NCBI GenBank assembly: GCA_963847625.1 | Contig: CAWKAR010000013.1 | Location: 120,733-184,732 of the forward strand | DNA length: 64,000 nucleotides | Source: a candidate division FCPU426 bacterium | GTDB taxonomy: Bacteria > Oederibacteriota > Muellerivitia > Muellerivitales > Muellerivitaceae | Reading direction: 5' to 3' | Shown here: one piece after another, positions 1-64,000 of the stretch | How the letters are laid out: every line of letters starts with the position of its first letter | Position numbering within the stretch: the first letter of the stretch is position 1 | Translations under genes and position numbers: made by a program | The notes under the pieces: generated by a model | The model's input: only the letters and a program-made list of their open reading frames with translations | Told to the model about the DNA's origin: nothing | Databases searched by the model: none

Positions 1-67
1 GGATGGGAAATGGCTAAAATCTAAAGTGTTGTGTTTTCCCAGAGCCCAAAGATATCTTCGCTTAAAA

Positions 68-358
68 CTACCGGGTATAAGCGTCTTTTCGCGGATCGAA
101 CGCGATCATGGTAACTATCTTATCCGTCTCATCGATTTCATAAAAAAACCGCCAGGAGCCAATCCTATATCGCCAAGTTTCCGGTTTCCAATCGCGCAAT
201 TTTTTTATATTAGGGCCGAAATGCGGTTGGTTTTTAAGCCACGGATAAACATAAGTGCTTAGTTTTTCCCTGAATTTATGGCGGATGGATTCCGGGAGTT
301 TTTCCATGTCCTCGTAGAATATGGCGGTTTCAAATAGGCGGTAGTTCCCCGGATTCAA
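68..358 (-). CDS. RelE/ParE family type II toxin
   Basis: 96 aa with IKKLRDWKPETWRYRIGSWRFFYEID...RKDAY, a RelE-type signature. Overlaps the upstream antitoxin by 4 nt. Confidence 0.85.
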   Translation of the reverse strand: MNPGNYRLFETAIFYEDMEKLPESIRHKFREKLSTYVYPWLKNQPHFGPNIKKLRDWKPETWRYRIGSWRFFYEIDETDKIVTMIAFDPRKDAYTR

Positions 359-597
359 TCCACGAACCGCCCTTGTTTCTTGCGGGCAGCCTTGGAACCA
401 GCCTTCAGCCTGGATACTAAAGCCGGATTGTTCCTGATTTCAGCCATTTCAGCCTCAGACACCATGGCGCATTCCCGTAAATGCCGTTTGGCGGCAGTTT
501 CAATCAAATTCGCCAAGGGTCGATTGTCCGCCTCGGCGTAATTCCGAAAAAGCTCATAATCCAGGTCGGAAAGACGAAGAGTAATGGTTTTAGGCAT
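355..597 (-). CDS. Ribbon-helix-helix (CopG/DUF6290-like) antitoxin
   Basis: MPKTITLRLSDLDYELFRNYAEADNRPLANLIETAA is an RHH pattern. Coupled to the toxin. ATG at 597 has better AAGGA spacing than ATG at 603. Confidence 0.8.
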   Translation of the reverse strand: MPKTITLRLSDLDYELFRNYAEADNRPLANLIETAAKRHLRECAMVSEAEMAEIRNNPALVSRLKAGSKAARKKQGRFVD

Positions 598-888
598 AAT
601 CATTCCTTTTCTTTCTTATTTATTCATTATTATTCTATCGTACTGGCGGAAAAATTTAAAGGGATAAATCCAATGCGCCCCATGGGCGTGCCTGTGGGGC
701 TTCTTAGCCTGAAAACAGGATGGAAAAAGGGGCCTCAGCCGGGCTGGCTGGAAGAACTCAATTTAAAACATTGCGGTGAGTTCATCGAACCGTTCATCAT
801 TCAAAATTCATAATTCGGGCGCACCGGCAGTTGTCAAACAATTTAATGGTTCGAATGAGGCCACGAATGAAGAACTCACTTCAATTCA

Positions 889-983
889 TGCCAGCCTTCC
901 ATAAAGCTAATTGTGAGGCTGGTATAGTACAAATTTCACCCAATTAACCGGCCACAGGCCGGGAATAAAGATGTGAATTTGCA
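889..983 (-). mobile_element. Double-hairpin miniature element (TGC...GGCA), divergent copy
   Basis: Hairpin 888-925 is the reverse complement of the hairpin at 16390-16427. Flanked by CA/CA on the + strand; removing it restores an AATTCATAATT heptamer run. Confidence 0.55.
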
Positions 984-1007
984 CATAATTAAAAATTCAA
1001 AATTCAA

Positions 1008-1040
1008 AATTCGGGCGCGCTAGCGCCCGTCAGGGTTCGT
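1008..1040. repeat. REP-like GC hairpin, copy 1
   Basis: AATTCGGGCGCGCTAGCGCCCGTCAGGGTTCGT is 26/33 identical to 3376-3408, with a compensatory stem change. Confidence 0.6.
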
Positions 1041-2204
1041 TCACCCTAACCCCGCGCCCAAGTCCCGGCCCGGGTGAAGCTGGAGAAGAAACTCATCGCA
1101 GGGCAGGCAGAGGATTTTTCCTTTTTTAAGCCGGTCCTTGCCCCTGTACAGGAATAAACCCTTGGCCTCCGGGTAATCCTCCAGGAACGCCTTGAGGGGC
1201 CTCAATTCCTCATCCCTGATTTTCCCGGTGTTCTTCACCTCGATGCCCCAGAACCCCCCCGGGCCGTAAACCACGAAATCCACCTCGGTTCCGGAATGGG
1301 TCCTCCAGAAAGACAACGTGTGCTTGCCCCCGCCATAGGCGGCCCAGGCCCTGATATGCTGGGCCACGAGGCCCTCCAACGCCGGGCCTTCCGCCTCCGC
1401 GGCGCGGTCCAGGGGACCGGCCGGGCGCAAGGACCGGAAAACGCCGGCGTCGAAAAAATAGAACTTCGGGCGGGTGGAAAGGCCCCGCTTGGCCCGCTTG
1501 GAAAAGACCGGAATGGTGAAGGAAAGCAATAGGTCCCCGAGGATATCCAGGTAACCCTCGACGGTTTTACGCTCGACGCCGCAATCGCGGGCCACGTTGC
1601 TGAGGTTCAGCACCGTGGCGTGGGAGAACGATATGGATTCCAAAAACCTCGAAAAATTCCCGATGTTCCGGACCAGGCCCTCTTGTTGGACTTCCTCCCT
1701 CACGTACAAGGCGGCGTAGGCCCGCAAGGTCTCGTCCGGTTTGGCCGCGCCCATGACCAGCGGAATAAGCCCTTGCTGAAGGGCGGTCCCCAGGTCGAAA
1801 TTCCCGCCCAACTCGGCGGCCATGAATGGGTGCATGGTTTGAAGGGCCGCCCTCCCGGCCAGGAGATCCGACCCGGTGCGTTTAAGCTTCCGGGCGCTGG
1901 AACCGGTCAGGATAAAACGGTGCCCCCCTTTTTTTTCGATTAAGGAATGGACCATGGGAAGAAGCTCGGGGATTTTTTGGACCTCATCCACGATAAAGGT
2001 TGTTGGTTTGGCATGGGCCCCGACGAGTTCACCCAGCCGCTCAGGGTGGGTTTGGTGCAGGCGGAGGGTTTCGGGATCCAGGAGGTCCAGGTATACCGCG
2101 GCGGGGAACATTCTCCGGATCCAGGTGGATTTTCCCGTGCCCCGGGGGCCGAATAGGAAAAAGCTGGCGGCGGGAGGTTTTAAAAATCTGGGAATCGGTT
2201 CCAT
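1041..2204 (-). CDS. AAA+ superfamily ATPase (AAA_14 + DUF4143 type)
   Basis: Walker A GPRGTGKS, Walker B IVDEVQK, LTGSSAR, LAGRA, KFYFFDAG and a C-terminal EVDFV...IEVK nuclease-like motif. Likely start MEPIPR; the longer ORF runs into repeats. Confidence 0.9.
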   Translation of the reverse strand: MEPIPRFLKPPAASFFLFGPRGTGKSTWIRRMFPAAVYLDLLDPETLRLHQTHPERLGELVGAHAKPTTFIVDEVQKIPELLPMVHSLIEKKGGHRFILTGSSARKLKRTGSDLLAGRAALQTMHPFMAAELGGNFDLGTALQQGLIPLVMGAAKPDETLRAYAALYVREEVQQEGLVRNIGNFSRFLESISFSHATVLNLSNVARDCGVERKTVEGYLDILGDLLLSFTIPVFSKRAKRGLSTRPKFYFFDAGVFRSLRPAGPLDRAAEAEGPALEGLVAQHIRAWAAYGGGKHTLSFWRTHSGTEVDFVVYGPGGFWGIEVKNTGKIRDEELRPLKAFLEDYPEAKGLFLYRGKDRLKKGKILCLPCDEFLLQLHPGRDLGAGLG

Positions 2205-2275
2205 ATCTAGTCCAAATTTGGAATTAGTACTTCCATATTTTATCACCTTCCCGGGAAGAAACCATACTGAAATCC

Positions 2276-2354
2276 CTGAAAAACCAAAAAAGCGGCCAAC
2301 AGGAGTTCGACCCCATACCGATTTCTTCTTTAGAAGCCTAAAAGAGATCGGCAT
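2276..2354. repeat. GTTCGACCCCA element followed by a single TACC..GGCA hairpin
   Basis: 2276-2315 matches the reverse complement of 4724-4764. 2315-2354 (ATACCGATTTC...GAGATCGGCAT) matches the hairpin at 16351-16388 on the opposite strand. Confidence 0.55.
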
Positions 2355-2527
2355 AGTCCCCCGGGCTGCGCCGTAGGCGCTGCGGTAAGTCGGCCATGCC
2401 GACGGTACTTCCGCCCCATGCCGGTAGGCGGCATACCCCATGCCAGTAGGTGGTAAGCCAGTAAGCCCAGTCTTCCGACAGGGGTACCTTTCCGACAGGC
2501 AGGCCACCCCTTCCGACATGGCTACCT

Positions 2528-3285
2528 TGGAACTCTGGAACCGGCCTGGAACCACTGCAACTCGGGAATCCAGGAACCCTGGAACTCTGGAACCCGAGAA
2601 CTGCCCGAGAACCCGAGAACTGGCCACCCGAGGCCACAAGCCGAGGGTGATGCTTGCCAGTGCAGATTCAAATGAAATCTGTGCCCGAGAACTAGCCGAG
2701 AACCCGAGAACTACCCGAGAACCCGAGTACTGCCCGAGAACTGGCCACCCGAGGCCACAAGCCGAGGGTGATGCTTGCCAGTGCAGATTTAAATGAAATC
2801 TGTGCCCGAGAACTAGCCGAGAACCCGAGAACTACCCGAGAACCCAAGAATTGCCCGGGATCCCGAGAACTACCCGAGAACCCGAGAACTAGCCGAGAAC
2901 TGGCCACCCGAGGCCACAAGCCGAGGGTGATGCTTGCCAGTGCAGATTTAAATGAAATCTGTGCCCGAGTACTGCCCGGGATCCCGAGAACTACCCGAGA
3001 ACCCGAGAACTAGCCGAGAACTGGCCACCCGAGGCCACAAGCCGAGGGTGATGCTTGCCAGTGCAGATTTAAATGAAATCTGTGCCCGAGAACTACCCGA
3101 GAACCCGAGAACTGGCCGGGAACCCGGTGAAAGCCGGTAAAGTCGGTGAAGCCAGTGAAAGCCGGTGAAAGTCGGTGAACCCGATAAGGACGGTAAGCCG
3201 GTAAGCCGGGCGGTAAGCCCAACAATAAGCGGTAAGGGCGGTAAGCCAGAAAGCCGGTAAGCCAGGCGGTAAGCCGGGGCGGTAA
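2528..3285. repeat. Composite repeat tract: four 64-bp repeats in short-oligomer tandem repeats
   Basis: 64-bp unit at 2621, 2742, 2901 and 3022 (one substitution in copy 1), separated by CCCGAGAA(CTA/CTG) runs. Flanked by GGAAC.., CCGGTGAAAG and GGTAAGCC runs. Confidence 0.95.
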
Positions 3286-3375
3286 AACCTTCGTCCTGCT
3301 GGGCGCCGGAATCGCAATGGATTCATTAAGTATGACCCCCGCGCCCCCGGCGGAGGAACGGCCTGCATGTTATCT

Positions 3376-3408
3376 AATTCGGGCACGTCAGTGCCCGTTA
3401 CGGTGCGT
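3376..3408. repeat. REP-like GC hairpin, copy 2
   Basis: AATTCGGGCACGTCAGTGCCCGTTACGGTGCGT; see copy 1. Confidence 0.6.
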
Positions 3409-3467
3409 GTGATCTGACCCCTTGTTCATTTTGTTGGACATTGTTCTCTTTTTATTTTTACCTGTTT

Positions 3468-3734
3468 TTATTCGTAATGAGTCCACATTCGGATGATCTT
3501 GATGGTCCTGCTTTCTTTCAGGATCTGGTAAACCAGCCGATGGTGGATATTGATTCTGCGGGAATAAGCTCCGTCCAAGTCGCCGACCAACTTCTCAAAG
3601 GAGGGGGGCTGCCGGTAGGGGTCTTGCGCCAATAAATCCAAGAGATTTTCGACTTTGGACCTCAAGCCCGCCGCCGAGACTTTCTTGGCGTCTTTCAAAG
3701 CTTGTTTGGTATATCGAAGCTGCCAATTCACCAT
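3468..3734 (-). CDS. yoeB: Txe/YoeB family toxin
   Basis: FEKLVGDLDGAYSRRINIHHRLVY...MWTHYE is the classic Txe/YoeB signature. Confidence 0.92.
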   Translation of the reverse strand: MVNWQLRYTKQALKDAKKVSAAGLRSKVENLLDLLAQDPYRQPPSFEKLVGDLDGAYSRRINIHHRLVYQILKESRTIKIIRMWTHYE

Positions 3735-3970
3735 TGGATCTTTTGGGCTAGTTTTGACACGGGCGTCTTCAGCCCTTTGCGGATGGATTCACGCATCCCG
3801 GGGATGGACAAAAGAAAGAGGGTTTCCTGAATGGCCTTCCAGTCTTCCTCGGAAACGAGGATCCCATTGTTTCTTTTACCGGTGATTTGGACCGGCTCAT
3901 GGTTTTTCGCGGTCTGATCCAGCAACTTGTACAAATTGGCCCGTGCCAAGCTGGCAGTCAAAGTAGTCAT
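3728..3970 (-). CDS. yefM: Phd/YefM family antitoxin
   Basis: MTTLTASLARANLYKLLD...EPVQIT...LVSEEDWKAIQETLFLLSIPGM. GGAGG RBS before ATG 3970; overlaps the toxin. Confidence 0.92.
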   Translation of the reverse strand: MTTLTASLARANLYKLLDQTAKNHEPVQITGKRNNGILVSEEDWKAIQETLFLLSIPGMRESIRKGLKTPVSKLAQKIQW

Positions 3971-3986
3971 GTTGTCCTCCCTCCAT

Positions 3987-4008
3987 AACGTACCATATTG
4001 CGTACGTT
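3987..4008. promoter_or_regulatory. Putative YefM-YoeB operator palindrome
   Basis: AACGTAC-N8-GTACGTT immediately upstream of the antitoxin RBS. Confidence 0.5.
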
Positions 4009-4487
4009 TTGTCATTCCGAATAATACCAGGGGGTTTGAACCCCAGAAATTCGCGGGATTTGCCCATCCATCAATCACAAGTTGATGGATGAAGATTGGC
4101 AATGTCATTTGCATAAACAAATGATAAAAGCAGGTGGGTTCAACGGCCTAAAGTGTTGAATGGTGGCCTGACCCCCTTTTTTTGCGAACTGGACTAATCC
4201 CGAGTTGAACCCTGGTATCGGTCTGGGATTCAAATTGGCGGGGGGCTTGGATTTATTCGTACAAATGAAAATGGCGATGGATTTCGAGACGACGGCCCAA
4301 AGCAACGCGTCAAAAGGCGAGCTTTATTCCGACAACCCTATACTATTTTTCCCAATCCAAGCCGGCGCGAATTACCATTTCTAGGCGTGGGGCAGACCCT
4401 TATTTCCTGACCGCAAAATATTACGTATTCTATAATCAATAGGCCCCTTTTTTTCGATGACCTTTTTTTCATTTATATTCAGGGAAG

Positions 4488-4987
4488 TCATTTAGAATCC
4501 ACAGTTATTTTCATATTTGTCACTGTATTCAATAATTTTTTATTTAACTGTATAAGATTTTCATCAAAAATTTTTAAATGATTGGTAAAGTTCGACATTG
4601 ATTCCATATTAATCCGATAATTTTCTCTACTTTTAATAATTTGTAACCTCTGAAAAAGTCGGCTTATCGCCAACTTTTTCAGCAATCATTGAAGGTAACC
4701 CCACGATTTCCCGCGGAAATCTTTGGGGTCGAAACCTCTGTTGGTCGCTTTTTTTGTTTTTCAGAGGTTTCAATTTCATTTATATTTTCAATTTCCAATG
4801 ATGTATTTCTAAGATTAATAAACATTTCCGGTTTTTCCAAATAATAACTCGACAAATATATTTTCGCCAAATCAAAAAAACCCGTTTTAAGTAGTACAAG
4901 GGGAAATACAGATGCTTGGTTTTTTGATAAAAATCCTAATTCTTCTATCAACATAGTTTGATTTTTATTAATTATTTCAAAGTCACT
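4488..4987 (-). pseudogene. Low-GC gene remnant, cut by IS3 and interrupted by a short element
   Basis: Two AT-rich ORF pieces (4679-4954 and 4488-4685) joined by a GC-richer repeat at ~4700-4769. The 5' side abuts the IS end. Confidence 0.45.
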
Positions 4988-5020
4988 TGACCTTCCCCCA
5001 ATGTTTGATCCAAATTTAAG

Positions 5021-5851
5021 TTAGTTAAGGCCCAACTTTTCGGCCTTTGCTTCCATTGGGGTTTTTCCCCCCAAACTGCTGTGCGGTCTCTGCCAGTTAT
5101 ACACCTGCCTCCACCAATCCACGACTACCTGGGCCTCCGCTTTTGAAAGAAAAATTTCTTGGTTCAGGCACTCATCCCTAAACTTTCCGTTGAAACTTTC
5201 GATGAATCCATTCTGCCATGGACTCCCTGGTTCGATATATAGCACCTCTACGCCCTTCTCCTCAAGCCAGTTCCTCAGTTCTTTCGCCACGAACTCTGGC
5301 CCGTTGTCCACCCGCAGGCACTTTGGTGTCCCGTACTCCGTCATCAACTCGTCCAGCGTCTCCAGCACGTCCCGGCTTCTCATTCGCTTCTCCGCCCGGA
5401 TCTCCAAGCATTCCCTAAATCCTTCATCCAACACCGTCAAAAACTTCACCTTTCCCCCGAACCATGTCAGGTCATGCACGAAGTCCATCGTCCACACCTC
5501 GTTGGAACCCAAAGCCGGGTGGGGCCTTCTCCATTCCGTCGGAACCCTCTTCTTCCTGGGTCTCCTGCGCGGTAATTGAAGCCCTGCTACCTGGTAGAGC
5601 CTCTCCACCCGCTTGTGATTCACATCAAGGCCTCTGCGTTCCAACATCCACAACATCCGAGGGCTTCCGAAACGTCGGTTTCTTTGCGCTAACTTAACCA
5701 TTTCCTGCAGGATCACCTGGTTCAACGGATCTTCTGGCTGGGCCTCATATCGAAAACTCGATCGATTTACCCCAAGAACATCACAGGCTCGTCTTTCCGG
5801 TACTTCCTGAGCCTTCAGGGCTTCCACCATGCCTTTTTGCTCCTCGATCAA
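5021..5851 (-). CDS. IS3 transposase OrfB (DDE/rve)
   Basis: WTMDF...LTVLDE...RVDNGPEF...PGSPWQNGFIESFNGKFRDECLN...RPHSSLG. Confidence 0.95.
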   Translation of the reverse strand: MIEEQKGMVEALKAQEVPERRACDVLGVNRSSFRYEAQPEDPLNQVILQEMVKLAQRNRRFGSPRMLWMLERRGLDVNHKRVERLYQVAGLQLPRRRPRKKRVPTEWRRPHPALGSNEVWTMDFVHDLTWFGGKVKFLTVLDEGFRECLEIRAEKRMRSRDVLETLDELMTEYGTPKCLRVDNGPEFVAKELRNWLEEKGVEVLYIEPGSPWQNGFIESFNGKFRDECLNQEIFLSKAEAQVVVDWWRQVYNWQRPHSSLGGKTPMEAKAEKLGLN

Positions 5852-6117
5852 TACCCCTTTTTTTTTATGTGCTCTTGGAGAACCTGAATAGCCAGGGCCT
5901 GATCACCCGCTAACTGCTTGAGTTTCCGGTTTTCTTCTTCCAGCTGTTTGATGCGGTGGACTTCGGAAACTCCAAGGCTTCCGTACATGCGTTTCCAGCG
6001 GTAGTAAGTCTGCTCGGAAATGCCATGCTTTCGGAGAACTTCCTCAACGGCGGGAGCTTTCTCCGCCTCGCGGAGAATAGCCACTATCTGCTCAGATAAA
6101 AACCGTTTCTTTGCCAT
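5848..6117 (-). CDS. IS3 transposase OrfA (HTH); -1 frameshift into OrfB at A9G
   Basis: MAKKRFLSEQIVAILREAE...HGISEQTYYRWK. T9 run at 5858-5866 reads AAAAAAAAAG on the coding strand. Confidence 0.93.
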   Translation of the reverse strand: MAKKRFLSEQIVAILREAEKAPAVEEVLRKHGISEQTYYRWKRMYGSLGVSEVHRIKQLEEENRKLKQLAGDQALAIQVLQEHIKKKGY

Positions 6118-6183
6118 CTTTCCCCTCCCGATCTATAATCCAAAACTAACATATTTTTGGATCAGTTTTCGGGGGAAAGGTCA

Positions 6184-6773
6184 AGGTTACGGTCTTCCTT
6201 GACTGGTTTGGCGCGGCGAATGGCACGGACCCGGTGCTCAAGGCCGGTATTGCCCATTTCTGGTTCGTGACCATCCATCCGTTTGAGGATGGCAACGGCC
6301 GCATCAGCAGGGCGATAGCCGACATGGCGCTGGCACGGGCCGAGGATACGATTGAACGGTTTTACAGCATGTCCACGCAAATCGAAGCTGAAAAAAAACA
6401 GTATTACTCGAACTTGGAGCAAAGCCAGAAGGGCGGAATGGATATAACCCCGTGGCTGGAGTGGTTCTTGGGTTGCCTCGGACGCGCCATCGCGGGATCG
6501 GAAGATAGTCTCGCGGGCGTCCTACGTAAAGCGAAAGTTTGGGAACGCGTCAACCGCCAGTCACCGGTAAACGAGAGACAGCGCAAGGTGATCAATCGGC
6601 TGCTGGATGGTTTTGAGGGTAAACTCTCCACGTCAAAATACGCCAAGCTTGCCCAATGTTCTGGTGACACGGCATTGAGGGATATTAAATTTTTGCTTGA
6701 CCGGGGCATTCTCATCCAAGACGAGGGCGGAGGCCGGTCTACGAGTTACCGTTTGGCGGAGCCGGAAGAATAG
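6184..6773 (+). pseudogene. 5'-truncated Fic family protein with C-terminal HTH
   Basis: HPFEDGNGRISR Fic motif; the homologous region begins right at the IS end. Confidence 0.85.
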
Positions 6774-7062
6774 CCCATGCCATCCAACCACAATGCCACT
6801 TTTCCCGATTGTATCCATTAACTAAGGTGACTATACCTTCACGACACGTCAAGGGACGACCCTTCGGGTCGCCACTTGGGCGGAGCATGAACCCCGCCCA
6901 AGTACACGGCTAGGCCCCCAGGCAAACCCGGGGCCTTGGCGGCCGGTAAAGAAATTTTTTCCGCGGACAACGACCGACGTGCTCCGCACGCGCCGATAAC
7001 GGCTTAAAGTTTAGGGGCTTATATAGTTAACTTCCTCGACGAAAAGTAAAGATGTAGTTAGG

Positions 7063-7221
7063 TGTCATTGTGAGGAGCGTCTTTCATTGGTTTTAGCGAC
7101 AAAGCAACCTCAGTTAATGGGTATTAATACGCCGTCAAATTTGACTTGCCTGTTCCTTTAAGACGAAAACCACCCATGAACTTTGGTTGCTTCGTCACAA
7201 AGTTCGTTCCTCGCAATGACA
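7063..7221. repeat. Palindromic repeat of the TGTCATTGCGAG...CTCGCAATGACA type
   Basis: Outer arms TGTCATTGTGAGGA / TCCTCGCAATGACA; inner arms GCGACAAAGCAACC / GGTTGCTTCGTCAC. Confidence 0.75.
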
Positions 7222-7384
7222 AATAAACCCTCCAGCAAAAGGGAGTTAAGTAAGTAAATCCCATAGTTTAAGGCTCTCTCAAACTTATCGGCGTCCATCG
7301 GATTTGATCGGCGGTTACATGTCTTTTTGCTTTTATTTGTTGTAAAGGGATACTTTCTTGCTGAAACATGGAAAAATAGCCGGC

Positions 7385-9850
7385 ATGAATCCAATACCCC
7401 TGGTTCCCCTCCCCATCGATCCCTTGTTGCCTGGGATCGTCAAGGAACTGGAAAAACAGGTCTCCGCCGTCGTCACGGCCGAACCGGGGGCCGGTAAGAC
7501 CACCCGGGTTCCTCCCGCCCTGCTGTCGGCCGGTTTTGCCAAGGACAAGGAAATCTGGGTCCTCCAGCCCCGAAGGATCGCGGCCAAGCTGGCCGCGGCG
7601 CGGGTAGCCGGCGAGCTGGGGGAGGAAATCGGGGAGAGGGTCGGATACCAGTTCCGCTTCGAGAAACGCCTTTCCCCCCGGACCCGCCTGAGATACCTCA
7701 CGGATGGAATGCTCATGCCCCTGGCCCAGTCCGACCCCGCCCTCTCCAAGGTGGCGGCGGTCGTCCTGGATGAGTTCCACGAGCGCAGTCTCGCCCTGGA
7801 CCTGGGGCTGGGCTGGCTGAAAAAACTCCAGGCGGGGCCGCGTCCCGACCTTCGCATCCTGGTCATGAGCGCCACCCTGGACGCCGGCCCGCTCTCGGAA
7901 TACCTTTCCGGGTGCCGGGTTTTCAACAGCCTGGGCAAGCTCTTTCCCGTGGATATCCAATACCATCCCTACCCCCAGGAACGGGACCTTTCCCTGAAGG
8001 TGCGGTCCGCCGTGAAGCAACTCACCTCGGGCGGAACCCAGGGAACCATCCTGGTATTCCTGCCGGGCCAGGGGGAAATCAACCGTTGCAAGCAAGCCCT
8101 TCAAAAAGATTCCCTGGAAGTCTGCCCCCTCTACGGCGGCCTTTCCATGGAAGAACAGCAAAAAGCCCTGGAGCCCTCCAAGGGGACCAAGGTCATCCTC
8201 TCGACCAACCTGGCGGAGACTTCCTTGACCGTCCAGGGCGTGACGGCGGTGGTGGATTCGGGCCTCACCCGTCAATCCCGGGTCTCACCCTGGTCGGGCC
8301 TGGAAAGCCTGGTGACGGTTCCCTCCAGCCAGGCCTCCGCGGCCCAGAGGGCGGGCCGGGCCGGACGCCTCCAGGCGGGCGTCTGCCTGCGCCTTTACTC
8401 CAAGCTCGATTTCGACCACAGGCCGGCGTTCGACCTGCCGGAGCTGCAACGCTCGGACCTGGCCAAGCCGATCCTGGACCTGAAGTCCTTCGGCGCGGAT
8501 AGCCTGGAAAGTTTTCCCTGGTTCCAAAAGCCATCCTCTTCCCTGCTGGAATCCTCCCAGGCCCTGCTCCAAGGCATGGGCGCCATGGGTAAAGACGGCA
8601 AACTGACCCAACTGGGCGCAAGAATGGCCCATATGTCCCTCCATCCCCGCCTTTCCAAGTTCCTCATGGAGGCCGAGGAACTCTCTCCCAAAGATACCCG
8701 CACGCTCCGTTCCGCCTGCCGGTTGGCCGCCCTCATCAGCGGTGAAAAAGCGGAGTCGGAGGACTTGTTGGAAGAGTTGAAAAGATATAAACCCAGTTAC
8801 GAGTCCCAACGGTTGGAGGAACAACTGGCCGGGCTGTTAAAGCTGGATGCCCGGAAGGGCCCTGGAAATTCCGGCCCTATCGATACGGCGGTCCTGGCCA
8901 AAAGCCTGCTTTCGGCTTTTCCGGACCGGGTGGCCCTGGTCCGCGCCGGCCAATCGTCGGCGACCCGCCATTCCGCGGGGAGCAAGCGGGAACTCCTGCT
9001 ATGCGGGGGAGGCACGGCCGTCGCGGGCGACAGCTCCCTGACGCGGCATCACGGGCTTTTCGTTGTGATCGAGGCCCAGGAAACCACCCATGGCACCCAA
9101 GCCCAGGTGCAAGCCCGGTCCCTTTGCCCCATCGAGATGGACTGGCTTCTCGACCTGTTCCCGCAAAACCTTTCCGAGGAGCAAACCCTCGAGTGGAACG
9201 AAAAATCCAAACGCGTGGAAGGCTTCAAGCGCCTGAAGTATTTCCAACTGGTCTTGGACGAGAAACCCCTGGCGCCCGGCGATTTCGGCCCCGAAGCCGC
9301 TTCCCTTTTATTGAAGGAAGCCCTCTCGGCAGGACCCCAGGCCTATTGCGACCCGGAGGAACTGGAAATGTTGTTGAACCGCGCGCGTTTCGTCGCGGGC
9401 AGGGCCAAGGATTTCCCATTGATCACTGAGGAAAACATTAAGAGCACATTAAAGGATTTATGCCAGGGTTGCCGGAGCCTGGAGGATTTGAAAGAAGCCG
9501 GTTTGGTGGCGGCCTTGAAGGCGGGCCTTTCCCCCCAGGACCGGTCCCTTTTTGAAAATCTGGCCCCGGAGCATTTGACCCTTCCCTCGGGCCGGAAACT
9601 CATCCTCCATTATGAGGAAGGCAAACCGCCCTGGGGGGAATCCCGCATCCAGGATTTTTTCGGGATGAAAAAAGGCCCGGCGGTGGCGGGGGGCAAGGTG
9701 CCGGTGGTGCTTCACCTTCTCTCGCCCGCCAAGCGCCCGGTCCAGGTGACCAGCGACCTGGCGGGGTTCTGGGAAAAACACTATCCCCAGGTCCGAAAGG
9801 AATTGTCCCGGCGGTATCCCCGGCACAAATGGCCGGAAAACCCGGGGTAA
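7385..9850 (+). CDS. hrpB: ATP-dependent helicase HrpB
   Basis: AEPGAGKTT, DEFHER, MSAT, STNLAETSLT, QRAGRAGR and the HrpB C-terminus LSPAKRPVQVTSDLAGFW...RYPRHKWPENP. Confidence 0.95.
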   Translation: MNPIPLVPLPIDPLLPGIVKELEKQVSAVVTAEPGAGKTTRVPPALLSAGFAKDKEIWVLQPRRIAAKLAAARVAGELGEEIGERVGYQFRFEKRLSPRTRLRYLTDGMLMPLAQSDPALSKVAAVVLDEFHERSLALDLGLGWLKKLQAGPRPDLRILVMSATLDAGPLSEYLSGCRVFNSLGKLFPVDIQYHPYPQERDLSLKVRSAVKQLTSGGTQGTILVFLPGQGEINRCKQALQKDSLEVCPLYGGLSMEEQQKALEPSKGTKVILSTNLAETSLTVQGVTAVVDSGLTRQSRVSPWSGLESLVTVPSSQASAAQRAGRAGRLQAGVCLRLYSKLDFDHRPAFDLPELQRSDLAKPILDLKSFGADSLESFPWFQKPSSSLLESSQALLQGMGAMGKDGKLTQLGARMAHMSLHPRLSKFLMEAEELSPKDTRTLRSACRLAALISGEKAESEDLLEELKRYKPSYESQRLEEQLAGLLKLDARKGPGNSGPIDTAVLAKSLLSAFPDRVALVRAGQSSATRHSAGSKRELLLCGGGTAVAGDSSLTRHHGLFVVIEAQETTHGTQAQVQARSLCPIEMDWLLDLFPQNLSEEQTLEWNEKSKRVEGFKRLKYFQLVLDEKPLAPGDFGPEAASLLLKEALSAGPQAYCDPEELEMLLNRARFVAGRAKDFPLITEENIKSTLKDLCQGCRSLEDLKEAGLVAALKAGLSPQDRSLFENLAPEHLTLPSGRKLILHYEEGKPPWGESRIQDFFGMKKGPAVAGGKVPVVLHLLSPAKRPVQVTSDLAGFWEKHYPQVRKELSRRYPRHKWPENPG

Positions 9851-9920
9851 TTCTTTAAAATGCGATTTTAAATGTTGAATGTTGAAATCTAAAAGGCGTT
9901 AAGTAAAAACCAAGTCCTTT

Positions 9921-10053
9921 GCCACGGATTCAGGGGATTCATTTAGATGGCCAAAACCAATTCCTAACACCTCACTACTAATTGTTTTTATATCCCATAT
10001 ATCCCATGCATCCGTGGCTAAGTTTATTTTGGGTAGGTGTGACTTAAATTTAT
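9921..10053 (+). repeat. GCCACGGAT...ATCCGTGGC palindromic element, copy A
   Basis: Inverted arms at 9921 and ~10010-10018 plus a conserved TATTTTGG..AGGTGTGA tail. Confidence 0.8.
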
Positions 10054-10108
10054 AATTTTCTGTATTTCGATTTTTTTCCCCTTAAAATGCGGCACGGAGG
10101 TTTGAAAA

Positions 10109-10678
10109 ATGGACAAGAAACTTTTGGAGAATTTGGGGCCCCTGGCCCCCCTGCCCGGCATTTGGGAAGGGCAAACCGGGGATGACATCGCGCCCTCCGA
10201 CGACCGGGGGACCGAGAACAACAAGTACCGGGAAAGGATGACCTTCGAGCCCCTTCCTCCCGTCCAAAACCACGAGCAAATGATGTACGGCCTGCGTTAC
10301 CTGACCCAGGCTTGGCGCTTGGGTGAGGCGGACCCCTTCCACGACGAAGTGGGCTATTGGCTGTGGGAGGAAAAGAAAGGCATGATCCTGAAATGCGTTA
10401 TGGTTCCCCGCGGGGTAGGTCTGATCGCCTCAGGCAAGGCGAAGCCGGACGCCAAGATTTTCAAGTTGTCCGCCATGGCGGGGAGCCCCTATGGGATCGT
10501 CGAAACCCCGTTCTTGAGCGAGGAATTCCAAACGGTGGGATTCGATTTGGAAATGAACATCCAAGAACCCCGCATCCTGACTTACAAACAAGTGACCAGC
10601 CTCAGGATTAAGGGCCAGGACAGCGTTTTCGAGCACAAGGACCAAAACACGCTGAAATTTATCCGGCCGGTGGAATGA
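10109..10678 (+). CDS. Nitrobindin/FABP-like heme-binding beta-barrel protein (DUF1794-like)
   Basis: LGPLAPLPGIWEG...YRERMTFEP...YGLRY...PFHDEVGYWLW...FEHKDQNTL. Confidence 0.85.
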   Translation: MDKKLLENLGPLAPLPGIWEGQTGDDIAPSDDRGTENNKYRERMTFEPLPPVQNHEQMMYGLRYLTQAWRLGEADPFHDEVGYWLWEEKKGMILKCVMVPRGVGLIASGKAKPDAKIFKLSAMAGSPYGIVETPFLSEEFQTVGFDLEMNIQEPRILTYKQVTSLRIKGQDSVFEHKDQNTLKFIRPVE

Positions 10679-10903
10679 ACGGCTAAGGCAAACCCTTCTT
10701 AGCCACAGATGCAGGGGATGCATGACATTCCAAAAAACCAGGAATGAATTATGAATGAACTGCCAAGGCAAACCCTTCTTAGCCACAGATGCAGGGGATG
10801 CAATTAGATGGCCGAAGAAAAGAGGCTTTAAATATTTATGTGTTTATTAAATCCCATGAATCCCATGCATCCGTGGCTAAAGTCTATTTTGGACAGGTGT
10901 GAA
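10673..10903 (+). repeat. GCCACAGAT...ATCCGTGGC element, copy B, with internal 80-bp-period duplication
   Basis: A 50-nt block occurs at both 10673 and 10753. The whole element matches the reverse complement of 16471-16624 plus 17692-17742. Confidence 0.85.
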
Positions 10904-10980
10904 ATTAAACCATAATTGTTAATTCAAAATTAATCATTCTAACAACAGGCAGGTTATGAAAACCCCAATTGGCATATTCA

Positions 10981-11538
10981 ATGCGCGACTCTAATAACAT
11001 TCATATCCCAAAGGAGACCACGCATCGTCTGGCCCGGAAGGCCTTGTTCGCGTTCCTTTTGATCTTCCTCATCGCGCGGATTGACGTATTCCTCATCATG
11101 TCCGGTTGGATACCCAATATGTATTTCTTCCTGAAGGGGACCCATGTCCACCACCTGAATTACGGCATTTTCCTGCTGTCTTTTGTGGGAGGTTACAGCG
11201 TGTTTCAGCGGCCTACGGGAAGGGCGGCTGAAATCACCGCCTTTTTTTACGGAGTGGCCCTCGCCCTCACATTCGACGAGTTCGGAATGTGGTTGCACCT
11301 GGGCGGCAGTTATTGGCAAAGGGTGAGCGTGGACGCCGTCATCGTGGTCGCGGCCCTGATCGGGCTGTTGGCGTACGCGCGGACCATTAAGCGTTTCGAA
11401 GCCAGGCATCTCTGGTCTTTCATCGCCCTGGCGGTTTTCCTGGTTGTTTTCGCGATTGTATTAACCCACGCAGGAAACAAAATCGGCGATACGGTGGGCC
11501 CGAAACTCCAGGAACTGGAAGCCTCTTCCTCGCCCTGA
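10981..11538 (+). CDS. Conserved integral membrane protein
   Basis: About five hydrophobic segments; HVHHLNYG and ALTFDEFGMWLHL motifs. Start is 10969 or 10981. Confidence 0.75.
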   Translation: MRDSNNIHIPKETTHRLARKALFAFLLIFLIARIDVFLIMSGWIPNMYFFLKGTHVHHLNYGIFLLSFVGGYSVFQRPTGRAAEITAFFYGVALALTFDEFGMWLHLGGSYWQRVSVDAVIVVAALIGLLAYARTIKRFEARHLWSFIALAVFLVVFAIVLTHAGNKIGDTVGPKLQELEASSSP

Positions 11539-11691
11539 AGCTTCGTATCAGGCAGTGTGTGTAGCTCTATTTATTGTTAACTCATTCAGAGACCCGTCCC
11601 CGTCGTGAAAAAATAAAATTATTCTATACCCAACCTTGTCCCCTCCGTAGACAACCTACTTCATTAGAGCTTAAAAGATAAAGTTATGTGA

Positions 11692-13854
11692 CTACATCTC
11701 CATCACAATAGCGTCGTAGTATTTCAGGGAAGGGACCTGTATCTTCATTGTCTTGCCGTCGTATTCAAAGGGAAGTTTCTGTGCTCCCTTGAAATCAGGT
11801 GAGACCATGTAAACCTTCGACGGTTTTTTGTCCGTTTCCAAGGACGCCTTGAATCCACCCAACGGTTCGATCTTCCCGTCGTAATTGTGGTTGACCAGGT
11901 GAAGGACCAGACGTTTGGGCTTATCCTGGGCCATCAAGTTTAAGGATATGTTTTTTTCTTCGACCGTAACAGGTTGAGGGGCGTATTCATTATGGTGGTA
12001 TAAATCCGCATGGTTCTTGTAGTACAGAACATAATCCTTGGTGAAATCCAGCATCCCCAGGTCCTGTGCACTCGGGCCTGCGTCCGTCGTTTCCAGGTGA
12101 AAGGCATAATAACAACCTGCGGCATAGGCTTCGGCGGCGTAGATCTGCCAGAAATCCTTCTTTTGTTCTAGCGGCAAGGCGCAATAGTTATTGATCGCTT
12201 CGTTGGTGAAATCCAGGAAGAACACCAGGGGCACCTTGCCGGAGGTTTGTTGGCTTCTTCGGTTCATTATTTTATAGGCGTCCATGAGCGGCTTGTCGCC
12301 CCTCAATGAGCCTTTCTCGACCGGCACATAATCGTACCCCGACCAGTCGCTGATACCGTCGCCCTTGTCGCAATTGGGGGTATAGATGCCCAAGCTGTTG
12401 AAGTCCGCGTAAGGCATGATGCCGTTGTCGGTGACCAGCAGCTTCTTCCCGTATTTTTCCAGGGCGTAACGCCGGAGTTCGTCAATGATTTCCTTGTAGT
12501 ATTTCGGGATATAGGTGCCGGTGAAGGTGTCGGAAAGGTACATCCGGTTGCCGATGACTTTTCCCCACTCCTTAGCCAGGGGGTTGGATGGGCTGAGGAC
12601 GCATTTTCCACCCCAATTGTTTTCGGTCCAGCCGTTCTTTTGCAGGTAGTTCCGGTAGTTGAAGTTCCTTTTCAGATCCTCCGGCGGGACATCCCTTTTG
12701 AGGATGTTGTCGTCCGTCATCTTGAACTCGCTTTTCCAATCGGCTGCCTGGTACTGGGGGTATTTGGCAAGGAGATAGCGGTTGAAATCCGCGATCGAGG
12801 CGTCCTCGTATCCCTCGTTGTTGGTCCAATTCCGCTGGGGGCCTCCCAGATAGGGCGAGTTGGGCTCATCAAAGTGGATACCGTCGGCGCCGCCGTCGAT
12901 CTGGATCTTGCAGATGTCGGTGATGTATTTGCGGTAGAGGGGGTTGGCCAGCGAGCCGCGGTATTGGTCGGGTCCGATGCCGAGACCCTGGTCGGCCCAA
13001 GGCACCAACTCGCCGTTTGCGTCCCGGGTTGCCATGTCGCGGAACTGCGCCTCATCCTTGAACTCCTGTTTCTGGATGACCGTGGTCATGCCGCCCATAT
13101 AGAGGATCCCGGCGTGATGGCTGGCCTTGACCGCGTCAAAGTTGTAATCCTCCGGATGGTTGCCGTTCGTCCCCCATTTAATGACGGACCGGTCATTGAT
13201 GTCGGCTTTTACCTCGCAGATCCAGGGGTTGTTCTCCTTCAGCGTCTGCTGGCCGTAAACGTAAACGGTTAGGCGGTTGATGTCTGTGTCCAGCTTCCGG
13301 TCCTCCAAGCCCAGGAGTGCGGTTTTCAGCGGCTTTTGAGTGACATCCTTGAGCGTGACGTGGGCGAGGGTGACGCGGCCCGGCGCGGTGAACAAGAACT
13401 GGAACATCGCCGCCTCATCGGTGGGATTGGTCATGGTGAAGGTGTATGTGTACTTTGTCATTTTTTGGCTGAGCGGGAAACTCCTCATCTTGGAGTAGGC
13501 GGTCCAGGGTTCCTTGCCCAGTTGCACCTGGGATATCAGGGTGAAGGTCTGGTCGGCTTTCGCCTCGAAGGATGCCTCATAGGATCGGCCGTACTCAATC
13601 CTCACGTCCGGCTGTAGGCACCCGATCGACCAGGGGGACCCGAGCGTGTCGATCCGAATCTCGGCGGCCCCGTCACGGACGGTAAATTCACCCGTAGTAC
13701 CTGGATGAGTCCAGAAATTCCAACCTTGGGTCCCTTGGCTGAAATCGCCGTTCTGGAGCATGTTATTCCCTTGGGAAGGGGGAGCGGCGGACAGGAAAAG
13801 CGATAAGGAAAACATCGTCAGCACACATACACCGGTTTTGAAAAAACGTCCCAT
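11692..13854 (-). CDS. Secreted CBM4/9-like domain + putative glycoside hydrolase
   Basis: Signal peptide; NMLQNGDFSQGTQGW...YEASFEAKAD CBM-like domain; later GSLANPLYRKY...GGADGIHFDEP; C-terminal LVLHLVNHNY beta domain. Confidence 0.7.
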   Translation of the reverse strand: MGRFFKTGVCVLTMFSLSLFLSAAPPSQGNNMLQNGDFSQGTQGWNFWTHPGTTGEFTVRDGAAEIRIDTLGSPWSIGCLQPDVRIEYGRSYEASFEAKADQTFTLISQVQLGKEPWTAYSKMRSFPLSQKMTKYTYTFTMTNPTDEAAMFQFLFTAPGRVTLAHVTLKDVTQKPLKTALLGLEDRKLDTDINRLTVYVYGQQTLKENNPWICEVKADINDRSVIKWGTNGNHPEDYNFDAVKASHHAGILYMGGMTTVIQKQEFKDEAQFRDMATRDANGELVPWADQGLGIGPDQYRGSLANPLYRKYITDICKIQIDGGADGIHFDEPNSPYLGGPQRNWTNNEGYEDASIADFNRYLLAKYPQYQAADWKSEFKMTDDNILKRDVPPEDLKRNFNYRNYLQKNGWTENNWGGKCVLSPSNPLAKEWGKVIGNRMYLSDTFTGTYIPKYYKEIIDELRRYALEKYGKKLLVTDNGIMPYADFNSLGIYTPNCDKGDGISDWSGYDYVPVEKGSLRGDKPLMDAYKIMNRRSQQTSGKVPLVFFLDFTNEAINNYCALPLEQKKDFWQIYAAEAYAAGCYYAFHLETTDAGPSAQDLGMLDFTKDYVLYYKNHADLYHHNEYAPQPVTVEEKNISLNLMAQDKPKRLVLHLVNHNYDGKIEPLGGFKASLETDKKPSKVYMVSPDFKGAQKLPFEYDGKTMKIQVPSLKYYDAIVMEM

Positions 13855-14360
13855 ATCGATGCCTCCCAGTGGCTTCTTTTAAACAGGGTGTCCCAGCCTT
13901 CATAAACCCCGGCTGAAATCACACTTATTGGACGAAACCGGATTTCGGAAGTGTCGTGAATAGAACGAGGTTTTTTAAAAAATGGATTTACTCAAATGAC
14001 CTTGCCCAGCTAAGGAGGCGAATAATTTGCGCTTCACACTTCTGCCGTTACCTGTCCACGACCCCTGCAACAAGCCGGGGGCGGCAACGAACCATCGCTG
14101 CGGTGCGATGGTTTCCCCATCGTGGACAACTTAATCAGGTTTTCTTTTACGTAGACTCTTTACATTATCTATGTAATCGCCAAATTTAAACCGGCCTGTG
14201 ATAGAAACCATTCCCATGCCGAATGATAAATATAAGAAACTTAAACAAAATAAAATCCTAAACCAAAGTTGGCTATGAAATCCTTTACTCATTCCCGCCC
14301 AATTGGGCAACACCCTTTACTCTTCTACTCAGTTGTTCACGACGGGTCCCCATTATTCTC

Positions 14361-16142
14361 CTACTTTAAAACCACCGGCAATTGAAGCCCGTCCTTGGCC
14401 AGACGCGCCGGGATTGTCGCGGTCTTGGAACCCTTGGTCACCGTCACCTCGTAATCCCCCAGGAAACCCCGCGTTTGATAGGAACCCTGGTCGTCCGTCT
14501 CGCCATCGGCGTTGGTCCACCAGTCCTTCAGGACCAGGTCCTCATAGGCCCGGCCCGACGGCTTTTCGGTCCAATCCTTGTGGAAGAGCGGCGCCTTCGA
14601 TTGCCAATGGGCCCCGTCCCAGAATCCCCACATTAAAAATCCGTTGGTCGAGGGATGGCTGAAAACAGCGGTTAAGAAGTCCTTCAGGAACTGGGCGTCC
14701 AATTGGCCGTCCGTAATGTTCGTATCGTATTCGGTGATTTCAACGGGCAATCCATGGGCCCCGAGCTGGTCCAGGGTCTTGAGCAACGCGGGGATGGACC
14801 AGGGGGAATTGCCCACGTGGCCCTGCAAGCCGATTCCGCCCAAGGGCGCGCCGGCTTTAAGAAGGTACCCAATGATTTTGTCGTAGGCGTCCAGGTGTCC
14901 CGTGGAATCCGGGCTGGGGTAGTCGTTCACGAAGAGGACCGCTTTCGGGTCCGCCTCCCGGGCCGTCTTGTACCAGGTGACCATGGCGCTATCCCCCAAC
15001 AGGTCCGTCAACTGGTGCTCCGGGACCGGTTCGTTGACCACGTCCCACTCCGCCAGCTGTCCCTTCATGGTGCCGCCCACGTCCTTGATCCGGCTTTCGA
15101 TTTTATCCTCCAGGGCCTTGGGATCGCCCGCCAGCGGCTTCACGTCGGCCGGGATGTAGCGCCAGGTACCCCAAACCATGTTGTGGCCCCTCACCTCGAA
15201 CTTCCGCTGGGAAAGCCACTTCATCGCCCCCTCCACGTATTCGCGTTTCCAGTAACCGCTGTTGGAGGCTCCCTCTTCCCAGGGCCCCCATTTCAGGTCG
15301 TTCTCGAAAACCACCTTGTTGAAAAGCCTCGCGACCTCCTTTTGGTAACGGTCGTTGTCGATATCCTCCGTCGCCAGGTCCTTCGCCACCACGGCCGCGC
15401 CGAAGCCGAAAGCGTGGCGTTTCATGCGCACCGACACCTTCGCGCCCGGCAAGGGATTCCCCTTGCCGTCTTTCACGGTCACGGTCAAGTCACCCTTGCG
15501 GATCTTCTCGATGCGTTCCCGCGCTTCCTTGCGCCAGGGCGCGTCGGCCTCCTCGCCTTCATAGGTCAGCTTGGTCTGGGGCAGGTCCCCGACTTTCACC
15601 TGGGTGCCGTAGTTCGTCACTTTGAGGCCGGCCAGTTCGAAGACTTGCGGGTGATATCCCATGCGGAAGCAAATATGGGATTTTCCCCCGTCCAAATCTT
15701 CCGCGATGGTGAAGGGAATTGAAAATTTTCTCCATTTCGGCCCGGCTGAAAGGGTGTAGCTGACGGATTTCGTCCAGGGGTCGCCCATGCGCTCGAAGAC
15801 GAACTCGCTGGAGGCCTCGCCGCTTTCCACGCTGGTCTGGGCGGCCCGCATCCAGAATTCGGCCAATACCACGTCGCCGGCCTTCACCGCCACCGGGATG
15901 GGGGCCTCCACCTGTACGTCCCAAACATTGGTGGTGGCTACCAGGGTGGTGAGTTTGATGGCTTCCTTGAAGGTCTGGCCCTCCGCCGGAACCAGCTCGG
16001 CGGTTCCCTTTTCCTTGTTCGTGATGTTTAAAACCTCGATGCCCGGCTTGGAAAAGAGGTCTTGGCCCCCGGGAGGGGCCGTCTGGGCGAATAAAGAGGC
16101 GGGAAACAGCAGGATGAAACTAACAATGAAATTTTTAAGCAT
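14361..16142 (-). CDS. GH10 endo-1,4-beta-xylanase with N-terminal CBM-like domain
   Basis: FENDLKW, VRGHNMVW, EWDVVNEP (acid/base), GIGLQGH, EITEYD (nucleophile), WGFWD; signal peptide. Confidence 0.92.
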   Translation of the reverse strand: MLKNFIVSFILLFPASLFAQTAPPGGQDLFSKPGIEVLNITNKEKGTAELVPAEGQTFKEAIKLTTLVATTNVWDVQVEAPIPVAVKAGDVVLAEFWMRAAQTSVESGEASSEFVFERMGDPWTKSVSYTLSAGPKWRKFSIPFTIAEDLDGGKSHICFRMGYHPQVFELAGLKVTNYGTQVKVGDLPQTKLTYEGEEADAPWRKEARERIEKIRKGDLTVTVKDGKGNPLPGAKVSVRMKRHAFGFGAAVVAKDLATEDIDNDRYQKEVARLFNKVVFENDLKWGPWEEGASNSGYWKREYVEGAMKWLSQRKFEVRGHNMVWGTWRYIPADVKPLAGDPKALEDKIESRIKDVGGTMKGQLAEWDVVNEPVPEHQLTDLLGDSAMVTWYKTAREADPKAVLFVNDYPSPDSTGHLDAYDKIIGYLLKAGAPLGGIGLQGHVGNSPWSIPALLKTLDQLGAHGLPVEITEYDTNITDGQLDAQFLKDFLTAVFSHPSTNGFLMWGFWDGAHWQSKAPLFHKDWTEKPSGRAYEDLVLKDWWTNADGETDDQGSYQTRGFLGDYEVTVTKGSKTATIPARLAKDGLQLPVVLK

Positions 16143-16304
16143 GGGGAAAGTTTCCTTTTTATTTGGGATTTGCGGCATGAACAACGATCACGCTCATAGC
16201 CCTCAAAGGGGCCATGATTCATGGCCAGCAACCGCCATGATCATAAGGTTTTACGCGGATAATGGAATTAAAAAATCAAAAGTGGAAATGCAAGCCAAGC
16301 CGGT

Positions 16305-16446
16305 ATTTATTTCAAGTCACACCTGTCTAAAATAATATCTAGCCGCGGATGTGCCGATTCACATTAAGACAGTTAAAGAAATCGGTACGATACCAGCCTC
16401 ATTAAAAGAATTATTGATGGCTGGCATGCATGGGATATATGGGATT
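16305..16446 (-). repeat. GCCACGGAT element, copy C (partial), interrupted by the miniature element
   Basis: Reverse complement of ~9992-10053 once 16352-16428 is removed. Confidence 0.7.
16352..16426 (+). mobile_element. 75-bp double-hairpin MITE-like element, TG target duplication
   Basis: TGCCGAT..ATCGGTA cga TACCAGCC..GGCTGGCA flanked by TG/TG. Removal restores GGATGCATGGG. Confidence 0.65.
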
Positions 16447-16636
16447 TGCTTAAAATTAAAAATTTAACATCACACCTATCCCAAATAAACCTAGCCACGG
16501 ATGCATGGGATTCATTGGATTTAACAAACACAAATATTTAAAGCCTCTTTTCTTCGGCCATCTAAATGCATCCCCTGCATCTGTGGCTAAGAAGGGTTTG
16601 CCTTAGCAGTTCATTCATAATTCAAAATTTAGAATT

Positions 16637-17691
16637 GCCGAATTCACGGAGTAAGTGCAACACTTCGCCGGAAGACTTCCGCCGGAGTTTTAAAGCCCAA
16701 ACATTTCCTGGGCCTGTTATTGAGCCATCTTTCTATGGTCCTGAATTCTTTGAAGGACACTTTAGCAAGATCAGTCTTTTTAGGCAAATGGCGGCGGACA
16801 AGACCGATAGTATTTTCCACCGTACCTTTTTCCCAACTGTGGAAAGGGGCGCAGAAAAAGGATTTTGTACCAAGCACGTGGTTGGTTTCCAAGTGGTTGG
16901 TGTTTTCGGTTCCGTTGTCATAGGTCAGACTCAGGCGGGCGTCTTGAGGGAAGCGGCATAAAGCGCGGTTGAGGCTATGACTCATTTGGCGAGCGGTCTT
17001 TCGTTTGAGCTTTCCCAACTTGGAAAAACGGCTTTGACGCTCGACGAGAGCCCGCATAGCCACTTTACTCTGACGAGAGACCATGGTGTCGGTTTCCCAA
17101 TGGCCGAATTGCTTGCGTTGATTGGCGATCTCGGAGCGCTTATCGATGGAAACACGGCCTGGGATATGGTTTTTGGCGTGCTTACGGCTATGGCCAAATG
17201 AGAATCGTCGCCGGTGGTGTCGAACTAGGCAAGGAATCAGCTCAGTGGCTTCAGCATAAACCCACTGATAGATAGCTTCAGGACCAATGGTTTGCTTAGG
17301 CCGTAGGTGACCTAATCGACCTGAAATGAGTTCTGGAGACCAGCCTCGTTTCAATTGACGACGGACGTAGGCACGAATTCGTTTTGTTTTCAGGCGTAAA
17401 CGGCGTGCTCGTTGTTGGTTGCGGTCAACATACCGTTGATGGGCTCGATGAGAAAGATAATAACCAGAACGGATAGGGGGAGCATTGCGCTTGAGTTCCC
17501 TGGAGAGGGTGGAAGGAGACCTCTTCAAGGCGCGTGAAATTGCTCGAAGGCTAAGACCCTTTCCTTTCAAGACGGATAAATGATCTCTTTCTTCAACGCT
17601 TAAATGCTTGTATTTCTTTTTCATAGCCGCATATCCTATTCATGCGGCCTTCTTCAGACACTAAGTGTTGCACTTACTTATGGAACTCGGG
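16637..17691 (-). mobile_element. IS30 family insertion sequence
   Basis: Inverted repeats CCGAATTCACGGAGTAAGTGCAACACTT / AAGTGTTGCACTTACTTATGGAACTCGG; ATT duplicated at 16634-16636 and 17692-17694. Confidence 0.92.
16644..17624 (-). CDS. IS30 family transposase
   Basis: YKHLSVEER..., STLSRELKRN, GHWETDT, LTYDNGTE, SWEKGTVENTIGLVR, LNNRPRKCLGFKTP. Confidence 0.95.
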   Translation of the reverse strand: MKKKYKHLSVEERDHLSVLKGKGLSLRAISRALKRSPSTLSRELKRNAPPIRSGYYLSHRAHQRYVDRNQQRARRLRLKTKRIRAYVRRQLKRGWSPELISGRLGHLRPKQTIGPEAIYQWVYAEATELIPCLVRHHRRRFSFGHSRKHAKNHIPGRVSIDKRSEIANQRKQFGHWETDTMVSRQSKVAMRALVERQSRFSKLGKLKRKTARQMSHSLNRALCRFPQDARLSLTYDNGTENTNHLETNHVLGTKSFFCAPFHSWEKGTVENTIGLVRRHLPKKTDLAKVSFKEFRTIERWLNNRPRKCLGFKTPAEVFRRSVALTP

Positions 17692-17742
17692 ATTCATAAT
17701 TCATTCCTGGTTTTTTGGAATGTCATGCATCCCCTGAATCTG

Positions 17743-17816
17743 TGCCGATCATCTATAAAAATTATTGGAGATCGGTACGATACCACCTTCCTTATAATCT
17801 TTATTGAAAGGTGGCA
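17743..17816 (+). mobile_element. 74-bp double-hairpin MITE-like element, TG target duplication
   Basis: TGCCGATC..GATCGGTA cga TACCACCTT..AAGGTGGCA flanked by TG/TG. Removal restores ATCTGTGGC. Confidence 0.65.
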
Positions 17817-17915
17817 TGTGGCCAAGGACTAGGTTTTGCTTAATGCCTTTTAGAATAAAAAAATCTAAATTTTATTTATCTTTGTTACCTGGATTTTGTT
17901 TAATTTGGACGGTTA

Positions 17916-18101
17916 TTATTTCAAGTGATTAATTTTGGTCTCGATGTATTTAATGCTGTTATGAATCGTGTTTAAATCAGGAGCCCATGAAATGACCGCC
18001 CCGCAATCCGTGCAATAAATAAAATAGCCGTTATTCCCGTTTTGCTGGTTGCTGTAAGTCGAGAAACTTGTTTTTTTGCATCTCGGACAATTCGGCGCCA
18101 T
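17916..18101 (-). CDS. Small zinc-ribbon protein
   Basis: 61 aa with CPRC and CTDC pairs; GGGG RBS-like run upstream. Confidence 0.6.
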   Translation of the reverse strand: MAPNCPRCKKTSFSTYSNQQNGNNGYFIYCTDCGAVISWAPDLNTIHNSIKYIETKINHLK

Positions 18102-18200
18102 GTTTTACCCCCGGATAGATTGAATTCCTCAAGCGTGTTTAATTATTTTTCGTTGAGTTGTTGCCATTCATCATAATCTAAAACCGTCAATAAGAGTTCA

Positions 18201-18320
18201 CCCTTTAGGAGTTCTGATCATTTAGTGGTAAGTATCTGCCATGTAAACAATTCCGTAAGAATCAACCGCGTCTTTCACAGACTGTTTGAATGACGCGGCC
18301 GTCCCCGTCCCGTTGGCGCC
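18201..18320 (-). pseudogene. Decayed NHL-repeat fragment
   Basis: Manual translation GANGTGTAASFKQSVKDAVDSYGIVYMADTYH*MIRT resembles an NHL blade with an internal stop. Confidence 0.5.
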
Positions 18321-18459
18321 TTCAAAAAAACGATTAAATAAAGATGAGGGCATGCATGCCGGAATGCTTTAAAAGGGCTTTTCGACAAGCCCTATAATCC
18401 GTTAAGTGGTAGAATTTTCACGTCCAATACTAATGGTCCGATTATCCAAGGAGGGATTT

Positions 18460-19626
18460 ATGCGATGGGTTTTGATAGTCACCCTCTTGGAGTCAGTTGT
18501 TTTTCTTTCAGTGAGTTGCAATACCAAATACACCGTCACAGCCCTCCCCCCTTTTCCAACCCCAACCCTTTCACCCACCCCCACGTTTACCGCAACACCC
18601 CCCGCAGGGGCGTTCACCCAAACCCCTACCCCGACGAATACCTGTACCCCGACCGTAACACCCACCCCGACTAATACCTATACCCAGACCTTGGTCCCGA
18701 CGCGCAACGCGAACCACACGCCCTTTCCGGGCGCCACGTCCACACCTACCCCGACGATTACCGTGACACAACCTGCTTGGACGCCCACCCTATCGCCTAC
18801 GGCTTTCCCCACGGCTTCCTGGTCGTTGTCCGTTAGCTTCGGCCAACAAGGCACGGATGGAATCAACGGCGATTTTCAGGATCCCATGGGGATCGCTGTC
18901 GGGGCCGGTTTCATCGCCGTCAGTGATCAACCCGCATCAGCCATCGGGAATGTCCAAGTGTTCAGCGACAACGGACAATATCTCTACAACATTCCGGCCA
19001 ATCAACCCTGGGGATTGGCCCTGGATTCCTACGGGGAACTTTATGTCGCCGATTTAGGTACTTTCCAAGTCACCGGTTACTACCTCAGCATGACCGGTTA
19101 CACCCAGGACTATACATGGACAGGCCAAGGAAGCGTGGCCGGCCCTATTTGCGTCAAGATCGACGCGAACGGAAATTTGGTCGTCGGGGATTATTATGGG
19201 GCCAAAGTAGTGAACCTTTCCTGGGACAACGATTCCGTCCTGAACCAGAGCAGTGGAAGCGTAACCGTTTGGCCGCTGGACTTGGCGCTTGATCCCGGCG
19301 GGAATATTTATGTGACGGACTATAACAGTCACGGAATCCTCGACTTCAATTCTAACTACGTTTATCAAAGCGGTTTTACCGGGTCGACTTGGGCTTCGCC
19401 TGCGTCGCAATTAGGAGTGCCCTGGAGCGTCGGGGTGGACTCCCAGGGAAACCTTTTCATTTCGGACAATGCGGATAGCCGTGTGGTTTACGCCACTCCC
19501 CAAGGGAATTACCTGGGGCAACTGGATGGATTTTGCTCCCCGGTTTATTTGACGCTGGACTCATCCGATGACTTGTATGTGGTCGACAACGCATATTGTT
19601 ACCGGGTGGACGAATTTAAAAAATAA
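18460..19626 (+). CDS. NHL-repeat beta-propeller lipoprotein with Pro/Thr-rich linker, paralog 1
   Basis: AAGGAGG RBS; signal peptide with VSC; TPTPT linker; repeated P.GLALDS.G.LYVAD blades. Confidence 0.88.
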   Translation: MRWVLIVTLLESVVFLSVSCNTKYTVTALPPFPTPTLSPTPTFTATPPAGAFTQTPTPTNTCTPTVTPTPTNTYTQTLVPTRNANHTPFPGATSTPTPTITVTQPAWTPTLSPTAFPTASWSLSVSFGQQGTDGINGDFQDPMGIAVGAGFIAVSDQPASAIGNVQVFSDNGQYLYNIPANQPWGLALDSYGELYVADLGTFQVTGYYLSMTGYTQDYTWTGQGSVAGPICVKIDANGNLVVGDYYGAKVVNLSWDNDSVLNQSSGSVTVWPLDLALDPGGNIYVTDYNSHGILDFNSNYVYQSGFTGSTWASPASQLGVPWSVGVDSQGNLFISDNADSRVVYATPQGNYLGQLDGFCSPVYLTLDSSDDLYVVDNAYCYRVDEFKK

Positions 19627-19748
19627 AGGGAATACACATGAAAAAAATTATCTCTATCACAAAGGGCTTTTCGGTAAACCCTATGGTTCGTTAAGTGGTA
19701 GAATTTTCATGCTAAATACCGACGGTGCGTTTGTCTAAGGAGGGGTTT

Positions 19749-20825
19749 ATGCGATGGATATTATTATTTGTCATTTTGGGTTCGGCCGTTTTTATTTCAA
19801 TGTGCTGTAGCAGTTCCACCTCTACCGCGCCGCGGACTCCCGCAACCCCGACCGTGACCCCTACTCCGACTAATACCTATACCCCAACCTTGGTTCCGAC
19901 CCGCAACGCGAACCACACGCCCGTGCCGGGCGCAACGTCCACTCCTACCCCCACAATTACCGCAACACCTCCTTCTTGGACACCCACCCTAACGCCTACG
20001 GCTTTCCCCACGGCTTCCTGGTCGTTGTCTGTTAGCTTCGGCCAACAAGGCACGGATGGAATGAACGGTGATTTCCAGGATCCCATGGGGATCGCTGTCG
20101 GGGCCGGTTTCATCGCCGTCAGTGATCAACCCGCATCAGCCATCGGGAATGTCCAAGTGTTCAGCGACAACGGACAATATCTCTACAACATTCCGGCCAA
20201 TATCCCCTGGGGAATGACGATCGATTCCTACGGGGAGCTTTATGTCGCAGATCGAGGCGTTTCAGACATTAGAGGCTACTACCTTACCCGCACGGGCTAT
20301 ACCTTGGATTACACCTGGACCGGCCAGGGAACCGTCGTCCATCCCTTGAGTGTTAAGATTGACGCCCATGGGAATCTGGTCGTGCCCGATGCAGATGGAA
20401 CTATTTACAACCTTTCCTGGGTCGACGATTCCATCCTGAGGCAAACCACCGGAAACCCCACGACGGTTACAGCGATTGACGTTGCGTATGACGCGGCTGG
20501 AAATATCTATGCCGCGGATTACCAAAGTAAAGGGATCGTCAAATACGACGCCAACTACGCTTATCAATACGGCTTTACCGGTTCGGCTTGGGGATCTGCC
20601 GTATCGCAATTGGGCGACCCTTGGAGCGTTGCAGTGGACTCGCAGGGAAACCTTTTTATTTCCGACAATTTGGATTCCAGAGTTGTTTATGCCACGCCCC
20701 AGGGAAATTACTTGGGGGAACTCGATAACTTTTGCGCCCCAACGTTTTTGGCGCTGGATTCAGCCGATGACTTGTACGTGGTCGACTACGCGTTTTGCTA
20801 TCGAGTGGATGAATTCAAAAAATAA
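19749..20825 (+). CDS. NHL-repeat beta-propeller lipoprotein with Pro/Thr-rich linker, paralog 2
   Basis: Same architecture and clear paralogy; same C-terminus CYRVDEFKK. Confidence 0.88.
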   Translation: MRWILLFVILGSAVFISMCCSSSTSTAPRTPATPTVTPTPTNTYTPTLVPTRNANHTPVPGATSTPTPTITATPPSWTPTLTPTAFPTASWSLSVSFGQQGTDGMNGDFQDPMGIAVGAGFIAVSDQPASAIGNVQVFSDNGQYLYNIPANIPWGMTIDSYGELYVADRGVSDIRGYYLTRTGYTLDYTWTGQGTVVHPLSVKIDAHGNLVVPDADGTIYNLSWVDDSILRQTTGNPTTVTAIDVAYDAAGNIYAADYQSKGIVKYDANYAYQYGFTGSAWGSAVSQLGDPWSVAVDSQGNLFISDNLDSRVVYATPQGNYLGELDNFCAPTFLALDSADDLYVVDYAFCYRVDEFKK

Positions 20826-20836
20826 AGGAGATACTC

Positions 20837-21028
20837 ATGAAAAAAATCCTCGCTATCGTGATGATTTCATTTTTTGCCGTTTCATCCGGATGGGCCCAGA
20901 TTCACCGGAACCATACCCGGCCCCCATATCAGGGGCAAAAGAAGGTCTCCAAATCCGTCCGAATGCCGGTTCCGCGTTCCGGGGTCGCAAGGGGGACTGG
21001 ACCCAAAAGTCACATCATCGTCCGCTGA
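20837..21028 (+). CDS. Small secreted basic protein
   Basis: AAGGAG RBS; MKKILAIVMISFFAVSSGWA signal peptide. Confidence 0.6.
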   Translation: MKKILAIVMISFFAVSSGWAQIHRNHTRPPYQGQKKVSKSVRMPVPRSGVARGTGPKSHIIVR

Positions 21029-21108
21029 CCTTTTCCCGATCTTTTAAATACTCCGGGCCGCCGAGAAATGATGAGCGTTCTGTTGTTTGAAACCTTAAAA
21101 TAAAGGCC

Positions 21109-23208
21109 ATGATTCTCCCCCGCTCCACGGACAATCCCTATCCGAACCCCTGGTATTCCTTTCTGGCCTTTCTCACCACGTTCTCCCTTCTTTCTTACGT
21201 CCCCCTTTGCTTTCAAACTCAAATCACTCTGGTAATCTTGGGTCTATTCGTGCCCTGGCTGGTTCTCAGCCGAAAAGCGGCATTAAAGCGTGAAAAGTCT
21301 CTACTCCTCCAGGAGAGCTTCCTCCCCCCCGCAGCTTGGGTCGCTCTGGTCCTAGCCGCCGCCCTATTCATCCGGTTTTGGCGTTTGACCTCCCTTTCGG
21401 TCTGGCCTATGCCCGATGACGGCCTTTACTCCTATTACGCCTTGTCCCTCATTCGGGAATGGCGGTGGAAATTTTTCTTCAGCTACACGCAGGTACCGCC
21501 CCTTACGGACTGGCTCCTGGCTCTTTTCTACAAGATCATTCCACCCTCCCTTTTTTCCCTCCGGCTGTTCCCTGCCCTCTTTTCCGTCTTGACGGTCCTG
21601 GTGGGCTGGGTGGGGGCGCGTAAAATCTTCCCGCCTTCCACGGCCTTTTTCCTCCTGTTTTTCTGTGCCTTCAACTTCACCTTCCTTTACCCAGCCCAAT
21701 TCACCTTTTGGGCCTTTCTGGTTCTTTTTTTCACCGTGGGGGCGCTGGCCTCTTTGGGCCTTTGCGCCGACAAAAGCCTGACAGGAACCAGGAGCGCCCT
21801 CCTACTGGGTACGGTCACGGGCCTGGGTTTCTTCACGGGCGTCTCCTGGCCCGTGGTGGCTCTCTCGATTTCCATAGCCGCTTTTTGCGTCTATGGCCGG
21901 AAACGACGAAAGGACTTGTGGGTTTTTCTCGCGTTCCTTTCGATAGGTATCATCCTTTTTGCCGTTACGGCTCTTCGGGAAGGTTATGGCTCTCACATGC
22001 GGGCCGTCGCGATCCCAGTCGCGTCTTGGGCCCTCTTCATGGGAGAAGCCCTTAAAAAACTAGCCTCCCTCCTCTGGTATTCCCCCGACCCCGCCACATA
22101 CGGCCCCCTTTGGGGCGGCATGCTGGACCCCGTGGCCGGCGCCTTCTTTCTCGCGGGTTTGGCGGCCTGCTGGAGGCGAAGGCGGGAACCTTTCCATGCT
22201 TGGCTTCTCCTATCCTTGGGGCTTTTCCTCCTGCCGGGCCTGGTTGCGAGTAGGTTCGAAATATTCCGGAACGTCCAGGTCTTCGCGATCCTGGCCCTGA
22301 TATCAGCACTGGGTTTCCAGGAACTTTGGCGCGCCTGGCCCCTGAAAAACCCGGCGGCCCGGGGTTGGGCTTTGGCGCTTCTCATGGCGGTATCGGCTTC
22401 CTTGAGCTTTTTACATTTAAACGGCCCCTATCACCGCCTGTGGGGAACGCCGGGCCCCTTCTGGAAGAACATTAAATCGGTGGAACTTTACGAGGCTTAC
22501 AACATCCTCAAAACAATCCAAAAGGAAAGCGGGCCAGGTGCCGTACTGGCGGATCTCAGGCCAGACCCCAGCGACGTGACCTTGGCCACCGCTGTTTATT
22601 CTTTCGACGCGGCTAGCAACCCCGGGATCCCCTGGAAGGATGTCCGATGGGTTGCCGTCCTGGCTAACGCCAACTACAAGCCTTTCCTGGAGTCCCGTTT
22701 CCCCTCAGGCCGGTGGCACTGGTTGAACAAGGAAGGGGCCACGTACAACCAATACTGGATGCTGGGCATCATCCCCCTGGACGCCTCCAACGAAATGGAC
22801 CTGGCCCGGTGGATGGAGGCCGAGCGGGGTTTCCAGCCTTTCACGGATGAGCTTCTGGAATCCTTCAAACCTTCTGTCCGCGCCGGGCTGGAGGGCAAAT
22901 TGCTTTCGCTTTATCCCTTCATGCGGGGCGACCCCTTCCTGGAATCCTGCTTCTGGGAAAAAAAGATATACCTGGCCAAGATGGATGGAAATGATGGAAA
23001 AGTGTTGGAGGCCGTTCAACAGGGATTAAGCCGCGGCTATCCCCTGCCCCAACTTTTCAACGACGAAGGGGTGCTATTGGAACGGCAGGGCCGTTATGAA
23101 GAAGCCCGGAAGGCCTTCAAGAAGGCGCTTCGGGCGCCTGTAAACATCACCCCCGCGAAGGAAAACCTGGAACCCCTCGAGCAAAAATTTTCAGGCGAGA
23201 CGAAATAA
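21109..23208 (+). CDS. GT39/ArnT-like membrane glycosyltransferase with C-terminal TPR
   Basis: LFIRFWRL...WPMPDDG, PPL..WL, FSLRLFPALFSVLT; many TM helices; GRYEEARKAFKKAL TPR. Confidence 0.75.
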   Translation: MILPRSTDNPYPNPWYSFLAFLTTFSLLSYVPLCFQTQITLVILGLFVPWLVLSRKAALKREKSLLLQESFLPPAAWVALVLAAALFIRFWRLTSLSVWPMPDDGLYSYYALSLIREWRWKFFFSYTQVPPLTDWLLALFYKIIPPSLFSLRLFPALFSVLTVLVGWVGARKIFPPSTAFFLLFFCAFNFTFLYPAQFTFWAFLVLFFTVGALASLGLCADKSLTGTRSALLLGTVTGLGFFTGVSWPVVALSISIAAFCVYGRKRRKDLWVFLAFLSIGIILFAVTALREGYGSHMRAVAIPVASWALFMGEALKKLASLLWYSPDPATYGPLWGGMLDPVAGAFFLAGLAACWRRRREPFHAWLLLSLGLFLLPGLVASRFEIFRNVQVFAILALISALGFQELWRAWPLKNPAARGWALALLMAVSASLSFLHLNGPYHRLWGTPGPFWKNIKSVELYEAYNILKTIQKESGPGAVLADLRPDPSDVTLATAVYSFDAASNPGIPWKDVRWVAVLANANYKPFLESRFPSGRWHWLNKEGATYNQYWMLGIIPLDASNEMDLARWMEAERGFQPFTDELLESFKPSVRAGLEGKLLSLYPFMRGDPFLESCFWEKKIYLAKMDGNDGKVLEAVQQGLSRGYPLPQLFNDEGVLLERQGRYEEARKAFKKALRAPVNITPAKENLEPLEQKFSGETK

Positions 23209-23276
23209 ACCAGGGACTTTACGTTGGAATGCCCTTCACACAACCCTTTTCAACGAAACGGTATTTTTAATAAAAG

Positions 23277-23309
23277 AAAAGCCCCGCCGTTAATAAACCG
23301 TGGGGCTTT
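23277..23309. terminator. Intrinsic terminator between convergent genes
   Basis: AAAAGCCCC...GGGGCTTT stem. Confidence 0.6.
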
Positions 23310-23344
23310 GTATTTTTCGGTCTGTTTTTAATCTCTTTCCGCAA

Positions 23345-24862
23345 TTAGAAAAAAACTGAAATTTGGATTCCCGCGATTGGACCCCCTAAATCAATTTCCA
23401 ACGGTTTGGAACCCGCGGGGACATTGGAACCCGGCAGAAGGGGAGGCTGATTCCCATTCGGGACGGGGAGTAATAATTGGCCATTGGAAACGGGAGTGAT
23501 GACATTACCCGCTGAGGTCGGGATAACTTCCAATTCGGTTGTTTGGCCGGCGCCCACCGCTGAATTGCTGCTGTTCGTGGCTTGGAATGAATTCCCGCTG
23601 GCGAATTGGTAACCCGCGAAGGGTGAAATGACGAATGTATCCCCCAAATGCCAATCCAACCCCAGGGAAATCTGCCCTCCCGCCGCTGTTCCGGTAAAAG
23701 TACCGGAAGCAGAGTAAGCGTTGATAAGCGTGGGGATCGTGACCCCGGCTGAATAAGCGATGTTGATGGGAACGATCATGGCACCCGCTGAGATGAAAGG
23801 CTGAAAATCTCCCGATCCAAGCAGGTACCTCAGGTTCAAGCCCGCCGAAATTGCGGTGATATCGTAGGAATCCGTTACGGTTAAACCGTTATTATCGTGG
23901 GTGTTGTCGCTCACGGTTCCAACGGGAATCACGGCGAGGGGAATCCCGATTTCAAAATTGGGGCTCACCCGGTAGACGGGCTCGAACCCGATGCGGGCGG
24001 CGCCCGATGGAACCGATCCGCTGTAAGATATTGTGGGATCGATGGACTGTGCCAAGGTGACTTCATTGGTGACGGATTGGGCATTCGTATTGAAGTCGGC
24101 CAGGCTTAAAAGAAGGATAGACGGCTGGAGACGAATACCGAATTTCTTGGGCGGGTGCGACACTGCCGGCTGGCTTTGACCCGCAGGTCCGGCGGCGATC
24201 TGGGCGTCCACCCATTGCTGGTCTTCCGGGGCTAGTCTCGCCTTCAATTGGCCGACGTAATTTCCAACCGAAGGATTGGGTTTAAGCTTGTTGGAAATCC
24301 CCAAGGCCACAGCCGCATCCTTCATGTCCCCCGCCTGCATCTGGGCCGCGCCCAGATAATAATAAGCTGTGGAATCACTCGGGTTTTCCTGAACGGCTTT
24401 CTGGAACAAGGGAATTGCCGGGGTATATTGCTGCTGTTGGAAGAGGGCTATGCCCTGGGAAAAGGAATTGGCGGTTGGCGCACTTGCTGCTGCAGGAGCC
24501 GTTGCTGCCCCCGCCGCCGCGGGAGCGGTCGTCCCCACTTTGGCCTTCAAAGCCTGGATCATTGAAGCCAGCTGGGGATTGGGCTGAATGGCTTGGACCT
24601 TTTGGTAATCAGCAAGGGCCTGCTGGTATTGGCCTTGGGCGTAATAGCAGTTGGCCCGCCCCTGGAGGGCCGCCGCGTTGTTGGGATCCAGGCTTACGGC
24701 CGCGTTGAAATATTGGATGGCTTGCGGATAGTTTTGGGCGTTATAAAGCTGGAGCCCGGCGTTGTAATAATCCGCGGCGGTAGCGCCAAGGGCCTTTGTT
24801 CCTAACCCGAATATCGAAGAAGTAAGACACAGCCAGACGACAACCCACGCTTGCTTTTTCAT
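23345..24862 (-). CDS. Secreted TPR protein with C-terminal outer-membrane beta-barrel
   Basis: Signal peptide, two TPR clusters, amphipathic beta-strands and terminal ISVFF. Confidence 0.75.
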   Translation of the reverse strand: MKKQAWVVVWLCLTSSIFGLGTKALGATAADYYNAGLQLYNAQNYPQAIQYFNAAVSLDPNNAAALQGRANCYYAQGQYQQALADYQKVQAIQPNPQLASMIQALKAKVGTTAPAAAGAATAPAAASAPTANSFSQGIALFQQQQYTPAIPLFQKAVQENPSDSTAYYYLGAAQMQAGDMKDAAVALGISNKLKPNPSVGNYVGQLKARLAPEDQQWVDAQIAAGPAGQSQPAVSHPPKKFGIRLQPSILLLSLADFNTNAQSVTNEVTLAQSIDPTISYSGSVPSGAARIGFEPVYRVSPNFEIGIPLAVIPVGTVSDNTHDNNGLTVTDSYDITAISAGLNLRYLLGSGDFQPFISAGAMIVPINIAYSAGVTIPTLINAYSASGTFTGTAAGGQISLGLDWHLGDTFVISPFAGYQFASGNSFQATNSSNSAVGAGQTTELEVIPTSAGNVITPVSNGQLLLPVPNGNQPPLLPGSNVPAGSKPLEIDLGGPIAGIQISVFF

Positions 24863-25175
24863 AACCTTCCTTTCAAAGAAAATTCCCCTTCTTCGGGGTT
24901 AATTTACGGCGTATTGAAATAATTGTAACTTGCATCGAAGCTATGGGTGACACAGGATTGACCGCATTGGTCTTTTGGCCGACCAGTGGAATGGCTAATA
25001 GAAGTCCGGAAGCAATTCCAAATAAAAAAACCGATTCGTTTATACATGGCATCCTCAACCGGCCGCAACTACCGAATAATCTTAATCCGCCTATCCCGAA
25101 TTAAAAAGGAAAATATAGGATTACTTCTTAGCAATCCGGAATTTCTTAGAAAATCCTTCCCGCCATGATATTGGT

Positions 25176-25213
25176 AAAAAAAAGCCCCTCCGATTTTAAA
25201 ATCGCGGGGCTTT
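25176..25213 (-). terminator. Intrinsic terminator after satP
   Basis: AAAGCCCC..GGGGCTTT stem with an A8 run (U-tract on the minus strand). Confidence 0.7.
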
Positions 25214-25255
25214 ATATCTAACCATTACAGAGGCTGTCGTGAATTTCGAGGACGA

Positions 25256-25855
25256 TTATTTTTTCACGGGACAGATCGGCCAGACCACCCGGCCGTAAAC
25301 CTCGTTCAATACTTGTGCCAAGCCCGTATAGATGGCCGAGGCGCCGCAGACGATGCCCACGTATCCAGCCGCCTGGCCGATGCCCTCGCTGCCGGTGGCC
25401 TTCTCTACCGCCAGCATGAAGAATAAAAGAGTCAACGAACCAAACACGAACTGAAGGGCTCGGTTGAGCCTGAGGGTGCCGATGTACATGACCAGGGTGA
25501 AGATACCCCACATCGCGAGGTAAGCCGCCATGGAAGTCCCACTGGGCCCTTCCCAACCCAGGAAAGTAAGCTTGGGGAGAGTCAAAAGTGCCACCAGTGA
25601 CAGCCAGAACAACCCGTACGACGTGAATGCGGTGGCTCCGAAGGTGTTGTTCTTCTTCCATTCCATGATGCCGGCGATCACCTGGGCCAATCCTCCATAA
25701 AAGATGCCCATGGCCAGGATAGTAGAATCCAGTTTGTAGAATCCCGCGTTGTGGAAATTCAGCAGTACCGTGGTCATGCCGAAGCCAAGAAGCCCCAAGG
25801 GCGCCGGGTTGGCCGTATTATCCACCAGCTTCATTGTCTCATTTTCCCCGCTCAT
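25256..25855 (-). CDS. satP: Acetate/succinate uptake transporter (GPR1/FUN34/YaaH)
   Basis: [19 protein letters not shown]...FYGGLAQ...[15 protein letters not shown]. Confidence 0.93.
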
Positions 25856-26143
25856 ATTTTCTCCTTCCGAATTGTCGGCCGGCCCTTGACGACAGCAGGC
25901 CCTTAAGATGAAACGGCTATGTTGTCAACAGACATGGCGGATGATACTCCGGGTCTTGAATTCCGGCAAGCCGGTAAATTACGCGATAGAGTCAGGGTTT
26001 CCTGCGGAATAATATTTATTTCAATTCAACTTCCCAATAAATGTCTTGCGTTCCTTTAAATGGCGACTAAAGCCTTCTAAAACCTATTTGAATGTCGGCT
26101 TTTTGTAGTGTGGACCGGTGAGTTCATCGTTTAGAATAAGGAT

Positions 26144-27079
26144 ATGAATAAAAACTTTTTTTCAATATTTTCACCAGTATTCATATTCGCGATCGCTGTG
26201 GGAATAGCCTCGGCCTCGGGGGGCGGTTCACAAGCGCCGAAACCCTTCCAACTCCCCCCGCAATACGTTCTGGAAAAAATTCAGGGTACCGTTCTGATTC
26301 TATCCAAGGGTACCAAAAAACCGGAACCAGCCGAGTTGGAGGAAACAGTCCAAGGGGGAGATGAAATCATCACGCGGTCCGGTTCCGAAGCATCCCTGAC
26401 CTTGAACGAAACCACCATGTTCCACCTATCGCCTGACAGCCATGTGAAGGTGGCCGAGCTAACCCGTAATACCCCCGTCAATTTCATCACTAGGCTGGAG
26501 CTGGCCGCCGGTAAGATCCTCGCCCAAGTCGAGAAGCTGGGAAAAAGTCATTCCGTATTCGAGATCGAAGCGGGTGGCGTGGTCTGCGGGGTCCGCGGAA
26601 CCGCCTTTGAGGTCCAAAAAGATGATTCGTCGATCCAAACCACTACCTTTGAGGGTGTGGTGGAAATGCGGAAAGGCGGCCTGAAACAGCTTATTTCGGC
26701 AAACCATCACGCGGAATTTTCCCGCGGGCAGAATGTCTTCCAGCTCCAACGGACGCTGACCGAACGGGAGAAGGCGCAGTTTGAAAACTGGCAAAAGCTG
26801 CAGGATCTCGTCAGTCGCAGGCAGATAGAACGCGCGGCCTTACTGAAAAACTATGATACCCTTCCCCAGGACGAGCAAACCCGTATCTGGCAAAAAGTCC
26901 AACAAGTCAAAGGAAAAGACCGCCTGAAAGCATTGCGTCAGATTTTGCAGGAGAAAAATCTTCAAAAACGCAACCAAACCAAGGAGCAGGCCGCCTTGGA
27001 AAGGGCCCAATCCCTGAAAGACCTCCAACATACCCGTCAACAAGCCCAGGAACAACGCGAGTTAGAGGAAAAGAAGTAG
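26144..27079 (+). CDS. FecR-domain secreted protein with coiled-coil tail
   Basis: GDEIITRSGSEASL...LELAAGKI...VCGVRGTAFEV...FEGVV. Confidence 0.8.
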   Translation: MNKNFFSIFSPVFIFAIAVGIASASGGGSQAPKPFQLPPQYVLEKIQGTVLILSKGTKKPEPAELEETVQGGDEIITRSGSEASLTLNETTMFHLSPDSHVKVAELTRNTPVNFITRLELAAGKILAQVEKLGKSHSVFEIEAGGVVCGVRGTAFEVQKDDSSIQTTTFEGVVEMRKGGLKQLISANHHAEFSRGQNVFQLQRTLTEREKAQFENWQKLQDLVSRRQIERAALLKNYDTLPQDEQTRIWQKVQQVKGKDRLKALRQILQEKNLQKRNQTKEQAALERAQSLKDLQHTRQQAQEQRELEEKK

Positions 27080-27129
27080 CGGACTGTAAGGCTAATTATC
27101 CCTTTAATATCCTGCTGACCCCAGAAAAC

Positions 27130-27165
27130 AAAAAAACCTCCGGTTGTTAGACCAGAGGTTTTTTT
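27130..27165. terminator. Bidirectional intrinsic terminator
   Basis: A7-CCTC...GAGG-T7 between convergent genes. Confidence 0.7.
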
Positions 27166-27177
27166 GCTGCTTTTCTT

Positions 27178-27483
27178 TTACTTGCTGACCTTTACGGTCT
27201 GGCCATAGACCGACACCCAACTCGTGATGATGTTTAATAAGCAATCCACGAAAGACATTTGGGACGTTACGGTATAATTGTTCGTCAAGTTGTTCTCCAG
27301 CGCCATTTTCTCCCCGTCCACCTTGTTCAAGGGAATCAATCCCCACAGAATATACCACTCCCGGTTGGTAGCGACGGTTTGGCCCGAGCCCCCGTTCCCG
27401 ACCGTATGGTTAAGGGTGAAGCAACCCGAAAGGGACATAGATAAAAAACCGGCGCAAAATAAAAGGCGAATGGCTTTTTTCAT
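27178..27483 (-). CDS. Bor/Iss-like lipoprotein
   Basis: LSGC lipobox; WYILWGLIPL; terminal TVKVSK; AAGGAG RBS. Confidence 0.7.
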   Translation of the reverse strand: MKKAIRLLFCAGFLSMSLSGCFTLNHTVGNGGSGQTVATNREWYILWGLIPLNKVDGEKMALENNLTNNYTVTSQMSFVDCLLNIITSWVSVYGQTVKVSK

Positions 27484-27567
27484 GGAATGCTCCTTAAGGA
27501 ATCTAAGATCATCAAAGCTGAATGGATTATAACCATTCCCGGGCGGGTGGGGTTAGGAAATCAGGTT

Positions 27568-28164
27568 CTAAAGAGATGGCCATTCCAAGGAGGCGATGGA
27601 GCCCTCAAGAGCCCGCGCCAATAAATGGTATCGATTCGGGGAAACGGAGAACGCCAATTGAAGGAAGGAACCGGGCTGGTCGAATACCAATAATTGGAGA
27701 ACGATGGTGTCTTTATTTTGGGCGAGTACCTGCAGGCAGTGGTACTGGTTGAACCGGAAAAGGTCGCTTCCGATGATCCGGCCCAGGCCGGATTTCCGGA
27801 TCGTCCCAAGATAATCCCCCCGAAAGCGGCTGAGGCTTTCGATCGTTAGGTCCCTGGGCCCACCTTCCAGGAGGCCAATCGTCAGGAAATCCCCGGTTTT
27901 GGGATCCTCAAACCGGGCGGCATATTGAAGGGCTTTCGCTCCCTTGCCAGCAGGCCGTTGTTTCCAACCCGCGGGTGGTCGGATGGAATAAAAAGCTTCC
28001 TTTTGGGAGAATTTCTTTCCGAGCATCGGGTCGTCCGCCGTCACTCCCCTCACATTCATGAAATCAATGGTTCGCCGGATATCTCCCGCGAAACAGGGGT
28101 AATGGATAAGAAACGCAATAAAAAGGGAAAGAGGTAAAAATCGCAAAGTGTGTCGCATGGTCAA
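27568..28164 (-). CDS. Hypothetical exported protein
   Basis: 198 aa with signal peptide; YSIRPPAGW is PsbP-like. Confidence 0.6.
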   Translation of the reverse strand: MTMRHTLRFLPLSLFIAFLIHYPCFAGDIRRTIDFMNVRGVTADDPMLGKKFSQKEAFYSIRPPAGWKQRPAGKGAKALQYAARFEDPKTGDFLTIGLLEGGPRDLTIESLSRFRGDYLGTIRKSGLGRIIGSDLFRFNQYHCLQVLAQNKDTIVLQLLVFDQPGSFLQLAFSVSPNRYHLLARALEGSIASLEWPSL

Positions 28165-28471
28165 TCCAATCTACTTGAATTCATTGCCACCCGCAAAGGG
28201 AAATGAACCTTTGCATATCTTTCGAGGTTCAAGAATTTCCGCGCTTTTTGGCGCGGTGATTACCTTGCGCCGAATCCGCATTTTACAGTAAATCTATCAA
28301 TGAGCGATTAAGGCATTTATCATATTCATCAGGAAAACTTTCGGCTATATTCATACGCCAACGCGGAAGCCAAACCCGGTTTTACTGATGGCTGATAAGG
28401 TGAGTTTCCAATTTAATTGAAGTGCGTGGGAGAGAACGCAAAAGGTTTAAGATCCTGAAAGGAGTTTAGAC

Positions 28472-29746
28472 ATGGGCAAGATCAATTCAGTACAAGGGAT
28501 GGAAATTCTGGATTCCAGGGGTAACCCGACTGTTCGGGTAAAGGTAGAACTGGAAGGATGCGTATCGGTGAGCGCGTCGGTTCCCTCGGGCGCTTCCACA
28601 GGCGAAAACGAGGCCGTGGAGTTGCGCGACGGCGACAAAAAACGCTATGGCGGAAAAGGCGTCCTGAAAGCCGTCGAGAACGTCAACAAGGTCCTCGCGC
28701 CCGCATTGAAGGGCCTGGAATCGGGAAACCAGGCGGTACTGGATAAGCTCATGATCGGTCTGGACGGCACCCCGAATAAGGGTAAGTTGGGGGCCAACGC
28801 CATCCTTGGCTGTTCCATGGCGATCGCCCGAGCGTCCGCGGAAGAAGCAGGCGTTCCCCTCTATTCTTACCTGGGCGGGGTCGGCGCCACCCGGCTTCCT
28901 GTCCCCATGATGAACATCATCAACGGCGGCAAACACGCGGACAACAGCGTGGACCTGCAGGAATTCATGGCCATGCCCATTGGGGCTCCCACCTTCGCGG
29001 AAGCTCTCCGTTACGGGGCCGAAACCTTTCACACCTTGAAGAACATCCTACACAAGAGAAACTACTCCACAGCTGTGGGCGATGAGGGCGGTTTTGCGCC
29101 TAACCTGAAGAGCAACGAGGAAGCAGTCGAGGTGATCGTGCAGGCCATTGAGGCCGCCGGTTATAAACCGGGCAAGGACGTGGTTATCGCCCTGGACCCC
29201 GCTGCCAGTTCCTTTTTTGAGAACGGAGCCTATGTTCTTTCCAAGTCCGGCCAGGGCAAAAAAACCAGCAAGGAAATGACTGATCTTTACAAGACCTGGA
29301 TTGAGAAATACCCCATTTTTTCCATTGAGGACGGCTTGGCCGAAAACGACTGGGCGGGTTTTAAGGAACATACGGCGATCCTTGGTGACAAGATCCAAAT
29401 CGTGGGTGACGATCTTTATGTCACCAACACGAAGTTCGTCGTCCGCGGCATCAAGGAAAAATCAACCAATGCCGTCCTGATAAAGCTCAACCAGATCGGG
29501 ACGGTCACGGAAACAGTCGATACAATCCAGCTTTGCCGCAAGGCAGGGTGGGGTTATGTCATCTCGCACCGTTCAGGCGAAACCGAGGACGCCTTCATGG
29601 CCGATTTTGCCGTGGCCATGGGCGGGGGCCAGATCAAGACAGGTTCCGCATGCCGGAGCGAGCGAATTGCCAAATACAATCGCTTGCTGGAGATCGAGAA
29701 GGAACTGGGGAAAGCGGCCTTGTTCAGCAACCCATTCGCGAAATAA
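28472..29746 (+). CDS. eno: Enolase
   Basis: [59 protein letters not shown]. Confidence 0.98.
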
Positions 29747-29769
29747 CAAACCTAACTTTACTGTAAAAC

Positions 29770-29803
29770 AAAAGGCCCCCGGATTTAACCGGGGGCCTTT
29801 TTT
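29770..29803. terminator. Bidirectional intrinsic terminator (eno/greA)
   Basis: AAAAGGCCCCCGG-ATTTAA-CCGGGGGCCTTTTTT. Confidence 0.85.
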
Positions 29804-29874
29804 ATTAACCCGCATTCTTTAAACTCTTCGAGTTCACTTCCTTCCGCGAAATTAGCAGGAAAATGAAAGCAAGT

Positions 29875-30354
29875 TCAACCCACCGCAACCTCAATCTTCA
29901 GGATTTCGTACTGCAAAAGTCCGGCCGGTACCTGGATATCCACCTTCTCACCGACCTTCTTACCGATCATTCCCTTGGCGATCGGGGTCCGTATGGAAAT
30001 TTTGTTCTGGGCAAAATCGGCTTCTTCTTCCCCCACCAACCTGTAAATTTCCCGGCCATTTGTTTTAAGATCCCGTACGGTTACGGCACAACCGATCGAG
30101 ACATGCTCCCCGGTGATATTCTCGTTCTCCAAGATCCTGACGCGGGACAGCTTATCTTCCAGCTCACGGATGCGGGCCTCCAACAAACCCTGTTCCTGTT
30201 TGGCGGCATCGTACTCGGCGTTTTCCGAGAGGTCGCCATGGGCCCGAGCTTCCTCTAGAGCCTTGGCGATCTGGGGCCTGCGGACGGTCTTGAGACGGTT
30301 CAACTCTCCCTGGAGCTTATCACGTGTGGCGCTTGAAACTAAAAAATCGGACAT
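29875..30354 (-). CDS. greA: Transcription elongation factor GreA
   Basis: EARAHGDLSENAEYDAAK...ISIRTPIAKGMIGK. Confidence 0.96.
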   Translation of the reverse strand: MSDFLVSSATRDKLQGELNRLKTVRRPQIAKALEEARAHGDLSENAEYDAAKQEQGLLEARIRELEDKLSRVRILENENITGEHVSIGCAVTVRDLKTNGREIYRLVGEEEADFAQNKISIRTPIAKGMIGKKVGEKVDIQVPAGLLQYEILKIEVAVG

Positions 30355-30472
30355 TCTTCTTCTCCTGATTGAATTTGCCCCGGGACGGGGCGACGGGTGA
30401 AACGTCTGGTCGGCTAGAACCGCCTCTCACTTTCGCAGGTGCGGTACCATACCAGCCCAAGATTATCATCTT

Positions 30473-30949
30473 TTACATCCGGCTTGGCGTTTCAAACCTT
30501 TCCTTTTGACATTTCTGGCACAACCCGTAAAGCATCATCCGATGAGAATTGATCTTGAAACCGTATTTCCGGCCAACCTGCTCCTGAAGCTCCTCAATCT
30601 GGGGATTCAGGAATTCGATATAAGAACCACATTGGGTGCAAATCATATGGTCATGGTGATCCCGCTTGAAGTCGGGCTCGTACTTGAACCTTCCATCGCC
30701 GAAATCCAGCTCACGGGCAAAACCGCAGCCGGTCAAGTGTTTCAAGGTTCGGTATACGGTCGCAAAACCCATATGAGGTTTCTTAGCTTTGGCTTTTTTA
30801 AAAAGTTCTTCCGCCGAGATATGCCCCCGCTGAGCGAGAAAGGTTTCCAGGAGCAATTCTCTTTGGTCGGTCAGCTTCAGTCCCTTTTCTCTCAAATATC
30901 GCCTGAAAACCTCATGTTCCCGGCTTTCCGGCTTGGCGGTATCTCTCAT
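30473..30949 (-). CDS. fur: Fur family transcriptional regulator
   Basis: GLKLTDQR, HISAEEL, GFATVYRTL, HHDHMICTQCG, LYGLCQKC. Confidence 0.92.
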   Translation of the reverse strand: MRDTAKPESREHEVFRRYLREKGLKLTDQRELLLETFLAQRGHISAEELFKKAKAKKPHMGFATVYRTLKHLTGCGFARELDFGDGRFKYEPDFKRDHHDHMICTQCGSYIEFLNPQIEELQEQVGRKYGFKINSHRMMLYGLCQKCQKERFETPSRM

Positions 30950-30995
30950 ACCGGGCTCCTTATGGAATTTGAGGTACCCTGACGATGGGAAAACC

Positions 30996-31430
30996 TTAAT
31001 TGAGCATGACAGGCATCAGAACATTCGACCGGACGACGTGCTGGAAAGCGCCGGCGATATTATCCGTTACATCGCTTAGCGTTTGAAGGAAATCATCCTC
31101 AACATCGCGATTTTCAACCAAGAAGGAGGTTTTTAACAAAACCACCAGCTGTCCTTTGATGACCCTGGAAACCTTAACCATTTCGTTTCGGAAGTAATCA
31201 GGGTGGTCTTTCCGCACTCGTTTTGCAAGCATTTGCCGTCCGAATTTTTTTTGTTTCACCGAAATGGAGGCGATCATTTGGCCCAAGTGGCTTTCCAGAA
31301 TGGCCCGATCGACATGCTGGCCATGGACAAGACGCTCTATCACGACCTCTAAATAGGGAACATGGGTGAAAAGATCACGATACAACTCCAAAAAACATTC
31401 CTTAACGTCGGGTTCCTGCGTAGGACCCAT
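30996..31430 (-). CDS. Hypothetical protein
   Basis: 144 aa ORF co-oriented with neighbours; GGGGG RBS-like run. Confidence 0.65.
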   Translation of the reverse strand: MGPTQEPDVKECFLELYRDLFTHVPYLEVVIERLVHGQHVDRAILESHLGQMIASISVKQKKFGRQMLAKRVRKDHPDYFRNEMVKVSRVIKGQLVVLLKTSFLVENRDVEDDFLQTLSDVTDNIAGAFQHVVRSNVLMPVMLN

Positions 31431-31519
31431 GAATACCCCCGATATTCGTTTAAGAAATTATACTGCTTTTGGATTTTAAAAAAAAGCAAACGTCTTTTCG
31501 TCTCAAGAAAAAGCACACT

Positions 31520-32044
31520 TTAAATTTTCTCTTTTAAAAGTTTGTCGACAGCGGCCTCAAAATCCGCAAAAGGGTGCGCACCGACAAAGGTCATGGCCAC
31601 CTTTCCGTTTTTATCGATCAAAAAGGTGGTCGGAATGGGCCGAATACCGTAACTTTGTATGGTTTCCACTGCGGCTAAACCCATCGGATAGTTGATGTTA
31701 AACGAAGCCATGAATTTATCGAAATAATCTTTCGATTTGTTGTCGTTCACCTCTACCGACAAACCTAAAAGTTCAAGTCCTTGGGCGTGGTATTGGTCAT
31801 AGAGTTTGACCAGGTCAGGTAGTTCCATCCGGCACGGTCCGCACCAAGTAGCCCAAAAATCAAGGATAATGACTTTTCCCTTGAGTTTTTCAAGTGTCAA
31901 GTTTTCCGAGGGGGCATTAAAAAATGTGGCTTTGATCTCAGGCGGAGTTTGCCGTTTTTCGGCCGGAATTAATTCCACGTTCGGACGGGATCCGCAGGCA
32001 ATAGCGCAAAAAACCAAAAACAAAAAAATAAATATTTTTCTCAT
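31520..32044 (-). CDS. TlpA-type thiol:disulfide oxidoreductase lipoprotein
   Basis: IAC lipobox; LDFWATWCGPCRMELP; IPTTFLIDKNG. Confidence 0.92.
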   Translation of the reverse strand: MRKIFIFLFLVFCAIACGSRPNVELIPAEKRQTPPEIKATFFNAPSENLTLEKLKGKVIILDFWATWCGPCRMELPDLVKLYDQYHAQGLELLGLSVEVNDNKSKDYFDKFMASFNINYPMGLAAVETIQSYGIRPIPTTFLIDKNGKVAMTFVGAHPFADFEAAVDKLLKEKI

Positions 32045-32155
32045 AAAATTTGCCTACCCCATTTCCATTGTCCGCGGTCTCAGCGGTGGAGCCCTCCGGA
32101 CATTCATCCATAATCGGGGCAGGCACTGCCGGTTACTATTTCTAAAATTAGCTCT

Positions 32156-32878
32156 TTAAAAAAAACCCATATATTGAATACGCACGATCCTGGAAAAAAG
32201 CCCGGACCGGTTGATATCCCTGAAATCCACCCCAACCCTCAAGGGTTTATCCACATTAAAAAGGATATTGCCGTTGAATTGCCAGTCATCATTTAAGATT
32301 TTGTCCAATTCCAAATTGAGCGCCAGGGGAGGGGCCAGGGCGAAGGAAGTCCCAAAAAAGGCGCCCAAGTCGCGGCTAGTTTTGAAATCGTTAAAAGATA
32401 CAACATTCATACCACCATTCAATTGAATATAGCCTGCGTGGGGGAATTCCTTGCTGGCGGCCAAGTAAAGCCCCTTTTGAGTGCCGGGATAAAACCGGCC
32501 TTCCGCCTCGGATCCGTATCCCCGATCATCCCAACCCAATGCCATGGCAAGGGGGGTGGATTTCTCGTCCAAGAACCGGAACTTTAAGGCCAGTCGCGGT
32601 GTTTGAATCTGGATATCCCCCGAGCCTATCATGTTGGTGCCATTGGCGGAAAAGCCGAACATGAACATATCCTTGAATCCGACATTTCCCCGCAGGAAAA
32701 GCCCGCCGTTCTCGTAAATGCGGGTGACCAGGTCATAACCCCCGTGCATCAATGTGTAGGCTGTAGGAGCCTCCACCATCTCGTAATTGGTCGGGGGTGA
32801 GACGTCTTCACCCTTGGCCCAAAGACCGGAGATGCCAAGGAATAAAAGGAATATGAGTGAAAGTATTATTCTTTTAAT
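32156..32878 (-). CDS. Outer-membrane beta-barrel (YjbH-like) protein, probable ATT start
   Basis: Frame is open 33 codons upstream of ATG 32779 and encodes a signal peptide. AGGAGG lies 6 nt before ATT at 32878. Terminal F. Confidence 0.65.
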   Translation of the reverse strand: MKRIILSLIFLLFLGISGLWAKGEDVSPPTNYEMVEAPTAYTLMHGGYDLVTRIYENGGLFLRGNVGFKDMFMFGFSANGTNMIGSGDIQIQTPRLALKFRFLDEKSTPLAMALGWDDRGYGSEAEGRFYPGTQKGLYLAASKEFPHAGYIQLNGGMNVVSFNDFKTSRDLGAFFGTSFALAPPLALNLELDKILNDDWQFNGNILFNVDKPLRVGVDFRDINRSGLFSRIVRIQYMGFF

Positions 32879-32976
32879 GGAAGACCTCCTTTGAGGTCAA
32901 TTGTAGGATGAATGAACCCAATGTCAATCCAGGAAACATTATCCATAAAAGGCAAAAGCGGTATGACGCGTTTCGT

Positions 32977-33780
32977 TTAATATTTTTCGATCAACACTTT
33001 TTTCACTTTATGGATATTGCGGCCCAAAAATCTTTGCGCATGCTCCCGGAATTTTCTGGAAAGATCGCTGACATAATATGTTTCGCCTCCGTGGCCCGAA
33101 ATCTCGATGCCGTGGGCTTCCAGATTTCGCCGCAGACTGCGAGCGGTTTCATCCGCCGAGTCGACTATCTTGACTTTTTTTCCCACAATTTTGGAAAAAG
33201 TCCGTTTTAAAAGCGGGTAGTGGGTGCAGCCTAAAAGCAGGGTGTCAATGCCTGCCTTCAAGAGAGGAGCGAGGTATTCCTTCGAGATGGTTTCCGTAAC
33301 AGGCCCTGACAGTTTGCCTTCTTCCACCAGCGGCACGAATAAGGGGCATGATCGCGCCATGACACGGGCCCCCGGCATCAGCTCCAAAATGGCCTTTGGG
33401 TAGGCCCCGGAAAATATGGTCCCCTCCGTGCCGATGACCCCGATTTTCCCGCTCCTCGTCGCTGCCACCGCCGCGGCCGCGCCGGGCATGATCACTTCCA
33501 AGATCGGGATATCAAACTCCTTACGCAGGTCCTTGACGGCCCAAGCCGAGGAGGTGTTGCAGGCTACGACCACCGCCTTGACCCTCTCCCGCTTCAGAAG
33601 AAATCGTATGATCTGGCGAGCATAACGGAGGATGGTATCCCTGCTTTTTGAACCGTACGGAATTCGGGCGGTATCCCCAAAATATGCGAGTTTCTCCCTA
33701 GGCAACTCTTTCCGGATGGCCCGAACAACGGTCAGACCACCGAGTCCCGAGTCGAATATACCGATAGGACGGTTTTTCAT
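32977..33780 (-). CDS. murI: Glutamate racemase
   Basis: IGIFDSGLGGLTV, DTARIPYG, VACNTSS, LGCTHYP. Confidence 0.97.
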   Translation of the reverse strand: MKNRPIGIFDSGLGGLTVVRAIRKELPREKLAYFGDTARIPYGSKSRDTILRYARQIIRFLLKRERVKAVVVACNTSSAWAVKDLRKEFDIPILEVIMPGAAAAVAATRSGKIGVIGTEGTIFSGAYPKAILELMPGARVMARSCPLFVPLVEEGKLSGPVTETISKEYLAPLLKAGIDTLLLGCTHYPLLKRTFSKIVGKKVKIVDSADETARSLRRNLEAHGIEISGHGGETYYVSDLSRKFREHAQRFLGRNIHKVKKVLIEKY

Positions 33781-33865
33781 GAATTCGGCCTGTGGATAAA
33801 TGCAGATATTTGCAAAGACATTGAGTTATTTTTCACTGATTAAACCGAAACAAGTTTGGTAACAT

Positions 33866-35470
33866 TTAGGTGTTTTTCTTTCTTTTTTTTACTCCAAAAG
33901 AACCGCCATCCTTGAGAAGTTTATAGTCGATGGAATCAACAAGAGCCTCCCACGAGGCCTCGATGATGTTTTCTGATACGCCCACTGTGTTCCAGGAATT
34001 CTTTTCGTCTCCGCTTTCGATTAAAACCCGCACCTTGGCAGCAGTACCTTCCTTGGCGTCCAGAACCCGGACTTTGAAATCCGTCAGCCGGACTTTGCCT
34101 AGAGAAGGATAGAATTTCACGAGTGCCTTGCGCAAAGCCTGGTCAAGCGCATTAACGGGTCCGTCCCCTTCTCCCACGGTGTTCTCCAGGATGCCATTCA
34201 CCTTGAGTTTGATGGTAGCTTCCGAAATCAACTTTCCGTCTCCCCGGTTTTCATCGATCACCCGAAAACCCACCAGATCAAAGAAATGATGGTGGTGTCC
34301 CAAAGCTTTTTTCAAGAGAATCTCGAATGAAGCTTCCGCTTCCTCGAACTGGTAGCCTTCGTTCTCCAATTTTTTTATCCGGTCGATGACCGCCCGCGCT
34401 TCGGGCGCCCCCTTTTTCAAGTGGATGCGTTTGTCCAATGCCTTATGGTGCAAGACCGCAAGGCCAGCCTGATCAGACATGAGGATGTTGCGGTCATTCC
34501 CAACGGCGGCCGGGTCAATATGCTCGTAGCTTTTTGTGGCTTTACGAACCGCCGAGATATGCACTCCGGCCTTGTGGGTAAAAGCGCTCTTGCTCACGTA
34601 AGGCGCATTCTCGCGCGGGTGCATGTTGCAGATCTCATCCACCTGGCGGGATGATTCAGTGAGTTTTTCCAGGTGGAGAGGCCGGACAAAATCCAGTTTC
34701 GCCTTGAGCGCCAAGGCCGGGATCAGGGAGGTCAGGTTTGCGTTTCCACATCGCTCCCCATAGCCGTTCAGGCACCCTTGGACCTGCGTCACCCCGGCCG
34801 AAACCGCAGCCAAGCTATTTGCCACCCCTAGGTCACCGTCATTGTGGCAATGGATACCTAATTCCGATCCTGGAAACTTCCTTTGTGCCGCGCTCGTGGC
34901 CGATCGAACTTCCTCTGGGAGGGCACCCCCGTTGGTGTCGCATAAAACCAGGCAATCGGCGCCTCCCTTCAGGGCCGCCTCGAGGCACCTCAGGGCGTAA
35001 TCGGGATTGGATTTGTACCCGTCAAAAAAATGCTCGGCATCATAAAAAACTTTTTCGAAACGCGGTTTCAGAAATTTTAAGGAATCATAAATAATCTCAA
35101 GGTTTTCCTCCCGCGAAACTTTGAGAGTATGGTCTACGTGAAAATCCCAGCTCTTTCCGAATAGGGTAGCCGTGGAAACGCCGGATTTTATCAAGCCCAG
35201 AAGGCCGGGATCCTTGGAGGCCCGGTTTTTAGCCCTACGGGTCATCCCGAAAACAGCTACTTTCGAGTTATGAAATTTGATCTTTTTCACTTCCTGAAAA
35301 AAAACGTCATCCTTGGGGTTGGCGCCAGGCCAGCCCCCCTCGATGTAATGAACGCCCAACTCATCTAAAATTCGCGCCAAGCGAAGCTTGTCCTGAACCG
35401 AAAGAGTGATTCCCCGGGTTTGAGGCCCTTCCCTTAAAAGAGCGTCGTAAATTACAATTTTTTTGTCCAC
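33866..35470 (-). CDS. cimA: Citramalate synthase (LeuA/CimA family)
   Basis: EGGWPGANPKD, FGKSWDFHV, YDAEHFFDGYK, LCDTNGG, HCHND, GYGERCGNANL, C-terminal regulatory domain. Confidence 0.9.
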   Translation of the reverse strand: MDKKIVIYDALLREGPQTRGITLSVQDKLRLARILDELGVHYIEGGWPGANPKDDVFFQEVKKIKFHNSKVAVFGMTRRAKNRASKDPGLLGLIKSGVSTATLFGKSWDFHVDHTLKVSREENLEIIYDSLKFLKPRFEKVFYDAEHFFDGYKSNPDYALRCLEAALKGGADCLVLCDTNGGALPEEVRSATSAAQRKFPGSELGIHCHNDGDLGVANSLAAVSAGVTQVQGCLNGYGERCGNANLTSLIPALALKAKLDFVRPLHLEKLTESSRQVDEICNMHPRENAPYVSKSAFTHKAGVHISAVRKATKSYEHIDPAAVGNDRNILMSDQAGLAVLHHKALDKRIHLKKGAPEARAVIDRIKKLENEGYQFEEAEASFEILLKKALGHHHHFFDLVGFRVIDENRGDGKLISEATIKLKVNGILENTVGEGDGPVNALDQALRKALVKFYPSLGKVRLTDFKVRVLDAKEGTAAKVRVLIESGDEKNSWNTVGVSENIIEASWEALVDSIDYKLLKDGGSFGVKKRKKNT

Positions 35471-35543
35471 TGTCTTATCCTCAAATCAAAACTTAAAAAC
35501 CTACTATCGAAAAAATCAAGTTTCATCATTTCAAAATTAAGTT

Positions 35544-36779
35544 TTATCTCCGTTCGCTGGTGGGTTTTTTCCCAAGCTTGAACTTGTCGTGGATGGCTTG
35601 GACAGCCTTGGCCACGTCCTTCTGGTCGATGACCACGGAGATTTTTATCTCCGAGGTGGAAATCATCTGTATATTCACTCCGTTCTGAGCCAGTGCTTGA
35701 AACATCTTGGCCGCGACCCCCGAGTGTGACCTCATACCTACGCCGACCACCGAAACCTTGGCGATGTTCTCGTCGTAAAGCACTCCGGCCGGCTTGAGGG
35801 TTTTCGAGATCTCGTTTACGACTCTCATGGTTTTCTTGAGTTCCGAGCAGTCCACGGTGAAAGACATATCCGAGTGACCCTTTTCCCCGATGTTTTGGAT
35901 GATCATGTCCACGTTGACTTCGGCGTTCCCCAATTTTGAAAATAGCGTGGAGGCGATCCCCGGCCGGTCGGGCACTCCCCGGACAGTCACCTTGGCCTCG
36001 TTTTTATTGTAGGTCACCCCGCTGATGACCACTTTTTCCATGGCTTTTGTTTCCTGCATAACAAATGTTCCTTCCTTTTCATTGAATGTGGGGCGTACAT
36101 GGATCTTGATGTGAAAATTCTTCGCGAACTCCACCGAACGGGCGTTCAGAACCTGCGCCCCCGCGCTGGCCATCTCTAGCATTTCATCGTAGCTCACGGC
36201 GGAAAGTTTTCGAGCGTCCTTCACGATGGAAGGATTAGCCGTGAATATGCCATCCACGTCCTTGTAAAACTCGCAAACATCCGCTTTCAGTGCCCCGGCG
36301 ATAGCCACCGCTGTCAGATCGCTCCCCCCCCTCCCCAGGGTGGTGATTTCGTGTTCTTTGTTCTCGCCCTGGAATCCTGCCACGATGACCACCTTGCCCA
36401 ACCTGAGCGCAGAGCGGATTTTAGAATCCCCCACCCTCACAATCCGGGCCTTGGTGTGCACATCGTCGGTGACAATGCCCACCTGTGGACCGGTGAAGGA
36501 AATGGCGTCACAGCCGAGGCTATTAAGAGCGATGGAAAGAAGCGCGATGGACTGCTGCTCGCCGGTGGCCAAGAGGACATCCATTTCCCTTTCGTCGGGG
36601 ATGTCGGTAAGCTTATGAGCCATGGAAATGAGATCGTCCGTGGTGTCTCCTGGAGCCGAAACCACCACGACAACATCGTGGCCTCTCTTGCGGTTCCTGG
36701 CGATTCTTCTGGCCACTTCCATCATCTTGGAGGCGTCAGCAACCGATGAACCTCCGTATTTTTGCACGATTAAAGCCAT
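35544..36779 (-). CDS. lysC: Aspartate kinase
   Basis: MALIVQKYGGSSV, TTLGRGGSD, two ACT domains, ISTSEIKIS. Confidence 0.96.
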   Translation of the reverse strand: MALIVQKYGGSSVADASKMMEVARRIARNRKRGHDVVVVVSAPGDTTDDLISMAHKLTDIPDEREMDVLLATGEQQSIALLSIALNSLGCDAISFTGPQVGIVTDDVHTKARIVRVGDSKIRSALRLGKVVIVAGFQGENKEHEITTLGRGGSDLTAVAIAGALKADVCEFYKDVDGIFTANPSIVKDARKLSAVSYDEMLEMASAGAQVLNARSVEFAKNFHIKIHVRPTFNEKEGTFVMQETKAMEKVVISGVTYNKNEAKVTVRGVPDRPGIASTLFSKLGNAEVNVDMIIQNIGEKGHSDMSFTVDCSELKKTMRVVNEISKTLKPAGVLYDENIAKVSVVGVGMRSHSGVAAKMFQALAQNGVNIQMISTSEIKISVVIDQKDVAKAVQAIHDKFKLGKKPTSERR

Positions 36780-36870
36780 AGTTCACCTTTAGCGAATTGA
36801 TCATTCAACAATCTATTGAGCGTCGATAGGCGTAAATTTCCGAGCCGTGAAAATAGCAACTATTCTAAAT

Positions 36871-37932
36871 TCAAAATTTTAGGGCTCCTAGTATTTCGCC
36901 CATCTCTGGTTTTACTACCTGCGGTTTCTCGCTAAGGGCAACCGCGCGGTCGGGGTCTTTCAAACCGTGACCCGTCAGGGTGCAGACGATACGCCTTTGT
37001 CCATCTGAGAAATAACCATCCCGGTTCTTCTTAATCACCCCAGCCAGGGACGCCGCCGAAGCCGGTTCGCAAAAGAGACCCTCTAGGGACGCTAGCATCC
37101 GGTAAGCTTCCAGGATCTCCTCGTCGGTCACCGCCTCGATGACCCCTTTCGACTCGTCTCGGGCTTCCTCGGCCCTTTTCCAGGAAAAAGGATTACCGAT
37201 CTTAATGGCGGTCGCGATGGTCTCGGGCCGTTCAATCACGCGTTTGTTCACAATGGGTGCTGCGCCCGCAGCCTGGAAGCCGCACATGCGGGGCAACCCT
37301 TGGGCAAAACCCTTTTCTCGGTATTCCCGGTAGCCCATCCAATAGGCGGTGATATTACCAGCGTTCCCCACCGGGATGCAGTGGTACTCGGGAGCGTCAC
37401 CCAGAACGTCCACGATTTCAAAAGCAGCTGTTTTCTGACCCTGGAGACGGAATGGGTTGTTCGAGTTTACCATGGTCACGGGGTGCTTCTCCGCCAATTC
37501 GCGGGTGAGTTTCAGGGCCTCGTCGAAACTACCCTCCACTGCCACCACCTTGGCGCCGTAAATCATGGACTGGGCCAGTTTTCCCAAGGCAATGGACCCA
37601 TGTGGGAGAAATACCGCGCAAGAGATGCCAGCGTGGGCAGCATAGGCGGCGGCCGAAGCCGATGTATTACCCGTGGAGGCGCATACGACGACCTTCGCAC
37701 CCTCCTCCATGGCCTTGGACATGGCCATGGTCATCCCCCGGTCCTTGAAAGACCCGGTGGGATTCATTCCTTCGAACTTAAAAAACAGTTTGAGCCCGTT
37801 TCCCAGCTTTTCCGAGATCCGCTTGGCGAAAAAGAGAGGAGTCCCCCCTTCCAGGAGCGTGACAATGGGTGTTTTGGGGGTAACCGGCAAGAAGGACCGG
37901 TATTGCTCAATAACGCCTTTCCAGTGGGCCAT
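36871..37932 (-). CDS. thrC: Threonine synthase
   Basis: [39 protein letters not shown]. Confidence 0.96.
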
Positions 37933-37933
37933 A

Positions 37934-39253
37934 CTACTCGCCCCGATCCATCCGGATCAGGAGAGTTTCCTCCTGGATAAAAGGAAGGCCGTTGATCTTC
38001 TTCAAGGCTTCCTGGACGTTTTTCTCCAGGGCCTCGTAAGTCACAATCACGACCGGCACTTTATCGCCCTTCTTTTGCTCCTTCTGGATGACCGAAGCGA
38101 TGGAAATCTGGTGTTCCCCCAGGATACGAGAAATCGCCGAAAGCACTCCCACCTGATCCAAAACCGAGAATTTGAGGTAATAGCGGGATTTAACGTCGCC
38201 TATTTTCCGGATGCGCTTGATCTGGGAATCGTCGTTCACAAACCAGCAGTTGGATGTTTCGCCCGCCACGTTATCGTGGATGCTCCGGCTTACGTATATC
38301 AGGTCACTCATGACGCCCGAAGCCGTGGGCCTTTGGCCGGCGCCTAACCCGTAATACATGGTCGTTCCAATGAAATCTCCGGTCACCAGGACGCCGTTGT
38401 ACTCTCCGTCGACTTTAGCCAGCAAGTGGTCCTCTGGGATGAGGGTGGGATGCACTCGCACTTCCAACTCGTCCCCCTCCACTTCGGCAATGGCGAGTAG
38501 TTTTACGACCCGGCCGAACTCCTCCCGGGCGAACTCAATGTCCTGAAACGTGATTTTTTCAATTCCTTCCACGTAGATGTCCTCGGCTGAGACGCGTTTG
38601 GAGAAAGCCAGCGAGGCCAGGATGGATAGTTTATGGGCCGCGTCCATGCCGCTGATGTCTAGCGTCGGGTCGGCTTCGGCTAGGCCCTTTTTCTGGGCTA
38701 GAAGCAGGGCTTCCTTAAATGACTTTTTTTCCTCGGTCATCTTTTGAAGAATGAAATTGGTGGTACCGTTCAGGATGCCGTAGATGGAGGTGATGTTGTT
38801 GGCCGCCAGGCCGTCATTGATGGCTTGGATAACGGGAACTCCGCTACAGACCGAGGCCTCGAAATAGATGTCCACTTTGTGCTGGCGCGCGGTCTGGATG
38901 ATCTCGTCCCAATAGGTTGAAAGCATGGCCTTATTAGCGGTGACGATGTGCTTACCTCGGCGCATGGCGTCTAATAAAAAAGATCGCGCCGGTTCCAGGC
39001 CGCCGATGAGCTCCAAAACGATATCGATCTCGGGATCGGTGACGATCTCGTCGTAATTCGTGGACATCATTCCCTCGGGCAAGATGACTTCCCGAGGCCG
39101 GGTAATATCCTTATCCACTATCTTCTTGATACGCAAACCCGCGCCGATCTTTGCTTCGATAAGAGGGCGATTTTTTTCCAGCAGGCGGTACACTCCCTGC
39201 CCTATGGTCCCAAAGCCGATCATACCGATTTGAATTACCGACTTATCAGCCAT
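37934..39253 (-). CDS. hom: Homoserine dehydrogenase with ACT domain
   Basis: [43 protein letters not shown]. Confidence 0.96.
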
Positions 39254-39307
39254 TCTTCGCTCCTCAAAACCGCAATGACTCGCCCCAGCTTCCTATGTTT
39301 AAATAGC

Positions 39308-39342
39308 AAAACGCCCCGGACCCATTGGGGTTGGGGCGTTTT
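39308..39342 (-). terminator. Intrinsic terminator-like hairpin upstream of hom
   Basis: AAAACGCCCC...GGGGCGTTTT. Confidence 0.55.
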
Positions 39343-39426
39343 ATTGAGGGATTTATAGATTATAGTAAAAGAAGGGTGCTTTCAACAAAAAGCCTGCCCT
39401 TTACTAAAAACAACACCATCCACCCG

Positions 39427-40596
39427 TCAAACCACCCCTTTGATACGTTTCAAGCCCTCTTGAATAGAATTCTCACTGGTGGCGTAGGACAACCGCAGAT
39501 ACTCTTCCACCCCGAAAGCAATGCCCGGTGTAATGGCTACCTTGGCCTTGTCCAGCAAATAGTCCGAGAGTTCCATGGAATTGGCCCGCCCCGGCTTGAA
39601 AAGCGCCTTCACGTTGGGGAATACATAGAAAGCTCCCGCGGGCTTGAGGCACTTTACTCCCGGAATATTGTTCAGTCCTTCCACAATGAGATCGCGTCGT
39701 TTTCTGAACACTTCCACCATTTTCTGGATCTCAGAATCCGGCATGGCCAGCGCCGCAACTCCAGCCTTTTGGACAATCGCGGTGGCATTGGACGTGGAAT
39801 GGCTTTGGAAATCCCCGATAATCTTCATCACCTTGGAGGGCCCGGCGGCATAACCTAGGCGCCAACCGGTCATGGCGTAGGACTTGGACATCCCGTTGAC
39901 AAGGATAGTTTGGGCCGCAACTTCCTTTGAAAGGGACGGGAAACAAACATGTTCCTCCCCATAAATGAGCTTACTGTAAATCTCGTCTGAGATAACCCAG
40001 ATTTTATGTTTTACAACCAACTCTGCGATTCCTTCCATAGCTTTGCGTCCCACCACTGCGCCCGTGGGATTGCTGGGGGAATTCAGGATGAGCACCTTGG
40101 TTCTGGGAGTGATCCTGGTCTTTAAGGCGTCAGGGGTCAATTTGAACTCGTTGGTTTCTGGGCAATTTACGAATACCGGCACGCCACCCGCAAATTTAAC
40201 CTGTTCGGGGTAACTCACCCAAAAAGGGGATGGAACCAATACTTCGTCTCCCGGATTAACCAGGGCCAGGAAAGCGTTATAGAGAGAATGCTTGGCCCCA
40301 CACGAAACGACGATGTCGCCCGGTTCGTATTGGACCTTGTATTGCTGGTTCAGGTATTGCCCGATGGTCTTTCGCAGTTCCAGGGTACCAGCCGCTGGCG
40401 TGTATTTATGATGTCCCTCATCAATGGCTTTTTTAGCCGCCTCACAGATGGGTATAGGGGTGTTGAAATCCGGTTCTCCCGCACCGAAGTTCAGAATATC
40501 CTGGCCTTCCTCCTTCAGTTTCTTGGCCTTGGCATCGATGGCCAGCGTCATCGATGGCGCGATTTGCTTCATTCTCTCGGCAATTTCCATTTTCAT
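39427..40596 (-). CDS. aspC: Class I PLP-dependent (aspartate) aminotransferase
   Basis: GEPDFNTP, NSPSNPTG, SDEIY, SKSYAMTGWRLGY. Confidence 0.88.
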   Translation of the reverse strand: MKMEIAERMKQIAPSMTLAIDAKAKKLKEEGQDILNFGAGEPDFNTPIPICEAAKKAIDEGHHKYTPAAGTLELRKTIGQYLNQQYKVQYEPGDIVVSCGAKHSLYNAFLALVNPGDEVLVPSPFWVSYPEQVKFAGGVPVFVNCPETNEFKLTPDALKTRITPRTKVLILNSPSNPTGAVVGRKAMEGIAELVVKHKIWVISDEIYSKLIYGEEHVCFPSLSKEVAAQTILVNGMSKSYAMTGWRLGYAAGPSKVMKIIGDFQSHSTSNATAIVQKAGVAALAMPDSEIQKMVEVFRKRRDLIVEGLNNIPGVKCLKPAGAFYVFPNVKALFKPGRANSMELSDYLLDKAKVAITPGIAFGVEEYLRLSYATSENSIQEGLKRIKGVV

Positions 40597-40648
40597 TCTC
40601 CCGTCTTAATATCACGAATCAACTTGGGTTGTTCTGTAAATATGTTTT

Positions 40649-41827
40649 TTACATAATTCTTTTCATGTTCCGCAAAGCCTGTCGAATCCGATCTTTGTTT
40701 TCCACTAGCGCGATCCGCACGTAACCCTCTCCCAGCTTGCCGAAGCCTGAGCCGGGTGACACAGCCGCCTCAGCTTCCCTCAGTAGTTTCACGGAAAAAT
40801 CCATAGAACTCAGGTGGGCGTACTTTTCCGGAATCTTGGCCCAGAGGTACATGGCAGCCCTGGGTTTTTCTACAGGCCAGCCCATCTTATTCATAGCGTC
40901 CGCCATGATGTCGCGGCGAAGTTGGTACTTGGCCGCCAGTTGCCGAAGGTTCTCTTCAGGGCTGTCCAAGGCAGTAATGGCGGCCACTTGGATAGGCGTG
41001 AAAATCCCGTAGTCCATATAGCTCTTGATCTTGGCCAGTGAGGCAATGACTTTGGCGTTACCCGCGGCGAATCCGACTCTCCACCCAGCCATGTTATAGG
41101 ATTTAGATAAGGTAAAAACCTCGACTCCGATCTCCTTGGCGCCGGGGGTGGCCAAGAAACTAGGCACCTTGTAGCCGTCGAAAACGATGTCAGCATAGGC
41201 CAGATCGTGCACCACCATCACCTGGTGTTTTTTGGCCCACTTGACGATATCCTTGAAAAACTGGCTGTCGACGCAGAGAGTTGTGGGGTTGTGGGGAAAG
41301 TTGATGATGAGCATTTTTGGTTTCGCGCCGGATTTGCGGGTAGCCTTTTCCAGGCGCCGAAGGAAATCCTCGGATCCGCCCATGATCGGAATGGTGACCA
41401 GTTTGCCTCCGGCAATGATCACGCTGTAATGGTGGATGGGATAGGTAGGATCGGGCACGAAAACCTGGTCTCCCCGGTTGATGACGGAGATCGCCAAATG
41501 GGCCAGGCCTTCCTTGGAGCCGATAACCGATACTGCCTCGGTCTTGGGGTCGATGGAAACGCCGTACTTGCGGTCGTACCAACGGGAAATGGCCTTCAGG
41601 AGGGCCGGAATACCCTTGGAAGTGGAATACCGGTGGGATTTTTTGTCCTGAATCACCTCCACCAACTTGTCCACGATCGGTTGGGGAGTAGCCCCGTCCG
41701 GATTGCCCATGGTGAAATCGATGATGTCGATGCCTTTTTGTCTCGCCGCCATCATTTCGGACTTTAATACTCCGAAGATATAGGGAGGAAATTTTTTGGT
41801 CAGATTGGATGCGGTTTGAATGGCCAT
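40649..41827 (-). CDS. Class I/II aminotransferase (AlaC / LL-DAP aminotransferase-like)
   Basis: PPYIF, MGNPD, IGSKEGLAH, NFPHNPT, HDLAY, SKSYNMAGWRVGF, SYMDYGIF. Confidence 0.88.
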   Translation of the reverse strand: MAIQTASNLTKKFPPYIFGVLKSEMMAARQKGIDIIDFTMGNPDGATPQPIVDKLVEVIQDKKSHRYSTSKGIPALLKAISRWYDRKYGVSIDPKTEAVSVIGSKEGLAHLAISVINRGDQVFVPDPTYPIHHYSVIIAGGKLVTIPIMGGSEDFLRRLEKATRKSGAKPKMLIINFPHNPTTLCVDSQFFKDIVKWAKKHQVMVVHDLAYADIVFDGYKVPSFLATPGAKEIGVEVFTLSKSYNMAGWRVGFAAGNAKVIASLAKIKSYMDYGIFTPIQVAAITALDSPEENLRQLAAKYQLRRDIMADAMNKMGWPVEKPRAAMYLWAKIPEKYAHLSSMDFSVKLLREAEAAVSPGSGFGKLGEGYVRIALVENKDRIRQALRNMKRIM

Positions 41828-41846
41828 GGAATCTACCCCAATATGA

Positions 41847-41880
41847 CATGAGCGCGAAGGGCGTTCCATTCGCGCTCATG
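41847..41880. other. Perfect 12-bp intergenic stem-loop
   Basis: CATGAGCGCGAA-N10-TTCGCGCTCATG. Confidence 0.6.
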
Positions 41881-41903
41881 TTTTAAGTAAGTGTCTTTAA
41901 GTT

Positions 41904-42824
41904 TTACAATTTTATTAGAGGAAGGCTCGCAAAGCGATAAAATTCTTTGGCACGCGCCGCCACCTTTTGCCGGGTAAGACGGGCGATGCTCCTCACCCCC
42001 ATCTCCTCCACCGTAAAAGAAGCGGTCAAGCTCCCCACCACAATAGCTTGCTTCAAGGTTTCCAGCGTTACTCTGCCCTGAAGGGCCAAGTAACCGATCA
42101 TCCCGCCTGCAAAGGTATCTCCCGCGCCCGTCGGGTCTACAACCCGTTCCAATAGGACGGCCGGGGAGGTGAAAACCCCATCCGGACCGATCAGCATTGA
42201 ACCGTGCTCACCTTTCTTGACTATGACCCGCTTCGGGCCCAGTTTCAAGACCGCTTGGGCGGCTTTCCGTAGATGGTGTTCTCCCGTCAGGAGTTTGACT
42301 TCCAGGTCGTTGAGCACCATCAAATCCACCTTTTCCATGACCTTGAAAAGTTCCTTGGGAGTCTTTTCGATCCAAAGTTCCCGAGTGTCCAGCATCGTGA
42401 ATTTGGGGTGGCGCATTTGTTTAAGTACATTCAATTGGAGAGCCGGATGAATATTGGCAAGGAACAAAAAGGGAATATGGCAGTCCTTATCCGGAATCTT
42501 GGGGTCGAATTGCGCGAAGACATTCAGTTCGGTCTTTAGCGTGTAAGCCACGTTCATGTCTTCCTTTTTATAATAACCCTTCCAGAAAAAGGTCTTTCCC
42601 TTGGCGCGGGAAAGACCGTCCAGGCCGATTTTCTTGGACTTCAGAAGCTTTAAATCCGAGGAATGAAAGTCTTCCCCCACCACGCCCACCAAATGGGTTG
42701 GCGCGAAAAGCGAGGAAGCTAGGCTGGCGTAAGTGGCTGAACCGCCCAAAGTGCGCTGGGTGGAACCGTAGGGTGTTTTCAAACCGTCATATGCGACCGA
42801 ACCAACGATCAAGACTTTGGGCAT
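41904..42824 (-). CDS. PfkB family carbohydrate/nucleoside kinase
   Basis: VGSVAYD, LGGSATY, VKKGEHG, DPTGAGDTFAGG. Confidence 0.92.
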   Translation of the reverse strand: MPKVLIVGSVAYDGLKTPYGSTQRTLGGSATYASLASSLFAPTHLVGVVGEDFHSSDLKLLKSKKIGLDGLSRAKGKTFFWKGYYKKEDMNVAYTLKTELNVFAQFDPKIPDKDCHIPFLFLANIHPALQLNVLKQMRHPKFTMLDTRELWIEKTPKELFKVMEKVDLMVLNDLEVKLLTGEHHLRKAAQAVLKLGPKRVIVKKGEHGSMLIGPDGVFTSPAVLLERVVDPTGAGDTFAGGMIGYLALQGRVTLETLKQAIVVGSLTASFTVEEMGVRSIARLTRQKVAARAKEFYRFASLPLIKL

Positions 42825-42842
42825 TTTTCTCTTCTTATTAAA

Positions 42843-43277
42843 TTATTCAGGATCGAAAAGAACGTATCCCCTGAAGGAGCAGAAAACCACGAACACCAAG
42901 ACCCCCAGGATGGCATCCCCCGTCAGCCGAAGGATCAGGGGATTATCCTCATGCTTGTTGCATTTCACCCTCAAACCGTGAGCCGTCTCACCGACGAAAT
43001 AATAATGTTTTTCATGGTCGTAGGTTTGAGGCTGCAAAAAACCTTCCTTCGCCAATACCGCCTCGTCGATTTCGTCATTAATGATTTTTTCCGGATGGGC
43101 TTTATTCCATTGGTTCACGGCTTTTTGAAGCGTGATTACCCGAGCGTAACAATCCAACTCTTCCTTGGGAATTAACGCTTGGCGCAATAGATAAACGGCC
43201 AGAAAAGTAAAGACGAAACAAAAACCATAGATCAAAAGCCCTTTATTCCAGGTTAGTTTTTCAGTTTTAGTTACCAT
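42843..43277 (-). CDS. Hypothetical membrane protein
   Basis: Two terminal TM segments around a soluble domain. Confidence 0.65.
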   Translation of the reverse strand: MVTKTEKLTWNKGLLIYGFCFVFTFLAVYLLRQALIPKEELDCYARVITLQKAVNQWNKAHPEKIINDEIDEAVLAKEGFLQPQTYDHEKHYYFVGETAHGLRVKCNKHEDNPLILRLTGDAILGVLVFVVFCSFRGYVLFDPE

Positions 43278-43335
43278 TCAAGTCCTCGATATTTCAAGAA
43301 GTATAGCAAAAGACCTGTCATTGTGATTTTTTTCC

Positions 43336-44454
43336 TCAGTTTTTCAAGCTGATCAGCGTCGGTCGGCGATTGGCGTAAGAGATGTTTAAAAGAACCCCGA
43401 TAGCAGCATAGCTGAAGACCAACGAGGAACCCCCATAGCTGATGAAAGGCAGGGTCAGTCCGGCCACCGGAATCAAACCGACCGTCATACCGACGTTCAC
43501 CACAACCTGCACTGCAAACATGCTGGCGATCCCCAGGGCCAGGAGCGAACCTTCACGATCCCTTGCCTTGTGGGCGATATCGAATGACTTTTGGATCATG
43601 GAATAATAGAGAACCAAGACTACCAGGCATCCGATGAAACCCAACTCCTCCCCCACGACTGAGAAGATAAAGTCCGTGTGATGCTCGGGGATGAAGGAAA
43701 GCTGGGTTTGGGTCCCCTGCAAATACCCCTTTCCGGAAAAGCCCCCGGAGCCGATGGCGATCACGGATTGGATGATATTGTAACCCGCCCCCAAGGGATC
43801 GTCCTGGGGGTTGAGGAAAACCTCCAGCCTCTCCTTCTGGTAGTCCTTCAAAAAATGCCAGATCAACGGGCAGGACGCCGTTCCCATGATGAACAGCCAA
43901 GCGAGCCAGCGGAGCCTGATCCCCCCCACGTACATTAAAATGATAGAAACCGGCACCAGTAAAAGAGCGGAACCAAGGTCCGGTTGTTTCAAAATGAGGA
44001 TCAACGGCAGTCCCAGCATTCCAAGAAGGTAAAAGAGGCTCTTGAGGTATAAAAGTTCCACCGTCCGGCTCCCGATATAACGGGCCAAAACGAGCAGTAC
44101 CGAAAGTTTCGCCAGCTCGGATGGCTGGTAGGAAAGAATTCCTAACTTGATCCACCTCTTGGCGCCGTTGGCTTCGTCGCCGATCGCAAATACGGCCACG
44201 AGGGAAATAATCGACACCCAATAAAAAATGTAGGACGCCTCGATCCAAAAGCGGTAATCGATTTTGGAAAAGAACCACATCACCACGAAAGAGATAAAAA
44301 ACCAGAAAAGTTGTTTTTTCCAAAGCCCGGCGATATCGGGATTGTGTGACGTCGCGGAATAAACTAGGAAAAAACCCACTACTGATAGCGCGAGGACTTC
44401 CGAAGCCAGAACCCAATCCATCCACTTGAAATAATTCTTAAAGGCATTCGCCAT
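43336..44454 (-). CDS. rodA: Rod shape-determining protein RodA
   Basis: GAKRWI, QPSELAK, QPDLG, GYNIIQSVIAIGSGG, PEHHTDFIF, LPFISYGGSS; follows mrdA. Confidence 0.95.
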   Translation of the reverse strand: MANAFKNYFKWMDWVLASEVLALSVVGFFLVYSATSHNPDIAGLWKKQLFWFFISFVVMWFFSKIDYRFWIEASYIFYWVSIISLVAVFAIGDEANGAKRWIKLGILSYQPSELAKLSVLLVLARYIGSRTVELLYLKSLFYLLGMLGLPLILILKQPDLGSALLLVPVSIILMYVGGIRLRWLAWLFIMGTASCPLIWHFLKDYQKERLEVFLNPQDDPLGAGYNIIQSVIAIGSGGFSGKGYLQGTQTQLSFIPEHHTDFIFSVVGEELGFIGCLVVLVLYYSMIQKSFDIAHKARDREGSLLALGIASMFAVQVVVNVGMTVGLIPVAGLTLPFISYGGSSLVFSYAAIGVLLNISYANRRPTLISLKN

Positions 44455-44550
44455 TTTTCACCCATCCATCCCCTTCATCGAAAAAATCGTAATGCAAACT
44501 TTCCGTAAACACGAGATGAAAATTTCCCGGTTTTCCTAACAACATCATCA

Positions 44551-46496
44551 TTAAGGTGCTACCCCCACGACCGGGGTTGGCGTGGCCGGTGGCGCTGTCG
44601 CCCCGGTTTCGGGCGTCGGTGTTTGCCAAGGCTCCACCTCCTGGCCAAAAGCCTGCTCCATTAATCTTTTGGCGATCGGAGCCGCCACGATCCCCCCTCC
44701 CCGCCGTTCTCTACCAATACGATGATCGCCAGCTTGGGATCCACCACCGGCGCATAAGCCGTGAACCATGCATGATTGTCCCCATGAGGATTCTCGGAAG
44801 TACCTGTTTTCCCCGCGATGCGTATTCCCCGAATGCGGGCTTTTTTTCCGGTCCCGCGATCGGAATTAACAACTTGCTCCATGCAGTCCTGGATGAAATG
44901 AAGATAGTCCAAATTGACTTCTGAATCTTGCAGCAACTCGGGTTGCTTCTCGAAAACCGTCCTGCCGGTCTTCTGGTCCACCACCCGATATATGAGGTGG
45001 GGACGGAAGATTTTCCCGTTCATGGCAATGCTGGAAGTCACATCCAGCATCTGTAACGGGGTCGTGAGGAGGTAGCCTTGCCCAATACTCATTTGGATGG
45101 TGTTACCCGGGAACCAGGGCATATGTTGGGTGCTTTCCTTCCAACGGGGGTTGGGCACGAGACCGGGGACCTCAGAATCCAAATCTACCCGGGTCTTTCC
45201 CCCCAAACCCAGATTCCGGGCTACGCGGTATATCTTATCAACCTTGACTAGGAGGCCCAATTGGTAGAAAAAAATGTCGCAGGACTCGATGACAGCGTTC
45301 TTCAGGTTCATCCACCCGTGGCCGGTGGTCCTCCAGCAGCGGTAGGGCCAAGTCTTGAACCAAAATATCCCCCGGCAAAGGAAAACCTTGTTCAGGTCGA
45401 TGACATTGTCTTCCAGGGCCGCTAGAGTCGTGATCAGCTTGAAGATCGACCCCGGGGGATATTGGCCTTGGATGGCCCTGTTTTCCAGGGGATGGGCTTT
45501 ATCCTTTATCAATTTGTTCCACTCACGATAGGAAATACCGCTAACAAAGTCATTTGGATCGAAGTTGGGCCTGCTGACCAACGCCAGGATCTCACCAGTT
45601 TGGGGGTTGTTGACGATAATGGAACCCACTTGGTCGCCCATCAAATCCTCAGCCAGTTTCTGGAGTTTCCAGTCGATGCTGAGCATGAGAGTCTGTCCCT
45701 GAATGGGGTCCTTATAGGCCAGGGTTCGCCGCTGGACACCGGAAGCATCCACTTCCACCTGGACACCGCCGTTCGTACCCCGGAGTATATTGTCATAGGT
45801 CCGTTCCACCCCTTTTTTCCCCACCCAATCTCCCACTGAATAACCAGAATCCTTCAACCGCAATAAATCCTCCTCGCTGATTTCACCGATGTGTCCCAGA
45901 ATATGGGAGGCCAATTCGCCGTGGGGATAATAGCGCTCCGGTTCCATCTGGACATAAACCCCTGGTAGGCGGACACGGTTTTCCTCAATCTGCGCGATAA
46001 GATCCTCGTCCAGGTGAGACTCCAGGCGGATAGGCTCGAACTTGCGAGTCTTTCGTCGGCTTTCCACCAGCATTTCCAGGGACGAAAGGGGTTCCCCCAA
46101 CAATTGGCTCAAGCGGAAAAGGGTGGACTCATAGGTCTTCAGGTTAGCCGGCACCAGGAAAACTGAATAGGTGGGCACATTCGTGGCAATGATTTCACCA
46201 TTGCGGTCCGTAATGATGCCCCGTGGCGCGCGGGCGGGAATGAGCCGCAGGCTGTTGGAATCCGACAGGCCCCTGTAAGTGGGATAATTGAGGATCTGGA
46301 GGTAAAACAGCTTCAGGAATATACCTAAAAAAGCAAGCAGGATAATCCCCAAGAGAAGGTTCATCTTACGATCGGAGGAACCCCCGAATTTCGAATTGGA
46401 TTTTCCTAGAACCACGCGGGTATCCGAAAAATTGAATTTCCAAGCGCTCGGCGGGAAAGAATCAATGGAAAACCCGGCAAAGGCAATACACGCCAA
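44551..46496 (-). CDS. mrdA: Penicillin-binding protein 2; 1-nt frameshift near the 3' end
   Basis: PGSIFK, ESCD, GKTGT motifs. The native C-terminus GIVAAPIAK... continues in another frame after the C6 run at 44692-44697. Start uncertain (46415 or 46496). Confidence 0.92.
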
Positions 46497-46613
46497 GGAC
46501 CACCAAGTAATGACATTTATAACAACCTCTCCGATAGGACAATTAAGTCTAGACTCTTCTCCCGTGGAAACGATTCGTCTTTTTTAACGCCTCTAGCCGG
46601 TATTCCTCGGTTA

Positions 46614-47096
46614 TTACGCGGTAGCAGGATCCTGTTTCCGCCGGCGGAAACGAACCACGAAAAAAGATACACCTAACCCCGCAATAGTAGTCATAAGAAC
46701 AGTTCGTACCAGGACACTCAAGGCGTCGGAAAAAGACGGTGCCGAACCATCCCACATTAAAATCCCCAAAATTAAAAGCTGGTGAATCAGTGACATAATA
46801 AAAATCAAAAAAGTTTGGGTTAAGGTTTTTTCCCGGTAAACATGTCGTTGGGCAAGAGAGGACAGTATCCCGGTGAGGGTCTTAGCGATCGTGTGGACAC
46901 CGATCCAACCCGCAGATAATAAATCTTCCGCCATACCCATAATAAACCCCCAACCAGCGGCCTTTGGAGCCGTGGTTCGCAATCCTACCAATATCACGAA
47001 AATCAAGGGAAGATCGATTCCCCATTCTGACACCCCTCCGACCTGTTGAAGGAATAAAAGGCTCAGTACCCATAAAATTTTCTTTGGTATTCTCAT
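46614..47096 (-). CDS. mreD: Rod shape-determining protein MreD
   Basis: Hydrophobic ~160 aa; IDLPLIFVI...GFIMGMAEDL; lies between mreC and mrdA. Confidence 0.85.
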   Translation of the reverse strand: MRIPKKILWVLSLLFLQQVGGVSEWGIDLPLIFVILVGLRTTAPKAAGWGFIMGMAEDLLSAGWIGVHTIAKTLTGILSSLAQRHVYREKTLTQTFLIFIMSLIHQLLILGILMWDGSAPSFSDALSVLVRTVLMTTIAGLGVSFFVVRFRRRKQDPATA

Positions 47097-47216
47097 TTCT
47101 TTTTCCTCAATGCCGACTTCCAAAAAGACTATCAAAAAGCGCGAAGGAACTTAACCCTATTTCGGGTATCCGGTTTATTCCTGGGAAAATCATATTTTTT
47201 TTGAATAAGCGAGTCC

Positions 47217-48050
47217 TCAATCCCCGATGGCGACCACCGGCTGGAGGATGAAAACGTAATCCAGTACACCCAAATCCACTGCCGGCGCCAATTCAATATC
47301 CGAATTCAATCCGTTTTCGGATGTTGTTTTCTTGAGGACCGTACCTAAAGCGTACCCTTTTGGATAGATGCCACCCAAACCGGAGGAGACAATGGGATCG
47401 CCGGCCTGGACATCTTCAGCAGCGCTCACATATCCATATTTCAACTGGTTACCCCCGCTGCCCAGGACAACACCGGTTACGCGGGAGCGGGTATCAATAC
47501 CGGCAATACTGGAACTGGTATCTGTAATCAACAGAACCCTAGAGTTCTTGGAGGATACATCAAGGATTCTTCCAACGATTCCCTGTTCGGTGATGACTGG
47601 TGAATCAGGTACAACCCCATCTTCCAACCCGGTGTCAATGACGAAGCTCTTATTCCATGTACTGGGATCATGGGCAATAATACGGGCAATCCGGGCCTGG
47701 TGGGGCAGTTTCGCCTTGATTTGCAGGACTTCCTGCAGACGCGCCAATTCAGACTCAATGGATCGATGGTTTGAAAGCTCAAGCCGCAAGGACTGGTTTT
47801 CCAATTGAAGTCTGGCAACTTCCTGCCTTAGGTGGCCTAATTCCAAAATTGCAGTCAGAACATTTTCAGGAATAGCAATGACCCAGCTTACGGATTTTTG
47901 AACCGGCAGCCAGAGGACCAGGGAGAGATTTTTAAGAGCGTGGTGCTCCGATTTGGGATGGGTGTTCCGGTAAACGAGAATCCAAAGGCAGGCCAGCAAT
48001 AGGAACACGAGAAAAAAGCGGGAAAGGTTTCGCAGTAAAAATTTCAGCAT
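47217..48050 (-). CDS. mreC: Rod shape-determining protein MreC
   Basis: TM + coiled coil; GIVGRI..V....SRVLLITD; VSSGLGGIYPKG. Confidence 0.95.
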   Translation of the reverse strand: MLKFLLRNLSRFFLVFLLLACLWILVYRNTHPKSEHHALKNLSLVLWLPVQKSVSWVIAIPENVLTAILELGHLRQEVARLQLENQSLRLELSNHRSIESELARLQEVLQIKAKLPHQARIARIIAHDPSTWNKSFVIDTGLEDGVVPDSPVITEQGIVGRILDVSSKNSRVLLITDTSSSIAGIDTRSRVTGVVLGSGGNQLKYGYVSAAEDVQAGDPIVSSGLGGIYPKGYALGTVLKKTTSENGLNSDIELAPAVDLGVLDYVFILQPVVAIGD

Positions 48051-48126
48051 AATTCAGCCAACGGTCCGCCGATTGGAATGGGCCACCCGCACAGTTGGGC
48101 GGTCGTTGGTCGAGTCGGCTGCCTTA

Positions 48127-49167
48127 TCAGTTGTAATCCTTTTCGAGAACGGATATGCGTTTTAAAAAGTCCATGGACCTGTCCAAAAGGTGGCCTGCTC
48201 CCATGGCCACCGCGGTCGTGGGGTCGTCGGCCAGATTGACAGGGACTCCCGTTTCATCCCGGAGTCGCTCATCCAGGTTCTTCAGTAAGGAAGTCCCGCC
48301 AGCCAGGATAATGCCCCGGTCAACGATGTCCGACGCCAGTTCAGGAGGGGTTCTTTCGAGGGTCATCTTGATGGTCTCGATGATGGGAGCCAGGGGCTCT
48401 TCCAGGGCTCCCCGGACTTCCTCAGAGGTCAATTCGATAGTCTTGGGAAGACCCGTCACCAAATCCCGGCCTTTGATCTGCATACGCAATTCCTGCTCCA
48501 ATGGGAAGGCGGACCCGATCTGGATCTTGATATCCTCCGCGGTTCTTTCCCCAATCAGGATATTATAAGTTTTTTTAATGTAATTGATGATGGCCTCGTC
48601 CAACTCGTCGCCCGCCACTCGGATGGATTTGCCATAAACCACGTCGCCCAAGGATATGACCGCCACTTCAGTGGTACCTCCGCCGATATCAACAATCATG
48701 TTGCCCTGGGGTTCGGCAATCGGCATTCCGGCTCCGATGGCGGCGGCCATGGGTTCCTCCACCAAGTACACCTCCCTGGCTCCTGCTTGTTCGGCGGAAT
48801 CCCGGACGGCTCTTTTTTCAACCTCGGTGCAACCCGAGGGGATGGCCACCACAATGCGCGGGCGGATCAAGGACCTGCGGTTATGAACCTTGGAAATGAA
48901 AAAGCGCAACATGCGTTCGGTCACTTCAAAATCGGCGATGACGCCGTCTTTCATGGGCCGGATAGCTACGATGGAACCCGGGGTCCGGCCCAGCATGAGT
49001 TTGGCGTCGTTACCGACCGCGAGAATTTGATTGGAACTTTTATGAACCACGACGAGGGAAGGTTCTTGGAGGACTATTCCCCGGCCCTTGACATAAACCA
49101 GCGTTGTGGCTGTTCCCAGGTCGATGGCGACATCGCTGGAAAAAAGGCCGAGTAGAAAATTAAGCAA
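48127..49167 (-). CDS. mreB: Rod shape-determining protein MreB
   Basis: [51 protein letters not shown]. Confidence 0.98.
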
Positions 49168-49428
49168 GACAAACCCCTTTTTCAGGTCGATATTTCAAAC
49201 GGGTAATCCCCAAGTAATAGCCGAAAGCATCATGCTAATAACTCTTGCACGTTCCATAAATAAACCCGTTCGAAAAACCGGGAAATAAAAAAAACCCATT
49301 AAATACGGGCTTTTTGAGGCATTAGTTTAACACAGAGGTGGGGAGAGTCCAATATTTTTCAAAGAATGCCTAATTTTAGGGGCTGAAGAGTGAATTTTGG
49401 ATTGTTTTGGCCAATTAGAGTGCAGGAA

Positions 49429-49905
49429 TTATTTCTTTTCCGGCTTATCGGAAATTCCTTGAGGTTTGGATTCCTGTGGTTGAATCTTGGCCCGGAGGAA
49501 AATTTTCTCAAAAAGCCGGAGATACTCTTTCTTGAGTTCGGCGGTGGACCAGGACCTGTAATTGTTTTCGTTGAAATTCTCGCCAAGATAATCCTTGCTT
49601 TGGCGGATAAAGGTCAAGAGGGTTCCGGCCATCTCATCGGAGACGCTGCTGACGCCAGTGGAGATCGTCACATGTTGGAGAAGGCCGTCCTTGTAACGGT
49701 AGATCTGGTCTTGAGAAGGATTGACGATTCCGGAAATTTTCCCAGTAAAACTATCAGTGAAGAAAAGAACCTCTACATCTTTTCCGATAAGTTCAGAGAC
49801 GGTTGTCGTAGTTTGGGTATCAGATTGGCTGTGCAATGCGAAGCCACAATCCTTGCAAACTTTTTGGCTGGCATCGTTTTTGGCTCCACAATGAGAGCAT
49901 TTCAT
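49429..49905 (-). CDS. Zinc-ribbon domain protein
   Basis: MKCSHCG...KVCKDCG N-terminus; GGAG RBS. Confidence 0.7.
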   Translation of the reverse strand: MKCSHCGAKNDASQKVCKDCGFALHSQSDTQTTTTVSELIGKDVEVLFFTDSFTGKISGIVNPSQDQIYRYKDGLLQHVTISTGVSSVSDEMAGTLLTFIRQSKDYLGENFNENNYRSWSTAELKKEYLRLFEKIFLRAKIQPQESKPQGISDKPEKK

Positions 49906-50190
49906 AGTTTGTTTTCTCCAGGGAATGTTGGAATGGTAAATATAACCACGATACCTTTTTGATGCAAGCGTTTTCAGGATATTTCACCGCATTTCCCGAT
50001 TGATCCCGACGGTTCATTGCGAATGACATGACACGTTTTTCATCAATAAATTCATTGGTAAACTTATCTCTGGTCTCATTCAATGAGAAAACCAAGACTC
50101 AAATGAGTTCAGGAATAAAAATTAGAATTGCGAAAAAGCCATCCAGAAAACTCCGATACCCTGCGATTAGCAGATCAGGCAATCGAAAGA

Positions 50191-50391
50191 TCAATGGTCT
50201 CTTAACGGCCTGGAGGCGTCTGCAGTTCCCGAAGACACCGTTAGTTCACCCATAACCACCGAATCGTTTTCAACCCAAGTTTTACCTGGTTTCAAAAAGA
50301 TAATAATACCTGAAATAATCACCGCAATAATCAAAAGAAAAAGAAAAATGTATTCTGGCATTCCTTGTCCATTATGGTTCATCCACTTCAT
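50191..50391 (-). CDS. Small Flp/Tad pilin-like protein
   Basis: G|QGMPEY followed by a hydrophobic helix (class III signal-like); AGGGG RBS. Confidence 0.5.
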   Translation of the reverse strand: MKWMNHNGQGMPEYIFLFLLIIAVIISGIIIFLKPGKTWVENDSVVMGELTVSSGTADASRPLRDH

Positions 50392-51070
50392 GGCACCCCT
50401 TTGAAAGTATGGGATACCTTGATTTTACTCCTGTGGTAAAACTTATTCCCGTTTCGCTTGCAATTTGGCTATGGTAAATTGGTTGGAAAGGAAACCCAAA
50501 TCGCAGGGGTAAAATGGGACTGAATAAAGATTCCGTTTAATCAGCCAAGTTCCAACCTAGATACTTGACGTCTACATCTAATCGATTTCGATAAACCGAA
50601 TCACCCAAACGCAGTTCCTTCCAAAACAATAAAACTTTGAGTTTGCCTATCTTATCTTTTTTCCCGCAGTTCCCCGAATTTTAGTAACTATTCCCCAAAT
50701 AGATAAAATTCCTTCAATTAAACCGGCTTTACGGTCTCCAGGTTTAGCCTTAGTCTCCTCTTTGCTTGAAAAACTTTATACCTTTTACCCGTCAGTGACC
50801 CTTTTTGGTTCTACTGCTAATAATAGTAAAAGCCCCTATTCCATACAAATTCACAATTGTTTTGGGCTAGGCCTGTAAGAATTTGCTAACAATAAAGCCT
50901 AATTTTAGGAATAATAGATAGAAATGCCGACTGACCTTTACGTAATAAACAAAAAAAGAAAGATATTGCGTAGGTTTATATAGTTTAAGGTTAGTTGAAG
51001 CCTTGTGTGCCAAAAGAACCGAATTTTCGGCGGATTGTCGGTTCATGTTTAACAACATCGCGAGGGAATC

Positions 51071-51784
51071 ATGAAAAAGATCTACGGTCGGACATTATGG
51101 ATGGTTTTAAGCTTGTTTTGTTTCGTCTTGATTTTTTCGGAATCCTGCATGAAAAAGCCACTTTCAAGCGAAATCAAACCCGGTTATTCGGGCAGTGAAT
51201 TTTCGCAAAAAAGTCATCCTTCCACGACCCTTAACCGGATCCTCAGAAAGTTGGCCCTGCCGGAAAATATTGCCTATAACCCCCCGCAAACCATGATGAA
51301 AGGCCTGGCTCAAAAAGTTGATCTTCGCCTCACCGTAGCGGCCCAACTTGAGAAGTATAAAAAACAAATCGCTGACGGTGCCTTGAACGGAGAAGTGGGC
51401 GGAGCTAAGGATGTCACGGTGTTGGACTTGATGGAAGCTGACCTTGATGGAAACGGCGCCTTCAATATTACCCCTCCGGGGGTTGTCGAACAAACCGTCT
51501 CCCCGCAATCAAACCTCTGGACATGGATGGTGACACCTCTGCAGGAAGGGGACCACCGGTTGACTCTGAAGTTATCCATCATATTGCAAAAGAAAAACAA
51601 AAATGAACCGCGCGTGCTCAAGATTTTTGACAATGTCGTAACAGTGGTCGCCCCGCCACCACCTCCCTTCCCTCATAAAGTCATGGAGTTTTTGAGCAAT
51701 AACTGGCTATGGATTTGTTTATTGCTTTTGATTCCTCTTGTCGGCTTCCTGTTGGAAAACAAAGCAAAGACGAAGAAGCGATAG
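51071..51784 (+). CDS. Hypothetical exported protein with C-terminal membrane anchor
   Basis: N-terminal signal, WTWMVTPLQEG beta domain, poly-Pro, TM helix + basic tail. Confidence 0.7.
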   Translation: MKKIYGRTLWMVLSLFCFVLIFSESCMKKPLSSEIKPGYSGSEFSQKSHPSTTLNRILRKLALPENIAYNPPQTMMKGLAQKVDLRLTVAAQLEKYKKQIADGALNGEVGGAKDVTVLDLMEADLDGNGAFNITPPGVVEQTVSPQSNLWTWMVTPLQEGDHRLTLKLSIILQKKNKNEPRVLKIFDNVVTVVAPPPPPFPHKVMEFLSNNWLWICLLLLIPLVGFLLENKAKTKKR

Positions 51785-51852
51785 GCGGATAAACACAGAT
51801 CAGTCTATTTAAACCTGGCAGGTTTTGCCGCCGGTTTGCGCGCACGTCCTAT

Positions 51853-52728
51853 TTATTTCTCATTTTCCAATGCTTGGCGGATGAACGCCAATTCCTCGCT
51901 TCGGTTCTTATCGGGTTTCGGATAACTCATTTCTAGCTCCTTTAGAGCATGAAGAATTAGATGGGAAATAATCAATCTGGCGTTCTGCTTATCATCGGCC
52001 GGGACAATGAACCAGGGCGCCTTTTCGGTGCTAGTCGCGCTTAAGCATTCCTCGTAAACCCCCCAGTAATCCTTCCAGTATTTCCTTTCCCGGATATCGC
52101 TCATGTTGAATTTCCAGTTTTTTTCCGGGTCCTCCAGGCGGGCCAGGAAACGTTTCCTTTGTTCCTCCTTTGAAAGGTGGAGGAAAAATTTGAGGATATA
52201 GGTGCCATTCCGGTGGAGATGTTTCTCGGATTCCACAATGGAGCGGTACCTCCCCTTCCAAAGGTTGTCCTTTTCGAGAAGATTCTCTGGTAATTGTTCC
52301 CCCGTCAGAACCTCCGGATGGACCTGGGCGATGAGCACTTCCTCGTAGTAAGAACGGTTGAAAATGCCTATTTTTCCTCTTTCAGGCAACTTGCGGGTCG
52401 TTCTCCAAAGAAAATCATGCTCAAGTTCCTCGGCGCTCGGACGTTTGAAGCTGAAAACCTGACAACCCTGCGGATTGATTCCCGACATGACATGTTTGAT
52501 GGCGCCGTCTTTTCCCGCAGCGTCCATGGCCTGGAATATCAGGAGCAATGAATAGCGGTTGTGAGCGTAAAGAAGGCTCTGCAACGAACTGAGTTGCCCG
52601 ATGTGCTCCCCGAGGATTTTTTTATATTCCTCCTTTGAGTCATAAAACGGTTGAATTCGGGTGGGCCATTTTTTGAGATTAACCTCTTTCCCTTCCTTGA
52701 CGAGGAAATCCTTAATATGAATTTTCAT
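51853..52728 (-). CDS. ppk2: Polyphosphate kinase 2 family protein
   Basis: [52 protein letters not shown]. Confidence 0.93.
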
Positions 52729-53243
52729 TTTCCTAATCCTCTCTTTGATTCAGGCGGTCTATGGAAACTACCGGGATAAGCTGCAGTTTGCAGGGATCCT
52801 TCATAATGGACCCCTCAATCGTAATCCTGCTTGAACTCGCTTGTTTTAAAATCGGGGGTGGCAAAAAGTCTTATTAGGCTGACCCTCATTTTAGATTAAA
52901 TTGGAGTAAATGCCCTAAAAGATGACTATTTTCAGTTTACGGGACTGTAAATTCTCCCCGAGCGTTAATTGACCCGGACAGTTGTAAAATGCGTCTAGTA
53001 TCCATTCGAAACCGTTTTTTGTGATCATTACATACATTTTGTCCGGTTAAGGGCTTGTTTATTGAAAATAAGTCAAACATTTCACCAGTCCCCATCGAAA
53101 CTCCCCGATTTTCTCCTGGAACCCTTGCGGCCCAAGTTGGATTGTGATATATGTCATACATCGTTCTAATTGAAATTTCTTCCAAACGAACCCCCCGGTA
53201 GCCGCGCAGGCCGGCTGGTACTTTTGGCAGTTTTGGAGGGTTC

Positions 53244-54878
53244 ATGCTTAGCAGGTCTCACCGTTGCCTTTTTGTTTATCCCCGTTTCACCTCAAAATCC
53301 TTCTGGAACTATCGCGCCACTTGTGAAATTGTTGGCGCCCGTTATCCGGCAGCCCCTCTGGGCCTCATTACTGTGGCCGCCATGCTCCCATCCGAATGGG
53401 ATGTCCGTTTGAACGACCTCAATACCCGGGAACTCAATGAGAAAGATGTTGAATGGGCTGACATGGTCTTCTTGGGGGGCATGATTTCCCAACAGCCGGA
53501 CCACCTGCGGTTGATCGAACATTTTCGCCGCCTCGGGAAAATCGTGGTGACGGGAGGACCCGATGCCACCTCCAGCCCTCACCTCTACAGCAACGCGAAT
53601 CATCTCGTCTTAGGCGAGGCCGAAGTTACTTTCCCCGAATTCCTTTTGGATTTCAACCAGGGCGCGGCCAAGCACCTTTACCAGGCGGCGGAACGCAAGG
53701 CCGACATGACGCAGAGCCCCACTCCCCGCTTCGATCTTTTGGTATTCAGCGATTACCTGCAAGTTGGAATCCAATGGAACCGCGGCTGTCCCTTTATGTG
53801 CGAGTTCTGCGACATCATCGAACTCTTCGGGCGCAAACCCCGCGGAAAAACCGTCGAACAGGTTCTCAAGGAGCTCCAGACGCTCTATTCCCTGGGTTAC
53901 CGGGGACATGTGGACATCGTGGACGACAATTTCATCGGCAACAAGAAAGCCGTCAAGGAACTTTTACCCCACATCATCCGGTGGGCGAAGGAACACAGAT
54001 GGCCCTTCGAGTTTTCAACCGAAGCTTCGTTAAACCTTTCCGATGACGAGGCCCTGATGGATCTTATGCAAGAAGCCGGTTTCGCCTGGCTGTTCGTGGG
54101 GATCGAAAACCCCAATGAGAAGACGCTCCTAGCGACCCAAAAACGGCAAAACACACACCGCTCCATCGCCGAGAGCGTGCACAAACTCATACGGCACGGC
54201 ATGATCGTCAACGCCGGCTATATTGTGGGATTCGACGCTGAAAAGGGCGACGTGGCCCAATCCATCCTGGATTGTATCGAGGCCACCTCCATCCCGGTCA
54301 ACATGGTGGGACTCTTATTCGCCCTGCCCAACACCCAGCTCACCCGGCGGTTGAAGAAGGAAGGGCGGCTGGATGAGAATTTCGAGATTCCCCCGGATCA
54401 AACGGCCTGCCAGTGCGTGGCGGGCTTGAATTTCACAACCCTCCGGCCTCGCAACGAGATCCTGAACGATTTTTACAGGGTGGTGAAGGAATCCTTGACT
54501 CCCGAGAAGTTCTTCGACAGGGTCCTGCGGATGGCTCTCATACTCGACTGTTCCCGCAATAAATTAAGAATTCCTTTGCGTCTTCAACTCAAATACCTGC
54601 GTTCTTTCATGCGCCTTGCAAGGACACTTGGCATGAAGCCTTCTACGCGCGGGTATTTCTGGAAAGTGTTTATCAACGTGCTTTTGAAGAACCCGGTAGG
54701 CATCCGCCAGGCCGTGTCGGTGATGGCCCTTTACCTGCATTTCGAAGATTTTCGGGATTATGTCTTGGGACGGCTGGAAACAGAAATGGCGGCAATCCAA
54801 AAAGAAGGCGATCCAAGGATAAAGGTCCAACTCAAAAGAGCTTTTCTCCCGGAACCAGCTTCCTTGCCGGTGATTTAA
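53244..54878 (+). CDS. B12-binding radical SAM protein (DUF4070-type)
   Basis: PLGLITVAAMLP, GGPD, RGCPFMCEFCDI (CxxxCxxC), VDDNFIGN, ALPNTQL. Confidence 0.93.
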   Translation: MLSRSHRCLFVYPRFTSKSFWNYRATCEIVGARYPAAPLGLITVAAMLPSEWDVRLNDLNTRELNEKDVEWADMVFLGGMISQQPDHLRLIEHFRRLGKIVVTGGPDATSSPHLYSNANHLVLGEAEVTFPEFLLDFNQGAAKHLYQAAERKADMTQSPTPRFDLLVFSDYLQVGIQWNRGCPFMCEFCDIIELFGRKPRGKTVEQVLKELQTLYSLGYRGHVDIVDDNFIGNKKAVKELLPHIIRWAKEHRWPFEFSTEASLNLSDDEALMDLMQEAGFAWLFVGIENPNEKTLLATQKRQNTHRSIAESVHKLIRHGMIVNAGYIVGFDAEKGDVAQSILDCIEATSIPVNMVGLLFALPNTQLTRRLKKEGRLDENFEIPPDQTACQCVAGLNFTTLRPRNEILNDFYRVVKESLTPEKFFDRVLRMALILDCSRNKLRIPLRLQLKYLRSFMRLARTLGMKPSTRGYFWKVFINVLLKNPVGIRQAVSVMALYLHFEDFRDYVLGRLETEMAAIQKEGDPRIKVQLKRAFLPEPASLPVI

Positions 54879-54974
54879 TCATCCCGAATCCTTGAACATT
54901 TCAAAATCAGTCAGTTCCAGTTCATTCCCCATTTCTTTTCTTATTTCTCCTTATATTTCCTGAATCCCGGAATA

Positions 54975-56306
54975 TTACGGATGAGCGGGAGTGGAAACAG
55001 GGTTCCGCGCAGGGCCCGGTCCGGCCAAACTCTCGGCGGTCCGAAGGCATTCTTCCGCCAGGTCTTTCTTCCCCGCTTTTTTGTAGGCCCAGGCGAGTCT
55101 TTGGTAGATCTCGGGATTTTTTTCGTCCAGTGCCGCTGCGGCTTGAAGCGCCTCAATTTGACCCGCCGTCCGGCCCAGGGAATAGTCGGCCGAAGCCAGG
55201 TTGATTAAATAAAGCGAGTTTTGGGGATCCATCTCATGCGCCTTTTTAAAAGCGTCGGCCGCCTCTTCAAACCGTTTCAAGTTGAAATAACCCGTCCCCA
55301 GGTCGTCATAGTTGGGTGGATACCCAGGTTCGCACCGGACCGTTTCCCGGGCTTCCTCCAAAGCCGCTTTCGGATCGCCCAACTTCTGGTAAGCCATGTA
55401 AAGACAGTTGTGCGGTACGGGATCTTGGGGGTTGAGAGCCGCTTCTTCCTTGAATTCCCCGACCGCTTCCTGTGTCCGCCCCAGGTTCAAAAGGGCGTAT
55501 CCTTTTCCCCCGCGCAGGGCAGGTTTTCGGGGGTTTAGCTCGACGGCCTTTTCGAAAGCCGGCAGGGCATCGGCCCACCGTCCCGCCAGCAAATAGGCGT
55601 CACCCAAGTTTTGGTAGAGGATGACCGAGTTGCCTGGTGCTACTTTCGCCGCGTTCTCCCAGAGACTGACTGCGTCCTTCCAGGTTTCAATCTGCCGGGC
55701 CGTCATAATCCCGAGCACCACCGCCAATGCCCCCATCCCGAGAAAGAAGGCCATCCGTCTTTTATGGAGCGGCACTGCCAACGCGGCGGAGAGGAGCAAA
55801 AAGGGAGCCAGGCTGGGAATATAGGTGTAACGGTCGGCGGCGGCATGGGAGCCCACCTGGACAAGCCCCAAAACCGGGGCCAGAGTGGCCAGGTAGTAAA
55901 GCCAACTGGCGCTCAGGTATGGCCGCTTCCCTCGGAGAATAAAGCAAGCAGCGGTCACCAGCAGAATAAGAAAAAACGATCCCATGGATTCGGTGAAGAA
56001 TTTTTCGCCAAACAACATAAGGGGATAAAACCCGGACAGGTCCGTGGGCACCGCCATTTTCCACAGGTAGAACAAGACCGACCGGGAGGCGTTGAGGAGG
56101 CGCAAGTCGATGGGCGAGGTTTGCAAGGTCTGCAACGCTCCTTCCCGGACTTCCGCCACCGTCGTGACCCATCCCGCCAATATCGCCAGGATGAAAAACG
56201 GGATTTTTTCCAGGAGAGCCTTCCGCAAGTCGGAGGCAAAGCGTTTCAAGGGCCAATAATCAAACAGTAGCAGGACCACCGGCAGTGAAACGGCCATGGG
56301 TTTGGC
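54975..56306 (-). pseudogene. 5'-truncated TMTC-like membrane/TPR protein
   Basis: Begins mid-protein at AKPMAVSLPVVLLL.D; ADRYTY motif; multiple TPRs. The N-terminal TM domain is missing at the junction. Confidence 0.85.
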
Positions 56307-56366
56307 GGTCACCCTTCTGAATCCCCGCCACGGTGCTGTACGCCTTCCCCCTCGCCTCCCTCCCGA

Positions 56367-56570
56367 CTACAACAACCGAACACGCGTTTTCAGGTCCGTC
56401 TTTCCTGCGACAACAGCTTTGGAATTCTCAGAAGGCCACACGACAATTTCCTCATAGCAAGCTGTGCCAAACATCTCTTCATGCGTCGGTTCAGTAAACA
56501 GCATAGGAAATGCGGCCTCCAATTTGCCGTCGACGTTCAAGAAACTCAGTGGCGTTGTAATCTTGTCCAT
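56367..56570 (-). CDS. Small hypothetical protein
   Basis: 67 aa from MDKITT with GGGAGG RBS. Confidence 0.4.
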   Translation of the reverse strand: MDKITTPLSFLNVDGKLEAAFPMLFTEPTHEEMFGTACYEEIVVWPSENSKAVVAGKTDLKTRVRLL

Positions 56571-57457
56571 CTGTCCTCCCCGTCTTTCTGCAAAGATACT
56601 CTGACAGCCCCAGGTTTGCAATCTTATCTCATTTGCATTTTCGTCTCAATCCCTTTGCACTTTGCTACCCGCAATATGCCGTTCCTCCCGTAGGCTCCCA
56701 GAACAACCCGCCAATCGTCTCCTCTTGTCCTTGTCGTCTCACGTCTTTTGCCGATACTCAGCCCTGAGCCCCCGAAATCGTCGGCGGCCTGCCTGCCGAA
56801 GTGCCCTCGGCACGCAGGCAGGTGTGCGTTGGCGGCCTAATCAAGTGCGTTCAAATGTCGGTGAAACACAACCTGAAGATCGAGACTGCAGAACTCCCTC
56901 CTCACCGACATTTATGGCCTGTGTGTTGGCGGCTCTATCAAGTGGGTTACGATTTCGGCCTCCCTTTCCCGCTTCTGGATTCCGCTTACAAGCGGGATTC
57001 AAAGAGCGGAACTTTGGTTGCTTTTCCCGCCCTTTTGGGATCCCGCACGGTTTGCATGATCCTCAGAGCGGGACTTCGGAGGAGCGAAGAAAGTAACTGA
57101 CGCTCAAGAGCTCAATCATGCCGCGTCACACTCATCCGAACAATCCGCCCTTCGATTCCGCTCACATTTCCCCTCCCACCATTTCTGCCAATCGTTTCTC
57201 TTTGCATTTCAAATAGCCCATTCCTTATCTTGCCTCCGCATCATCAGACCATTAAAGTGACACACTGAATCCAACAAACAACCCTCAACACCATCCACTC
57301 ATTTTCGCAACACCTGCTTCATCTGTAACCGCGGATAGCAGCACATTCTCCACCAATTTCCTCGTTTGAAAATCTAGCCCAGAGTCCAGAGACCTTTTGA
57401 GTCCAGAGACCATTCGCCGGGGAGGACCCTTCTTTCGAAGCGGTTTGAACCGGCCAC

Positions 57458-58432
57458 TTGCACCTGATCTCTCTCACCAGGACCAGAACTCTGGATTCCA
57501 TCAAAATCATAGGCCGCAGCCCTTCTATCACAAGACTCAAGGCGAGAATCCCGCTCCTCGCGGCTGATCTTGAGCCTCTCGTGATCATAGGAGAGACTGG
57601 TGTCGGCAAGACGTTGCTCGCCAAAACCATCCACGCAAGTAGTGAACGAAGATCCTCAAATCTAGATTCGGTCAACTGCAGAATCCTGAGTGAACGCGAA
57701 CAAAGGGTGGCGCTTTTTGGTGGAGTCCCACCGGAACTCCAAACCACCCGGCGCGGTTGCCTCGAACCCCCATCGACGGTTGTCATCAAGCACATCGACC
57801 ACGCAAACCCATTCCTTCAAGATAAACTGGCCGAAGCATTGGGGAAGAAGAGAATCACAAGACTCGGATCTGACAACGTAGAGCTTGTTCTTTCTAGACC
57901 TATTTTTACTCTGCAACAATCGCTCCCCAGTCTCTATCACAAAGGAAGAATCATAGAGCCGTTCTTCCGCCGGCTCAGAGAATACAAACATGCCACCGTG
58001 CCTCCTCTCCGCGAACGGAAGGAAGACATACCACTCCTCGTTGAACATTTCTTGGATCAGTTCCTTGATCGCTGGAATGTTCTGGGGCCGGCTCGTGCTG
58101 AGGCTACACGAACGATCAAAAGTGGTGGGAGAATCGAAGCAGAACTCGTCAAGCTATTGAAGCATCAGAGGTGGGAAGAGAATGTTCTGCAGCTTAAGGC
58201 CTATGTCCGGAGCTTGCTTCAACCCAATCATCGAGATTCAATCCAAGAGCGGGAGAAAATCGAGGTGACGAAAATGATTTCGATGATAGAGGAAGAAAAT
58301 GAATTCTCCTTGCTTCAGTCTTTGGCGCTGATCCAGAGATGTATCATCGATCGGGCTCTGCAGCAGTGCGAAGGCAACCGAACAGCAGCAGCCGCGATGC
58401 TCGGACTTACCAAGCGATCCATCCACAGATGA
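57458..58432 (+). CDS. Degenerate sigma54-interaction (NtrC/Fis-type) regulator
   Basis: IIGRSPSI, GETGVGKT, VNC, VPPLRERKEDIPLLVEHFL and a Fis HTH are present. GAFTGA and the Walker B DE are absent. Confidence 0.8.
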   Translation: MHLISLTRTRTLDSIKIIGRSPSITRLKARIPLLAADLEPLVIIGETGVGKTLLAKTIHASSERRSSNLDSVNCRILSEREQRVALFGGVPPELQTTRRGCLEPPSTVVIKHIDHANPFLQDKLAEALGKKRITRLGSDNVELVLSRPIFTLQQSLPSLYHKGRIIEPFFRRLREYKHATVPPLRERKEDIPLLVEHFLDQFLDRWNVLGPARAEATRTIKSGGRIEAELVKLLKHQRWEENVLQLKAYVRSLLQPNHRDSIQEREKIEVTKMISMIEEENEFSLLQSLALIQRCIIDRALQQCEGNRTAAAAMLGLTKRSIHR

Positions 58433-58923
58433 TCTGGTTCTCAGGTCACCTCTAACGAATCTCCAATCTGTCTCGTCTCCCGTCTACTACTCCACTTCCT
58501 ACCAGCCCCGATCTAGCTCCGATCCCCCGTCTTTATCTCCAATCTGCTTCCTGTCTTCCGCACGCGCACCGACAATCGTCAATCCCAAATCGGAAACTCG
58601 TGGTGAGCACCTGCCCGCCGTTGCTAGCTCTCGATGGAAGGCGGGAAGCCTGCACTGAGCTGCGAAGAGTCGCGCCATCACAATTGCCCCGTCTTTCGTC
58701 TCACTCCCACAGCTTAGTCTATAGCCCTGACGTCTCCCGTCTCACCCCCCTAGCTTAATCCGTAGCCCTGACGTTTAACTACCTCAGTTTCTTCCCCGCC
58801 CAAAAAGTTCCCCCAAAAAGCAGGCTTTTATGCCTGCTTGTTTTCCCTCACTCGTTCCTCGTAATTGCTCCCCGGTTCTTTGAGAACCTGGTGCTGGGAC
58901 AAGCGTGAAGCATCATTGGTCGT

Positions 58924-58985
58924 GATAACGGTGATTTTTGAAGACGAGTTATCTGATAACACCCATTTTTAAAAACCGCGTTATC
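58924..58985. promoter_or_regulatory. Tandem palindromic sites upstream of the Xer-like gene
   Basis: GATAAC-N18-GTTATC-T-GATAAC-N19-GTTATC. Confidence 0.55.
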
Positions 58986-59054
58986 CAAACAAAATCGACA
59001 AGATCGCTGAAGGGCACCCCTTCTAGAAGAATTTTTTTTCAGAACCAGTTGCGC

Positions 59055-59917
59055 ATGGGCTTACGAGAAACCCCAGACATCACCGAAGCCACTATAGCCA
59101 GGTTCATCGAACATCTCAGGAAGAGCAAAATGTCAGAACAGACTGTAAGAGCGTATGCATCCGATGTAAACAGCTTCTTACACCGAGCAGCTGCGGGATC
59201 TAACTCCACTGATCTCGATTCCATCGTTGCGATGCAAACGAAGGACATCGAAGACTATCTATCCAGCCTCGCCCGCGCCGGATCGAAATTCGCATCTGTC
59301 AAACGAACATCGTGCGCCTTGAGGAACTTCTTCCTTTTCCTCGTTCACCAGGGCGTGATGAAGAACAATCCTGCTGTCGCACTCCGCGTGACACCTGTCC
59401 AGCCCGCCACGCTTTCACCCGATGACATCGTTTCCATCTTTCAACATCTCAATCATCGTCAGATCTCCGCCGAGGGTGGCGACGTGGTTCGGCACCAAAG
59501 GGATGAGCTTATCCTCTTCCTTATGATCTTCTTTGGGGTTCGCCAATGTCAAATCTGCACGCTCAAACTCTCTTTAATTCAAACAACCGCCAAGTCTGTA
59601 TCACTCATCATCAGCACAATGTCCACCCTGCGCCTCCACGCACAGGTCTGAGGAAACTTCGCTCATACCTCGAGATGAGAAACTCCAGCTCCGATGCCAT
59701 CTTTCTTGAATCCCTCGGAAAGAAACCACTCGATCACTGGGGCGTTCGCCATCTCCTGAATGACCTCAGTCAAGCTCTTCAGATTGACTGCTCGCCCAAA
59801 TCGCTGCATACCACCTATCTGCACTTGCAGCAGCATCAAGAAATCCGCGAGCCGCTCATCAGGCAAATCTTGTCAATCGGAGCTACCCACAACTACAGTG
59901 CGTCGCCAAATGCGTAA
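59055..59917 (+). CDS. XerC/D-like tyrosine recombinase homolog, degenerate active site; 1-nt frameshift at ~59648
   Basis: SEQTVRAYASDV...SCALRNFFLFL...NNPA; RDELIL...GVR. Continues in the 59546-59917 frame (SPKSLHTTY). Confidence 0.75.
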
Positions 59918-60295
59918 TCGCGATCTGTTTTGTCTCATCATCTTGTCGCTCCTGAGCAGTTGTAACCTTCCCTCCGCACTTGATGACCCGGAGTTGCTGA
60001 GCAGTCTCCGCTTCTCACCCAGCGCTTTCGATTCCTTCAAATCAAACACGCAAATCCTTTACTCGCTTAAGTTCCGGCCACTCTCAATGCTTACATCGCG
60101 AAAATCGATTCTGCTGGAAAGGAGTATCTCGTGAAGACTCTCGTCCTCAATGTTGCCGAATCAAAGGGCTCACACTCCCATACCTGGCTCGGCGATACCG
60201 ATGACGGATACTTCGCTCCGTCCGGGCTCTACATCGGCATAATCAAGATTCAGGAGCGACGTTTTGAATCAACAGTTCTGGTTTTCCACTACTAG
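59910..60295 (+). CDS. Lipoprotein with FlgD Ig-like domain; 1-nt frameshift at ~60072
   Basis: LSSC lipobox. After the shift it reads LVKTLV....ESKGSHSHTWLGDTDDGYFAPSGLYI...VLVFHY*. Start overlaps the recombinase stop. Confidence 0.7.
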
Positions 60296-60308
60296 CTCCT
60301 ACGGCTTA

Positions 60309-60336
60309 CCCCCTTGTTAAGGGGGGCCGGGGGGTC
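60309..60336. repeat. CCCCCTT..AAGGGGG..GGGGGTC palindromic repeat, copy 1
   Basis: Matches 62926-62955 in direct orientation. Confidence 0.65.
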
Positions 60337-60356
60337 ATACATCTGAGGAGGTTCCC

Positions 60357-62140
60357 ATGCACCCATCACCCATTCGAAGCCATCTCTCGCTCACAATCTT
60401 TGTCTTCTTCCTTGCAGCCCTGACACTAGCTGCATGCGAGTTGCGTCTCCAAATCCCACCAACATCTGATGCCCCGGATATGCCCAAATACGAATTCGAG
60501 GCCACTGGCGAAGATTATCTCGTTTCAGCACTGGATGAAGTCCACGCTATCGCCGACTGGGCAGAGACATTCACGAACGGACCCAACCGTTCTATCTCGA
60601 ACGACGCTTCAGTTGAACAGAGGTCTACACTGGCGAAAACCGCCATCGATACAGCCTATATCTATGGCCAAATCATCGCCGGAGGCTATGGTGCCGTTGT
60701 CACTGAGCGCTATGCATACCCCAAAGGTCTCTTGCTCATCACGATCAGAAAAACCTATGGCAAAGAAAATGGACACGTCGTCACGGAGACCAAACGCTAT
60801 GCATCTCACACGGACTTCCGCAACGACAATCCACAGCAAACGAACGTCACGGAGCTTTTCGGCCTTCAGAGGGACACGATCGTGACATACGTCTTACGCA
60901 ACGGAAGGCTTGAGACCTACACATTCCGGCTCCCTGTCATTACTAGAGTCGTGAATCCACAAGACGGCTCAATTCGTGTCACAACTCGCTATGCATCAGG
61001 TGGAGCCGTCGTATCGAAGGTCCAGGACGGTGACGGCAACCTCGTTCAACTTCGCAAAAGCTTTGGCGAGGCCAATGGAAGCGTTGTCACCCGCACAGAA
61101 TTCCCCGATCGCTCGTGGAGGCAGGTTCGCACCTTGGGGCAAGCTGATGGCACGATTCTCGCGAACCCATCAGGATTCTCATCGCTGGGCTCAGGTTGCG
61201 CAACACCCGCTCCCCGTCCCCCTATCCTCAAGTGCATGCCTCAGAGAACGCAAGATGAAGCTGCTCGCGCAATGACTGAGGAAGGGGCATCCCTTGCGCC
61301 CACTTTTGCATCTGGTTGTGCAACCATTCGACCGCCGATGCCGCCACCTCCTCCAAAACGATCCGTCATCCCACAACAGGTGCAGGCGAAGCCTCATACT
61401 ATAGGTTTTCCGGGCGAGGGTTCAACCTCTATGTCCCTGGCCTCTGGTATGCCATGTCCCCGGCCACCGATGCCACCTCCTCCTCCAAAACGCACCGTCT
61501 TCCCACGACAGGCGCAGGCCAAACCTCGCACTATAGATTTTCCGGCTGAGCGTTCGACATACATGTTCCTGGCCTCTGGTATTCCATGTCCCTGTCCACC
61601 GAAAACGATTCCGCCTCCCCGTGTTCCTACCACACACCTATATGAACCGAGCAAAGGTGACGGGATCGGTCTGAGCGATAGGGGGCTAGCTTTCAACCTT
61701 CTGGCGTCAGGAGGTGCAACGAAACCTCAACCGCCACCTCCCCCAACACCACAACGCAGAATGCTAAGTGAAGCGACCTGCGAGACCATGCCTGAGAAAG
61801 AACCAGTCTCGCGCTCTCTTGCATCTGGTTGTCCACTCAGACCTCCGAAACCACCGCTCTTCCCACCGGCACATCAACGCGTAATGGGAGAAGCTACCTG
61901 CGGGACCACGTCTGAGAAACAACAACTCTATCGCTCCTTTGCGTCTGGTGGTAAGTCAATAAACTTCCCCATCTCCCGCCTCCACCTCAGCTCATGCTTG
62001 GTGAGGCCACCAAAGATGCAGCCTCTCAGAAAGAGCTACTCTCTCGTTCTTTCGCATCTGGTTGCGCAGCAAGCAAACTCCCCAAAATACCGCCTCCTTC
62101 ATCGGCGGTATGTATGAATCTTCAAATGCACCAGCAATAA
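60357..62140 (+). CDS. Lipoprotein with beta-rich domain and eight (L/F)(A/G)SG + Pro-rich C-terminal repeats; 1-nt frameshift at ~61967-61970
   Basis: GAGGAGG RBS; LAAC lipobox. Repeat motifs at 61185, 61305, 61437, 61569, 61701, 61818, 61938 and 62051. The eighth is in frame only if one C is added. Confidence 0.75.
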
Positions 62141-62155
62141 TGTGAAGAACCTTCG

Positions 62156-62938
62156 ATGAGCTCAGGCAAGAAAAATATTCCGCGTCTCAAGAGTCGACTG
62201 CTTTCGCTCTCAAGATCCGCAACCTATATGACGCTCTTCCTGCTCATTGTCATTTCATGGGATATCCTGTATGGACAGACCGTTCCAGGTGGTGTGGGGG
62301 AAGGGGGAACGGTCCCCATCAGGATATCTCCTTTGTTCGAGGTCGATAGCACCCAGTCCATCAATCCGATGATTGACACCCTTGACATTCGACTGTTGCA
62401 GATTGAAATCGCCAAGGCGGAAGTCCGAGTGAACGAAACCAGCTTCTGGACGCGCATCATTCCGCAGGTTCACATTTCTGCAAGCTTCGGAATGCACGAC
62501 ATTATGTTTGTCGACCCTAGCACATTCACGCCATACATCCTCCCACGGGACGCTTACAGGTTGTCCGTCAGCTTGTCACTGAACGATCTCTTCAGTTCCT
62601 CAAAACACACTCAAGCTCTCCTTGAGTTCGACCAGCTGAGAACAGAAGAGTCCCGCCTGACGACGAAACAGTTCCAGTCACGCAAGTCCCTTGAACAGCA
62701 ACTGCTTGCGCTACAGGATCAAATGGCTTTGCTGGATAAAGAACTGGGCTTAATCAAGGAACTGCTCCACTTCAACGAACTACGTTTCCAACACGGCAAG
62801 ATCGAATTCGACGCCCTGATCCACAGCAAGCTCGAACTCATTAGCGCAACGAAGACCATAATGCAGCTCCACCAACAAGAAGCGCTGATTCGACAGAAAC
62901 TCACATCGGGAGACCCCAATGACATCCCCCCTTACTAA
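62156..62938 (+). CDS. Short TolC/outer-membrane efflux-like protein
   Basis: Signal-like segment; IPQVHISASFG and YRLSVSLSL strands; helical RFQHGKIEFDALIHSKLEL, typical of one OEP repeat. Start may be 62227. Confidence 0.6.
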   Translation: MSSGKKNIPRLKSRLLSLSRSATYMTLFLLIVISWDILYGQTVPGGVGEGGTVPIRISPLFEVDSTQSINPMIDTLDIRLLQIEIAKAEVRVNETSFWTRIIPQVHISASFGMHDIMFVDPSTFTPYILPRDAYRLSVSLSLNDLFSSSKHTQALLEFDQLRTEESRLTTKQFQSRKSLEQQLLALQDQMALLDKELGLIKELLHFNELRFQHGKIEFDALIHSKLELISATKTIMQLHQQEALIRQKLTSGDPNDIPPY

Positions 62939-62955
62939 GGGGGGCTTGGGGGGTC
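62926..62955. repeat. CCCCCCTT..AAGGGGGG..GGGGGGTC palindromic repeat, copy 2
   Basis: Contains the stop codon of the TolC-like gene. Confidence 0.65.
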
Positions 62956-62990
62956 CCCATCCCGCTGCGATAACAGAACACCGATGAACA

Positions 62991-64000
62991 ATGCTCAACG
63001 ACGCAACACAAATTGTCGCCGACGTGCCCGGAAAACACCTTGACCCCAAGTTACTCGTTCGCTCTCAATCTGGCGATTCATTGGGGTTCATCATGATCTC
63101 ATACGAACAGAAATCTGCAGCCTCGGATACATCCATGGAACGTTACTATGATCTTCTCTTCTTCCACGGAGCCGAAATCTACGATTCTCCGCGCATGAAT
63201 CGAGACCTTCGATTTCAGATCCGTGCAGAGGTTGTATTTCAGACATTTGCGAACTTGCGGCAAGAGGACCAGACACGGATCTCCCTCTACACTGCATCTG
63301 ACCAGGTTCTTAGCCGTTTTCAGTCAACCTTGCTCTATGAACCTTGTTTGAAAGTCCAGATAAAGGGGCTCACAAAGAACCAAATCGCGACGTTTCTGAA
63401 GGGCACAGACTGCCACAAGGGGATCATCGAATGCAATGAATTCATCGATTCAACTCCATCCATTGATCTCAGGGAAATCAACTCCCCCGACGACTTTCTC
63501 CATTATCAGCCGGCCTTCAAGCGGGGTCGTCTCCTCGTGTACAACATCGAAAAGAACAAGGAGCTCATCGAGCAGAGACACACTTCACAATTCAAACGAT
63601 CAACTCTCTCCGCCAGCGGTATTCGGGATGCGCATGACGATCAATCAACGGATAGCAATCGAACTGCCATTCAATTCTCCAATACTTCAGAACACTTCGT
63701 GACTGAAGAGGTGCTATCACCAGTCGACGAACAAGAGGCCGAAGAATTCACATCATTGATCAAACGGATACTCAATTCCCCGCCCTCATCCGAAACAAAA
63801 ACATGCATTTGCCCACCGCTTAAGCGGCGGGAAACCAGGCATCCAAGAAGATCTGCTATATCTCATGTTGAGCCGCATCCACCAGAGGTTCAACCCAAGA
63901 ACCAACAACCCGATTCAACTGAGTACATCAAGCTCATGGAACGCATCTTTCGGTCTTTTCACCAACAGCTTCTTGATTCCTTCGGCGACAAGTGCGATGC
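62991..64000 (+). CDS. Hypothetical protein, runs off the window end
   Basis: Manual translation from MLNDATQIVADVPGKHLDPK gives 336 codons with no stop. Absent from the ORF track because it is incomplete. Confidence 0.7.
   Translation, partial: MLNDATQIVADVPGKHLDPKLLVRSQSGDSLGFIMISYEQKSAASDTSMERYYDLLFFHGAEIYDSPRMNRDLRFQIRAEVVFQTFANLRQEDQTRISLYTASDQVLSRFQSTLLYEPCLKVQIKGLTKNQIATFLKGTDCHKGIIECNEFIDSTPSIDLREINSPDDFLHYQPAFKRGRLLVYNIEKNKELIEQRHTSQFKRSTLSASGIRDAHDDQSTDSNRTAIQFSNTSEHFVTEEVLSPVDEQEAEEFTSLIKRILNSPPSSETKTCICPPLKRRETRHPRRSAISHVEPHPPEVQPKNQQPDSTEYIKLMERIFRSFHQQLLDSFGDKCD

Follow-up and report, generated by a model that had tools for sequence, protein, structure and literature searches.

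A lipoprotein tail that may carry a library of host-peptide look-alikes in a mobile element of Ignavibacteria-type bacteria

A lipoprotein gene in the window (the whole stretch of 64,000 nucleotides of DNA that was analysed) ends in an array of repeated units, and one clade of its relatives carries similar tails. We propose, with a probability of roughly 0.45, that the tail is a library of look-alikes of a host peptide signal that would be cut before Ser-Gly. A more tentative extension is that, in a diderm phylum, a lipoprotein serves a mobile element as the carrier of diversifying mimics of host signals, so that one gene would cover many peptide types and the library would map the sequence space tolerated by a membrane receptor. 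Such an element may imitate or jam the cell-to-cell signalling of its host.

The array forms the last ~310 aa of the lipoprotein ORF (Table 1). The original prediction, made from the letters of the DNA, was of a multi-core peptide precursor with eight repeated (L/F)(A/G)SG sites. These motifs are there, seven of them in frame (61185, 61305, 61437, 61569, 61701, 61818, and 61938) and the eighth, FASG at 62051, in a different frame with a stop at 62138–62140, but they make up the C-terminal tail of a 586-aa ORF and not a free-standing precursor. Successive motifs are 40, 44, 44, 44, 39, and 40 codons apart, followed by 113 nt. In the 4.43-Mb genome, the ORF at 60357–62117 is the only stop-to-stop frame, of those with at least 80 aa, to have more than three [LF][AG]SG motifs, and the array is not due to chance. 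The cores predicted for units 1–6 and 8 can be read from the sequence as given. Unit 7 had been assigned the core GKSINFP, and this reading has to be replaced. At ~61952–61953 an extra base is present in L003, L007, L008, and, from run X1, a near-identical contig (the sequencing-run comparison being with low-depth contigs of relatives), so unit 7 becomes SGG-x-VNKLPHLPPPPQ, as in P0004 and P0013. Thus, a one-base loss does hide unit 8 as proposed, but at this position and not at 61967–61970. The ending of unit 8 is common to P0002, P0004, P0009, P0012, and P0013.

Table 1. Coordinates of the features of the window around the lipoprotein gene. A slash marks the bond between the Phi-A and S-G residues of a unit.
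Feature	Position	Strand	Remarks
Host gene cut at its 5' end by the junction	54975..56312	-	TPR-bearing membrane protein, at least 13 paralogs in G000
Junction between G000-type DNA and foreign segment	56313..56318	.	Cuts the host gene mid-frame
Sensor-less sigma54-activator-like regulator	57458..58432	+	Without GAFTGA; PxxTT[KR]R loop common to the host peptide-system regulator
XerD-like tyrosine recombinase	58938..59917	+	Split by a one-base loss at 59647
Small FlgD-Ig-like lipoprotein	59910..60295	+	Split by a one-base loss at ~60070; neighbour in 22/26 loci
Lipoprotein ORF as assembled, 586 aa	60357..62117	+	Relatives imply that the true frame reaches the stop ending at 62140
Lipoprotein signal peptide, LAAC	60357..60434	+	Cys codon at 60432 (Cys26)
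Conserved domain, ~250 aa	60435..61184	+	One helix, then ~15 antiparallel strands (predicted)
Three-base loss	61158..61167	+	ANPSG here, RETTSG in relatives; frame restored
Unit 1	61185..61304	+	LG/SG-CATPAPRPPIL + spacer
Unit 2	61305..61436	+	FA/SG-CATIRPPMPPPPPK + spacer
Unit 3	61437..61568	+	LA/SG-MPCPRPPMPPPPPK + spacer; 132-nt duplicate, neighbour 83% identical
Unit 4	61569..61700	+	LA/SG-IPCPCPPKTIPPP + spacer
Unit 5	61701..61817	+	LA/SG-GATKPQPPPPP + spacer
Unit 6	61818..61937	+	LA/SG-CPLRPPKPPLF + spacer
Unit 7	61938..62050	+	Disrupted by a one-base loss at ~61952-61953
Unit 8	62051..62140	+	Shifted frame, FA/SG-CAASKLPKIPPP, then stop
Half-length outer-membrane-efflux (TolC-like) protein	62156..62938	+	Neighbour in 25/26 loci
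Conserved uncharacterised protein	62991..64000	+	Cut by the contig end; neighbour in 22/26 loci

The window is the end of contig C13, and the tetranucleotide composition of bases 56301–64000 correlates at 0.46 with the genome mean compared with 0.76–0.91 with seven Ignavibacteria-type loci. Genome G041 matches the segment from 56318 onward, and the conserved domain was not found in the 40 relatives of G000 that were searched. In the seven printed paralogs of the TPR gene that is cut at the junction, 209–259 further open codons lie upstream. Relative to other copies, bases are missing at 59647, ~60070, 61158, 61165–61167, and 61952–61953. The lipoprotein gene here probably stands on a mis-joined, error-prone contig end with single-base losses; alternatively, the segment may be a transferred element in decay. 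Given the likely mis-join and the base losses, the window copy is a poor reagent, and P0002 or L003 is cleaner.

Before the array lie a lipoprotein signal and a conserved domain, neither of which the original prediction mentioned. The lipoprotein Cys is conserved in at least 90% of 44 rows. The domain had no match in Pfam, NCBIfam, or PHROG. A first model of it had a pLDDT of 57 and a second, of the L003 domain (88% identical to that of the window; 123 rows), a pLDDT of 84; fold searches with both returned no PDB match at E ≤ 0.001, and the best Z scores, 6.4–7.6, were to generic sheets. BFVD gave one row for the domain model, with an E of 1e-4 but a TM of 0.19, and an Atlas search gave no usable match for either the domain or P0148. 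An analogy with the CPAP G-box was dropped at a Z of 5.8 over 55 residues. As modelled, the carrier is a beta-sheet domain without a family or a clear fold match.

A homologue search found 43 relatives and a further one 295 at E ≤ 0.001, with 120 of these listed. Named relatives, among the matches listed, are proteins of Ignavibacteriales or Bacteroidota MAGs. Translation of 77 loci showed that most of these genes end a few residues past the domain, that 14 have ASG tails, and that some have a Cys-rich end. Tail-bearing lipoproteins are 337–616 aa long and contain Phi-A-S-G-x(4-8)-P[KR]P units, 1–12 per tail. A quick tree covering 104 of the 141 domains places the tails in one clade of 32 rows (SH-aLRT 97), which includes one member mislabelled Cys and one with a short end; the 37 sequences left out by pattern include tail-bearing P0004, P0020, P0028, P0035, P0036, and P0043. 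The tail originated in one clade and expanded by duplication. An in-frame deletion has removed ~135 aa of the domain from four database sequences, all of which retain the tail. Genome G043 has two copies of the element: in one (L094:982-1719) the ~135-aa in-frame loss goes with an intact tail, and in the other (L005:4923-5831) the first unit is frameshifted and the domain intact. A different clade (L006:4899-5954, L019–L021) has a short tail rich in Cys (six residues) that may bind metal.

A profile of the tail (65/73 units) was compared with 1.84 billion representatives and had 12 matches, nine of them in the lipoprotein family. The other three were P0147, P0148, and P0149. P0147 is a C11 protease with LASG 12-mers (E 1e-4), and we regard this link to clostripain as coincidence since two or more xASG sites occur in only four of 120 relatives and C11 proteases were not found in any of five genomes searched. 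P0148 is a singleton of 150 aa with a signal peptide and four 21-aa repeats that contain FA/SG and a P-Q-P-K-P block. It and P0149 are single sequences without genomic context and cannot be used as relatives.

To describe the units, 178 distinct examples from 37 proteins were compiled; S and G are fixed by the search pattern, and the site composition is L61/F21 - A69/G19/C8 - S - G. SG is followed by four variable residues and these by a Pro block; in 148 of the 178 units P[KR][PIVL] occurs within 13 residues. Twenty of 165 inner units are exactly 15 aa long with no spacer, and Cys directly follows the motif in only 13% of the 178. For 12 pairs, dN/dS was 0.09 in the domain, 0.12 in the motif, 0.56 at positions 1–4, 0.32 in the Pro block, and 0.47 in the spacer; the corresponding values for five disjoint pairs were 0.10, 0.12, 0.73, 0.44, and 0.59. 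These classes were defined from one sequence per pair, with blocks below 45% identity excluded. In 78 DNA units from 15 loci, the third codon positions of the motif are free to vary, which rules out a DNA-level repeat, and Rfam had no match in 56000–64000. These data show purifying selection on Phi-ASG at the protein level and drift of the next four residues, so all units of a protein come to differ: none of 591 pairs of units within a protein shares an identical 12-mer, and mean identity is 0.23. No signal of dN/dS above 1 was seen between paralogous units in the two usable pairs. The predicted layout of a fixed site with variable cores is thus borne out by the motif value of 0.12 compared with 0.56 for positions 1–4 and by the free wobble positions; ASG does show special conservation, and the repeat matched no described structural repeat. 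The term hypervariable suits positions 1–4 but not the P[KR]P block behind them, which is constrained.

The ends of the tails bear on where a cut might fall. In 13 of 36 tails, L[AT] follows directly after the last Pro block, and 24 of the 36 end in small non-polar residues; six tails of the window clade have polar ends, MHQQ or MHLQ. An L[AT] end lies at the position of the Phi-A/S-G bond and may mark a cut site or merely a duplication boundary. The original prediction was of a polyprotein cleaved at ASG and at basic residues. The polyprotein logic remains plausible, but the 15-aa units have neither a spacer nor a fixed basic site. Because of these spacerless units, the L[AT] ends, and the host cores that start at SG (see below), a cut before Ser-Gly seems likelier than one after ASG.

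The gene order around the lipoprotein gene recurs in 26 long loci: regulator, XerD-like recombinase (16 loci), FlgD-Ig lipoprotein (22), lipoprotein gene, half TolC-like gene (25), conserved protein (22), replication-initiator-like gene (12), PolX fragment (9), YdjM-type hydrolase (15), RadA-like gene (8), AAA ATPase (11), and integrase. The same neighbours, the TolC-like gene included, stand beside tail-bearing and tail-less genes. Of 401 genomes of the class, 21 have a match to the domain, two of these matches being at chance level; in the family it is 14 of 86, with two copies each in G043 and G155. A tRNA lies near the right end of the element in three of 25 loci (L024, L026, and L045). 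Integrases, a replication initiator, patchy multi-copy occurrence, and a tRNA at one end are traits of integrative elements, and the lipoprotein gene sits in a patchy, integrase-flanked mobile element of Ignavibacteria-type bacteria. Nine proteins scanned against PHROGs included no phage structure or conjugation genes, and no matching record was found among viral contigs, phages, and plasmids.

No known RiPP enzyme or peptidase was found among the neighbour clusters present in at least five of the 26 loci, for which cluster representatives were annotated. One recurrent neighbour without a family and one YdjM-type hydrolase both occur beside tail-less genes too. The recurrent neighbours also include no ABC exporter, immunity gene, or TPR family; nor do they include an 8-helix protein or S2P protease, both of which are present elsewhere in the same host genomes.

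Several smaller features were seen in and around the element. A tRNA-Thr lies on the minus strand within the element gene block at L026:13492-13572. In L020 and L021, a ThiF + JAB fusion and then a split ClpB-like ATPase (L021:843-4703) lie upstream of the element. Window positions 56821–56967 form a ~150-nt non-coding stretch with an internal 39-nt repeat and no Rfam match; further copies of the stretch lie elsewhere, in L005, L010, L117, and L171 (two in the last), next to loose contig ends. Two 41-nt tandem copies, 80% identical, lie between regulator and recombinase at 58690–58771, and an intergenic pair of short palindromic C-run/G-run elements, which we take to be REP-like, lies at 60298–60334 and 62916–62952.

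The host peptide to which we compare the tail is encoded in a gene cluster of Ignavibacteria-type genomes that comprises a small exported Pro-rich repeat precursor and, next to it, genes for an 8-helix membrane protein, an S2P protease, and a sensor-less AAA+ regulator. The cluster was found in G042, G043, and G044 and then, as 48 precursors, in 47 of 66 loci scanned; three of the precursors were added by hand, and many misses are contig ends. An M50 match is present in 43 of the 47 precursor loci. The 8-helix gene occurs in 32 of 86 family genomes and 115 of 201 order genomes and is not in G000. In host precursors, identical copies follow immediately after a short signal with N[FY]AIS, and exact core copies are present in 42 of 48. 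The cores are 12–13 residues long, mostly begin at SG (27 of 46), and end in P[KR]P. The residue before the core is R or K at 28 of 45 junctions, and several hosts have FA/SG, LA/SG, or IA/SG. The host peptide is a candidate signal and the 8-helix protein its putative receptor. At L186:2944-3445 and L193:728-1155 there are two tandem precursor genes per membrane gene, the L186 cores being slightly different.

Likeness between tail units and host cores can be seen by eye in SGANNPVAKPPV (G043 host) and SGVAMPIAKPPV (G043 tail), in SGATKMPTAPPP and SGAGHSKMPSAPPP, and in SGVTTSTKPPLP and SGVTTCPKPPIP (host core and tail unit, respectively). The grammar SG-x(2-9)-P[KR]P fits 134 of 177 tail units and 20 of 46 host cores compared with 27 of 8,051 SG sites in G000. 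Core lengths peak at 9–10 and 12–13 in tail units and at 12–13 in host cores. With SG omitted, the best-match score of tail units to host cores was 33.1 compared with 30.4 ± 0.2 for Pro-kept shuffles (40 shuffles, maximum 30.9) and 28.9 ± 0.3 for natural Pro-matched 12-mers; since the units are related to one another and so are the hosts, the controls here and in the comparisons below overstate the likeness. When the tails were scored with an HMM built from only the 46 host units, 15 of 37 ranked higher than every one of the 3,511 controls (2,985 G000 frames, 119 repeat-bearing C11 proteins, and 407 reversed or shuffled tails). Six cores of the tail-carrying host group, a set picked after the likeness was noticed, fit the 42 units of the window clade better than any of 2,000 random six-sets did (0.7% with Pro correction), while the remaining 133 units fit cores outside this set better. 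With a six-core HMM, P0012 and P0002 scored above all controls. In the 86-genome family, the 8-helix gene is in four of four tail-bearing and none of eight tail-less genomes, one fragment being unscored, and Cys-tailed G044 has it; the four tail-bearing hosts may be one lineage. Tail-less elements are also found in six genomes of other families with the 8-helix gene. After its own family, the element regulator is next closest to the host peptide-system regulators (E 1e-37 to 1e-40; others ~1e-22). A sister relationship between these regulators was dropped since the tree has three groups and no independent root.

Scores of the window tail with the two host-core HMMs were -27 and -32 bits; with the 46-unit HMM, each of the 14 tails of the window clade scored below 0. 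In a six-frame search of G000, bias correction left no window unit among the top 25 matches; without it, one ranked fifth. The tail profile does not retrieve host precursors, and hhalign of tail against host gave no match (probability 28%). Because the host HMMs fail for the window tail, and the reverse searches and hhalign fail too, common descent with the host peptide is not established, and the link of this tail to the host peptide is an indirect one that runs through its clade. A short Pro-rich grammar can converge. In four pairs seen, no unit was identical to a core of its own host, and the residue before SG is A, G, or C in the tail compared with mostly R or K at host junctions. Weak tail-profile matches in 11 other family genomes were put down to chance. 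Counts of T9SS tails, 11 in G000 and 39–106 in hosts, gave no clean separation.

If the tail is a mimic library, the lipoprotein signal would take the unfolded tail to the periplasm. Host proteases would cut Phi-A/S-G, as host precursors must be cut before SG, with trimming after the Pro block; a CtpA/Prc-type (S41) protease is one candidate for the tail. Once released, the peptides would bind to the 8-helix protein, where they would be agonists or antagonists for several types of host peptide; this binding would bias the host circuit or the element's own related regulator. As an alternative step, tail units might act while tethered. The protease, the sign, and the output in this scheme are guesses.

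It is possible, although unlikely, that the tail is never cut and forms a disordered multivalent arm whose Phi-ASG and Pro motifs bind a partner in the element or the envelope, in which case the likeness to the host would be convergence. Such an arm would fit with a tail that is joined to a folded and anchored domain, with recurrent neighbours that encode no protease, with a window copy that shows no significant homology to host cores, and with spacers that are weakly constrained as well (dN/dS 0.47–0.59). It is harder to explain in this way why most homologues are tail-less yet have the same neighbours, why the four sequences without ~135 aa of the domain retain the tail in frame, or why the L-A of the junction is where 13 of 36 tails end; moreover, units that all differ would bring a binding arm little gain. 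A cut tail could also be a Pro/Arg-rich library, antimicrobial or RiPP-like, that acts on other cells and is unrelated to the host signal. A fixed site with a variable core in 1–12 copies would agree with this, as would the TolC-like neighbour in 25 of 26 loci were it not equally found beside tail-less genes, and basic Pro-rich cores such as PRPPHPI seem to us reminiscent of apidaecin. We consider such a library improbable given that known modifying enzymes, ABC exporters, and immunity genes are all missing from the recurrent neighbours, that the tails have no Pfam antimicrobial match, and that Cys after the motif is as rare as 13% of 178 units; host cores also explain the invariant SG start better.

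The sites might instead be cleavage points only, where an S41 protease trims the tail unit by unit and each Phi-A cut exposes a new non-polar end; the tail would then be a timer or shedding signal and the peptides by-products. A study of spinach CtpA describes a cut at DLA/AI, with Leu at P2 most important and C-termini bound via the PDZ domain (PMC8909930), and the small non-polar ends of 24 of 36 tails (13 of them in L[AT]) would fit such trimming. S41 proteases were present in five of five genomes tested, with 4–7 per host, but they are near-universal (10 of 14 control genomes). Since trimming leaves the P[KR]P constraint, its fixed distance from SG, and the host likeness unexplained, and six tails of the window clade end in polar MHQQ or MHLQ, we give this reading a poor chance. 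Least credible is a functionless tail that arose when a low-complexity end was read through and duplicated in tandem by neutral processes. Although the tail is absent from most homologues and one genome has a frameshifted and a deleted copy, the dN/dS of 0.12 in the motif largely refutes neutrality, and synonymous variation across 78 units and open frames of up to 390 codons are also against it.

Multi-core RiPP precursors (cyanobactins, dikaritins) and apidaecin-type polyproteins repeat a fixed site and a variable core, and those of the apidaecin type have fixed basic and acidic processing spacers. The tail shares with multi-core RiPP precursors the conserved repeated site that flanks variable cores, but it is fused to a lipoprotein and has no leader, no nearby known tailoring enzyme or dedicated protease, and no fixed basic sites. 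P0001, P0026, and P0029 had no match in Pfam, and there was none in NCBIfam. With no match in these databases and no known modifying enzyme or dedicated peptidase nearby, the proposal that the array belongs with either group is not upheld. A close parallel is the exported repeat-peptide system of Ignavibacteria, which has the same SG start, 4–8 variable residues, P[KR]P, length of 12–13 residues, and several copies per gene, and which shares hosts and a related GAFTGA-less regulator with the element. By contrast, the tail units are all different, have Phi-A before SG, and are carried on a lipoprotein domain in a mobile element, with no N[FY]AIS short signal and no 8-helix or S2P gene beside them.

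In its proposed way of working, the tail is most similar to competitor peptides encoded on plasmids and to RRNPP propeptides with several peptides. Element-encoded peptides that compete with a chromosomal signal are described for pheromone-responsive plasmids of enterococci, where iCF10 opposes cCF10; a lipoprotein precursor takes part, as does the membrane metalloprotease Eep (PMC7117660). As described there, iCF10 is a single hydrophobic peptide of 7–8 residues that comes from a signal sequence and is sensed inside a Gram-positive cell; the tail holds many Pro-rich variants at a C-terminus in a diderm. RRNPP propeptides can hold several identical or pseudo-repeated pheromones, sometimes divergent, and 'multilingual' mobile elements carry several RRNPP codes, in both respects like the tail and its element; by contrast, they are small precursors of Firmicutes beside a cytoplasmic TPR receptor, with at most six copies and no folded carrier domain (PMC9765709, PMC10075063). 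We found no sequence relation between RRNPP propeptides and the tail.

Peptide signalling and its exploitation by mobile elements have been described mainly in Firmicutes. In a search of main texts, with subscription papers mostly outside it, we found no literature on the lipoprotein family or the host peptide system. If our reading of the tail holds, it would be a form of mobile-element peptide signalling not previously described in the literature searched, namely a polyvalent library of mimics that an element encodes in a Gram-negative lineage. It would also be independent evolutionary evidence that the host cluster of precursor, 8-helix protein, and regulator is a real signalling circuit. 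The ~46 host cores and 178 tail units are a ready set for synthesis and trial on the membrane protein.

Apart from the lipoprotein family, the C11 proteases P0147 and P0155–P0273, some of them from Pyrinomonadaceae, have tandem repeats of 7–13 aa after the catalytic domain. These repeats are near-identical within a protein, differ between proteins, and are closed by a conserved TVIKNF-like motif; such proteins are possibly protease-fused multi-core precursors.
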